This document shows positions 1-43,375 of a stretch of DNA of 43,375 nucleotides, in pieces. Numbering within the stretch: position 1 is the stretch's first letter; every line of letters begins with the position of its first letter. Where the stretch lies: the sequence record SRR20825019_2807. The stretch is one strand, 5' to 3'. Position numbers and translations under genes: made by a program. A model generated the notes under the pieces. The model did not search any database, was not told where the DNA came from, and saw only the letters and a list, made by a program, of their open reading frames with translations.

Positions 1-489
1 CCGCTCTCCGCGATCTGCACCGCGCAGCTCGGCAAACACGATTCGATCGTCGAACGCCGTGTGCGCATCGGCACCCTCCTCTGCTCGCTGCTCGCCGACA
101 CCCCCGGTCTCCTCGTGCCCGAGACCCACCCCGAAGATACGCATAGCTACTACAACATCTTCTTCCGGCTGGAACTCGATAAACTCACCGTGACTCGCGA
201 CGAAATTTACGCCGCTCTCCAAGCCGAAGGTGTCAATGCGCGGGAAGGCGGGCTCAGCCATCCAATCTACGCCTACGATCTGTTTCAAAATCACAACTTC
301 TACGCCGGCACCTGGCCCATCCGCGACCTCGGTCTCACCACGATGGATTACACCAAGGTCAGTTGCCCTGTCGCCGAAGCCTTCATCAAGGATTCCATCC
401 ACATGCCACTCAACGAAGCGCTCACTGAGTCCTACATCGAAAAAGTCGCCCACGCGATCAAGACCGTCCTCGCGCGTTACACGAAATAA
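1..489 (+). CDS. DegT/DnrJ/EryC1/StrS family PLP-dependent aminotransferase, C-terminal part (truncated by window edge)
   Basis: Frame open from base 1 (PLSAICTAQLGKHDSIVERR...); typical C-terminal motifs 'RDEIYAALQAEGV', 'CPVAEAF...IHMPL'. Confidence 0.8.
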   Translation, partial: PLSAICTAQLGKHDSIVERRVRIGTLLCSLLADTPGLLVPETHPEDTHSYYNIFFRLELDKLTVTRDEIYAALQAEGVNAREGGLSHPIYAYDLFQNHNFYAGTWPIRDLGLTTMDYTKVSCPVAEAFIKDSIHMPLNEALTESYIEKVAHAIKTVLARYTK

Positions 490-495
490 CTCGGA

Positions 496-569
496 GGAAG
501 GGCGAGACATCCCTCCAAGCCGTGCGTATCCCACATTATTTGCGGCTCATCTGGAAGGATCGCCCGACC
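496..569. repeat. Degenerate REP-like inverted repeat pair
   Basis: GGAAGGGCGAGACATCCCTCCAAGCCG (496-522) vs reverse complement of 543-569, about 17/27 identical; intergenic. Confidence 0.35.
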
Positions 570-625
570 TGTTAGAATCATTTCCATCTGCGCCACTCAG
601 CGTTCATTAGCGGTTTAACCACACC

Positions 626-1747
626 ATGTCTTCTTCCGAAAATACCCTCCCCGATCCTTCGCTCAACGGATTCCAGCATAACTCCGAAATTATCGTTCTG
701 GGCAATCAACAACACTGGGAGCTCCACCCCACCGATGAAGCGCTCTCGTTTCGCAGCGTCGAACGCACTACCAGCGGAATCGGTCTCGTGCTCACCTTCG
801 CCACCTCATTTGAGTTCGGATCACTGGAAGTCACCGAGGAAGGTCCGGGCATGGTTCGCACTGAGGGACCGGTGATGACAATCTCGTTTCCGAATGAGGA
901 TTCCCTCGAACATCAACACCACACGATCACGGTCACGGCCCTTTCCTCCACCGGAGAACGCACGGATCCCTATCAGATCAAACTCCATTATGCCTCCAAG
1001 GCCCGCGATCTGACTTTCGGCCGCACGACCACGCACAACCGCGTAATCGTCAAGGAGACCGATCTCAAACTGAGCTATTCCTTCGTCCAGGATTGGATTA
1101 TCGACATTCCCACTGATGCAGACCGCGACTATGCACAAAAAGTTTGGGGGGATCTCATTGCGACCGACGCCGCGCCCTACACCCGCGCCCGCGTGATCGC
1201 CCGCGCCGTGATGGATGATTTCGAATCGCAACGCGGCACCCCCTCCGATGCGATGAATCTCCTGCATCCGTTTCGACAACACGAGCGGATTCTTGCCAAG
1301 ATCGATCACGGTTGGTGCGCCAATCTCAGCGAAGTGCTTTGCCACGCGCTCAACAGCCTCGACATCCCGGCTCGCCTCGTGCGCATGCGCAACACCTACC
1401 ACCAAGCGGAATCCGAAGCCCCGGGGCACAACTTCGAAGTTCTTCTGGCCGGCGGACACACCATCGTCGAAGTCTTTGATCGCACCCTCCAGCAATGGCT
1501 CTGGATCGATCCGAGCCAGCGCCAGCTTGGTTGCCGCGATGGCGGCGGACACTACCTCAGCCTCGCAGAAATTCATCAACGCGTAAACATTCCCGCCCAA
1601 GCCGAAGCCCTCGCCCTCGACCGCTACGATCCCACCACGGGAGTAGAATTCACGGACGCTTTCGCCGACAGCCCCGTGCGCCCCAACATGCTCCACTACG
1701 CCAAACGCGAACAGCGCTTCTACTACTTTAAGCGACGCGACGCGTAA
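626..1747 (+). CDS. Transglutaminase-like domain protein
   Basis: Putative Cys-His-Asp triad: GWCANLS...DIPARLV...GHTIVEV...WLWIDPS. Confidence 0.7.
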   Translation: MSSSENTLPDPSLNGFQHNSEIIVLGNQQHWELHPTDEALSFRSVERTTSGIGLVLTFATSFEFGSLEVTEEGPGMVRTEGPVMTISFPNEDSLEHQHHTITVTALSSTGERTDPYQIKLHYASKARDLTFGRTTTHNRVIVKETDLKLSYSFVQDWIIDIPTDADRDYAQKVWGDLIATDAAPYTRARVIARAVMDDFESQRGTPSDAMNLLHPFRQHERILAKIDHGWCANLSEVLCHALNSLDIPARLVRMRNTYHQAESEAPGHNFEVLLAGGHTIVEVFDRTLQQWLWIDPSQRQLGCRDGGGHYLSLAEIHQRVNIPAQAEALALDRYDPTTGVEFTDAFADSPVRPNMLHYAKREQRFYYFKRRDA

Positions 1748-1835
1748 GAATAACTAGGCGACCATTCGCCTTCTGAATACAACCAGATATTTTTATGAGG
1801 CTAATGGCTCTGGTTTTTGAGAGAACTAACCCTCA

Positions 1836-2564
1836 TCAGCCCTTCTCAGCCCGTCGTTTGTTGATATGCATTTGGATCTCCGGGAAGTAATCCGTGACAA
1901 TCCGGTCTTTAACAGCAGTGAGATCCTCGACGCCATAGCGCTCCTGTAATTGAGGGATGGAACCGATATATTTTTCGGGTCTTTTCCCATCAAGGTAAGC
2001 CTTGAGGTAAACTTTGCCGGTCTTTCCCAATTTGGGTTTGATGATGCAATAAACCTTGTAGGGAATCGTCTCGGGCGAACTTTTTACCGGAGACTTGGTG
2101 TGCCGGGCTTTGACTTTTTGAGCATAGGTTTTGCCACGCTCAAACTGTTCCCGAAAGAGGGTTTTCATCTTTCCGGGTTCGAAATCAAGCAGCGTGCCAC
2201 CGTTTTCAAAATGCCGGATGAAGACGTGGCCGACTGCGTAGGTGGTGCCGCCCGCGGCAACGGATAGAGATATCCCGCCCAAGACCGATCCCAAACCGGG
2301 CAACGCTTTGAGCAGGCTCGCGGCCAGTGCCCCCGAGGTTACTCCGCCCAGCAGGGCCGAAACGAGTGATTTGGCCCGTGATTCCGCAAAAGGTTTCCCA
2401 TAGAGAGCCGATATCTCAGCCAGCATCTTCAGCTGCACCCCGGTCACCGCGGCGATATCGACCAAAGGCACCGGAATAATCCCCGCTCCGGCCGCCAATG
2501 GCACATAGGTGCGCTCCACCAAACGGGTGGCGGCAGCCTGTGGAGTGACGGATTGGTCTGGCAT
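1836..2564 (-). CDS. DUF697/YcjF-like protein with basic C-terminal extension
   Basis: 'GIIPVPLVDIAAVTGVQLKML..IS..YG' and 'TYAVGHVFIRHFENGGTLLDF' motifs; ATG at 2564 preferred over the upstream alternative start at 2636. Confidence 0.8.
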   Translation of the reverse strand: MPDQSVTPQAAATRLVERTYVPLAAGAGIIPVPLVDIAAVTGVQLKMLAEISALYGKPFAESRAKSLVSALLGGVTSGALAASLLKALPGLGSVLGGISLSVAAGGTTYAVGHVFIRHFENGGTLLDFEPGKMKTLFREQFERGKTYAQKVKARHTKSPVKSSPETIPYKVYCIIKPKLGKTGKVYLKAYLDGKRPEKYIGSIPQLQERYGVEDLTAVKDRIVTDYFPEIQMHINKRRAEKG

Positions 2565-2661
2565 GGGATCAGTGAGCCCGGGTTTGGTTGGCACAGCAGG
2601 CTCGGGAACAGCGGTCAATTTTCGCACCGGAAACACCGGAGGTTAAAGATCGCCCGAGGCT

Positions 2662-2698
2662 AAAACAAAAAAGCTGGATCAAGCAAAGTTGATCCAGC
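2662..2698 (-). terminator. Intrinsic terminator between the small membrane-protein gene and the distal DUF697 gene
   Basis: Perfect 10-bp stem GCTGGATCAA/TTGATCCAGC (2673-2698), followed on the minus strand by TTTTTTGTTTT. Confidence 0.75.
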
Positions 2699-2729
2699 GT
2701 AAAGCTGCTTTCGCCGTGAAGGGCGGGGG

Positions 2730-2909
2730 TTACGCCACCGAGTCGCTCTTACCGTTGCAACAACCCTGAGCCAACAGAACAATAACCCCAACGATGGGCG
2801 TTAGAATGAGGGAGACAAAGAAGTTTCCCCAAAATCCGAATTTGCGATCTTTACCAAGGTAACCCAAGAGGGATGCGAGGAGGACGAGAACAATGATGGA
2901 GGATGTCAT
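2730..2909 (-). CDS. Small 59-aa two-TM membrane protein (absent from ORF track)
   Basis: Hand translation: MTSSIIVLVLLASLLGYLGKDRKFGFWGNFFVSLILTPIVGVIVLLAQGCCNGKSDSVA*; co-oriented, starts 35 bp after the DUF697 stop; two hydrophobic segments around a basic loop. Confidence 0.8.
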   Translation of the reverse strand: MTSSIIVLVLLASLLGYLGKDRKFGFWGNFFVSLILTPIVGVIVLLAQGCCNGKSDSVA

Positions 2910-2944
2910 AGCAGTATGGTTATGGTTGAGTTTGGATGAATGGG

Positions 2945-3484
2945 TTATTTCCGGTTTGGAAGTTTGTCTTTGAGTTCGGTGGCCACTTTTTTGCCTTCAT
3001 CAAAGACTTCGCGGTAGTAGGCCTGTGCCTTCTTCGCATCGAATGTCAGAAAGGTGCCGCCGGATTCAAAATGCTGAATAAAAACTTTGCCCACGGCATA
3101 GGTGCTGGCTCCGGCAAAGACGGGCACCATCACCAGTCCGGCGACCGAACCTACGACCGGGATTGATTTCAGAAGACTGGCTCCCCACAAACCGGCCGAG
3201 ACGCCGCCGAAGCCACCGACCAAAGAACCCAGGACGTTTTTGACCGAGGTCGATTCAAAGGGCACCTCATAGAATTTCGCCAATTCCGTCAGGAGCTTCA
3301 ACTGCACACCGGTAATCGCGGCGACATCAAACATCGGCACCGGAACCACGCCGCCCGCCATCGCGTAAACAATATGCCGGCGGACCAATTGCTCGGCGTT
3401 GACCACGCCATTCGTTTCTTCTGCAGCGGACGCAGTAGCAAGGGTCGTATTCTCTTTGGATTCTTTTTTTGAGGTAGTTGCCAT
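2945..3484 (-). CDS. DUF697/YcjF-like protein
   Basis: 'GVVPVPMFDVAAITGVQLKLL' and 'TYAVGKVFIQHFESGGTFLTF'; paralogue of 1836-2564. Confidence 0.85.
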   Translation of the reverse strand: MATTSKKESKENTTLATASAAEETNGVVNAEQLVRRHIVYAMAGGVVPVPMFDVAAITGVQLKLLTELAKFYEVPFESTSVKNVLGSLVGGFGGVSAGLWGASLLKSIPVVGSVAGLVMVPVFAGASTYAVGKVFIQHFESGGTFLTFDAKKAQAYYREVFDEGKKVATELKDKLPNRK

Positions 3485-3566
3485 AACGGTGTTGGGACGA
3501 GGTCTGATTGATTCTGAGCTTGATAAACGCTGTGCCTTTACAGATCAATTGGCAAGAATAATAGTT

Positions 3567-3646
3567 TCATAACCTGCTGTTTATAATAAACTTATTATAC
3601 CACCAAAGATACCACCAAAACCGCCCTGGGACTATTCTTTGGTGGT
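3567..3646. promoter_or_regulatory. Operator-like motifs in the divergent DUF697/potD-like promoter region
   Basis: Palindrome TATAATAA-AC-TTATTATA (3582-3599); ACCACCAAA at 3599-3607 and 3611-3619, inverted at 3638-3646. Confidence 0.5.
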
Positions 3647-3724
3647 CCCGTTTGCCAATCCAAGCCACAGAAGTGTTTTGCCTTTTTACCCCGCCGCACG
3701 TTTCTTCAATCAATCAGTTTCTCC

Positions 3725-4888
3725 ATGAACTATTTACGCATTTCAGTCTCATTCATGACCGTCCTGCTTTTTGCAGGCTGCGGACCCGTTGTCGAAGTGA
3801 GCGACTCGAACGAGATCCAAGCCTATCTCCTCGCCAAACCGCCACCCAAGCCAGCCTCCCTGGCAAAAAATCTGCACCTGCTTGTGCGGGAGGGCAGCTT
3901 TCGGCCCGACGTATTGGATCATTTTGAGAAAGTCTACGGCATTACCCTGACAGTTGATACTTATCCGGACACTCATGGGATGCTCCCCAACGTAGCCCCT
4001 GATCTAACGGATTATGACTTGGTGATGCTGACCAATTACCAATTGGATCTGTATCTGCAGCACACCCAGTTCGCCACCCTGAACGCAACTAATATCCCCA
4101 ATTTGCAACAGATTGAGGTCCCGTTTCACGGACAGAAATACACCGCTAATCAGCCCTATTCCGTGCCCTTTGCCCAGGATGTCCTCGGGATGGCGTTTAA
4201 CATTCGTGAATTGAGCCATTTTCCCAGAACATGGAGTCTGCTCAAGGACAAGGAATCCCCTTCCCGACTAATAGGTAAAGTCGCGATACCGTCCACCCCG
4301 CGCCTCCTTTATGGTGCGACGATGATTCTGCTTAATCTCGACCCGAATTCGGTCAAACCGACCGATATCGCAAAAGCCACCGAATCCATCAAAACCTTGT
4401 CGGATTTCGAACCGGTCTTTGACGATGATGTTCATGAAGCCTTGGTGTCCGGGGACCTGCTCCTCGCATTGGATTACGGTTCAGATCTCAGTCGCGTCAT
4501 CGAACAGAACTCCAATATCCGCATGATCCTGCCCGAAGGTGGAGCGGTCGCGCGGGTGTTCACGCTGGCGGTGCCCGCCTCCTCGACCAAGCAGGAGACG
4601 GCGGAGTTTTTGATCAATTACCTGCTCATCCCCGAGGTCGCCGCCTCGAACACGAATTACAGTCACCTCGCTTCCACCATCCAGGAAGTGGGTCCCTACC
4701 TGGAATCACGCGTGCACAATGGCCCGGCCTATTTGCAACCTCCCTATGGCGACCGGTTGCACTCCCTCGCCCCGCTCGGATCCAACGAACAACTTTACGA
4801 GGACGCCCATGCGGCACTTAAGGTTTTCCTGGATAAGGAAAACCTTGAGCTATTCAGCGCCGGCAGCGGATCGGTCGACAGTGACTAA
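3725..4888 (+). CDS. PotD/PotF-like extracellular solute-binding lipoprotein (no cognate permease in window)
   Basis: Lipobox LLFAG-C; 'FEKVYGITLTVDTY', 'NIPNL', 'YSVPF', 'ILPEGG', 'AEFLINYLLIPEVAA'. Confidence 0.8.
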   Translation: MNYLRISVSFMTVLLFAGCGPVVEVSDSNEIQAYLLAKPPPKPASLAKNLHLLVREGSFRPDVLDHFEKVYGITLTVDTYPDTHGMLPNVAPDLTDYDLVMLTNYQLDLYLQHTQFATLNATNIPNLQQIEVPFHGQKYTANQPYSVPFAQDVLGMAFNIRELSHFPRTWSLLKDKESPSRLIGKVAIPSTPRLLYGATMILLNLDPNSVKPTDIAKATESIKTLSDFEPVFDDDVHEALVSGDLLLALDYGSDLSRVIEQNSNIRMILPEGGAVARVFTLAVPASSTKQETAEFLINYLLIPEVAASNTNYSHLASTIQEVGPYLESRVHNGPAYLQPPYGDRLHSLAPLGSNEQLYEDAHAALKVFLDKENLELFSAGSGSVDSD

Positions 4889-6004
4889 AGCCGGAGGCGA
4901 CACTTCATTATCCTGAGGCGGCGGGATATTGATCGCGCTATCAAAGCGCTCGATCTCGGGCAAATTACTCGTCTGCTTCTCACCCTTGGGCTCCTTCACA
5001 ACAGAGGGTGCCGGCGTGGTTGAAATCGGATCGTCGGGAAGATTCAGGATCAAAGGCAGCCCATCGCTCCCTCCTCCTACGATCACCACTTTCGCATTCT
5101 GCGAAGTCGCCAGTTGCAAAGTAGCCTCGATCCCACGGTAACGCAGGAATTTATCGAAGCTGCCCGCGGAGGCGACGGTTTCCTGGAAAACGCGAATACC
5201 TTCGGCTTCGATGCCACGCCGCTCGGCTTCCCGTTGCTCACGCTTGATCCGGTATTCATATTCCTTGGCGATCTCCTGTTGCTTAAGTTTGTTCTCAATC
5301 GACACCCGCACAATTTCGGGCAGCCGGATGCTCTTGATCAGGAGATCGTCCAAAACGATATTGCGATCGGCGACCTCACCCACCGCACCCTGAACGATTG
5401 TTTTCAGGATGAGACCCTCCGACTTGTAAATCTCCTCAGGCGTAAATTGACCGACAATCTCACGCACCTCGGCCTGGATTTCGGGTATGATGACTTTGTT
5501 CAGATAATCGGGACCGACATCCACATGCAGGACGGGCAATCGGGCGTAGCGCGGACGATAACGCACCGACACTTCGAAATCAATCGCCAGACCATCCTCC
5601 GAAAGAGCCTGAAAGGTGAAGGGCTTCTGCTGGAGACGGACATTGTAGAGATACATGATATCCCAAGGCCAAATGATATGGAAACCCTCTGCATAGATGT
5701 GCTCCAGATCGGTGCCTCCGCCAAAACGCTCCCAACGAACTCCCGCTTGACCGGAATGAATGGAAACAAAGATCCGCGGGTAAAAGGCCAATAGCAAAAA
5801 GGCGAACAGAAGCACCAACAAGACGATCGGTATCTTGGCCCGAGCCCAAAAATAGCGAATCCGTCCCTTGAGGACTTTAAAGAAACCGGGTTTGCGGGAG
5901 TGAGTATCAGCCCCCTTGGACCCGTCGCCGGATTCGCCCGGCACAGGTTGGGAAGATGGATCGCGCGAATCAGATGTCATTTTATCAAGGTTCTTGTCCA
6001 TCAC
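4850..6004 (-). CDS. SPFH/prohibitin (Band 7) family membrane protein
   Basis: N-terminal TM, 'EGFHIIWPW', 'SEDGL.I.FEVSVRYRP', coiled 'EQREAERRGIEAEG', 'GIEATLQLATSQNAKVVIVG'; start may be ATG 6001 or 5980. Confidence 0.9.
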   Translation of the reverse strand: MMDKNLDKMTSDSRDPSSQPVPGESGDGSKGADTHSRKPGFFKVLKGRIRYFWARAKIPIVLLVLLFAFLLLAFYPRIFVSIHSGQAGVRWERFGGGTDLEHIYAEGFHIIWPWDIMYLYNVRLQQKPFTFQALSEDGLAIDFEVSVRYRPRYARLPVLHVDVGPDYLNKVIIPEIQAEVREIVGQFTPEEIYKSEGLILKTIVQGAVGEVADRNIVLDDLLIKSIRLPEIVRVSIENKLKQQEIAKEYEYRIKREQREAERRGIEAEGIRVFQETVASAGSFDKFLRYRGIEATLQLATSQNAKVVIVGGGSDGLPLILNLPDDPISTTPAPSVVKEPKGEKQTSNLPEIERFDSAINIPPPQDNEVSPPALVTVDRSAAGAE

Positions 6005-6006
6005 AG

Positions 6007-7656
6007 CTAGGTATTAAAATGGTGGTGATGCTCCCCCGGAAGAAAGCGTCCATACTCCATTTTCAGGACACGGTCGGCGCAATGAAAATAGTGGTCGTCA
6101 TGGGTCGCGGCGATGACCGTCTTGCCCTGGGCTTTCAGCTCCGGCAGCAACGATTCATAGAATAATTTGCGAAAGCCGGGATCCTGATCGGCCGCCCATT
6201 CATCGAACAAATGGATCGGTTTGTCTTCGAGCAAGGAAAGGACCAGTGCGAGACGTTTACGTTGGCCGGTCGAGAGCTGCGGGTTGGAAATCAGGCCATC
6301 TTCGATACTGGTCTTGTCCTCCAGATCCGTGCGCTCCAACAAATCGGCCACGCGTTCCGGATCGAGCGCACCATAACCAAAGAGCCGGCTGAAGAGATGG
6401 AAGTCCGAGAAAATCGGCGAGAAGAGATCGCGGTAGGTCTGGGTGTCAGCCGCCCGAACCGGTCGATCATTCAGCAAGATCTGGCCCTGCTGGGGCTGAT
6501 AGAGTCCGCAAACGAGATTCAGAAAGGTCGACTTGCCACTGCCATTCCCGCCGACCACGAAAACGATTTCACCGGCCTTGAGATTAAAATCCATCGGGCC
6601 GACCTGAAACCCGGGACCATTGCCCTCCACCTGCGGATAGGCGAACTGGGCGCCGTCCATCTTGATTTCCTCGAAGACAGGAGCCTTCGAACGGGCCGTT
6701 CCCCGGGAAGCCTGCTGTGAAATACTGTTTTCGAGTTCCCGTTCCAATGCCGCAATATTCTGGATCGCCACGATGGCCCGGGAATGAAAGGGCATGATGC
6801 CAACGATTTCTCCCAATGGACCGATGATGAACAGCACTACCGCAGTGACCGGCAGCACCACCGCCGCATCCGTCTCGCTAAAATTGGGCAGCACAAAAAT
6901 CAAAGTAGCCAGGACAACGTAGAAAACTGCTTGGGCCGCGACATTGGCGATACTGAAGCGGCGTCCGGTGCGCACCTTGAGCTCCATCGTGTCCTGCGAG
7001 AGCTTCACCAAACCGTCGTCAAAAAATTCATCGGCGCGGCGCGAGTTAATCTTCAACTCCTTGAATCCGTAGAGGAGATCGTTGAGCGCACTGAAAAACT
7101 CCGTTTCTTTTCCGGAGGCCTCCTCCAGCTCGCCCATGCTGGTTTTGCGGAGCTGATTATAGAAAAAGGCTCCGGCGATAAAAATACCGACAATAATAAA
7201 GAAAGCCTTGGTGGACAGACTCCAAACAAAGAAACCCGCCACGATCAGCATGACCGCATTGGATGAGGAACTCGTGATCAAGGCCGCCGCTTGCGAGATT
7301 GTCGCGGTGTCGGTGGTGAGCGGCCCCAACAGACGGGAGGGGCTCAATTTCTGAAATTCCGCATAGTCCGCCTGACGAACTTTCTGAGCGATCCGCATAC
7401 GGATCTTTTGGACCACCTCCTCAATGACTACTTGGGTTTCGATCAAAGTGTAACGGCGGGCCCACAGAAAGGCCCCGGCGCAGAGCAGGTATTTCCCCAG
7501 CCCGATGGCGTTGATCTCTCCCGGCTCAACTTCCCCGGCGACATCGATTACGATTTTCATCAGCAAGCCGCTCGTGATCCCGGCCACACTCATCATGATA
7601 ATGAGCCTGTGCCCGAAGCTCGATGACTCTCGCTTTAGAAATCGGAAAAACTCCAT
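6007..7656 (-). CDS. Cyclic-peptide export ABC transporter, PvdE/SyrD/YojI family (fused TMD-NBD)
   Basis: 'GFKELKINSRR', Walker A GGNGSGKST, 'FSDFHLF', signature LSTGQRKRLAL, family motif 'FDEWAADQDP'. Confidence 0.92.
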   Translation of the reverse strand: MEFFRFLKRESSSFGHRLIIMMSVAGITSGLLMKIVIDVAGEVEPGEINAIGLGKYLLCAGAFLWARRYTLIETQVVIEEVVQKIRMRIAQKVRQADYAEFQKLSPSRLLGPLTTDTATISQAAALITSSSSNAVMLIVAGFFVWSLSTKAFFIIVGIFIAGAFFYNQLRKTSMGELEEASGKETEFFSALNDLLYGFKELKINSRRADEFFDDGLVKLSQDTMELKVRTGRRFSIANVAAQAVFYVVLATLIFVLPNFSETDAAVVLPVTAVVLFIIGPLGEIVGIMPFHSRAIVAIQNIAALERELENSISQQASRGTARSKAPVFEEIKMDGAQFAYPQVEGNGPGFQVGPMDFNLKAGEIVFVVGGNGSGKSTFLNLVCGLYQPQQGQILLNDRPVRAADTQTYRDLFSPIFSDFHLFSRLFGYGALDPERVADLLERTDLEDKTSIEDGLISNPQLSTGQRKRLALVLSLLEDKPIHLFDEWAADQDPGFRKLFYESLLPELKAQGKTVIAATHDDHYFHCADRVLKMEYGRFLPGEHHHHFNT

Positions 7657-7715
7657 CGCACGACAGAACGGGAAATCTACCGCAAGGTCACGTAGGAAGT
7701 GCGTTAATAATCAGC

Positions 7716-9923
7716 TTAAAATCTCAATTGAGCACTAAGTCGAAAATTGAAGCCATTGCTGGGATAGCCATAGAGTGGATTGGTATTCGGATCCAATCCC
7801 GCCACGAAACCGCCGCTGGCCGCATAGCCCAACTCGTCAGTCAGATTGTAGAGATTGGCCTGCAGGCGCCATTTCTTGAAATCATAGGCGACCATGGCGT
7901 CCACCGTGGTAATCGAGTCGAAGGCGACGGTATTGGTGAAGTTCGCCCAGGTCTCCCCGGTGTGGAACAGTCCGGCACCAACACTGAGGCCCTGCACACT
8001 TTTCGGTGAATAGACGCTCCAGAAACTCGCCGTGACATCCGGCACGCCCGCGCGGGTGTGCCCTTGAAGAATCGCGTCGGACTTAACGAATTCCATATCC
8101 ACATAACCCAAGGATGCGATGACCTGCAGCTCATCGGTTAACGCGCCGGCCACATCGATTTCAAATCCGGTCGCTTCCTCTTCGCCGATATTCTCACTGT
8201 AAGTCGCGAAATGGACAAAGGCATCCTCCTTCTGGATCTTAAACGCGGCAGTGTTCAGAAAGATTTTCCCTTCCATCAGCTCCATCTTGGCGCCGATCTC
8301 AAACTGACGCGCCTTTTCCGGTTTCAGCGTATTGCCGTTAGCAGTCACGCGCCCGGGGATGGGCGAGATAAAGCTGGTCAGGTAGCTGGCGTAGAGAGAC
8401 AGCTCGTCAGTCGCCTTGAAGAGCGCCCCGAAGCGGGGCGAAAGCTGGTCGGACTTCGAACTCAAAACACCGGTGTCCAAGGATACGGGCGGCGAACCGA
8501 ATGCTCCCGTGATTGTCTGCGAACCGGTGCGAGCGCTGACCGTTTCACTCTGTTCCCAACGCAGCCCGAGTAGAATGTTCAACCGGTCGTTAACCCGCAG
8601 GAGATCCTGCACCGCGATCCCGAAGTCTTCCACCGTGCCATTGGTGACCGAGTTCTCATCAAAGAAGAAGCCCTGTTGAAACGGCAACACCAGGAAGCCG
8701 AGATCGAGGACCTCGCTGACTGCTCCTGTTTTGTAATTCAGCAAACTGTGATCCACCGCCGTCGTGGTGTCCTTGGTGGTCTCATCACGATAATCGATGG
8801 CGACGAGGAGTTGATGCTCCATCCCGCCCAGATTGAAATCGAGGTGATTCTCCCAGCGCACCGAGTTAAACTTCCGCTCAGGTGATTCATTAAACTGCAC
8901 GCGGTAAACGTTATCAGCCGGGAGCAGTCCTAAATAACCGGTCGGACCAGCATCCACAAAATTGAACAGCCGACTGCTGTCGCGCGCCTCGCCCTGATCG
9001 TAAACATAGGAAAGACGGCTCTTCCAACTATCGCTCACCTGCGTGGCCAACTCGGCAATGAAGCGATGCTGCTCCACTTCGTATCGATCCTCGGCCGAAC
9101 CGTAATAATCGCTGCGACGGCTCAATGGCGGCACCGAGCCGTCCGCCAGGATCAGCACACCACTGTCGGGCACTGTCTCGAGTTGGGAAAGCTCGTAGGA
9201 CACCCATATCTTCGACTTTTCACCGAGATGAGCGGATACCGACGGATTGATATACGTGGTAGTCGATTCCACCTGATCTCGATAACTGCCGGCATCCTCG
9301 TGGCTCGTCACAAAACGATAGGCCAAGCCCTCACCCGCCGGACCGGTTACATCAAAATCGCCCCGATAATAACTGTCCGAACCAAAGGTCGCCCGGGCGA
9401 CACCTTGAAATTCGGACAGAGGCCGCACCGAAGTGAAATTCACGATCCCCCCCGGATCTCCCTTGCCGTAGATGATCGTGGACGGCCCCTTGAGCACCTC
9501 GATCTTTTCGAGGCCAAACGGATTCACCCCCACGTAGGCATCAAGGGGCATCCGAAATCCGTCGCGGTAGTTGAAATTATAAAAACCACGGATGGCATAA
9601 AAGTGTGGGCGCGAATCAAATCCCGCCACGGCGGACGCGCCACTGACATTCTTCAAAGCATCATCGGCATCCACGAGGCCCTGATCTTCCAGCAACTGAG
9701 CAGGCAGCACTTGGATACTGAGCGGAATCTCGGTCAACGAAGCCTCGATGCGAGTGGCCGAATCCGTGGCAACCTCGGAATAACCTTCCGCATAACCTTG
9801 GACCACCAGCGCCTCCAGAGTCTGAATGGGATCCTCATCAGCCTCAGGGTTGGTCTGAGCTGTGACTAAAACCGCTGACCCAATAAAGGCGGCCAGCAAA
9901 GATAAAGGGTGTTTGTTAATCAT
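7716..9923 (-). CDS. TonB-dependent siderophore-type receptor
   Basis: Signal peptide, TonB-box-like 'EALVVQG', plug motifs 'EIPLSIQV', 'IEVLKGPSTIIYG..DPGGIVN', C-terminal Phe. Confidence 0.92.
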   Translation of the reverse strand: MINKHPLSLLAAFIGSAVLVTAQTNPEADEDPIQTLEALVVQGYAEGYSEVATDSATRIEASLTEIPLSIQVLPAQLLEDQGLVDADDALKNVSGASAVAGFDSRPHFYAIRGFYNFNYRDGFRMPLDAYVGVNPFGLEKIEVLKGPSTIIYGKGDPGGIVNFTSVRPLSEFQGVARATFGSDSYYRGDFDVTGPAGEGLAYRFVTSHEDAGSYRDQVESTTTYINPSVSAHLGEKSKIWVSYELSQLETVPDSGVLILADGSVPPLSRRSDYYGSAEDRYEVEQHRFIAELATQVSDSWKSRLSYVYDQGEARDSSRLFNFVDAGPTGYLGLLPADNVYRVQFNESPERKFNSVRWENHLDFNLGGMEHQLLVAIDYRDETTKDTTTAVDHSLLNYKTGAVSEVLDLGFLVLPFQQGFFFDENSVTNGTVEDFGIAVQDLLRVNDRLNILLGLRWEQSETVSARTGSQTITGAFGSPPVSLDTGVLSSKSDQLSPRFGALFKATDELSLYASYLTSFISPIPGRVTANGNTLKPEKARQFEIGAKMELMEGKIFLNTAAFKIQKEDAFVHFATYSENIGEEEATGFEIDVAGALTDELQVIASLGYVDMEFVKSDAILQGHTRAGVPDVTASFWSVYSPKSVQGLSVGAGLFHTGETWANFTNTVAFDSITTVDAMVAYDFKKWRLQANLYNLTDELGYAASGGFVAGLDPNTNPLYGYPSNGFNFRLSAQLRF

Positions 9924-10058
9924 GATTTCGAGGGTGAAATTGGCGGAACTTCACCCCTCAGTGGCAGTGGGTGAACTCCACTGCCGATCAACTCAGCACG
10001 TTCCTTGATTGCAATAGAAATACCCGGCTCTCGCATATTGATATCGAGATGCAAAAAA

Positions 10059-10129
10059 TCATAACATGCTTATCTAATTATAGTTACTAACTATTCATCA
10101 CTGAATTGAACAAGACCACCAAAACGCCC
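10059..10129. promoter_or_regulatory. Operator-like motifs in the divergent TBDR/MFS promoter region
   Basis: Perfect 7-1-7 palindrome ATAGTTA-C-TAACTAT (10080-10094); TCATAACATGCT and ACCACCAAAACGCCC also found near 3567-3626. Confidence 0.45.
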
Positions 10130-10224
10130 AAAGCCCAAGATTATGCTTTGACTCTTCAGCACCAAATGCCTGCCTCGGAAGATCGCCGGATCACTGTCCT
10201 CGATCAATTCCCCTTCATGCCATT

Positions 10225-11472
10225 ATGACCCGTGCATCCCGTTACACATTTGTAGTCCTCTTCTTCCTCTACATCTCGCAGTCTATTCCGGCTAATTTTT
10301 TTATGAGGGCCTTTCAGGTCATCCTCAGGGAAGGTGGGGTCTCCCTTCAGCTTTTGGGGCTGCTCAATCTTCTCATGCTACCGGTGGTGTTGAAGATTTT
10401 CTGGGCTCCGTATGTGGACCGTGCCAGCAGCTATAAGGTCTGGATTACCCCGATGCAGCTCATCTGTCTGGTTATTATGATGGGGTTCGCATTCTTCGAT
10501 TGGGTCTCCAATTTCTGGCTCCTTTTCAGTTTGGCTTTCCTCTACACCATCGCCAGCGCCACTCAGGATATCGGCGTGGATGGCATTGCCGTTCGAGCAC
10601 TCAGCCCCAAACAAAGACCGGTCGGAACCTCGGTCTCCGTAGCCGGAACCTATATCGGCACCTTCATCGGGGCGGGTGCGATGATGATTCTGTATAATCA
10701 GATCGGACTGGAGATGAACGTATTCATCCTCATGGTGGTCCTGGCTATTCCGATCATCTTGTTGGGCTTCTACCGCGAACCGAAAGTGGAGCATTCAGGC
10801 GAACCCCCTTCCATGAAAAGTCTCTGGAAGATTTTTAGCCGGAAGGACATGCGGATATGGTATCTCATTATTTTGAGTTTCGGGATGCCTGCCTTTATGG
10901 CTGGCGCGATGCTAAGCCCCATGCTCGTTGATCAAGGTATCGGGATCGAACGCCAAGGGGTTATCTTTGGGGTCATCTTCCCCGGGGCCGGACTCCTGGG
11001 CTGTGTCATTGCCCCATGGTGCATCAACCGACTCGGCCGGCGGTTGTCACTTATCATGGCAAGCGTGCTTTTCCTGACACAAATCGGCAGCTACTACGTC
11101 ATGGCTGCCGGGGTATTCGGGACCGCTCATTTATTGGACAGCGTCTTTATCGCCATTGGTTTCATTCAAGGCTTCACCGGAATTCTTCTCTATTCGATCG
11201 TCATGGACAAATCGATGGCCGCTTCCGCCGGAACCGACTTTACCGCTCAGGCCACCGTGTATTCCTTGGGGATCATGGTCACAGCGACATTGAGTGGCGT
11301 CCTCGCACAGCACCTCGGTTACAACGGCCTATTCGGCTTGGCCTTCGGTCTCCAACTACTCCACCTCGTGCTGGTCATCGTCTTCGTCAAAGCCGAGCAC
11401 CTCGCCCGACCAAACGCTGATCCTGAAGAAGCGACCGCGCTCAAACTGGATCCTGCGGGTGATACGATCTAG
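10225..11472 (+). CDS. AmpG/RhtX/FptX family MFS transporter (siderophore/peptide uptake)
   Basis: 'LYISQSIP', 'LKIFWAPYVD', 'SATQDIGVDG', 'AGTDFT' motifs; about 12 TM segments. Confidence 0.85.
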   Translation: MTRASRYTFVVLFFLYISQSIPANFFMRAFQVILREGGVSLQLLGLLNLLMLPVVLKIFWAPYVDRASSYKVWITPMQLICLVIMMGFAFFDWVSNFWLLFSLAFLYTIASATQDIGVDGIAVRALSPKQRPVGTSVSVAGTYIGTFIGAGAMMILYNQIGLEMNVFILMVVLAIPIILLGFYREPKVEHSGEPPSMKSLWKIFSRKDMRIWYLIILSFGMPAFMAGAMLSPMLVDQGIGIERQGVIFGVIFPGAGLLGCVIAPWCINRLGRRLSLIMASVLFLTQIGSYYVMAAGVFGTAHLLDSVFIAIGFIQGFTGILLYSIVMDKSMAASAGTDFTAQATVYSLGIMVTATLSGVLAQHLGYNGLFGLAFGLQLLHLVLVIVFVKAEHLARPNADPEEATALKLDPAGDTI

Positions 11473-12470
11473 AATTTGTAACCCAACTGGCTGGAGATCT
11501 GCGACTGTCCATTGGGGACGCGGAAGGCCGCCGTGCCATTGTAATCGTAAGTATAGATCAGTTCCAAACTGAGCAGCTTGGTTAACGCCGCCGATAACTG
11601 AAGCTTCAGGGCCAGATCATAATCATTCCCGTCATCCGGATTCACCAGATAGCTGAAGGTTTCCGTAAAGCTGATCGTCGGTGTGAGTTTGATATCGAAT
11701 TCGTTACTGAAGCCATACTTTGTTTCGTAGGTTCGGCCGGGGTCCGGCACGACTCCGGGGCTACTACTGGCCAAATCCTCCCACTCCCCGTTGACTGCGC
11801 CGGTAAATCGAAGGGTCACCCGTTTCGTCTCTATGATAGTGCGCCCCAGCCCCAGCAGTAAGTCGAAATCGTAGTCCACAAAATGAACCGGGTCGGCCTC
11901 GTAATGAGTTCCCGCATACGCATACCAACGGGTTCCCTCTTTCAGGAATCGCAGATAATCGAGCTTCGCAGTCAAGTCGTCATGATAAACAATCGGTCCG
12001 GCTTCTCCCTTCGCGTAGCTCACATTTCCAGTCAAAATGTTCCTCTTGGTGATGTGGCTGAAATTGAATGCGGTGGTCACGGTCTTATTATCCGACGCTC
12101 CCTCCATCATGCTGAGCCCCACACTGAGCTGAGCCTGAAACGATTTGGGCAGACCGAGGAGCCGCCGCCACAGACCCTCGGCCGGGGCCGCCGTTGCAGG
12201 GGGCGCGCTGGCCGCGACTTGCGGAGCCGTCTTCGTAGCCGCAGGACTCACGGCAGGTTCCGCTCCACCGCGCGTCAGTTTGGCTTTGGAAGCGGCAATC
12301 TGCAGCAAGCCGAACGCATCCGACTGAAAATGGATGACTCCATCGACCGTCTTCACATAGGTGCCGAGGATCACCTCGCCTCCCGCCGTGGTCATTCGGT
12401 CATCTTGGCCGAAGGCGATGTTGAACAGACCCAAGGACAACAGAACGGCCAGAATACGTGCAGCTTTCAT
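11469..12470 (-). CDS. DUF481/YdiY-like outer-membrane beta-barrel protein
   Basis: Signal peptide from ATG 12470, amphipathic strands, C-terminal 'LGYKF'. Confidence 0.75.
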   Translation of the reverse strand: MKAARILAVLLSLGLFNIAFGQDDRMTTAGGEVILGTYVKTVDGVIHFQSDAFGLLQIAASKAKLTRGGAEPAVSPAATKTAPQVAASAPPATAAPAEGLWRRLLGLPKSFQAQLSVGLSMMEGASDNKTVTTAFNFSHITKRNILTGNVSYAKGEAGPIVYHDDLTAKLDYLRFLKEGTRWYAYAGTHYEADPVHFVDYDFDLLLGLGRTIIETKRVTLRFTGAVNGEWEDLASSSPGVVPDPGRTYETKYGFSNEFDIKLTPTISFTETFSYLVNPDDGNDYDLALKLQLSAALTKLLSLELIYTYDYNGTAAFRVPNGQSQISSQLGYKF

Positions 12471-12665
12471 CCCTGCTGCTAAATCGGAGACAAATCCCTT
12501 CATCAACGATAAAACCTCCCGAGCCTTACGGTGAGTCGTGAGCACATGAATCAAAATCAAACCGTCCGCGCTACACTCAAATCCACATTTCGTTGTCCGT
12601 CCGTCACCGCTTCAATCGTTGAATGACCATCCGAGTCATCATTTAATCTCAACCCAAGGAATCCC

Positions 12666-13112
12666 ATGCCTACCCAAACCGTCCGTCTCCACCGCGTTCT
12701 CAAGACCAGCCCCGGGAAACTCTACCGTGCGTTTCTCGATGCCGATGCCATGTGCAAGTGGCTTCCACCTTTCGGGTTCACCGCCAAGATGCACCACTTT
12801 GAACCCAAGGTCGGCGGCACCTTCAAAATGTCATTCACCAACTTCACGAATGAGCAGAGCCATTCCTTCGGCGGCGAATACCTTGAGCTCACCCCGCCCA
12901 CGCGACTGCGCTACACCGATAAATTCGACGACCCCAACCTGCCCGGTGAAATGCACGTCACCGTCGATCTGAAAGCCGTCTCCTGCGGCACCGAACTCAA
13001 CATCGAACAATCCGGCATCCCCGAAGTCATCCCCGCCGAGATGTGCTACCTCGGCTGGCAGGAATCCCTCACTCAACTCGCCCAACTGGTCGAACCCGAG
13101 ATCACACAATAG
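12666..13112 (+). CDS. SRPBCC/AHSA1-like domain protein
   Basis: 'LYRAFLDADAMCKWLPPFGF', 'VGGTFKMSF', 'CYLGWQESL'. Confidence 0.9.
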   Translation: MPTQTVRLHRVLKTSPGKLYRAFLDADAMCKWLPPFGFTAKMHHFEPKVGGTFKMSFTNFTNEQSHSFGGEYLELTPPTRLRYTDKFDDPNLPGEMHVTVDLKAVSCGTELNIEQSGIPEVIPAEMCYLGWQESLTQLAQLVEPEITQ

Positions 13113-13220
13113 TCCAATCCCGGCATTATCGCGTGGGAATCGCTCAAACAAAACGGTGCCTGGCTCGACGTGCCCGACTTCGGCGAACCCAACGATAGGC
13201 GGATGCCGTTGGCTGATTAG
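13113..13220 (+). pseudogene. Possible orphan C-terminal remnant of a Gfo/Idh/MocA-type oxidoreductase
   Basis: Reads SNPGIIAWESLKQNGAWLDVPDFGEP... with no start codon, directly after the SRPBCC stop. Confidence 0.4.
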
Positions 13221-13340
13221 AGCTATTTAAGAAAAGTGTAGCTGCGCTTGAGCCAAAAGCGAAAGCGCGGCACGAGGAATCCACGTTGTCGCTGTGCTCC
13301 AATAGCGGCTACCATTCAAACTGATGGGGCGGATGCCGTT

Positions 13341-13368
13341 GGTGGACGTGCACGTCCCTGTGCGCGTT
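13341..13368 (+). repeat. 28-bp REP-like hairpin repeat
   Basis: GGTGGACGTGCACGTCCCTGTGCGCGTT; related copies at 26736-26763 (+) and 26700-26727 (-) with compensatory stem changes. Confidence 0.6.
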
Positions 13369-13469
13369 GTTTGATCTGTTTTGGGCATGGTGTGATCGAT
13401 CCAATAAAAGCGGGCCATATAATCAGCGTTTCCCTAAACGCAAACTTCTCAGTATCGGATCTATTGCCC

Positions 13470-13503
13470 AAAAAAAAAGCGCGTGATTTTCACGCGCCTT
13501 TTT
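13470..13503. terminator. Bidirectional intrinsic terminator
   Basis: A-run + GCGCGTGA-ttt-TCACGCGC + T-run between convergent genes. Confidence 0.85.
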
Positions 13504-13526
13504 GCTGATCGAAAACACTCCGGAAT

Positions 13527-14138
13527 CTATTTCCACCAGCTTTTCTTTTCCTCCTTCGGCTCGGCGTTTTCTTCCGTGGTTTTCGGAGCTTCCAGCTGCG
13601 CTTGTAAGTCCTTACTCCGGGCTTCTGCGGCCGCGACTTCTCCTCTGAGTTCAACCATCGCTGATTTCGCGTCCTGGAGCTGGTTCTGCAGTTCCGTGAT
13701 TTGCGTGGCAGCCGTCTGGGCAGCCTGATTGCTTTCCGATGAGAGCTGCTCAATCCGGGCCTTGGCTTCCTGCAGGGAATTCTCCAGTTCACTGGATGAA
13801 GTCCGGGCCTTCTTCAGCTCGGCTCGGAGTTGCTTGGTTTCCGCACTGCTTTGCGTCAGTTTCGTTTGCAGATCGCCCGACGCTTTTTGGGATTCGTCGA
13901 GTTGTAATTGCAGATTAGCCGCGGTCTTCCGGGCTTCATCAAACTGAACTTGCTGCGCACTTACTTCTTGTTGGGCAGCTGCCAATTGGATCTGCGACTG
14001 TTTCAATCTGGCCTCCAGATCGTTTGTTTTGGAACCAAAGCCGATGGCGACCGCTGCAATACCAATACAAAGTAGCACGATGACTACGGTTGAGGCTGAG
14101 CTTTTCTTAGCCTGAGGGGTTTTTGGTGAATCATTCAT
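13527..14138 (-). CDS. Membrane-anchored coiled-coil hypothetical protein
   Basis: Single N-terminal TM followed by a Q/E/A/L heptad-rich region. Confidence 0.75.
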   Translation of the reverse strand: MNDSPKTPQAKKSSASTVVIVLLCIGIAAVAIGFGSKTNDLEARLKQSQIQLAAAQQEVSAQQVQFDEARKTAANLQLQLDESQKASGDLQTKLTQSSAETKQLRAELKKARTSSSELENSLQEAKARIEQLSSESNQAAQTAATQITELQNQLQDAKSAMVELRGEVAAAEARSKDLQAQLEAPKTTEENAEPKEEKKSWWK

Positions 14139-14261
14139 AATGGGATGGGGTTAAACCAGCCGTGTTTTACGACTCAACTACGTGAGACCCGCGCTCACCC
14201 CGACTGTTCCGCCGATCCCGCCTGTCACTTCCTTGGGTGCGGAACATAGAAATCGTCACGA

Positions 14262-14327
14262 CATAAGTCCGCGACCCTCCGCCTATTCCCGGAGTCACAC
14301 CTTGACCGGAAACGAAATCGTCCCTCC
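14262..14327 (-). pseudogene. Decayed duplicate fragment of the FKBP PPIase gene
   Basis: 14288-14321 matches 16483-16517 at 31/35 positions; gapped translation GGTISFPVK-VTPG*AEGRGLM vs GETISFPVKGVIPGWVEGLQLM. Confidence 0.6.
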
Positions 14328-14351
14328 TGCTCATCAAGCTAGCGGTTAACC

Positions 14352-14397
14352 AAAGACAAGGGCGCCCGTCCGAGTGATGAAACCCGGCGGACGCCCT
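14352..14397 (-). terminator. Probable terminator of the BON-domain gene
   Basis: Long GC-rich stem AGGGCGUCCGCCGGGU/ACUCGGACGGGCGCCCU followed by UGUCUUU on the minus strand. Confidence 0.5.
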
Positions 14398-14452
14398 GCA
14401 CTCGAGACCACCTAATTCACATGAATAGGCAGTGTCTAAAATGGCCGAAACC

Positions 14453-15982
14453 CTAGTTAATATTCAGGTCGTTAATTACTCCGCGGGCTCCACCCTCCCA
14501 GGCGTTCTCCGAAGCGGCAGAGTATTCACTCCAATCGTCCACAGTTCCGTTCAGGGTGGCGACACCGCCATTGACGGATACGTTGACACGATTCGAATTA
14601 ACGAAAGGGCTCCAGAAGAGTTCGCCCTCAATATCATCCTTTATTTCGGCGTCGCTTTGGTAACTTTGCGCACGTCGGGTGGCAGGTTGATTGTAAAGGT
14701 AAGGCTCATAGTAGGAGAAACTGTGTGGCCAGTAATAATAAGTGTAAGAGGGATTATTGACCACCAGGTTGTTGTTGACCGCCGTGACTCCATTGACGCG
14801 GGTCACGACATCTTCAGCGTGAGTCTTTTCGTAGTAAGAATCGACCGCACCGGTCAGATACACCGCACCCTTCGAGGCAGACACCCCTATCTCGTGACGT
14901 TCGATGTAAGGGTCACGGATCAGTGCTTCGCCCACTGACTGGGCCAGTTTTTCATCAGATGGTTGGGCATCACTGCGAACTTTCAGCAGATTCTTCACCC
15001 GCCAAACTCCCACCGTATTTTCGGCATCGAGCCCAGCAGCACGCTTGGCTTTCATATTATCAACGACACCCGTAAGCGTCACGACTCCGGCATCCACTGT
15101 GACGGCCGGATTAAACGAATTCACGCGAGGATCGAAGAGTAACGCATCGTTTACCGCCGTCTTGATCTCAGCATCAGTCTTATAAACGGTCTTGGTCGCT
15201 CGTTCCATCTCGCGGTTAATCAAAGGATTCACTTCAACCTCTTCAGTATGGACGTGCTGCACGCCGACGACCCAGGCATTGGTAATCACCCGGGATTTTT
15301 CGGCCAGACTGCCGACCGGACCTGCGATTGTAACAACCCCGTTCACAACCTTCGTCGTCAACAACAGGTCATCGATCCAAGGGTCACGCTTTAAGGTCTC
15401 ACTTATGTCAGCCGCAATTTCGGAGTCAGTGCGCATAGTGGTATGGTCGATTTTGAGACTACTTTTCACGTCACGGACACCTTTCACACTCTCAGCGACA
15501 TCTCGGGCCAGACGTTTTTCCTGCCAGGAATCAACGGTGTCGGACAAAGATACGACGCCTTTTTCAACCTCAACCTCGACCTCATAGGAGTCCGTGGCGG
15601 GATCACTCAACAGGGCCAGCTTAACATCACGCTCGACCTCCTCATCCGTGCGGGAAACAGGTTCAACCCTAAGATCATTAACGATAGAGCGAACGCCTCG
15701 AATCGTTTCCGCTAAAGCTACGGCGCGGCCTTTGGCCAACAGATTAGGCACTTCACCGCTCAGAGTCACCACCCCATTGATCGTCGATACATCAATGTCA
15801 TTGGCCGTAATGGATGAATCGTAATTAAGACTGCTTTCCACGGCGATTTTGATCGCCAGATCGTCCGGGTATTCCGGTGCGGCCGATGCCGCCGGCAGAA
15901 ACAGCAGGTATCCCAGCAGGGCGACGATGATCCCTCGGAAACTAAAAGTTAATTTAGGTGTTAACGATGGCATCGTTATCAT
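14453..15982 (-). CDS. Secreted protein with six BON domains (OsmY-like)
   Basis: Signal peptide, six repeats of '(T/S)D..I...V...L..DP...I.V.V..GVVTL.G.V'. Confidence 0.92.
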   Translation of the reverse strand: MITMPSLTPKLTFSFRGIIVALLGYLLFLPAASAAPEYPDDLAIKIAVESSLNYDSSITANDIDVSTINGVVTLSGEVPNLLAKGRAVALAETIRGVRSIVNDLRVEPVSRTDEEVERDVKLALLSDPATDSYEVEVEVEKGVVSLSDTVDSWQEKRLARDVAESVKGVRDVKSSLKIDHTTMRTDSEIAADISETLKRDPWIDDLLLTTKVVNGVVTIAGPVGSLAEKSRVITNAWVVGVQHVHTEEVEVNPLINREMERATKTVYKTDAEIKTAVNDALLFDPRVNSFNPAVTVDAGVVTLTGVVDNMKAKRAAGLDAENTVGVWRVKNLLKVRSDAQPSDEKLAQSVGEALIRDPYIERHEIGVSASKGAVYLTGAVDSYYEKTHAEDVVTRVNGVTAVNNNLVVNNPSYTYYYWPHSFSYYEPYLYNQPATRRAQSYQSDAEIKDDIEGELFWSPFVNSNRVNVSVNGGVATLNGTVDDWSEYSAASENAWEGGARGVINDLNIN

Positions 15983-16035
15983 GGTTCTTTCCTTTCTCTT
16001 CGATTATCGTTGTAACGAATTCGTCGGCATAGCTC

Positions 16036-16052
16036 TGCCCACGACGTGCCAA
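16036..16052 (-). promoter_or_regulatory. Candidate sigma-54 (-24/-12) promoter of the BON gene
   Basis: Minus strand TTGGCACGTCGTGGGCA vs consensus TGGCACG-N4-TTGCW, GG/GC spacing correct, about 55 bp upstream of ATG. Confidence 0.45.
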
Positions 16053-16264
16053 CTATAGACGACGGCCGGAATATTTCAAACCGACTCCCGGATTAGCGTG
16101 TCCCGGAATTGTTCGCACGACTAAACCCTTCCTGATTTTTCAGACCCAAATTGATCCGCATGGGTTTACATGACCGATCCCTCATAGTGCTTCCGCGCAA
16201 CCGGTCTTTGTATTTGGAAATAAAATACCATTGAGGTTTGCGATCCGATTCACCAACCAGACAC

Positions 16265-16293
16265 AACAAAGGCGCGTTTGTTTAACGCGCCTT
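16265..16293 (-). terminator. Intrinsic terminator after the FKBP gene
   Basis: AAGGCGCGTT-tgttt-AACGCGCCTT stem with U-rich tail on the minus strand. Confidence 0.7.
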
Positions 16294-16334
16294 CGTGAAT
16301 AAGAAACCAACTGCGGCGATCGCGCCGCGCGACC

Positions 16335-16958
16335 TTACTTGATCGAGATCAACTCGACTTCGAAGATCAGGGTCGATCCGGCCGGGATCGGGCCCTGCGG
16401 CGAGTTGCCGTAGCCGAGATCAGCGGGGATGAAGAGCTTCCACTTTGAACCGACGGTCATGAGCTGGAGTCCTTCAACCCAACCCGGAATCACGCCCTTG
16501 ACGGGAAACGAAATCGTTTCACCGCGGCTCACCGAACTATCGAAGACCGTGCCATCAACCAAGGTGCCGTGGTAGTGAACCTCAACGGTCTGCTCGGCGG
16601 TCGGCTTGGCGCCGTCGCCTGCGGTCAGCACTTCGTATTGGAGACCGGACTCGGTCACGACCACGCCATCGCGCTTTTTGTTCTCTTCAAGAAAGGCCTG
16701 TCCGGCTTTGGTTTGTTCAGCGGAACCTTCCGCAGCCGCGGCCTCAACTTTTTCCTGAGCACTGGCGAAAGCAGCCTTCAGGTCCTCTTCGGAAACCTGT
16801 GGCTTCGCACCACTGAGCCCATCTTTTAAGCCCGCGAGAAACGCGTCCGTATCGATCTCGACGCCTCCCTGCCGGGTGATGTTGGCACCCATGTTCATGG
16901 CGATGCCGTAGCTGACGCGCTGATCGTTGGTTTCGAGGGAAAGTTCTGCGGAAGACAT
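16335..16958 (-). CDS. fklB: FKBP-type peptidyl-prolyl cis-trans isomerase (FklB/FkpA-like)
   Basis: FKBP_N 'VSYGIA', 'ESGLQYEVL', 'VHYHGTLVDGTVFDSS', 'VIPGWVEGLQLM', 'TLIFEVEL'; no signal peptide. Confidence 0.93.
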   Translation of the reverse strand: MSSAELSLETNDQRVSYGIAMNMGANITRQGGVEIDTDAFLAGLKDGLSGAKPQVSEEDLKAAFASAQEKVEAAAAEGSAEQTKAGQAFLEENKKRDGVVVTESGLQYEVLTAGDGAKPTAEQTVEVHYHGTLVDGTVFDSSVSRGETISFPVKGVIPGWVEGLQLMTVGSKWKLFIPADLGYGNSPQGPIPAGSTLIFEVELISIK

Positions 16959-17314
16959 AATTCGTATCTGTGATTTTTATGGTGATGGCACCGACTGAAA
17001 TGGCCGACACCGAAGAATGAACCGGCCACCCCATAGACCGTATCCGGAAAGCGCAACCCCGCAGACAGGAATCGCCAATCGCAGCGACTTTCCCATCTTC
17101 ACAAGATCCTCCACGTAATCCGCTTACTTCAATCGTGCCCCATTTGAGAAAGTCCCCGCCATCCGACTCGCCGCGGGTCTGAGCTCTGCAGAGCGCGCAT
17201 TGCAGGTCACGTGAGATTCGCATGCGCAGCCAAAGAGCGATTCGGGGATTGCCGCAAATCGCGCATAGCGCCATGCTTGCGTTCGTATTTCACAACCCCC
17301 TACCCCTATACTTG

Positions 17315-18385
17315 ATGCGCCGTATCCTGATTGCCATACTCACTCCACTGCTGGTTGCCAGTTCATCTGCGATCACCATCTCGATCGACTACACCTACGA
17401 TAGCACCGGCTTTTTTACGACCTACACGGATGCCCGCAGCGCGCTCGAACAGGCCGCCAGCGATATCGGCAGTGTGATCAACTCTTCACTCGGCGCGGTG
17501 ACCACCGATATGTATATGGGAACCAACGGCACCTCTACGGCCACAGCAGACTGGAGTTTGAGTTTCACCAATCCCACCTCCGGTGCAGCCGAATCTCTGA
17601 GCACTTTCTCCATCGCAGCCGATACCATCGTTCTCTATGCCGGTGCTCGTAACTTGACTGGGTCCACGCTCGGGGTCGGCGGACCGGGATCCGCCGCAAT
17701 CAGTGTTGAAGCGACTGCGTCTGAAGGAGAACTCACCGGGGCTGTCAATGCCATGCAGACCTTGTCCAACAATGCGATGAGCCGAGGCGGCGACGCGCCT
17801 ACTCTGGGCACGTTGGCCGGTGGTCTCACCATCGGGGGCACCACTGCCAATTACTCGCTCAATTACTCTCCCCTGATCGGAAATATCTGGTTCGATACCG
17901 ATACGGACAATAACAGCGTCACCGACGATTCCAGCACACTCAACGCGAGCTGGCACTTCGATCACACCATTGCAGTCGAGGGCGGGAAAAACGACTTCTA
18001 TTCCGTCGCCCTGCACGAAGTCCTCCACGGTATTGGAGTCGGCACTTCCGATACATGGGACAATCTTATCTCCGGTGGCACCAATTGGGATGGCACTGCC
18101 GCCTCGAATCTCAATGGCACCGGAATCGGCTTAATCGATAGCGGTGGCGGACACCTCGCCGAAGGTATTTTCAGCACCCGCTTAACCGACGATGGCAATC
18201 AGGAAGTCGTGATGGACCCCACGATTACGACTGGCACTCGCAAGCAACTAACGGCGCTTGATGTCGCGGTTTTGAGTGACCTTGGCTATTCCGTTTCTGC
18301 CGTGCCCGAGCCTGCAGAAACCGCCACTTTGTTTGGGGTTATCGCCTTGCTGACTCTCGGTTGCATGCGCCGCCGTCGCTGCTAA
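17315..18385 (+). CDS. PEP-CTERM-sorted zinc metalloprotease (metzincin-like)
   Basis: Signal peptide from ATG 17315; 'VALHEVLHGIG', distal His 'GGHL', Met-turn 'VMDP'; C-terminal VPEP + TM + RRRR. Confidence 0.88.
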   Translation: MRRILIAILTPLLVASSSAITISIDYTYDSTGFFTTYTDARSALEQAASDIGSVINSSLGAVTTDMYMGTNGTSTATADWSLSFTNPTSGAAESLSTFSIAADTIVLYAGARNLTGSTLGVGGPGSAAISVEATASEGELTGAVNAMQTLSNNAMSRGGDAPTLGTLAGGLTIGGTTANYSLNYSPLIGNIWFDTDTDNNSVTDDSSTLNASWHFDHTIAVEGGKNDFYSVALHEVLHGIGVGTSDTWDNLISGGTNWDGTAASNLNGTGIGLIDSGGGHLAEGIFSTRLTDDGNQEVVMDPTITTGTRKQLTALDVAVLSDLGYSVSAVPEPAETATLFGVIALLTLGCMRRRRC

Positions 18386-18421
18386 ACCGCAAAGCAAACA
18401 CTCCTGATCGGGCCTCAATTT

Positions 18422-21400
18422 ATGGAACCCCGCATCAGTAGCGTCAGCCAACCCCGGCGGCTTCAATTTGAGACGCCCCTCAATCGAGACTTAACGATTC
18501 TGATCGCCGTCCCGCGTTCCGCGCACGGACAACAAGCGGCGCGAGCCATTCGCGAGACGCTCGAAACAAAAGGGGCGACAGTGGAATGCCATGACGATCC
18601 CGATGGCGCGTGGCTGCGTAACACGGAATCCCCCGTTATCGTCGTCGGTAATCTCGCCGACAGCCACTGCGTCAAAGAACTGTATTATCATTCCCTGTGC
18701 GCAACGGATTTGTGGTATCCCGGCCCGAACGGGCACGAATTGCGCACGCTCTGTGATCCGTTGGGCACGGGGCACAATCTCATTCAGGCCGGCTACAGCG
18801 ATGCGGCCGGGGCCGCCGAGGTCGCGCGAGTTTTCGAAACCAAGTTGAGCGGTGCGGCCATTCCTCATCTGCAGGAGTTGAACATCACGCAGTTGCCCAT
18901 GCCGGAAGCGGATGTCGCGAGATACCGGGCGGCCCAACTCCCCGCGACCGCGGCGGAACTCGTCAACACGATGGAGTGGGACAACGTCGGCTACCTCTAC
19001 TATCTGACGGGCGAACCCGCGTTGGGAGAAACCTACCGCCGTGTTTGGCAGGCAATTCTGACCTGCGGTTTCGAGCGCACCGAAATCATCGTGCAGAGTC
19101 ATCTCTTCAGCTTGTGGCGTTTCCTGCCATGGCAGCTGGTCGAGCACACCGGGTTGTTCAATGACGAAGAACGCCTCGCGATCACGAACTACATTTACGG
19201 TTGGGCGCAGAGTAGCGAGGGCTGGCCGCACGTGGCAAACTGTCCCCGCACCCAACGTCCGCACAATCCGCGCCAAAATCACGAATTGATTCCGGCGATG
19301 GCGTTGATGCACGTGGCGGATTATTATGAGGCGCATTTTCCCGAACTGCCCGGCCCCGACCAATGGCGCGACGCCGGCCGCATGGGATTCAACCCCTACG
19401 GTTCTTCGTGGAAACCATTGTGCGACGGCCTGTGCCACGGAATCACGATGTCGATGCCCCTCATGTTCACCTATGGGTTGATCGACCCTGAACACCGCTT
19501 CTTCACCGAGGGCGGCGCGCGACAGGCTGCCGACTACGCCCTCGCGGTTACCAACAACGACGGCTGGATCCCCTCCGCCGGAGACAGCGGGGTGACCCGC
19601 CAATTTCCCGGACCGATCCTCCGCATCGCCGCGGATTTCTTAGGCGACGGTCGCTCTAAATTTGTGCACGACCGCGTGCCGACTGACCGCCGATTCGGAT
19701 GGCAACCGATGTTACCCCGTGCGTTTGACAGTGGCGTGAAACCGCAAATCCCCAACGATCAGATCGGCATCACAGTGATCCCCATCGATCCCTTGGTTTA
19801 TCACATCTGGGAGCGCGAACCCGAACTGGCCAGCGATGCCGTCACCTCGCCGCCGAGCGCACCGATCGAACAATGTTTCGACAAGATCGCGGTGCGCACC
19901 GGCTGGGATTTGGCGGATGACTATCTGCTGATCGACGGGCTCGGAGGCGGCAGCCATTCCTACGACGATGCGGGTGGCATCATCGAATACGCACGCCACG
20001 GCGTGTCCGTCATCGTGCAGGAAGACAGTCTGATCCACACCGCGCCGGAGCATCACTCACTGGTCACCATCGTCCGCGATGGCGAAAGCGGCGTCATCCC
20101 CGGTTTCGCGATTCTGGAAGAACAACAAATCGATGCTAAGGGCACTGTTTATCTGCGGATTAGATCCCGGGATTACGCCGGAGCGGACTGGGTGCGCGAG
20201 GTGCATCTCGTCCCCGGCCAGTGCGCCGTGTTTATCGATACGGTCACGGCTAATCTCGCGGGAGACTACGCGATCGAGGCGCATTTCCGCACGCCCACCC
20301 GCCTCGCGCTCACCGCAGATGGGGCGAGTGGTTCACGCAGAACCGCGGCAGGCGACGAAGTGGAGATCCGATTCGTAAGTTCCATACGCGAATCCCAACT
20401 CAGCCTAACCGACTTGCCGATGGAACTGCGTTTCCCGCTGCCGGACGATCAGGCCCTTTGGTGCGAGCGTTACCATACTGAAGAGGTCGTGCTGCAATCC
20501 TTCGAGGCGCGCGAAACCGCCAACCTTCAACCCGGCGAATCCGTTCGCCTCGTCCATTTGGCCCAGGTGCGCACTCGCGACGAATCATCTCTCCAACTCG
20601 CACAAGACGGAGCCGAAATTTATCTCGTCGAAGAAAACACCCGCCGACGGCTCAAGACGTTTGCGATCACCTGCCCCGCCTCTCAAAACGCGCAAACCGA
20701 TCACCTCAAAGAAGCGAAAGATATCGCACTGTTTCACAACGCCAACGCGGAGATCAGCGCGCTGCAAGTGCACACGAACGGATCGCTTGCGATCGGCACG
20801 CACAGCGGAATTCTCAGTTACCTGAGCAGCAATGGTCACGAAAACTGGAGCACCGCACTGGAAGGTCCCATCCACGATATCGGTGTCGCACCCAGCGATT
20901 CGCCGCTGATCGTAGCCGGACACGGTCGCGCCGCGCTGACCGCGTTTAACGAAACCGGCGGGCAACTCTGGTCGAGTGTTATCACCCGAATACCCTCACC
21001 ATGGCCTTGGTGGGAACTGACCACTCCCGCGCCAATTCAAGTGGCCGGAGGCGTGAAAAACGGCGAAGCGTTTTTCGCCGTGGGTTGCGGCGATATTCAG
21101 TTGCGCGGATTCGACCATGATGGAAAAGAGCAATGGCAATGGCGCTACAACGAAGGCGTGCCCGGTCGCGTGGCGATTGCCGATGTCGATGGCTCGGGCG
21201 AATCCCGCATCGTGGTCGGCGGCGAAATTTTGAGCGATCAAGCGACTTGCCGCATTCTCGAACCCGACGGTAAACAAATCGCCGAACTGGAAGTCGAAGG
21301 CTGGACCAGCCTGCTGACCGCACTCGCATTTGGAAACGACGGTTCACGACACTTCATTGGTTGCGGTGCCAATCGCGGCAACAATCTCCATCTCTACGAA

Positions 21401-21766
21401 ATTGTGCACGGCCAGTGGACCCAGCGCTGGCTGAAACGACTCGGCGGGCAAGTTACCGGCATCGCCATCTTCGCCGAAGCCAACCGCGTCATCATCGCGA
21501 CCAGCCAGGGGTTCCTGCTCGGTTGTGATCTGGAAGGCTCCATCCACTGGCACCTCCTCTTTCCGAACAGCCTGCAATATCTCGAACGCAAAGAAAACTG
21601 CGTGCTCGCCGTGGATCAGACCGGCGTGGTGCGAGTGGTCACTCTGTCCGGCCTAATCGAAAATCAACTGACGCTGCCCGGACCCTGCTCAAGCGTTGCC
21701 GCTCATCCGCAGGGAATCTATTTTGTGTGCGGATCGGAAATCCGACATTATCCGTTCCTCCAATAA
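18422..21766 (+). CDS. 1114-aa multidomain protein: lyase/heparinase II/III-like core plus C-terminal PQQ/WD40-like beta-propeller
   Basis: 'RQNHE' in a helical region, 'GGGSHSYDDAG..EY', 'HHSLVTI', 'WVREV'; C-terminal repeats 'G...W' (GHENW, GGQLW, GKEQW, GSIHW). Confidence 0.6.
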   Translation: MEPRISSVSQPRRLQFETPLNRDLTILIAVPRSAHGQQAARAIRETLETKGATVECHDDPDGAWLRNTESPVIVVGNLADSHCVKELYYHSLCATDLWYPGPNGHELRTLCDPLGTGHNLIQAGYSDAAGAAEVARVFETKLSGAAIPHLQELNITQLPMPEADVARYRAAQLPATAAELVNTMEWDNVGYLYYLTGEPALGETYRRVWQAILTCGFERTEIIVQSHLFSLWRFLPWQLVEHTGLFNDEERLAITNYIYGWAQSSEGWPHVANCPRTQRPHNPRQNHELIPAMALMHVADYYEAHFPELPGPDQWRDAGRMGFNPYGSSWKPLCDGLCHGITMSMPLMFTYGLIDPEHRFFTEGGARQAADYALAVTNNDGWIPSAGDSGVTRQFPGPILRIAADFLGDGRSKFVHDRVPTDRRFGWQPMLPRAFDSGVKPQIPNDQIGITVIPIDPLVYHIWEREPELASDAVTSPPSAPIEQCFDKIAVRTGWDLADDYLLIDGLGGGSHSYDDAGGIIEYARHGVSVIVQEDSLIHTAPEHHSLVTIVRDGESGVIPGFAILEEQQIDAKGTVYLRIRSRDYAGADWVREVHLVPGQCAVFIDTVTANLAGDYAIEAHFRTPTRLALTADGASGSRRTAAGDEVEIRFVSSIRESQLSLTDLPMELRFPLPDDQALWCERYHTEEVVLQSFEARETANLQPGESVRLVHLAQVRTRDESSLQLAQDGAEIYLVEENTRRRLKTFAITCPASQNAQTDHLKEAKDIALFHNANAEISALQVHTNGSLAIGTHSGILSYLSSNGHENWSTALEGPIHDIGVAPSDSPLIVAGHGRAALTAFNETGGQLWSSVITRIPSPWPWWELTTPAPIQVAGGVKNGEAFFAVGCGDIQLRGFDHDGKEQWQWRYNEGVPGRVAIADVDGSGESRIVVGGEILSDQATCRILEPDGKQIAELEVEGWTSLLTALAFGNDGSRHFIGCGANRGNNLHLYEIVHGQWTQRWLKRLGGQVTGIAIFAEANRVIIATSQGFLLGCDLEGSIHWHLLFPNSLQYLERKENCVLAVDQTGVVRVVTLSGLIENQLTLPGPCSSVAAHPQGIYFVCGSEIRHYPFLQ

Positions 21767-21787
21767 CGTCATGGAACCCCGCATCAG
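18422..21787 (+). repeat. 17-bp direct repeats ATGGAACCCCGCATCAG bracketing the 1114-aa gene
   Basis: Identical at 18422-18438 and 21771-21787; both begin ORFs starting MEPRIS. Confidence 0.9.
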
Positions 21788-22199
21788 CATCATCACCCTC
21801 GGCGTCGCCGATCTGCCACGTGCGATCCGCTTTTATCGCGACGGACTCGGTCTGCCCACGACAGTAAAGGACGGCGATTCGATCGCCTTTTTCGAAACCA
21901 CCGGCACTCGTATCGCACTTTACCCGTTGGACAAACTGGCGGAGGATATCGGTCCTGATACGAAAGCGATCAAATCGGCAGGGTTCAACGGCATCACCCT
22001 CGCTCACAATGTGCATTCCAAAGAGGAAGTCACCGCCTTGCTCGCACTCGCCGAACAGGCCGGCGCGACCATCGTAAAACCCGCTCAGGATGTTTTCTGG
22101 GGTGGGCATAGCGGCTACTTCACCGATCCCGATGGCTATCATTGGGAAATCGCTTGGGCTCCCGATGGAGACGGCGACAACACCGACGCGTCCCTCTGA
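21771..22199 (+). CDS. VOC/glyoxalase family protein
   Basis: 'ISIITLGVADLPRAIRFY', 'KPAQDVFWGGHSGYFTDPDGYHWEIA'; ATG at 21771. Confidence 0.92.
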   Translation: MEPRISIITLGVADLPRAIRFYRDGLGLPTTVKDGDSIAFFETTGTRIALYPLDKLAEDIGPDTKAIKSAGFNGITLAHNVHSKEEVTALLALAEQAGATIVKPAQDVFWGGHSGYFTDPDGYHWEIAWAPDGDGDNTDASL

Positions 22200-22212
22200 T
22201 CCCATTGCTCGC

Positions 22213-22578
22213 ATGTCCCCGATTCTCCAAAACCACTACGTGCTCGCCGTTCCCGAGACGCGTCGATCAGCGGACTACTACGTTGAGATGCTCGGGTTCA
22301 AAATCGTCGCGGAGCATCCCGGCTGGATCTTTGTGCAGAAAGATAACTGCCTGATCATGCTCGGGGAATGCCCTGAGGATCAGCCCGCCAACGAGCTCGG
22401 GAGCCATAGTTATTTTGCCTATCTGCGAGTCGCCGATGCGGATAGTTATTACAACAGTCTTGAAGCCAAGTCGGCCGACCTTCTTTCTAAAATTGAAGAT
22501 AAGCCCTGGCGGATGCGTGAGTTCGCCCTTCGCACGATTGACGGCCATCGCCTGATGATCGGTCACGCTCTTCCTTAA
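22213..22578 (+). CDS. VOC/bleomycin-resistance-like protein
   Basis: 'YYVEMLGF', 'KPWRMREFALRTIDGHRL'; ATG at 22213. Confidence 0.85.
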   Translation: MSPILQNHYVLAVPETRRSADYYVEMLGFKIVAEHPGWIFVQKDNCLIMLGECPEDQPANELGSHSYFAYLRVADADSYYNSLEAKSADLLSKIEDKPWRMREFALRTIDGHRLMIGHALP

Positions 22579-22597
22579 AACCTAACCCCTACACTTT

Positions 22598-22984
22598 ATG
22601 AAAATCGAACACATCGCTTATAACGTCTCTGATCCCGTCGCCGTCGCCGCTTGGTATGTTGAGCATCTCGGCCTCAAAATCGTCCGCATCGTCGATGTGC
22701 CCGCGAAGACCCATTTCCTCGCCGACGATCAGGCCACCGCGATTGAGATCTACTGCAATCCCGTGGATCAAGTGCCCAAATACGCCGAGATGGATCCATT
22801 GATCCTCCACATCGCCTTTGCCAGCGAAGATCCCGCGGCTGATGCCACACGACTGATCGCCGCCGGGGCGACCGCTTACAGTGACACTCATTTCCCCGAT
22901 GGCACCCATCTCATGATGCTGCGTGATCCGTGGGGCTTTGCCCTCCAACTCTGCAAACGCGGCACCCCACTGCTACCCGGTTAA
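22598..22984 (+). CDS. VOC/glyoxalase family protein
   Basis: 'IEHIAYNV.DP', 'LHIAF', 'LRDPWGFALQL'. Confidence 0.88.
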   Translation: MKIEHIAYNVSDPVAVAAWYVEHLGLKIVRIVDVPAKTHFLADDQATAIEIYCNPVDQVPKYAEMDPLILHIAFASEDPAADATRLIAAGATAYSDTHFPDGTHLMMLRDPWGFALQLCKRGTPLLPG

Positions 22985-23055
22985 TCGGGATCTGCCCCCG
23001 CCCGATTCCCGCACTCGCCATCTGCCCTTCTGTGCGGTAACCCTCGTCATCCACC

Positions 23056-24270
23056 ATGCCGAATCCGCCCTCCCAACCTCTGCGCATTCTGCGGGTCGTG
23101 CATACCCTGCGGCGTGAATCGGGGGGACCATCGGAATCGATTCTGCGATCGACCGAGGCCTTGCTGAAATTGGGGCATCACATCGAGGTCGTCACGTCGG
23201 ACGAACCGACCTTCGCTTCCCCGCTTCCCTCCAACGCAGGATTTCACCCGTTGGGCAGCCGCGAAGCCGCCACGTTGGGAGTTTGGCTGCGAGAAAACCA
23301 TCAACGCTTCGATGCCGTGCTGGTGCACGGCCTTTGGCAAACCGGCTGGATTGTCCGGCAATCTCTGAGAGGCACCACCACGCCTTACTTCGTGTTTCCG
23401 CATGGCATGCTCGATCCGCAAATCCGGCGCGCGTATCCGATCAAGCATCTTAAGAAACAACTCTACTGGTGGTTTCGTGAGCGCCACGTGCTGCGCGATG
23501 CTGTCGCCGTCTGCTTCACTTGTGAAGAAGAACGGCGGCTCGCGCAGAAAACTTTCTTTCCATACCAAGTCCGCGAAAAGGTCGTCGCTTACGGCACCGC
23601 CGGTCCGCCCGCCGACAGCGGCCAACAACACGAGGCACTGATTACCCGGTTCCCCGCGTTGGCGAATCGGAACTACCTCCTTTTCCTCAGTCGAATACAC
23701 GACAAGAAGGGCTTGAATGAACTCATTCCTGCTTACGCGAAATTCAGTCGCGCCCATCCCACAACTCCTGCCCTCGTGATCGCCGGTCCCTGCCCCGACG
23801 AAGCCTACGCCGCCCGGCTTCGACAGTTCGCTGACTCTGCCGGTTTACCTCAGCTCGATCTCGTTACCGATCCGGCCGCCGAATCGCCCGACGCCAAACT
23901 CATCTGGCTCCCTATGCTCGCAGACGATCTCAAATGGGGCGCATTCCATTCCTGCGACGCGTTCATCCTCCCGTCCCATCAGGAAAATTTCGGCATCGCC
24001 GTCGCCGAAGCGCTGTCCTGCGGCACGCCTGTTCTCATCAGCGATAAAGTGAACATCTGGCGCGAGATCTCCGGAGATGGTGCCGGCTTGGTCGAACCCG
24101 ATACCGAAGCGGGCATCACCCAACTCCTCACTCGTTGGCAACAACTCGAATTGACCGCCCGCGCGAGCATGAGCGACGCCGCCCAACTCAGTTTCGCTCA
24201 GCGCTTCGAGATCACCCACGCCGCGCGCTCTCTCGCGTCGGTCATCCGCAACAGCTTATCCGGCAAATAG
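23056..24270 (+). CDS. GT4 family glycosyltransferase
   Basis: 'GGPS', 'PHGML', 'FLSRIHDKKG', 'PSHQENFGIAVAEALSCGTPV' (E-x7-E). Confidence 0.92.
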   Translation: MPNPPSQPLRILRVVHTLRRESGGPSESILRSTEALLKLGHHIEVVTSDEPTFASPLPSNAGFHPLGSREAATLGVWLRENHQRFDAVLVHGLWQTGWIVRQSLRGTTTPYFVFPHGMLDPQIRRAYPIKHLKKQLYWWFRERHVLRDAVAVCFTCEEERRLAQKTFFPYQVREKVVAYGTAGPPADSGQQHEALITRFPALANRNYLLFLSRIHDKKGLNELIPAYAKFSRAHPTTPALVIAGPCPDEAYAARLRQFADSAGLPQLDLVTDPAAESPDAKLIWLPMLADDLKWGAFHSCDAFILPSHQENFGIAVAEALSCGTPVLISDKVNIWREISGDGAGLVEPDTEAGITQLLTRWQQLELTARASMSDAAQLSFAQRFEITHAARSLASVIRNSLSGK

Positions 24271-24301
24271 CTTTCTCACCGAATAGGCTACTGATTCGGG
24301 C

Positions 24302-25117
24302 TCAGATCGCCATGCCCCCGGGACCGCTCGTGTCTTTTATATCCCCCAGCTTTGTGCGCAGCTCGCCCACTTGGGCGGTTAACAGAGCCTGCATTGCCGC
24401 GACATCCGCGCTTTGCAGAAACAGATTCAACCCGTCCTCCTGAGCCCAGGAAACGGCTTGATCCAGATTCGTCCCTGTTTGGATTCCCGCGGCCACCCCA
24501 TGTTGACGCGCCTTCCGGAAAATCTCGCGCGCCGCCGCATCAAAGATCGGCGAATCATATTCTTCAGGAATGTCCAAGCTGCAGGATAAGTCGTGCGGCC
24601 CGATCAACACCCCGTCCAAACCTTCCACCGACAGGATCGCATCCAGATTATCCAGAGCCGGACGGCTTTCGATGTTGATGATCAAAATGTTTTCACCGGC
24701 AGTGCGTTGCAGATAGTTCGCGAGCTTCGGATCCGCCGCTTCGCCATCCAACATGCGTTGGAGACGCTGCCCTTTAATCGGCCGCAGTTTGACCGCTCCA
24801 TGCAACGCCTTCACCTGCTCCACGGTTTCGACATACGGGACCATCACCCCGGCCGCACCCGCATCAATCGCCACACTCGCCAGATAAGGATCGGGTGAAG
24901 TAATTCGCACGATCGGCGGCAGATCCATGGCTGCGTAGGCTTTGCACATCCACGACATTTGCTTCCGATCCAGCGCGATATGCTCGGTATCGATAAACAC
25001 GTAATCCAGACCAATCGTCTGAACATAACTCGCCCAATGCGGGGCATCAGAGGAAACGAGAGTGCCGTAAACACGACGGCCGGAGCGCAACGCGGCGCGG
25101 AGTTCTTTTTGGGTCAT
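24302..25117 (-). CDS. HpcH/HpaI aldolase/citrate lyase family protein
   Basis: 'DYVFIDTEH', 'DAGAAGVMVPYVET', 'NIES', 'IGPHDLSCSL'. Confidence 0.9.
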   Translation of the reverse strand: MTQKELRAALRSGRRVYGTLVSSDAPHWASYVQTIGLDYVFIDTEHIALDRKQMSWMCKAYAAMDLPPIVRITSPDPYLASVAIDAGAAGVMVPYVETVEQVKALHGAVKLRPIKGQRLQRMLDGEAADPKLANYLQRTAGENILIINIESRPALDNLDAILSVEGLDGVLIGPHDLSCSLDIPEEYDSPIFDAAAREIFRKARQHGVAAGIQTGTNLDQAVSWAQEDGLNLFLQSADVAAMQALLTAQVGELRTKLGDIKDTSGPGGMAI

Positions 25118-25249
25118 AAATTTTAGAGAATGAGATTAACCGACAAACGAAACCGTCAAAGTGCGCTTACATTTACCGCACGACCATCCTGATCAATCAG
25201 GCATTTTTGGTAAGCATTCCAAACCATAAGAGATCAGAACCAAATTTCG

Positions 25250-26620
25250 TCAGTCCAGATAATCCCGCACCGGCACCTCCCCCTCCTTATCGAGTAAATC
25301 CTTTAAGCCTTCCGCATAATAGTCTCCCGGATGGAATTCATCGCCGGCCGCACGCATCAGCTCACGCAGCTGTTGATCGAGTTTTCCGATGAGTTCTTGG
25401 CTCGCGGGATCGCTCACCAGATTATTCTGCTGATAGGGATCTTCCTGATTATCGTAGAGTAACCAGGGACCATCGAGACGCGCGGCATAAGTATAGCGAT
25501 CCGTTCTCACGCCCCGGTATTCCTGGCCACCACCCTCGCGGGTAAATTCGCCAAACGGTCGGTAGCAGGTCAACAACACACCCTCGGCTGGCGCGGCGTC
25601 TTGCCCCTTGAGATGCGGAGTGTAATCGGTCCCATCCACCGACTCGGGAATCGGCAGACCGCACAACCCCAGCAGCGTGGGCATCAAATCCGGCGTATTG
25701 ATCAGAGCCGGCACCTTGCGCCCTTCACGGCCGAACAGCCTCGGATAACGAATCAGCAGCGGCACCTGAATGGATTCCTCCCACGGACGTTGTTTCCGAC
25801 AGTGCCCCTGCGAATGCAGCATATCGCCGTGATCCGACCAGAAAACGAAGATCGTATCCTCCGCCAACCCGGTTTCCTCCAAAGTCTGATTCAATCGATC
25901 CAACGCATGATCGAGCGCGAGATTATGCGCGTAGTATCCGGCGAGTTCTTCGCGCGCGACCGCTTCTCTCTCCGGCGGCACATTGGGTCGCAGCTTTAGC
26001 GTCGCTGCATCCACTTGATCGCGAAACTCCTGCGGTGCCGTCGCGTAGGGATCGTGCGGCGGCCCCCACGATAGCATCATCATGAACGGCTCGTCCTTTC
26101 CCTTCCTCGAATTGAGGTAGTTAATCGCATCATCCGTTTGCGCAAAGGCATCGTAGCCCTCCCAAGTGAGCTGCGTGTCGTCATCACCGGCGTAGTAAGC
26201 CGAATCGTTGTAATCGTGAGTGCACTCCAACGCCTTCCAGTATTTGAATCCATGGCGGCCTTCTGGTGGGATGTAGGCTTTCCGTCCGCGCCCATGGAGA
26301 TGCCATTTGCCGATGTAAGCGGTATCGTAACCGGCACTGGCAAACTGCTCGGACAGTTTCGGAAAATCATCATCGAGGTGCAAATCATTGACCAACACGC
26401 CGTGATGATGCGCATAGAGTCCGGTCATCAAAGAGGCGCGCGCCGGACAACACACCGGCATCCCGGAGATCGCGTTTTGAAAATCCAAACTCTCCGCCGC
26501 CAATCGATCCATCGCCGGAGTCGAGATATTGGGATCACCGCCAAAGCCCGTCGCACAACGTCTCAATTGATCCGGGAAGACAAAGACTACATTCGGCGAC
26601 CGAGAAACAGGATTTTCCAT
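25250..26620 (-). CDS. Cys-type formylglycine-dependent sulfatase
   Basis: 'PNVVFVFPDQLR', CCPARASLMTG, 'IGKWHL', 'SDHGD'; ATG 26620 preferred. Confidence 0.93.
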   Translation of the reverse strand: MENPVSRSPNVVFVFPDQLRRCATGFGGDPNISTPAMDRLAAESLDFQNAISGMPVCCPARASLMTGLYAHHHGVLVNDLHLDDDFPKLSEQFASAGYDTAYIGKWHLHGRGRKAYIPPEGRHGFKYWKALECTHDYNDSAYYAGDDDTQLTWEGYDAFAQTDDAINYLNSRKGKDEPFMMMLSWGPPHDPYATAPQEFRDQVDAATLKLRPNVPPEREAVAREELAGYYAHNLALDHALDRLNQTLEETGLAEDTIFVFWSDHGDMLHSQGHCRKQRPWEESIQVPLLIRYPRLFGREGRKVPALINTPDLMPTLLGLCGLPIPESVDGTDYTPHLKGQDAAPAEGVLLTCYRPFGEFTREGGGQEYRGVRTDRYTYAARLDGPWLLYDNQEDPYQQNNLVSDPASQELIGKLDQQLRELMRAAGDEFHPGDYYAEGLKDLLDKEGEVPVRDYLD

Positions 26621-26699
26621 CCCCCCAAGGGATGAAATATTATTCATCCCTTCAAACTCCTAATCCGGTTTCGGAAAAAAAGCGGTCACTCCAGTCTCC

Positions 26700-26845
26700 A
26701 ACGTGCAGAGAGATCTGCGCGTCCGCCCTAAACGTGGTGGATGGGCATGTCCCTGTGCCCATCGCGATCATTTTCATCAAGCCCGACGACGGGCAGGGCG
26801 TGACCGCCGGACGCGCCGTCGGGCCATTTGAGATCAGCCCTACGC
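26700..26845. repeat. Composite cluster of REP-like palindromes
   Basis: Inverted pair of the 28-bp repeat (26700-26727, 26736-26763) plus a second hairpin GCCCGACG...CGTCGGGC (26781-26824). Confidence 0.55.
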
Positions 26846-26868
26846 CTGAGCCTCATCGGCCTTTTATT

Positions 26869-27723
26869 TTATCGAAACAACAGCGCGGGAATCGCGCAGG
26901 TGCGCAGCAGCGTCGCCGTCGTGCTGCCAATCAGGAGGTGGCGGATATGCATGTGGCCATAAGCCCCCATCACGAGCAGATCGATCCCTTCATTTTTGAC
27001 CATCAACCCAATCACTTCGATCGGATGTCCGGGCAGTAAATCGGATTTCACCTCATAGCCGGCGGACTCCAGTTTCGCTTTCGCCGCCGCCATCCCTTCG
27101 GTGAGTCGCGTGCTTCCGGAACCAACGCTGAGCAGCTGGATCGAGCAGCCTTTAATCAACGGTTGCTCGGCGACAAAATCGATCGCGCGATTGATACTTG
27201 GGCCACCATCGAAGGCGATCAACACGCGTCTGATGGGCTTGAAAATCCGGGAGGCCACCAACACCGGATGTTTGCAGGTGCGCACCACTCGTTCGAGATT
27301 CGACCCGAGGTGCTTGTAATCGAGCGAGGTGTTTTCGCCCCGCTTACCGATCACCACCAGATCAGCCTCGCGATCATAGTCCTCAATGGAATCGGCCAAC
27401 GAACCGTGTTTCTGATCGGCGACGATCTGGGGGACTTCTGTTTTCGCCAAATGCTCACGAGCCACGGTGAGAAGAGCTTTACCCTTCGCGTGCGCAAGCT
27501 TGGCCTTGGCGGCTTCGAGCTCGACCAGCTCCTCCATCAGCGCGGTCTTCGCACCGAGACCGATCGCCCCGGTGATGTCGCCGGAGGAGGCCGTCTCATG
27601 GTGCGGATCGACCAGGTGAAGAACGTGAATGGACGCTCCCAGGCGCTGGGCGGCCCAGGCCGCATGATCATAAACGCTGGGCGCGTAAGCGGAACCATCG
27701 GTGCAGGCGAGAATGTTTGGCAT
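26869..27723 (-). CDS. Tandem-domain universal stress protein
   Basis: 'ILACTDGS', 'DLVVIGKRG...LGSNLERVVR', 'DLLVMGAYGH...IGSTT'. Confidence 0.93.
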   Translation of the reverse strand: MPNILACTDGSAYAPSVYDHAAWAAQRLGASIHVLHLVDPHHETASSGDITGAIGLGAKTALMEELVELEAAKAKLAHAKGKALLTVAREHLAKTEVPQIVADQKHGSLADSIEDYDREADLVVIGKRGENTSLDYKHLGSNLERVVRTCKHPVLVASRIFKPIRRVLIAFDGGPSINRAIDFVAEQPLIKGCSIQLLSVGSGSTRLTEGMAAAKAKLESAGYEVKSDLLPGHPIEVIGLMVKNEGIDLLVMGAYGHMHIRHLLIGSTTATLLRTCAIPALLFR

Positions 27724-27778
27724 GATTAAAATCGGGTTATCAGGGGTCAGGGTAACTTAAGCGAAAATAGAGAAAATA

Positions 27779-29278
27779 TTAATGGCCACCGAGCTCATCC
27801 ATGGCCCCGGGCTTGTCGTGGGTGGCAAGCCGCAACACGAGAGTCTTACTGGCCTCGTTGAGGCCGACAAGTTCGACCTCGGCCCCTTCGCGTCGGAATT
27901 TCAAGACCACACGATCCAGCGCACCGACCGCCGAGATATCCCAAAAATGGGCATGCGAAACATCGATGCGGACTTTTTTGAGCACTTCGCGAAAATCGAA
28001 TGCATCACCAAAGGTGCTGGCCGAGACGAAAAACAATTGGCCGCGCACCGTATAGGTGCGTTCCTCACCGGATTCATCCAGAGCCGATTTGATATCCAGC
28101 AGCTGGGAAACTTTGTAGGAGAAGAAGAGCGCGCTAAGCAACACGCCGGCGCCAACCCCCGCCGCGAGGTTGTGCGTAAATACCGTCGTGAGCACTGTCA
28201 CGATCATCACCGCGCTGGAGGAGCGATTGTGCACCCGCATATTCTTAAACGAACTCCAACTGAACGTGCCAATGGACACCATAATCATCACGGCGACCAA
28301 CGCAGCCATCGGGATCTGCGAAGCCCACTGCCCAAGCGATACGCATAGGATCAGGAGTAGAATACCGGCCGTGAAAGTCGATAAACGTCCGCGACCACCC
28401 GATTTCACATTGATCACCGTCTGCCCGATCATCGCACAACCGGCCATCCCACCAAAGAAACCGGTAACCGTATTGGCCACGCCCTGACCAATGCACTCGC
28501 GGCTCTTATCGGAAGGTGTGTCAGTGAGATCGTCGACGATCGTCGCCGTCATCAACGATTCGAGAATACCCACCACGGCGAGCGGCAGCGAATAAGGCAG
28601 GATGATCATCAATGTTTCCCAGTTGAGCGGAATATCCGGGATCAAAAACATCGGGAGTGTCGACGGAAGTTGGCCCATCGAACCGACCGTGCGCAGCAGA
28701 GGATCCTCACCGCTGCCCCAGCCCATCGAGATCGAAAGCACCGTCAGGGAGATAATGCAGATCAACGGTGAAGGCACTGCCTTCGTGATGCGGGGCAACC
28801 CGTAGATGATAATTAAACCGACCGCCACCAGCCCATACATGAGCAATCCCTGACCGTGAAATTCCGGGAGCTGAGCCATGAAAATCAGAATCGCCAACGC
28901 GTTAACAAAACCCGTCACCACGGAGCGTGACACAAACTTCATCAACTCGCCGAGTTTGAACACCCCCGCCAGTATCTGAAAGACACCCGTCAGAACAGTG
29001 GCCGCAAGCAGATATTCCAATCCATGCTCTTTCACGAGCGTGACCATCAGCAGCGCCATCGCTCCGGTGGCGGCGGAAATCATTCCGGGCCGGGCTCCCA
29101 CAAAGGCGATCACCACGGCGATACAGAAAGAGGCATAAATGCCGACCTTGGGATCGACCCCCGCGATGATGGAAAATGCGATGGCCTCGGGGATGAGCGC
29201 GAGCGCGACCACCGATCCCGCGACGATGTCGCGGACCGGATTACCGAACCATTGTTGTTTGTAAGTCGATGTGGACAT
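27779..29278 (-). CDS. sulP: SulP/SLC26 family anion permease with STAS domain
   Basis: '[13 protein letters not shown]', '[11 protein letters not shown]', 'GCAMIGQ', STAS 'GQLFF...WDISAV'. Confidence 0.93.
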
Positions 29279-29304
29279 GAAAAATTGAGAAAATAATTAA
29301 CGAA

Positions 29305-29370
29305 AGAGTCGGTCGGCCTGCTGCGGAATCACTGGAAAAAGTGGCGGTCGGACCGGCGAAAACTCACCTA
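29305..29370 (-). ncRNA. Candidate cis-regulatory leader RNA of sulP-usp (sul1-motif-like)
   Basis: Minus strand ...TTTTCGCCGGTCCGACCGCCA...GATTCCGCAGCAGGCC... resembles, from memory, leaders of sulP-usp operons; not checked against a covariance model. Confidence 0.4.
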
Positions 29371-29620
29371 TCAACCGCACCACTGGAGTCAGCTTAAGCC
29401 TCAACAGCCCGCTCACCTTAGTGATTGGAACTGAATCCGCAGGATACTCGCCGGAACTCCGACGAGCCGATTTCTCAGGCGAAACCAGCGAAAAATGCAG
29501 GATGAAGCACGGGTGACAGTTTAAATTCTCCCCCGAAGCGCAACCCCAAGTTTATACCCAAATGATCAGCATGCGCCCCGTCCCACGCCTCCGAGCTACC
29601 CGTCCCCGTGCGTTTTAACG

Positions 29621-29646
29621 AAAAAACCCGCCTTGAAGGGCGGGTT
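29621..29646 (-). terminator. Intrinsic terminator after tRNA-Glu
   Basis: AACCCGCC/GGCGGGTT stem with T-run on the minus strand. Confidence 0.85.
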
Positions 29647-29651
29647 GATTT

Positions 29652-29728
29652 TGGCGTCCCCACGGGGATTTGAACCCCGGTTGCATGGATGAAAACCATG
29701 TGTCCTGACCGAGCTAGACGATAGGGAC
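29652..29728 (-). tRNA. tRNA-Glu (anticodon TTC)
   Basis: GTCCCTATCGTCTAGCTCGGTCAGGACACATGGTTTTCATCCATGCAACCGGGGTTCAAATCCCCGTGGGGACGCCA: acceptor stem, anticodon arm CATGG-TTTTCAT-CCATG, T-loop GTTCAAATC, encoded CCA. Confidence 0.97.
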
Positions 29729-29747
29729 AAAAACCAAAAGAGGGGCG

Positions 29748-29775
29748 AATGTAGGTATCGGGCTCCCTTGCGCAA
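29748..29775 (-). promoter_or_regulatory. Candidate sigma-70 promoter of tRNA-Glu
   Basis: TTGCGC-N16-TACATT on the minus strand about 20 bp upstream of the tRNA. Confidence 0.45.
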
Positions 29776-29847
29776 GGGAAATTTTTCATTCTTTCAAAAT
29801 CCAAAATTGGCTTCGCTCCGGACGATGTTTGCCTTCAAATCAATTCC

Positions 29848-30759
29848 ATGACCTCCGCCGAGATCGCCGCCGCCCTCCCTTCCGAAGCTCGCACCCGTTT
29901 CGACGACCTGCCTTTCCCGAAAATCGCCTCGGGAAAAGTCCGCGAAATTTACGATCTGGGAGACGCCCTCCTTCTTGTGGCCAGCGACCGGCTGTCGGCC
30001 TTCGATGTAATCCTGCCCGACGGGATTCCCGGCAAGGGGATCATTCTCACGCAAATCAGCCTGTGGTGGTTTGCTCAAACCGAAGGCCTGATCAAAAACC
30101 ATCTCTTTCCTGATCAAACCGCTGAGTTTGTTCGCCGCGGCATTCTCGATCAGGATCTTCAACTGCGCAGCATGATCGTGCGCAAACTCACCCCTCTCAC
30201 CATCGAATGCGTCGCTCGCGGCTATTTGATCGGCAGCGGATGGAGTGCTTACCAAAAGACCGGCGAGGTCTGCGGGATCACGTTGCCGACCGGATTGCGC
30301 CAGGCCGAGAAACTTCCCGAGCCCATCTTCACCCCCACGACCAAAGCCCCCAAAGGCCAGCATGATGAAGCGATCAACGACGAGCAGGGTGCGGCCATCA
30401 TCGGCACAGAGCTCTACGAAAAGGTGAAGACGCTCAGCCTCACACTTTATCAATTTGGCCACGACCGTGCTCGCGAGGCGGGCATGATCCTTGCGGACAC
30501 CAAATTCGAATTTGGCACCGCTACCGATGGCTCACTCTATCTGATCGACGAAGCCCTCACCCCCGATTCCTCACGCTACTGGCCTGCGGATCAGTATGCC
30601 GTCGATTGCTCGCCACCCAGCTATGACAAACAATTCGTGCGCGATCACCTGCTGACTCTCGATTGGAATCAAAAGGCCCCCGGCCCTAGCCTGCCCGCCG
30701 ATGTTATCACCCGGACGCGTGACATCTACCTCACCGCGCTCAAGAATCTTCTGGGGTAA
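29848..30759 (+). CDS. purC: SAICAR synthase
   Basis: 'SGKVREIY', 'SDRLSAFD', 'ECVARGYLIGSG', 'ADTKFEFG', 'TPDSSRYW', 'DKQFVRD'. Confidence 0.97.
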   Translation: MTSAEIAAALPSEARTRFDDLPFPKIASGKVREIYDLGDALLLVASDRLSAFDVILPDGIPGKGIILTQISLWWFAQTEGLIKNHLFPDQTAEFVRRGILDQDLQLRSMIVRKLTPLTIECVARGYLIGSGWSAYQKTGEVCGITLPTGLRQAEKLPEPIFTPTTKAPKGQHDEAINDEQGAAIIGTELYEKVKTLSLTLYQFGHDRAREAGMILADTKFEFGTATDGSLYLIDEALTPDSSRYWPADQYAVDCSPPSYDKQFVRDHLLTLDWNQKAPGPSLPADVITRTRDIYLTALKNLLG

Positions 30760-30810
30760 TCTGGATTCTCATCGGATCACCAAAACTCCCATGGCACCCA
30801 ACCCTCCACG

Positions 30811-32220
30811 TCAACTATTAGTTGACGTGTCGGATTTATCTCCCGCCGTTGGCGCGGTTTCCTCGAGGCGCTCACGGATCAGCCCGACGAGTTCGTTTTC
30901 GATTTCGAGAAACGCCGGATCGCCTGTGCGATTGGTCATTTCCAACGGATCGCTTGCTAAATCATAGAGCTCGGAACCACCGACGGCATCGACGATCAGT
31001 TTATGCCCGCGGTAGATCACCGCGTAACGCGCCACACTCGGGCCATTGTTTCCGGTGAATTGGGTAAAGACCGGCACTTCGGCGAGCGTTTCCTCTCCGC
31101 GTAAAGCAGATCCGAGTGATCGGCCGTCGAGGCCAGCGGGCACCGCTTGCCCGGCCAACTCCAGCACCGTTGGCATCAGATCGAGATGCGAAACGGGCGT
31201 TTCGATTTGCTTGCCAGCGACCACCTTAGGACCGCGCACAATCAGTGGCACGCGAGACGCCTGATCGTAGAGTTCCATTTTCTGATACATCGAATGTTGC
31301 CCGAGATGATCGCCATGATCGGAAGTGAACACGACGAGCGTATCCTCCGCCACACCGTGCTGATCGAGTGACGCGAGCAAGCGGCCGACCAATTCATCCA
31401 CCAAATGAGTCAGCGCGAGATGAGCGGACCACGCACGGCGCCACTCCGTCTCGTCCACTCCTGCCGCGAGTTGGGCCGCGACCCCGTCGCGACGATTTTC
31501 TGGTTCGCCCAGCGCAATCCGCCCCACATTGGACGGCAGCTCGATTTGATCCGGTGGAAACAAATCCATCAATTCCGGCGCCACATAAAACGGCGGATGC
31601 GGTGCCCAGAGATTCACGAACAGTGCGAATGGTTGGTCCTGTCCAGACAGTTCGCCAATCGCTTCCTCCGCACGGCGCACAAAAAATTCATCGCGAAAAT
31701 CCTCTCGATCGAACGGCCAGGCGGCCGCATGTGGAGTCGAGTAATCATTGAGCAGCAGATTGTCGCCCACCTGTTCACGGACCTGCTTGCGAAACGGCCC
31801 CGAAGCTTCGAGCGCCGCCATGTCGCACCCTTTCGACTTTAAATGTTTCCCGTGATCTTCCTCATCGAGCCACACCGAAAAATCGGCCCGATCACGCAAT
31901 CGCTTACCCAAACGCACATGGTCCATGCCCGTATGACCAAGCGTGTAACCCGCCGCCGCAAGCTGTTCGTGAATCGTCGTAACTTCATTGGCGTGGGAGC
32001 CGGTCCAATCGTTCCAGGTCACGCCATTTTTCGCAGGACGGAGTCCGGTGGCGAGGGCCGCGCGCGCGGGCACACAAAGCGGACATGTCGAATACGCACT
32101 GGTAAAGCGAGCGCCTTGAGCAGCCAACGCATTCAAGTGAGGTGTCACTTCCCTGCCCGCCTGAGTCGCTCCGATACTGTCTGCCCGTTGGTGATCCGAG
32201 GTAATAAAAAGCAGATTCAT
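30811..32220 (-). CDS. Cys-type sulfatase (choline-sulfatase-like)
   Basis: 'NLLFITSDHQRAD', CVPARAALATG, 'PHPP', 'TSDHGD'; ATG 32220 preferred. Confidence 0.9.
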   Translation of the reverse strand: MNLLFITSDHQRADSIGATQAGREVTPHLNALAAQGARFTSAYSTCPLCVPARAALATGLRPAKNGVTWNDWTGSHANEVTTIHEQLAAAGYTLGHTGMDHVRLGKRLRDRADFSVWLDEEDHGKHLKSKGCDMAALEASGPFRKQVREQVGDNLLLNDYSTPHAAAWPFDREDFRDEFFVRRAEEAIGELSGQDQPFALFVNLWAPHPPFYVAPELMDLFPPDQIELPSNVGRIALGEPENRRDGVAAQLAAGVDETEWRRAWSAHLALTHLVDELVGRLLASLDQHGVAEDTLVVFTSDHGDHLGQHSMYQKMELYDQASRVPLIVRGPKVVAGKQIETPVSHLDLMPTVLELAGQAVPAGLDGRSLGSALRGEETLAEVPVFTQFTGNNGPSVARYAVIYRGHKLIVDAVGGSELYDLASDPLEMTNRTGDPAFLEIENELVGLIRERLEETAPTAGDKSDTSTNS

Positions 32221-32345
32221 AAAACAGGAACACGTTCCGCAAAACGGCGGTCTCAGCAAGCCTCGAACAATCCCGCGCTTGTCGTCCCTGCTTATCGAAG
32301 CCACCCTATACCCTACCCTCGGTCACCCCCCACCCACTTCCCATC

Positions 32346-34112
32346 ATGCTGTTTCTCATTCGCAAACTCGGAAAACTGCTTCGCGGCAATGTCACTCCAT
32401 TTCAAATCATCGCGGGCTGCCTGCTCGGCGCGATGCTCGGGTTTATGCCCGGCTTCTCCCACGCCCCCGGTCTGATCGCCGTGCTCGCATTCGCCCTGCT
32501 CGTGATCAATGCGAATTTGCTACTCGCCGGATTTGTCGGTCTCGTCGCAAAACTCCTCTCAGTGCTCCTGTTACCCGTTTCCTATTTCGCCGGGCGAGTC
32601 TTGCTCGATGGCCCGACGGAAGGTCTCTTTCGCGGCCTCATCAATGCGCCGGTCTTCGCGCTCTTCGGATTCGAAAACTATGTCGCCACCGGCGGGCTTT
32701 TGATCGGCGGCCTCTTCGGCCTGATCGTCGGAATTTTTATCGCCCGTAGCATCACCGCGTTTCGCACGAAAATGGCGGGACTCAACGAGAGCTCTCCCCG
32801 CTATCAGGAAATGATCGAAAAAAAATGGATGAAACTCGGCACTTTCATCTTCGTCGGCGGTGGGGCGAAAAAACCTGATTACGCTGCCCTCCTCGCCAAG
32901 AAAACCGGGAATCCCGTCCGCGTGTTGGGAGTCGTGCTGGTCACCCTGTGCCTCGTGTTGGTCGGCATCGTCTATCAATTCTTCTCCGGCACTATAGTGA
33001 CCGCCACACTGCGCAGCGGCATGGAACAAGCCCTGGGTGCGACTGTGGATCTGGAAAGCGCGGAGATCGATCTCAAGGCTGGCCGAATGACACTCAACGG
33101 CATCGCCGCAGCCGATCCCAATGCGCTCGGGACCGATATTTTCCGCGCCGAAAAAATCGAAGCCGATATCAGCGGGGCCAATCTTCTGCGCAAACGTCTG
33201 CAGATCGATCGCGTGGTGGTCACCGGTGCGACCAGTGGCGAAAAGAGGAAGGTCCCCGGCAAACGAACCGTCGCCGCACCGAAAGCCTCCGCGCCCATCC
33301 CCGTGCCCATTCCGGATACCAAGAGTATTGATGACTATTTGAATAACGCGAAGGTCTGGCGTGAACGCTTGGCACAGGCGAAGAAATGGATGGATAAGAT
33401 CAGCGGACCGGCCGACGACGAATCCACCGAAGAGGGCAAGGAATCCCTCGAAGAGAGGCTTCGCCGGATCGCCGAGGCCCAGGGTTACACCAACCTCAAC
33501 GCCTCGCATCTGATCGAAGGCGCGCCCACCCTCCAGATCTCCGAGATTCAGGCCAACAAGGTCACGGTCAGCCAACTCCCCGGAGAAGTCCTCAGCTTCG
33601 TGGCTCACAATCTCTCAACCCAGCCTGGCCTCTCACAAGGCTCGCCGAAAATCGACATCACCAGCGCGAGCGACAAAGTCGCGTTCCAAGCCGACTTCGG
33701 CGGAATCAGTGCAGGTGGCGGCGACAACGCCCTGTCCTTTCATTATCGCGATCTACCGGTTGATCAGATCATGAGCAGTCTCAAATCAACCACGACCACC
33801 CTCAAGGGTGGCACCATCGATCTGGCCGCCGACGGACGCTACTTCAGCACGACGGGTGCGATCGACATTCCTCTCAAAGCCACCCTGCACGACACCACGC
33901 TTTCGCTCGGCGGACGCGACACCAAGGTCTCTTCGTTCACGTTGCCGATTGGTCTTTCCGGTCAACTCGACAATCCCCGGATCAAAGTGGATGCCAAGTC
34001 CCTCGGCGATCTCGCCCTTAAAGCCGGCAAGGATGCGCTTAAGGAAAAAGCCGCCGAACAACTCAAAGGAAAAGCCGGCGGCCTCTTCGATAAACTCCTC
34101 GGTGGCGAGTAA
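32346..34112 (+). CDS. Membrane protein: DUF2062/TIGR03546-like N-terminus plus AsmA/TIGR03545-like region
   Basis: 'TPFQI..G..LGAMLGFMP' hydrophobic N-terminus, then 'EQALGATVDL', 'LLRKRLQIDRV', 'G.LDNPRI'. Confidence 0.6.
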   Translation: MLFLIRKLGKLLRGNVTPFQIIAGCLLGAMLGFMPGFSHAPGLIAVLAFALLVINANLLLAGFVGLVAKLLSVLLLPVSYFAGRVLLDGPTEGLFRGLINAPVFALFGFENYVATGGLLIGGLFGLIVGIFIARSITAFRTKMAGLNESSPRYQEMIEKKWMKLGTFIFVGGGAKKPDYAALLAKKTGNPVRVLGVVLVTLCLVLVGIVYQFFSGTIVTATLRSGMEQALGATVDLESAEIDLKAGRMTLNGIAAADPNALGTDIFRAEKIEADISGANLLRKRLQIDRVVVTGATSGEKRKVPGKRTVAAPKASAPIPVPIPDTKSIDDYLNNAKVWRERLAQAKKWMDKISGPADDESTEEGKESLEERLRRIAEAQGYTNLNASHLIEGAPTLQISEIQANKVTVSQLPGEVLSFVAHNLSTQPGLSQGSPKIDITSASDKVAFQADFGGISAGGGDNALSFHYRDLPVDQIMSSLKSTTTTLKGGTIDLAADGRYFSTTGAIDIPLKATLHDTTLSLGGRDTKVSSFTLPIGLSGQLDNPRIKVDAKSLGDLALKAGKDALKEKAAEQLKGKAGGLFDKLLGGE

Positions 34113-34130
34113 GGCCCAACCACCCGCACC

Positions 34131-34728
34131 CGAATGTCACCTATTAAGTGACATTCGTTATTTTCTCGTCCTAAAATGAGCGTTTGTGATCAGATCTAGA
34201 TGTCACTTAATAGGTGACATGTCTTCTTATCCTCACACCCCCGGGCAGCTTCGCCTACCTTTGGCTTTCGCTGATTTACTGGCCGAATCCGCCGAACTTA
34301 TCGTCAAAGAATCCGTCAAGGCCTACCGCATCGTGAAGAACTCCCGGCGTGAAACACACGGCCAAACATTGAGACCGGGACGACAAACTCCGCTTTGGAA
34401 CGCCCTGCGGGCAGAACTACAGCCCCATCTCCACAAATATGGAGCCCAAGCCAATTTGGGGCGACTCCTCGGATTGCCCCGCCAGCGCGTGAATGCCTAT
34501 GTGACCGGCGGTGGGCAAATGCCCGACGCTGAACGAACCCTCCAACTGCTGGCATGGCTGATGGCCGAGCAAAAGAAATCCGAAGCGACTAACATCCACT
34601 AAATTCCACTCCGTCGGAACTACCCAATGTCACCTATTAAGTGACATCTCTATTTTTGACCGAGGGCTCCAGTGGTCAATTGATTACAGGAACATGGGAG
34701 CCGAATGTCACTTAATAGGTGACATTCG
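34131..34728. repeat. Four identical 21-bp palindromic sites in nested inverted arrangement
   Basis: ATGTCACCTATTAAGTGACAT at 34134-34154 (F), 34200-34220 (R), 34627-34647 (F), 34705-34725 (R); outer pair is a perfect 27-bp IR, inner pair a perfect 23-bp IR. Confidence 0.97.
34219..34602 (+). CDS. Small protein with a C-terminal XRE/Cro-like helix-turn-helix
   Basis: 'GAQANLGRLLGLPRQRVNAYVTGGGQMPDAERTLQLLAWL' fits the Cro/C1 pattern; ATG 34219 overlaps palindrome 2. Confidence 0.7.
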   Translation: MSSYPHTPGQLRLPLAFADLLAESAELIVKESVKAYRIVKNSRRETHGQTLRPGRQTPLWNALRAELQPHLHKYGAQANLGRLLGLPRQRVNAYVTGGGQMPDAERTLQLLAWLMAEQKKSEATNIH

Positions 34729-34752
34729 ATTCGGGCCGCTCCTCCGCGAGGA

Positions 34753-35547
34753 TCACTTGTCGTATTGTGAAAGGTTATTACTACCGATCATCGATTGAAT
34801 CTCGGCAATGTAGGCCGAACCACGCTCGGAATACGACATGAGGCCATTGGCCAGGGCATAACCGGAAATCGTGGCGTTCCGGGAGCGCAGACTCGCACGA
34901 ACATTCCGCAGCTGACGATAGCTGTTCTGCGTATTGAGATTGTGCACATAGGCTTCGACCGAAGCGCGAGGTGTCGGATAGACAGCGACGGTAAACGTAT
35001 GCCCCCGCTTGCGTCTTTTCGGCACCATGCCACTGCCATCGTTGGTATGCATGCCGAACAGGTTATTGCCCTTACGCGCAAACCGTGAACTGCCCCAGCC
35101 CGATTCGTTGGCAGCCTGCGCCAGCACGAGCGAAGGCGCGATGATATCCACCCGCTTAAGCACCATCGTCGCAAAATCCTCATCCACTTGATCAGGGATA
35201 TCCTCAAAATCATATTCCTCGGCCACCCGCTTCAAAAACCGATCATCAAAGAAACCCGCCGAATCACTATCGCTAAGCTGTTTGCTGATTTTCAGAAGTC
35301 GTTCGCGATCCTTCAGGATATCTCCGTTTACGTCCTCAATCAGGGGCAATAGATAACCGAAAAATGCCTCTTTCTTATCCGTGACATTCGCATGATCCGA
35401 AAAATCGGGTAAGGATTCCGTCGTCAGGTTTCGCCATCCCAACCAGACCCCCAAGACAACGATAACCGCCAAGAGAATCCGGCGGCCCTGCGGAGACCGC
35501 CACAACTGTCTCGCCCATGCGAGAATCGTTGTGGTCGGGGCGTTCAT
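34753..35547 (-). CDS. Bax-like GH73 glucosaminidase domain protein
   Basis: 'KKEAFFGYLLP', 'RVDIIAPSLVLAQAANESGWGSSRFARKGNNLFG', 'YSERGSAY'. Confidence 0.9.
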   Translation of the reverse strand: MNAPTTTILAWARQLWRSPQGRRILLAVIVVLGVWLGWRNLTTESLPDFSDHANVTDKKEAFFGYLLPLIEDVNGDILKDRERLLKISKQLSDSDSAGFFDDRFLKRVAEEYDFEDIPDQVDEDFATMVLKRVDIIAPSLVLAQAANESGWGSSRFARKGNNLFGMHTNDGSGMVPKRRKRGHTFTVAVYPTPRASVEAYVHNLNTQNSYRQLRNVRASLRSRNATISGYALANGLMSYSERGSAYIAEIQSMIGSNNLSQYDK

Positions 35548-35552
35548 CGACC

Positions 35553-35942
35553 TCAGCCTTTAATCTTTTTAAGGTGGAGGAAGAGTTTTCCGTCCGCCCA
35601 ATATTCGATATATTTGGCGGAGGTTTGCACGCGATCCGTCCACATATTAGCCGCACGACCGGAATTTTCCTGAGCCACCAATTCCTCATCACCCGTAAAC
35701 CATTTCCGGTATTGAGCGCCTTCCGCCATCGAGATGCGTAACACAAGCTGTGTGTCGGTTTTGTCCGCTTGGAACATGATAAAGATATCGCCCACGCCAT
35801 CGACCTTCACGCCCTGCAACATATCGTGATCATAGGTAATGGCCTCATAGGGACCGAAGACAGGATTAGCCTCCTGCGCCGAAAGAACTGACCCCAATCC
35901 GATGATAGTTAACAACGCAATTAAACGGGATAGTTTTAACAT
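35553..35942 (-). CDS. Secreted hypothetical protein
   Basis: Signal peptide from ATG 35942; lies in an apparent operon between cinA and the GH73 gene. Confidence 0.65.
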   Translation of the reverse strand: MLKLSRLIALLTIIGLGSVLSAQEANPVFGPYEAITYDHDMLQGVKVDGVGDIFIMFQADKTDTQLVLRISMAEGAQYRKWFTGDEELVAQENSGRAANMWTDRVQTSAKYIEYWADGKLFLHLKKIKG

Positions 35943-35993
35943 ATCACGTATCCTGACAGTCCAACCGGGCACTGGCAAGCGCCGTCCTTCACC

Positions 35994-37310
35994 TCACTGC
36001 ATCGCCGTGATCCGGCGCGACGGCCCCTCACGGCCCGACTGCGCGCGCACGAGTTCGCGGCGCAACCAATCCAGCGCAATGTTCACCGCGCGCACCATCA
36101 CCGTGCGGCGCGGGCCGGGATAATTCAGCTTCTTCGACCACACACCATGCGGCGCGTGCAACGCGACAAAGATCGTCCCCACCGGGTTTTCTTTGGTGCC
36201 CGCACAGGGCCCGGTAAATCCGGTAATCGCGATACCGTAATCCGCCCCGAGCGTTTCCGAAACGCCCGTCGCCAACGCCACGGAACACTCCGCGCTCACC
36301 GCACCGTGTTGCGAAATCAGGCATTCCGGACAATCGAGCAGCGTCATTTTCGCATCATTGGAATAACACACCACGCCGCCCATGAAACTTTTGGCCGCTC
36401 CGCAAATATCCGTAAACGCATTCGCGAGTCGTCCGCCCGAAGCTGTCTCCGCCACCGCGAGAGTTTTCTCCTGAGCCCGCAACAAATCGACGCACACCTT
36501 CGCCATCGAATCGTCGCCATAACACATGAAATCCTCCCCGAGCAACGCCACGCATTCCGACGCAATTTCCCTGATCTGCACTTCGGTTAGATGGCCGCTG
36601 GGCGAACTCAGGCGGCAATCCACCTGCCCCTGATGCGCACAAAAGGCCACGTTCAATGCCGCGCCGTGGAAATCGAAGATCGGCTGCAGTTTCGTTTCGA
36701 GGGCCGATTCGCCGATTCCCGAAGTGCGGATCTGCACGTAAGCCTCATGGTCGAGCAACAGCCCGAGCGCGGCCAGGCGCGGAATCACCTGCTCGACAAA
36801 CATCGGCTGCAATTCGTTCGGTGGGCCGGGTAGCATGCAGAGCACCTTGCCGTCCTTTTCCACCCAGAGACCAGGTGCGGTGCCATTCGCATTGGGGAGC
36901 ACATCGCCGTGCTCAAATTTGTAAGCCTGCTTGAGATTGTTATCCGTCATTTTGCGGCCGAGTCGATTAAACCGCTCCGCCATCGCCGCCTCGCTGGCCG
37001 GATCGAGCACAAGTTTCTGATTGAGCACTCCCGCAATCACTTCGCGCGTGCGATCATCACAAGTCGGTCCAAGCCCGCCCGTCGTGATAATCACATCCGA
37101 TTGAGCCCAGCTTTCCTTGAACTGTCGCACAATCGATTCCGCCTCATCGGTAATCGTGACGTTGCGGCCCAACTGCACACCCCGACGGCCGAGTTGCGCG
37201 CCGATAAACGTGAGATGTCCGTTGGCCGTCAGCCCTAGCAGGAGCTCATCTCCGAGCGTGATCAGCTCAAAGCGTTTGGTCGTGGATGAGGAGGGACTTG
37301 ATGAAACCAT
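35994..37310 (-). CDS. cinA: CinA family protein (molybdopterin-binding-like domain + PncC-like domain)
   Basis: 'GDELLLG', 'TGGLGPT.DD.T', 'NGTAPG', 'LPGPPNE', 'HGAVS'. Confidence 0.92.
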   Translation of the reverse strand: MVSSSPSSSTTKRFELITLGDELLLGLTANGHLTFIGAQLGRRGVQLGRNVTITDEAESIVRQFKESWAQSDVIITTGGLGPTCDDRTREVIAGVLNQKLVLDPASEAAMAERFNRLGRKMTDNNLKQAYKFEHGDVLPNANGTAPGLWVEKDGKVLCMLPGPPNELQPMFVEQVIPRLAALGLLLDHEAYVQIRTSGIGESALETKLQPIFDFHGAALNVAFCAHQGQVDCRLSSPSGHLTEVQIREIASECVALLGEDFMCYGDDSMAKVCVDLLRAQEKTLAVAETASGGRLANAFTDICGAAKSFMGGVVCYSNDAKMTLLDCPECLISQHGAVSAECSVALATGVSETLGADYGIAITGFTGPCAGTKENPVGTIFVALHAPHGVWSKKLNYPGPRRTVMVRAVNIALDWLRRELVRAQSGREGPSRRITAMQ

Positions 37311-37346
37311 ACTTGCGAGAAATACAATTAGGCCGATTTTGAAAAA

Positions 37347-37913
37347 ATGCCAGCTGAAGAACCAAATGCCTCCGGCTCGCCCCCTTCAACCTTGAAGCCC
37401 CCGTTCGCCATCCTCCTCAACGGCACCTCCAGTGCGGGCAAGTCCAGCCTCGCCCGCGCCCTGCAATCACGGATCGGCATTCCGCTGCTGCACGCTTCCC
37501 TCGATACGTTCACCGATATGTATGCGTGGGATGCCATTTCTAACTCCGAGATCAGGAAACAATGTCACGCCAACGGAGTGAGCAATTTCCATCACGCGCT
37601 CCAACACATCGCCTCCGGCCCCCACTCCATCGTCATCGATCATATCTTCGAACAACCCGCATGGTATGAAGCGACCCTTCATGCCCTCGATGGACTTCAC
37701 ATTTATTTCGTCGGTTTGCACTGCCCGCTAACGGTTCTCACCGCACGTGAAAACAAGCGCCCCGACCGTCGGCCCGGCTTGGCTGCACTCCAATTGAATC
37801 GAGTTCATCAGAACATGTCCTACGACTTGGAAATCGATACTTCCCGGGAAACTCCCGAATCCGGCGCCGACAAAATCCTTACCTTTATTCGGGAAACTCC
37901 ACCGGTCACATGA
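37347..37913 (+). CDS. Chloramphenicol phosphotransferase-like P-loop kinase
   Basis: 'LLNGTSSAGKSSLARALQ', 'VGLHCPL..L..RE..R.DR..GLA', 'YDLEIDTS'. Confidence 0.85.
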   Translation: MPAEEPNASGSPPSTLKPPFAILLNGTSSAGKSSLARALQSRIGIPLLHASLDTFTDMYAWDAISNSEIRKQCHANGVSNFHHALQHIASGPHSIVIDHIFEQPAWYEATLHALDGLHIYFVGLHCPLTVLTARENKRPDRRPGLAALQLNRVHQNMSYDLEIDTSRETPESGADKILTFIRETPPVT

Positions 37914-39400
37914 GCGCCGCCGTCAACCTCAAAGAAAAAGTGCGCGCGCTGCCGAACAAGCCCGGCGTGTATTTAATGAAGGACCGCCTCGGTCGGATCA
38001 TCTACGTCGGCAAGGCCAAGATGCTCAAAAAGCGCGTGTCGTCCTATTTCCAACGCGGTCGCGCACGAGCGATCGCGCAGCCGAAAATCCGCGCGCTCAT
38101 CAGCCACATCCATGATTTCGACATCATCGAAGTGAAGTCCGAGCCCGAAGCCCTGCTGCTCGAAAGCAATCTGATCAAACAGTGGAAGCCCCGCTACAAT
38201 ACCGATTTCACCGATGATAAACGCTTCCTCATCGTGCGCGTCGATCTCTCGCAGGAACTGCCGCGCTTCACCCTCACACGGATCCGCAAGGATCAACGCT
38301 CACGCTACTTCGGCCCGTTTCCGCATTCGAGTCTGCTCCGCAAAACCCTGTCGCAGATGCGCCAGAAATTCGGCGTGCTCCTCGCCGACGGCACGCCGCA
38401 AAAACAACCCGACGGACGCTGGCAACTCTACGACGACGTGCGCCAGGAAATTTACGGTCACGACAATCTCGTTTCCACCACCGGCTATCGACATCGCGTT
38501 GATGAAGCCTGCGAGTTTCTCCAGGGAAAGTCGCACGAATGGCTCGAGAGTCTGCGTCACGAAATGCAGACCGCCGCAACCAAGCTCCAATTCGAAAAAG
38601 CCGCCGAACTCCGCGATGTGATCGCCGCGCTCGAAGGCACTTTGCACCGCACGCGCAAATTCGAACGCGATCAGACGCTTCTGCGCAGCGATCAAGAAGC
38701 CCTCACCACCCTCGAAAAGGAACTGAAACTCAACGCACTTCCCCACAACATAGAGTGCTTTGATATCTCCCACATCTCCGGCACCTTCGTCGTCGCTTCG
38801 ATGGTGCATTTCACCGAAGGACGTCCCGACAAAGACCAATACCGTCGCTTCAAAATCAAGAGCTTCATCGGCAACGATGATTACCGCGCCATGGAGGAAG
38901 TCGTCGGTCGACGCTATCGACGGCTCGCCGTCGAAAACAAACCGATGCCCGATCTCGTGGTGATCGATGGTGGCCGCGGCCAGATCGCCGCCGCCCTCAA
39001 GGCGTTTATCGCCATCGGAGTCGAACCGCCCGCCCTCATCGGCCTCGCGAAGAAACACGAAACGATCATCTTCCCCGACGAACGCGATCCCCTGAATCTC
39101 TCGATCAACGATCCCGGACTGAATCTACTCCAACGCCTGCGCGACGAAGCCCATCGGTTCGCCAATACTTACAACGCCGATCTGCGTTCCAAGAAGCTCC
39201 GCGAAAGCATCCTCGATGATTTTCCCGGCCTCGGCCCCAAACGTCGCACCGCCCTGCTCGCCCACTTCGGTTCCATCGACAAACTACGTCAAGCGAGCGC
39301 CCTCGAAATCGCCGACACCGAAGGCATCGGCCTAAAATTCGCCAGCGAACTCCACACCTTCCTCCACGCCAAAAACACATCGGCCGCGCCGCAAGAGTAA
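37910..39400 (+). CDS. uvrC: Excinuclease ABC subunit C
   Basis: GIY-YIG 'PGVYLMKD..IIYVGKAK', UVR 'FEKAAELRD', 'IECFDISH', 'IDGGRGQ', 'RDEAHRFA', HhH 'GLGPKRR'. Confidence 0.97.
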   Translation: MSAAVNLKEKVRALPNKPGVYLMKDRLGRIIYVGKAKMLKKRVSSYFQRGRARAIAQPKIRALISHIHDFDIIEVKSEPEALLLESNLIKQWKPRYNTDFTDDKRFLIVRVDLSQELPRFTLTRIRKDQRSRYFGPFPHSSLLRKTLSQMRQKFGVLLADGTPQKQPDGRWQLYDDVRQEIYGHDNLVSTTGYRHRVDEACEFLQGKSHEWLESLRHEMQTAATKLQFEKAAELRDVIAALEGTLHRTRKFERDQTLLRSDQEALTTLEKELKLNALPHNIECFDISHISGTFVVASMVHFTEGRPDKDQYRRFKIKSFIGNDDYRAMEEVVGRRYRRLAVENKPMPDLVVIDGGRGQIAAALKAFIAIGVEPPALIGLAKKHETIIFPDERDPLNLSINDPGLNLLQRLRDEAHRFANTYNADLRSKKLRESILDDFPGLGPKRRTALLAHFGSIDKLRQASALEIADTEGIGLKFASELHTFLHAKNTSAAPQE

Positions 39401-39474
39401 CCCAATAGGTTACTTTCCCTCTTGGCGACACCTCGGGTTCTCATGACTGAAGTGTAACCAGGCTGGTTACACTT
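39396..39474. promoter_or_regulatory. Pair of GTAAC-N7-GTTAC palindromes related to the 21-bp sites
   Basis: AGTAACCCAATAGGTTACT (39396-39414) and perfect AAGTGTAACCAG-G-CTGGTTACACTT (39450-39474). Confidence 0.6.
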
Positions 39475-39523
39475 TCATGAATGGTTTTCTTGTGATGCGG
39501 ATTGATTCAGCGATGGTGACAGC

Positions 39524-39922
39524 ATGCAGCGAACAGGTCCCGAAATGAAGCGGCTGAACCGGCATTTCTGGTTGGTGGAACCTCTCGAAGCCGATCCCGC
39601 TTACCTGCTCAAATCGATGTTCGGCAGCAAAGCGGTCTATTGGGATGGACGCATGGTGCTGCTGCTCGCCGACAAACAGGAACCGTGGCGCGGGGTCCTC
39701 GTGCCGATGGAGCGTGAACAGCACGCCGCGCTCATTGAATCACTCCCTTCGCTCGCACCGCATCCCGTGCTGCCCAAGTGGCTTTATCTGCCGGAAACCG
39801 CCGACTCTTTTGAAACCGACGCGCAGTGGCTCGTGCAGCAGATTAAGAAACGCGACCTTCGTATCGGCATCGTGCCACCCGCTTCGAAAAAGAAACGTCC
39901 ACGCAAAGATTTTAATCCCTGA
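39524..39922 (+). CDS. TfoX N-terminal-like hypothetical protein
   Basis: 'LKSMFGSKAVYWDGRMVLLL' resembles the TfoX_N 'R.MFGG.G.Y.DG' motif. Confidence 0.55.
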   Translation: MQRTGPEMKRLNRHFWLVEPLEADPAYLLKSMFGSKAVYWDGRMVLLLADKQEPWRGVLVPMEREQHAALIESLPSLAPHPVLPKWLYLPETADSFETDAQWLVQQIKKRDLRIGIVPPASKKKRPRKDFNP

Positions 39923-39929
39923 TCGTCCC

Positions 39930-40025
39930 TCATGGCGGAGCCGACTGCGGCAATCCATCCGAGCACTTATCGCTTACATCCGCCCGTGTTCGTGGATCGC
40001 CACGCCCTTCGGGCTCGCGATGACA
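39930..40025. repeat. REP/REPIN-like palindromic element
   Basis: GCGGCAATCCA ... TGGATCGCCACGCCCTTCGGGCTCGCGATGAC imperfect inverted ends, intergenic. Confidence 0.5.
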
Positions 40026-40050
40026 CTATACATTCCCAAACTCTCCGCAC

Positions 40051-41526
40051 ATGCCTGACCTGACCCTCGCCCCACTTTTTTGCAATCATGCCGTGCTTCA
40101 GCGCGACCGGAAGGTTCCCGTTTGGGGGCGTGCCGCACCGGGCGAAAAAATCACCGTCTCGTTTCGTGATCAGAAATACGGCACCACCGCTAATTCGGAG
40201 GGACGTTGGACGGTTTCACTCGATCCGCTTCCGGCTTCATTGGAGCCTGTCGACCTCACCGTCTCGGGAAACACGACCATGGTTGTGCGCGATGTGCTCG
40301 TCGGCGAAGTGTGGCTCGCCACCGGCCAATCCAACATGCATCGGCCGGTCACTAGTCTACCGGATGCGGAAGCGGTGCTTGCCAAAATTAACCAACCGCA
40401 CATCCGGCATATCAACATCGCCCTCACCACGGCCGATGCGCCGGCCGAGTCCGTGGAGACGAGCGGCTGGTTGAGCGCTACTCCGGAAACGGCCGGGGAT
40501 TTCAGTGCCATCGCTTGGTTCTTCTCAGCGGAACTTCAGCCCAAGTTAAACGTGCCCATCGGTATCATTCACAGCTCGTGGGGCGGCAGTAATATCGAGG
40601 CATGGATTGACGAGGCCACCCTGCAGTCCACCTCCGCATGGCCGAAGCTCAAGCAACGTTGGGACTACCTACTCGAAAACTTTGACACGATTAAAACCGA
40701 TTGGGAGGCATGGGTAAAAGGTGATGAAACCGCCAAGGCCGGAGGACCGAAAAACCCGCTGCCCCGCCCCGCCCTTATGCCGATGGCGCACGGCACTCAG
40801 CGCCAATTGAGCGGTCTCTTCAACGGTATGCTCGCACCGCTCCAACCCTACGCGATTCGCGGCAACCTCTGGTATCAGGGCGAAGCCAACTGGGATCGCC
40901 CCGACGAATACGCGGAAATTTTTCCCGCGATGATCAAGGCCTGGCGTGCCCAGTGGGGCCAAGGCGATTTTCCCTTCTACTTCGTCCAACTACCCAACTA
41001 CACCGACGAACGCGATCCCACGGGTGCCCGCTGGCCTTGGATCCGCGAGGCGCAGACCAGTGCGCTCGATCTGCCGAATACCGGGATGGCCGTGACGATT
41101 GATTCCGGTGACAACGACGACATCCATCCGCAAAACAAACCCATTGTCGGAGATCGCCTCGCGCGCCTCGCCACGGTCCACACTTACGGCATCGAGTGTG
41201 AATGGAGCGGACCTGTTTTCAAATCCACCGAGCGCGAAGGCGCGACCCTGCGCGTGCGATTCGAACACGCGGACACCGGCCTGAATGCCAAGGGTGGTGA
41301 ACTCCAATCATTCGAAATCGCGGGTGCTGATCAGCAATTCCATCCCGCCACCGCCAACCTCGACGGCAGCACCATCATCGTGGAATCTCCCGATGTTTCC
41401 GAGCCGATCGCCGTGCGCTACGCATGGAACAATATCCCCACCGCCAACCTCTATAATGGTGCCGGCCTCCCCACCGCACCCTTCCGCAGCGACGACTGGA
41501 AGCCTCCATCCTGCAACCACGAATAG
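40051..41526 (+). CDS. Sialate O-acetylesterase family (SGNH) carbohydrate esterase
   Basis: 'VLQRD..VPVWG', 'GEVWLATGQSNM', 'WGGS.IEAW', 'WYQGEAN', 'DIHPQNK'. Confidence 0.92.
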   Translation: MPDLTLAPLFCNHAVLQRDRKVPVWGRAAPGEKITVSFRDQKYGTTANSEGRWTVSLDPLPASLEPVDLTVSGNTTMVVRDVLVGEVWLATGQSNMHRPVTSLPDAEAVLAKINQPHIRHINIALTTADAPAESVETSGWLSATPETAGDFSAIAWFFSAELQPKLNVPIGIIHSSWGGSNIEAWIDEATLQSTSAWPKLKQRWDYLLENFDTIKTDWEAWVKGDETAKAGGPKNPLPRPALMPMAHGTQRQLSGLFNGMLAPLQPYAIRGNLWYQGEANWDRPDEYAEIFPAMIKAWRAQWGQGDFPFYFVQLPNYTDERDPTGARWPWIREAQTSALDLPNTGMAVTIDSGDNDDIHPQNKPIVGDRLARLATVHTYGIECEWSGPVFKSTEREGATLRVRFEHADTGLNAKGGELQSFEIAGADQQFHPATANLDGSTIIVESPDVSEPIAVRYAWNNIPTANLYNGAGLPTAPFRSDDWKPPSCNHE

Positions 41527-41618
41527 ACACGCACGAACGCGAATGTGAGATCTGAAATGAATCATCTAACTCGATTCAGGGTTTGGTCATTCGTGAGAAT
41601 TCGCGTTCATTCGTGGTT
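41515..41618. repeat. Miniature inverted-repeat element built from CACGAAT/CGCGAAT subrepeats
   Basis: Ends AACCACGAAT (41515-41524)/ATTCGTGGTT (41609-41618); internal GAACGCGAAT/ATTCGCGTTC. Confidence 0.7.
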
Positions 41619-41682
41619 AATAAAAATTCCCCCTAATAAACCTCCAATTCGTCCGTCGTGATATCGTTAACTCATTAATGGC

Positions 41683-43329
41683 ATGAAAAAAATCCTCTTC
41701 CTTCTCACCGCGGCGATCATCACGCCGCTCGCACTCAGCGCCGCCGCCGTTTCCTCGCAGATCGACGCCGTCACTGTTTACGCCGACCGCGCGGTCGTCA
41801 CCCGCACCGGCGAGGTCCGCCTCACTCCGGGAATCAACGAACTCGTTTTCGAGAACCTTCCCGCCGGGCTGCTTGATCAATCGCTCCAAGTCAGCGGCAC
41901 CGGAACGGTCAACACGACCATCCTCGATGTCACCGCCCGACAGACTTATCTCGCCGCCACCCCTGATCCGCGTCGCAAGGACCTCGAAGACCAGATCGCC
42001 AACCTGCGCGAACAGGATCGCACGCTGATTGACCGGATCACCATCGTTCGCGGTCAAAGCAATCTCATCACCAAGCTCCAATCGAGCGCCGTCGAACTTG
42101 GCACCGGCGAAAATTCCGAACGCCCGAAACTTGAAGACGTGAAAAACGTGCTCGAGTTCGGACAGAAACAATTACTCGACCTTGCCGCCCAACAACAGGA
42201 TCTGGAAAGCCAGCGCGCCGATCTTCAGTCCGAAATCGCCGCCCTCCAACAGCAACTCAACGATCTGCGTGGCACGGGAGCACGCAGTGTGAAAAACGTC
42301 ATCGTGCGCGTGCAGGCCAGCGCCGCCGGCACCTTCAACGCCAAGCTCAACTACACCGTCCACGGCGCGAGCTGGTCACCCAGCTACGACGCCCGGGTGA
42401 TCACCGGCGAAAAGGCCGTGCAATTCGGCTACTTCGGCAACGTCCGCCAATCGACCGGCGAAGATTGGAACAACGTCGCCCTCACTCTCTCCACCGCGCG
42501 CCCTTCGCTCGGCGGCGCTGCACCGGAGTTGGTCGTGTGGGATTTGAATGTGTGGGAGCCGCAAACTGAGTATCTACTCAGGCAAGAGGCCATGAGCGAT
42601 GCAATGGCAGCTAAAGACTATGGCCAAATGAAACTTAGCGCACCGCGGGCAGCTACTCGTATTGGCATGGAAATCCAAAGTGCTTCGGCTCAAGCCACCG
42701 TCGAGTCCGGCACCACCAGCGCAACCTTCAAGATCGCCGTGCCTTCCAGTGTGCCGAGTGACAATACCGCACAAAAAGTGCCCGTCACCAGCGCGCGTCT
42801 CAATGCGATCACCGAATACGCGACGACTCCGAAATTACAGACCACTGCGTTCCTCAGCGCACGCGTGATCAACACGACGGATTACCCTCTGCTCAACGGT
42901 GCGATGAACGTCTTCCTCGATGGCACCTTCGTCGCCACCAGCCGACTCGATACCACGATGCCAAAGGAAAAATTCGAACTCGCGCTCGGAGCCGACGAAG
43001 GCATCCGCGTCGAACACAAGCGTGTGAATAAGTTCGCCGAAGAGACCGGTATGTTCAGCAAGGATAACCGGATCACCTACGACTATCTCATCACGATTGA
43101 AAACAACAAGCAGACCGCCGAACGCATCATCGTCAGCGATCAGGTGCCGGTTTCCCGCAACGAAAAGATCGTCGTCAAAGTGCAGACACCTCCCGTCAAA
43201 GAGCTCAAGCCCGACGACGAAGGTAAGCTCAAATGGACGCTCAACCTGCAACCCGGCGAGAAGCGTGAACTCACCATCAAGTTCACCGTCGACTATCCCG
43301 CAGATGTGAAAGTCGACGGGCTGGAATAA
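41683..43329 (+). CDS. MuiA/DUF4139-DUF4140 family secreted protein
   Basis: Signal peptide, 'AVTVYADRAVVTR', 'ASWSPSYDAR', 'QSTGEDW..V.LTLST.RP', 'DQVPVS'. Confidence 0.88.
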   Translation: MKKILFLLTAAIITPLALSAAAVSSQIDAVTVYADRAVVTRTGEVRLTPGINELVFENLPAGLLDQSLQVSGTGTVNTTILDVTARQTYLAATPDPRRKDLEDQIANLREQDRTLIDRITIVRGQSNLITKLQSSAVELGTGENSERPKLEDVKNVLEFGQKQLLDLAAQQQDLESQRADLQSEIAALQQQLNDLRGTGARSVKNVIVRVQASAAGTFNAKLNYTVHGASWSPSYDARVITGEKAVQFGYFGNVRQSTGEDWNNVALTLSTARPSLGGAAPELVVWDLNVWEPQTEYLLRQEAMSDAMAAKDYGQMKLSAPRAATRIGMEIQSASAQATVESGTTSATFKIAVPSSVPSDNTAQKVPVTSARLNAITEYATTPKLQTTAFLSARVINTTDYPLLNGAMNVFLDGTFVATSRLDTTMPKEKFELALGADEGIRVEHKRVNKFAEETGMFSKDNRITYDYLITIENNKQTAERIIVSDQVPVSRNEKIVVKVQTPPVKELKPDDEGKLKWTLNLQPGEKRELTIKFTVDYPADVKVDGLE

Positions 43330-43349
43330 TGTGAACATCAGCTCTGATT

Positions 43350-43375
43350 GTAGGGCGGGGTCTCCGAACCCCGCC
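43350..43375 (+). repeat. GTAG-type REP-like hairpin at the window end
   Basis: GTAG + GGCGGGGT-ctccga-ACCCCGCC. Confidence 0.55.

Follow-up and report, generated by a model that had tools for sequence, protein, structure and literature searches.

A palindrome-bracketed helix-turn-helix gene as the probable home locus of a member of a DNA-binding protein family with dispersed, putatively architectural sites

In a 43,375-nucleotide stretch of DNA (the window), four exact copies of the palindromic 21-mer ATGTCACCTATTAAGTGACAT surround a gene for a 127-aa protein with a predicted helix-turn-helix (HTH) domain, at positions 34134-34154 (+), 34200-34220 (-), 34627-34647 (+), and 34705-34725 (-). 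Based on comparison of this locus with its relatives in other genomes, we consider that the cassette is probably where one member of a family of small HTH proteins with a predicted lambda-repressor-like fold has its home locus; the family is restricted to Opitutaceae/Opitutales and would have architectural sites dispersed over the chromosome. The reading that we favour is that the HTH protein is dimeric, self-regulating, and site-specific, and that its site set is likely architectural, making up neither a promoter regulon nor a cassette for recombination. The home locus contains the following features:

34131..34157, no strand: site 1, a 27-bp perfect palindrome (CGA, the 21-mer, and TCG) in the 'F' orientation
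34148..34177, plus strand: candidate sigma-70-type promoter of the HTH gene (GTGACA, 18 nt, TAAAAT; 10/12 consensus matches)
34200..34220, no strand: site 2, the 21-mer in the 'R' orientation, 66 bp from site 1
34219..34602, plus strand: HTH gene, encoding the 127-aa protein
34627..34647, no strand: site 3, the 21-mer in the 'F' orientation, 25 nt past the stop codon, at a distance of 427 bp from site 2
34702..34728, no strand: site 4, an 'R'-oriented perfect palindrome of 27 bp, at a distance of 78 bp from site 3

The first-pass annotation of the window had described four identical 21-mers arranged as F, R, gene, F, R, perfect 27-bp and 23-bp inverted repeats, and a second site overlapping the start codon, all of which we could reproduce. 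The four mismatch-free copies compare with a mean of 0.00 matches in 100 dinucleotide-preserving shuffles of the window, none of which contained any, and a search for TGTCAC-N7-GTGACA allowing up to two mismatches returned just two weak extra matches in 43 kb. Sites 1 and 4 form a perfect 27-nt inverted repeat (34131-34157/34702-34728) and sites 2 and 3 a perfect 23-nt inverted repeat (34198-34220/34627-34649). Site 1 starts 22 nt past the stop codon of an upstream AsmA/TIGR03545-like gene, and its right arm, GTGACA, doubles as the -35 element of the candidate promoter, which was assigned solely by consensus match and whose -10 part is weakly conserved in the related loci L001-L004. The HTH-gene start codon (ATG at 34219) takes its AT from the final two bases of site 2; use of an in-frame GTG at 34186 would lengthen the product to 138 aa. 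The register of site 2, in which the site starts at ATG-19, recurs in 15/81 loci under a strict model, and others lie at -20 to -49. The palindrome centre was also considered as the -10 element of a leaderless mRNA, which was dropped as a main model as the register gives T, not A, at -11. Downstream, site 4 lies ~25 nt beyond the stop codon of a convergent bax-like glucosaminidase gene (34753-35547, minus strand).

Gene order and orientation at the home locus are identical in the window and L001-L004, and this retention of gene order among the orthologues indicates that the HTH gene has been inherited vertically. Sites 1 and 2 are present in all five of these genomes, the former between flanks that have diverged and the latter with one centre change in L002, site 3 is found in four, and site 4 in two (the window and L003). 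Because sites 1 and 2 are both kept in 5/5 genomes while the spacer between them diverges, they appear to be under purifying selection. Across the family, a site is a 21-27 bp dyad in which two arms enclose a TAWTA centre flanked by Y/R, symmetric in many relatives except for the single middle base. Within the central 7 bp of the window's 21-mer the dyad is broken solely by the arm-adjacent C/A pair and the unavoidable middle base, and the centres of relatives' sites are often fully symmetric (TTAWTAA, CTAWTAG, or GTAWTAC). In the TGTCATA class of Oleiharenicola lentus the palindrome extends to ~45 nt, with compensatory changes in its outer arms; as these outer arms reach beyond the likely footprint of a dimer, they point to a hairpin or cruciform.

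The 127-aa protein is predicted to comprise a variable N-terminal helix (~residues 9-35) followed by a lambda-repressor-like HTH domain with helices at residues 58-71, 76-84, 88-97 (the recognition helix), and 104-125, in an AlphaFold model of moderate quality (mean pLDDT 65.8; 75-83 in the HTH part). No Pfam family scored above its cut-off, the best being YdaS_toxin (PF15943; residues 72-109, over the HTH; E 0.014; 15.7 bits versus a 30-bit cut-off). NCBIfam returned 0 families, a PDB profile search no relevant match, PADLOC no defence family, and PHROGs one weak 'transcriptional regulator' match (E 0.04). A few distant long relatives reach HTH_3 by way of an additional N-terminal domain, and in a protein atlas the homologue P0004 led to small clusters that were either unnamed or of Cro/CII/HTH_3 type and scored 0.96 at most, which we treat as leads only. 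The best structural matches were all XRE, lambda cI, or POU-specific domains. Every top Foldseek row was XRE-type, with a best E of 0.68 that is not significant alone, and VIA-align retrieved the POU-like domain of HNF-1A (best Z 8.0, rmsd 3.1 over 85 residues, again not significant alone), the cI N-terminal domain (Z 6.9), and YdaS of prophage CP-933P (Z 5.7), where a Z below 8 can mean a shared helical arrangement. The motifs TLRPG..TPLWN and MPDAERTLQLL are invariant in the family and, like the N-terminal helix, specific to it; the invariant residues include no HUH, His-hydrophobic-His, invariant Tyr, or other catalytic motif. Homodimer prediction gave a score of 0.61 versus 0.00 for the best control, a mark reached by 21/30 proteins solved as pairs and 0/23 solved as single chains, and one that may partly reflect resemblance to already solved XRE dimers. 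The runs shared at least 85% of contacts, with a partner pLDDT of at least 61, and placed residues 21, 51, 56-60, 63, and 100-112 at the interface.

All named relatives of the protein belong to Opitutaceae or other Verrucomicrobiota, and the family was not found in plasmid, phage, and viral collections. Among the 78 relatives' loci with both flanks, a palindrome lies within 200 nt upstream of the gene in 61 and within 200 nt downstream in 47, versus just 1/272 control zones located 1.6-2.5 kb away. By the palindrome model used here 17/78 loci have no upstream site and 31/78 no downstream site, and no flanking palindrome was found at L051/L114, L166, and L169 by the models used. The arms vary by paralogue class, with at least ten arm classes, and they follow the recognition helix. 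Loci with P and R at residues 87 and 90 have C at arm position 7 (42/42), while those with D87 and T, A, or Q at 90 have A at this position (12/13); similarly, Q92 is paired with A at arm position 4 (5/5) and N or H at 92 with T (53/53), these counts not being phylogenetically independent. The same code recurs across different genomes: H[KV]SRVTE pairs with AGTCCG in both G007 and G010, PRQR..D with TGTAACC in G001, G005, and G007, and PKQR with AGTAACC in G001 and G010. The first-pass annotation had proposed an undescribed protein-site module, and this proposal stands, since homologues' flanks carry palindromes that co-vary with the recognition helix. Sites lie on both sides of the gene in 44/78 loci, and no description of the family or its motif was found in the open-access papers searched. 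Comparative and predicted evidence thus suggests that the 127-aa protein acts as a dimer on a dyad-symmetric operator, read by its recognition helix.

Copies of the same site also occur at tens of further intergenic places, as revealed by genome-wide counts in relatives' genomes and in contigs of the window's own likely source sample. Each genome carries 1-5 paralogues, each with its own orthogonal site class, and a class comprises 2-45 copies per genome and is confined to genomes with the cognate gene. GTAACC-class sites number 25, 5, 11, and 13 in four genomes with the cognate gene, as against 0 in G006, where that gene is missing. For the AGTCCG class the counts are 8 and 29 in the two genomes that carry its gene, and three genomes that do not carry it have 0; reversed-pattern controls gave 0 in every scan. 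Among sites with at most one mismatch, 21/23 in G001 and 24/31 in G005 are exact copies. Sites also turn over between relatives, with 23 in G001 versus 6 in G002, and one G001 site has no counterpart in the window's orthologous intergenic region. Selection on binding sites alone would be hard put to explain both the near-identity of 21-45 bp copies and their rapid gain and loss, so that a copying mechanism appears to be required, which the architectural model does not supply. The suggestion that the repeat might be an abundant REP unrelated to this gene was half right: the sites are dispersed and REP-like, but they are strictly tied to the cognate HTH gene.

The window itself contains sites of other classes and a further palindrome, as follows:

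30808..30828, no strand: second-class palindrome, perfect over 21 bp, ACGTCAAC-TATTA-GTTGACGT
39395..39415, no strand: third-class site over the uvrC stop codon, GAGTAACC-CAATA-GGTTACTT, with 1 mismatch in the arms
39450..39474, no strand: 25-bp palindrome, AAGTGTAACC-AGGCT-GGTTACACTT, whose centre is not TAWTA

The first of these lies between convergent purC-like and sulfatase genes, overlapping the sulfatase stop codon, and is probably the site of another paralogue encoded outside the window. Paralogues of the AGTAACC class, cognate to the site at 39395, were found in G001 and G010. The palindrome at 39450 is 57 bp centre-to-centre from this site, and an identical palindrome is present at the orthologous spot in G001.

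Neighbouring sites form helically phased doublets. Spacings between neighbouring sites have a best period of 11.2 bp (67 unique pairs; jitter null p = 0.0002), and of 10.9 bp in the set without 54-bp doublets (53 pairs; p = 0.0068), and the centres of a doublet are mutually inverted in 50/67 cases. G007 has six doublets, in all of which the spacing is exactly 54 bp although the spacer sequences are unrelated; the same lack of relatedness between spacers is seen in G001 and at the home locus in the window, and shared doublet spacers occur only in the local tandem arrays of L032. Copying of doublets as units, as would be expected of REPIN-like elements, was therefore rejected. On the chromosome, placement of the sites is non-uniform and centred on one pole. 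The 17 loci of G007 leave an empty arc of 1.90 Mb (p = 0.0035), and the 50 loci on contig C1 of G006 lie nearer to a skew switch than expected from a uniform distribution, at 0.71 versus 0.95 Mb (p ~0.001); contig C2 of this genome carries 10 sites too. By the usual rule for GC skew the site-rich zone would surround the origin, but in both genomes parB is located near the opposite skew switch, at a distance of 0.1-0.15 Mb, and in G006 dnaA is 0.38 Mb away from that switch, while gene-strand bias gave mixed signals on origin/terminus polarity. An origin-centred distribution was therefore set aside, and because GC skew and the positions of parB and dnaA disagree, our claim is limited to non-uniformity around one pole. 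As the doublets are helically phased and the sites uneven on two chromosomes, a DNA-looping or chromosome-organising role is plausible.

These observations are consistent with the following model. The protein would bind double-stranded DNA as a symmetric dimer, with residues 87-96 of the recognition helix reading the arms, for which the comparative evidence is strong, and with TLRPG..TPLWN and MPDAERTLQLL predicted to build the dimer interface. Because the start codon and the 5' end or promoter region of the gene lie under site 2, occupation of this site would be expected to result in self-repression. Sites 1 and 2, and likewise sites 3 and 4, would act as cooperative doublets, each holding a pair of dimers on the same face of the helix, and the two doublets may loop out the ~430-570 bp that contain the gene. 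As the dispersed sites are unevenly placed and have as neighbours housekeeping genes that are unrelated to one another, with some sites at convergent gene ends, we infer that the family provides a sequence-specific architectural protein, such as an insulator, roadblock, or domain organiser, and not the regulator of a promoter regulon.

We regard as rather unlikely the alternative that the palindromes are semi-selfish, REP/REPIN-like hairpin repeats that multiply in intergenic DNA and that the HTH gene is a single-copy, vertically inherited 'keeper', its DNA-binding product standing in for the HUH transposase of a REPIN-RAYT pair by guiding or recruiting an unknown host enzyme. This alternative overlaps the architectural reading, as the protein is still predicted to bind the sites, and differs from it on why the copies exist. 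It would account for a gene flanked by its own repeat, the presence of a class only alongside its cognate gene, and several orthogonal families within one genome, as well as for the near-identity of copies, their widely ranging numbers, and their turnover beside unrelated genes. The preserved gene order of the orthologues, the 45-nt palindromes with compensatory changes, and the inverted arrangement of most doublets fit it as well, and these traits match those described for REPIN-RAYT systems. The protein, however, is an HTH protein with none of the catalytic motifs noted above among its invariant residues, and the doublets combine fixed or phased spacing with unrelated spacers. Y1-transposase homologues are present in all five genomes searched, with a site beside 0/6 loci examined. 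Unlike those of REPIN-RAYT systems, the sites have no unpaired GTAG or CGTC tag, and their copy numbers are far under those of typical REP families.

That the protein is an ordinary autoregulated transcription factor, with the palindromes as promoter operators of its regulon, is in our view quite improbable. The positions of site 2 on the start codon and site 1 on the candidate -35 element would suit such a factor, as would the XRE-like predicted fold, the occurrence of some dispersed sites where promoters would be expected, namely between divergent or tandem genes, and a few DNA-repair neighbours (ada/alkA, alkZ, holA, uvrC, and cinA). However, the genes next to the sites have no common function, with nadA/nadC, holA, ppnP, purB, ilvA, alkZ, ada, fabF, glgP, and others in G001, and the sites are much less degenerate than usual operators. 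Many sites, moreover, lie between convergent genes, including sites 3 and 4 and the 30808 site in the window. By crude gene calls, 19 of the 44 clusters of G006 are tandem, 12 are convergent, 8 are divergent, and 5 are 'genic', so that 12/39 intergenic clusters are convergent, and in G001 this holds for ~7/15 clusters, with sites 0-30 nt after stop codons. The G001 arrangement had suggested a '3'-end element', an idea that was rejected as the 19/12/8 split in G006 resembles the background of 66/30/23 (tandem/convergent/divergent).

A very improbable explanation is that the palindromes function as RNA hairpins, namely as intrinsic terminators, stabilisers of mRNA 3' ends, or a 5' hairpin masking the start codon, with the HTH link being secondary. 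In a loose consensus scan sites 1, 2, and 3 are terminator-like, with 7-10 pairs and T-rich tails, and both the many sites that start 0-30 nt past a stop codon and the compensatory changes in outer arms could be read in this way; yet the stems are short and AT-rich, T-tracts after the G001 copies are inconsistent, and sites are present in divergent regions too. Covariation of the arms with the protein recognition helix and doublet spacing that tracks the DNA helical repeat also argue against it. Finally, an invertible or excisable cassette acted on by a recombinase in trans, or a non-autonomous transposon with palindromic ends, readings of the kind that the first-pass annotation had offered, is barely credible despite the perfect nested inverted repeats around the gene and the mutual inversion, central base included, of proximal upstream and downstream sites in 18/35 loci: orientation and neighbours are unchanged in five genomes, the sole locus-spanning contig is collinear, with apparent 'joints' being doublets at other loci (contigs can hide rare variants), neither a recombinase nor a transposase was found among the 35 window ORFs scanned and no target duplication is visible, in agreement with that annotation, the plasmid, phage, and viral collections contain no member of the family, and the core of the 21-mer, likened in that annotation to the asymmetric 6-8-bp core of tyrosine-recombinase sites, proved to be quasi-palindromic, which removes the recombinase-site analogy.

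A broader reading is one that we put forward tentatively and hold to be possible, short of probable: several orthogonal pairs of a small HTH 'reader' and a private, near-invariant palindromic 'address' may constitute an unrecognised chromosomal system of Opitutaceae, either an HTH counterpart of REPIN-RAYT or a multi-channel domain/insulator system, in which the address brackets its own gene and fills intergenic DNA around one pole in phased doublets. If true, the multi-channel domain/insulator version would have no described bacterial equivalent, and the persistence of palindromes with a non-transposase protein would widen the REPIN-RAYT concept. In a phylum that has received little study, the dispersed sites could serve as sequence-specific insulators, roadblocks, or domain organisers. 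With its ten or more arm classes on one small scaffold with an invariant predicted dimer interface, the family would represent a natural protein-DNA recognition code that could be used to study the evolution of HTH specificity and as a source of orthogonal DNA-binding parts. It also provides ~290 clusters of 'hypothetical proteins' with a family definition and a predicted ligand. As cultured hosts exist, namely Oleiharenicola lentus and Oleiharenicola sp. Vm1, both the architectural and the repeat-persistence ideas are directly testable.

Several known systems resemble parts of this arrangement. Lambda-type repressors and the controller (C) proteins of restriction-modification (R-M) systems share with the HTH protein its predicted fold, its predicted symmetric dimer, and palindromic sites overlapping their own promoter or start region, and lambda-type repressors likewise have phased, cooperative site pairs to either side of their gene, with OL and OR being brought together in a loop by lambda cI. 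Unlike these proteins, the HTH family has no prophage or R-M context and no Pfam HTH model at cut-off, and it combines near-invariant sites, present in tens of extra copies between unrelated genes, with several orthogonal paralogues on one chromosome. The sole sequence family touched, YdaS/Cro-like (PF15943), is linked to the protein by the weak HTH match and the structural match described above, but the HTH family has its own N-terminal helix and its own TLRPG..TPLWN and MPDAERTL motifs. The chromosome organisers ParB/parS, Noc, SlmA, and MatP act as dimers on tens of short palindromic sites per chromosome. Their sites, like those of the HTH family, are independent of neighbour function, unevenly distributed, and in some cases located beside their own gene, and placement centred on one replication pole would be a further likeness; the predicted XRE-type fold is unrelated to those of ParB, TetR, and RHH proteins, and multiple orthogonal paralogues and rapid site turnover also set the HTH family apart.

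The closest analogy for an HTH protein with dispersed palindromes would be the REPIN-RAYT system. This consists of doublets of REP sequences and a single-copy, vertically inherited HUH tyrosine transposase flanked by its own palindromes, with a private repeat class per family, several families per genome, inverted doublets, and variable population sizes. The HTH protein differs in having no catalytic motifs and no Y1_Tnp match, its doublets differ in having unrelated spacers and a spacing that follows the DNA helical repeat, and its sites differ in having no GTAG/CGTC tag and 10 to 100 times lower copy numbers. What the two appear to share is a gene that is present once, is inherited vertically, and has its own extragenic palindromes, also dispersed genome-wide, on its flanks, together with private site classes, coexisting families, inverted doublets, and varying population sizes.

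Four mismatch-free copies of the palindromic 21-mer ATGTCACCTATTAAGTGACAT bracket the gene for the 127-aa helix-turn-helix (HTH) protein, in the order forward (F), reverse (R), gene, F, R described in the first-pass annotation:

34134, site 1, F, exact 21-mer
34200, site 2, R, exact 21-mer ending on the first two bases of the start codon (ATG, 34219)
34219-34602, + strand, open reading frame of 127 aa, from the ATG
34627, site 3, F, exact 21-mer
34705, site 4, R, exact 21-mer

The outer pair of sites (1 and 4) forms a perfect inverted repeat of 27 nt and the inner pair (2 and 3) one of 23 nt. The 21-mer gave 0 matches over 100 shuffles, and a relaxed pattern found no other good copy in the 43-kb window. 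A recombination site with an asymmetric 6-8-bp core had been proposed from this symmetry; within the central 7 bp, a single C/A pair and the middle base break the dyad and relatives are often symmetric at these positions, which argues against such a core. The related reading as a recombined cassette or mobile element is disfavoured by the lack of any recombinase or transposase among the 35 window ORFs, of any inversion or deletion form in the contigs of the window's sample, and of family relatives on plasmids, phages or viral contigs. The gene upstream (588 aa, 32346-34112) appears fusion-like, with a TIGR03546/DUF2062-like membrane part (residues 4-144) and a TIGR03545/AsmA/DUF748-like part (191-306), both matches being below curated cut-offs.

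The best Pfam match of the 127-aa protein is to the Cro-like YdaS_toxin (residues 72-109, E 0.014), sub-threshold at 15.7 bits (cut-off 30). PHROGs gave a single weak 'transcriptional regulator' match, nothing relevant came from NCBIfam, from PADLOC or from profiles searched in the PDB, and the protein is without a catalytic motif. A word-indexed search returned 412 relatives, none (0/412) with a precomputed Pfam domain and all named ones from Opitutaceae, Opitutae, Lacunisphaera or Verrucomicrobiota, and a profile search run exhaustively over 1.84 billion representatives returned 286 clusters at E <= 0.001, nearly all of 100-170 aa, a few longer ones carrying an additional HTH_3 domain at the N-terminus. 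We found no description of the family or its motif in the open-access literature searched. Conservation is high in the C-terminal two-thirds, which hold the invariant motifs TLRPG..TPLWN and MPDAERTLQLL, and the N-terminal 45 residues are variable. The AlphaFold2 model (mean pLDDT 65.8; 75-83 in the HTH part) predicts a long N-terminal helix followed by four helices within residues 58-125. Every top Foldseek row was a HipB, cI, C-protein or P22 c2 domain, the best E of 0.68 not being significant, and an independent structure search matched HNF-1A (POU-like; Z 8.0), the lambda cI N-terminal domain (Z 6.9) and many XRE proteins (Z 5-6.5). A homodimer model scored 0.61 versus 0.00 for the best control; of proteins with solved structures, 21 of 30 that are pairs attain this mark, as against 0 of 23 that are single chains. 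Runs shared at least 85% of contacts with pLDDT of at least 61, and the modelled interface (residues 51-63 and 100-112) comprises both invariant motifs. As XRE dimers have already been solved, this pass may partly reflect likeness to known structures.

A scan of a genome collection confirmed 134 relatives, of which 80 loci were retained, all titled Opitutaceae or Verrucomicrobiota. The literal pattern TGTNAC-N7-GTNACA matched at 38 of the 80, and a de novo palindrome scan revealed further loci of the same design with different arms. In a census of the 78 loci having both flanks (8-nt arms, at most one mismatch, centre [ACT]A[AT]T[AGT]), a site lay within 200 nt upstream in 61, within 200 nt downstream in 47 and on both sides in 44, compared to 1 of 272 control zones. 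Under a stricter model the upstream site fell exactly at ATG-19 in 15/81 loci, the register seen in the window. Arm classes include TGTCACy (that of the window), TGACAC, TGTCAAC, TGTCATC, TGTCATA, CGTCAC, TGTAACC, AGTAACC, AGTCCG, GAACCG, GTTCG, TGGCG and TTTTGCG, with TAWTA or a near variant as the centre throughout. Arm sequence co-varied with the recognition helix: P87 with R90 accompanied C at arm position 7 (42/42 loci), D87 with T, A or Q at 90 accompanied A there (12/13), Q92 accompanied A at arm position 4 (5/5) and N or H at 92 accompanied T (53/53), counts that come from loci that are not phylogenetically independent. These pairings were found again in separate genomes, and such recurrence with one-to-one mapping is what direct base reading by the recognition helix would predict. 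The expectation that homologues' flanks would carry palindromes co-varying with the helix was therefore borne out. Separately, the central base on the coding strand was A in the proximal upstream site of 29/35 loci and T in the downstream site of 22/35, an orientation bias at this one position.

Gene order (asmA-like, HTH, bax-like, 141-aa gene, cinA, uvrC) is common to the window and four related loci at 71-84% protein identity, and is absent from the other 76 loci. Across these five genomes sites 1 and 2 are retained in 5/5, site 3 in 4/5 and site 4 in 2/5, while the spacers diverge.

Sites also occur away from the HTH genes. Whole genomes of relatives held 23, 6, 39, 9 and 31 window-class sites. 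A wider pattern gave counts of 79, 27, 7, 2 and 0. Reversed-pattern controls always gave 0. Each genome has 1-5 paralogues, each flanked by its own site class; the third paralogue of Oleiharenicola lentus, for example, has a TGTCATA site on either side. GTAACC sites numbered 25, 5, 11 and 13 in four genomes with the cognate paralogue and 0 in one without. AGTCCG sites numbered 8 and 29 in the two genomes where their own paralogue was present, and 0 in the three lacking it. The site is thus not private to its gene, being dispersed and REP-like, while its strict co-occurrence with the cognate gene holds. In the window's own sample, where a 43,375-nt contig at depth 21.5 matches the window exactly, at least seven other contigs of similar depth (17.6-20.7) carry a 25-27-nt site, some as doublets with spacers of 22-24 nt. 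Sites of two other classes, and a palindrome with a variant centre, lie in the window itself:

30808-30828, palindrome of another arm class, ACGTCAAC...GTTGACGT, perfect, 21 bp, between convergent purC-like and sulfatase genes, over the sulfatase TGA stop
39395, AGTAACC-class site after uvrC, covering the uvrC stop codon
39450-39474, 25-bp palindrome with centre AGGCT rather than TAWTA, 57 bp centre to centre from the 39395 site

The first of these implies that a second paralogue would reside elsewhere in the window's genome. The 25-bp palindrome recurs, with centre AGCCT, at the orthologous place in relative G001 (L098:968-992), and the variant-centre site is therefore conserved. Dispersed sites turn over: G001 carries a site behind a SASA-esterase gene that is missing from the orthologous region of the window, and close relatives differ four-fold in site counts.

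Hybrid-arm sites were also observed, examples being TGTCATC/GTTGACA, TGACAC/GTGACA and TGTCAC/GTGTCA (the downstream site of L040, G001:C3:307744 and G006:C1:3577176). Co-resident paralogues might pair into heterodimers that read them, given that the predicted dimer interface does not vary across the family. One TGTAACC-class paralogue (L164, G005:C191:7825-8067) may be a pseudogene because it contains an in-frame TAA; its sites still flank it, and 5 GTAACC sites remain in that genome. At L032/L111 (G003:C22, ~100.3-103.0 kb), 13 sites lie in 8 kb, among them tandem arrays of 3-4 with 26-nt spacers that are alike, which points to local expansion via tandem duplication beside the HTH gene.

Spacings between same-class neighbours cluster at 41-49, 54-59, 64-68, 75-81 and 86-91 bp, and the window's own spacings (66 bp for sites 1-2, 78 bp for sites 3-4) fall inside populated clusters. 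The best period over 67 unique pairs was 11.2 bp (jitter-null p = 0.0002), an earlier subset having given 10.9 bp (p = 0.0068), and members were mutually inverted, central base included, in 50/67 pairs. Relative G007 has six doublets, five of class GTAACC and one of class AGTCCG, each spaced exactly 54 bp and with unrelated 37-nt spacers. Fixed spacing with unrelated spacers led us to reject the doublet as a copied unit; this geometry would instead be the signature of proteins touching on adjacent sites of double-stranded DNA.

All 15 dispersed clusters in G001 lie by unrelated housekeeping genes, including nadA/nadC, holA, ppnP, purB, ilvA, alkZ, ada-alkA, fabF and glgP; 5 are tandem, ~7 are convergent (Pfam supporting both neighbours in 5 of them), 1-2 are divergent and the remainder ambiguous, with sites frequently starting 0-30 nt past a stop codon. 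In O. lentus, crude gene calls placed 39 of 44 clusters between genes, with 19 in tandem, 12 in convergent and 8 in divergent arrangement, a split similar to the background of 66, 30 and 23, and 3' ends were accordingly rejected as the preferred place. The sites are intergenic yet indifferent to promoter-bearing regions, which is evidence against a classical promoter regulon.

On the complete G007 chromosome, all four paralogue genes and the 17 loci, which belong to three classes, fall in one arc (3.37 Mb, through 0, to 1.47 Mb). They leave 1.90 Mb empty (p = 0.0035), and the midpoint of that gap, at 2.42 Mb, coincides with the sampled GC-skew switch from + to -. On O. lentus contig C1, 50 loci gather around the - to + switch at ~2.05 Mb (0.71 versus 0.95 Mb expected, p ~0.001), and contig C2 carries 10 sites too. 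A - to + switch usually marks the origin and a + to - switch the terminus. By this rule the site-rich pole would be the origin, but parB and dnaA placement disagrees: parB lies about 0.10-0.15 Mb from the opposite (+ to -) switch (0.13 Mb in G007, 0.10 Mb in O. lentus C2) and O. lentus dnaA 0.38 Mb from it. Gene-strand bias gives a mixed signal. Because of these conflicts we limit our claim to an uneven site placement that has one replication pole at its centre. These parB and skew-switch positions are 2.315 Mb and ~2.45 Mb in G007:C1 and 0.70-0.80 Mb in G006:C2 (O. lentus), and G007 dnaA (3.685 Mb) lies over 1 Mb away from both switches; either skew polarity or parB placement is unusual in this lineage.

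Taken together, our analysis suggests that a protein and its cognate site have their self-regulated home locus in this cassette. The pair would be one member of a lineage-specific family with multiple paralogues, in which the sites are dispersed and phased and each class is tied to its own gene; we strongly infer that the protein binds its sites and regulates itself. Of the readings offered in the first-pass annotation, the undescribed protein-site module is thus favoured, with sites that co-vary with the helix and are tied to the gene, over those invoking recombination or mobility. A copying process for the sites seems necessary. The dispersed G001 unit is a 25-bp palindrome whose copies are alike no further than that, the O. 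lentus TGTCATA class extends to a palindrome of ~45 nt with compensating changes in both outer arms of several copies, two flank variants of the TGACACT class are likewise compensated, and window sites 1-3 pass a loose terminator scan. Homologues of the Y1 transposase (PF01797) are present in all five Opitutaceae genomes searched (1-4 matches each), with palindromic sites near 0 of the 6 fetched loci (L183-L188); four of these six have unusually long open frames (316-339 aa). Hairpin-like traits together with near-identical copies recall the REP elements of PMC3733652, and also REPINs and RAYTs as characterised in the literature. The dispersed copies may have either an architectural role or a semi-selfish one, as in REPIN-RAYT systems.
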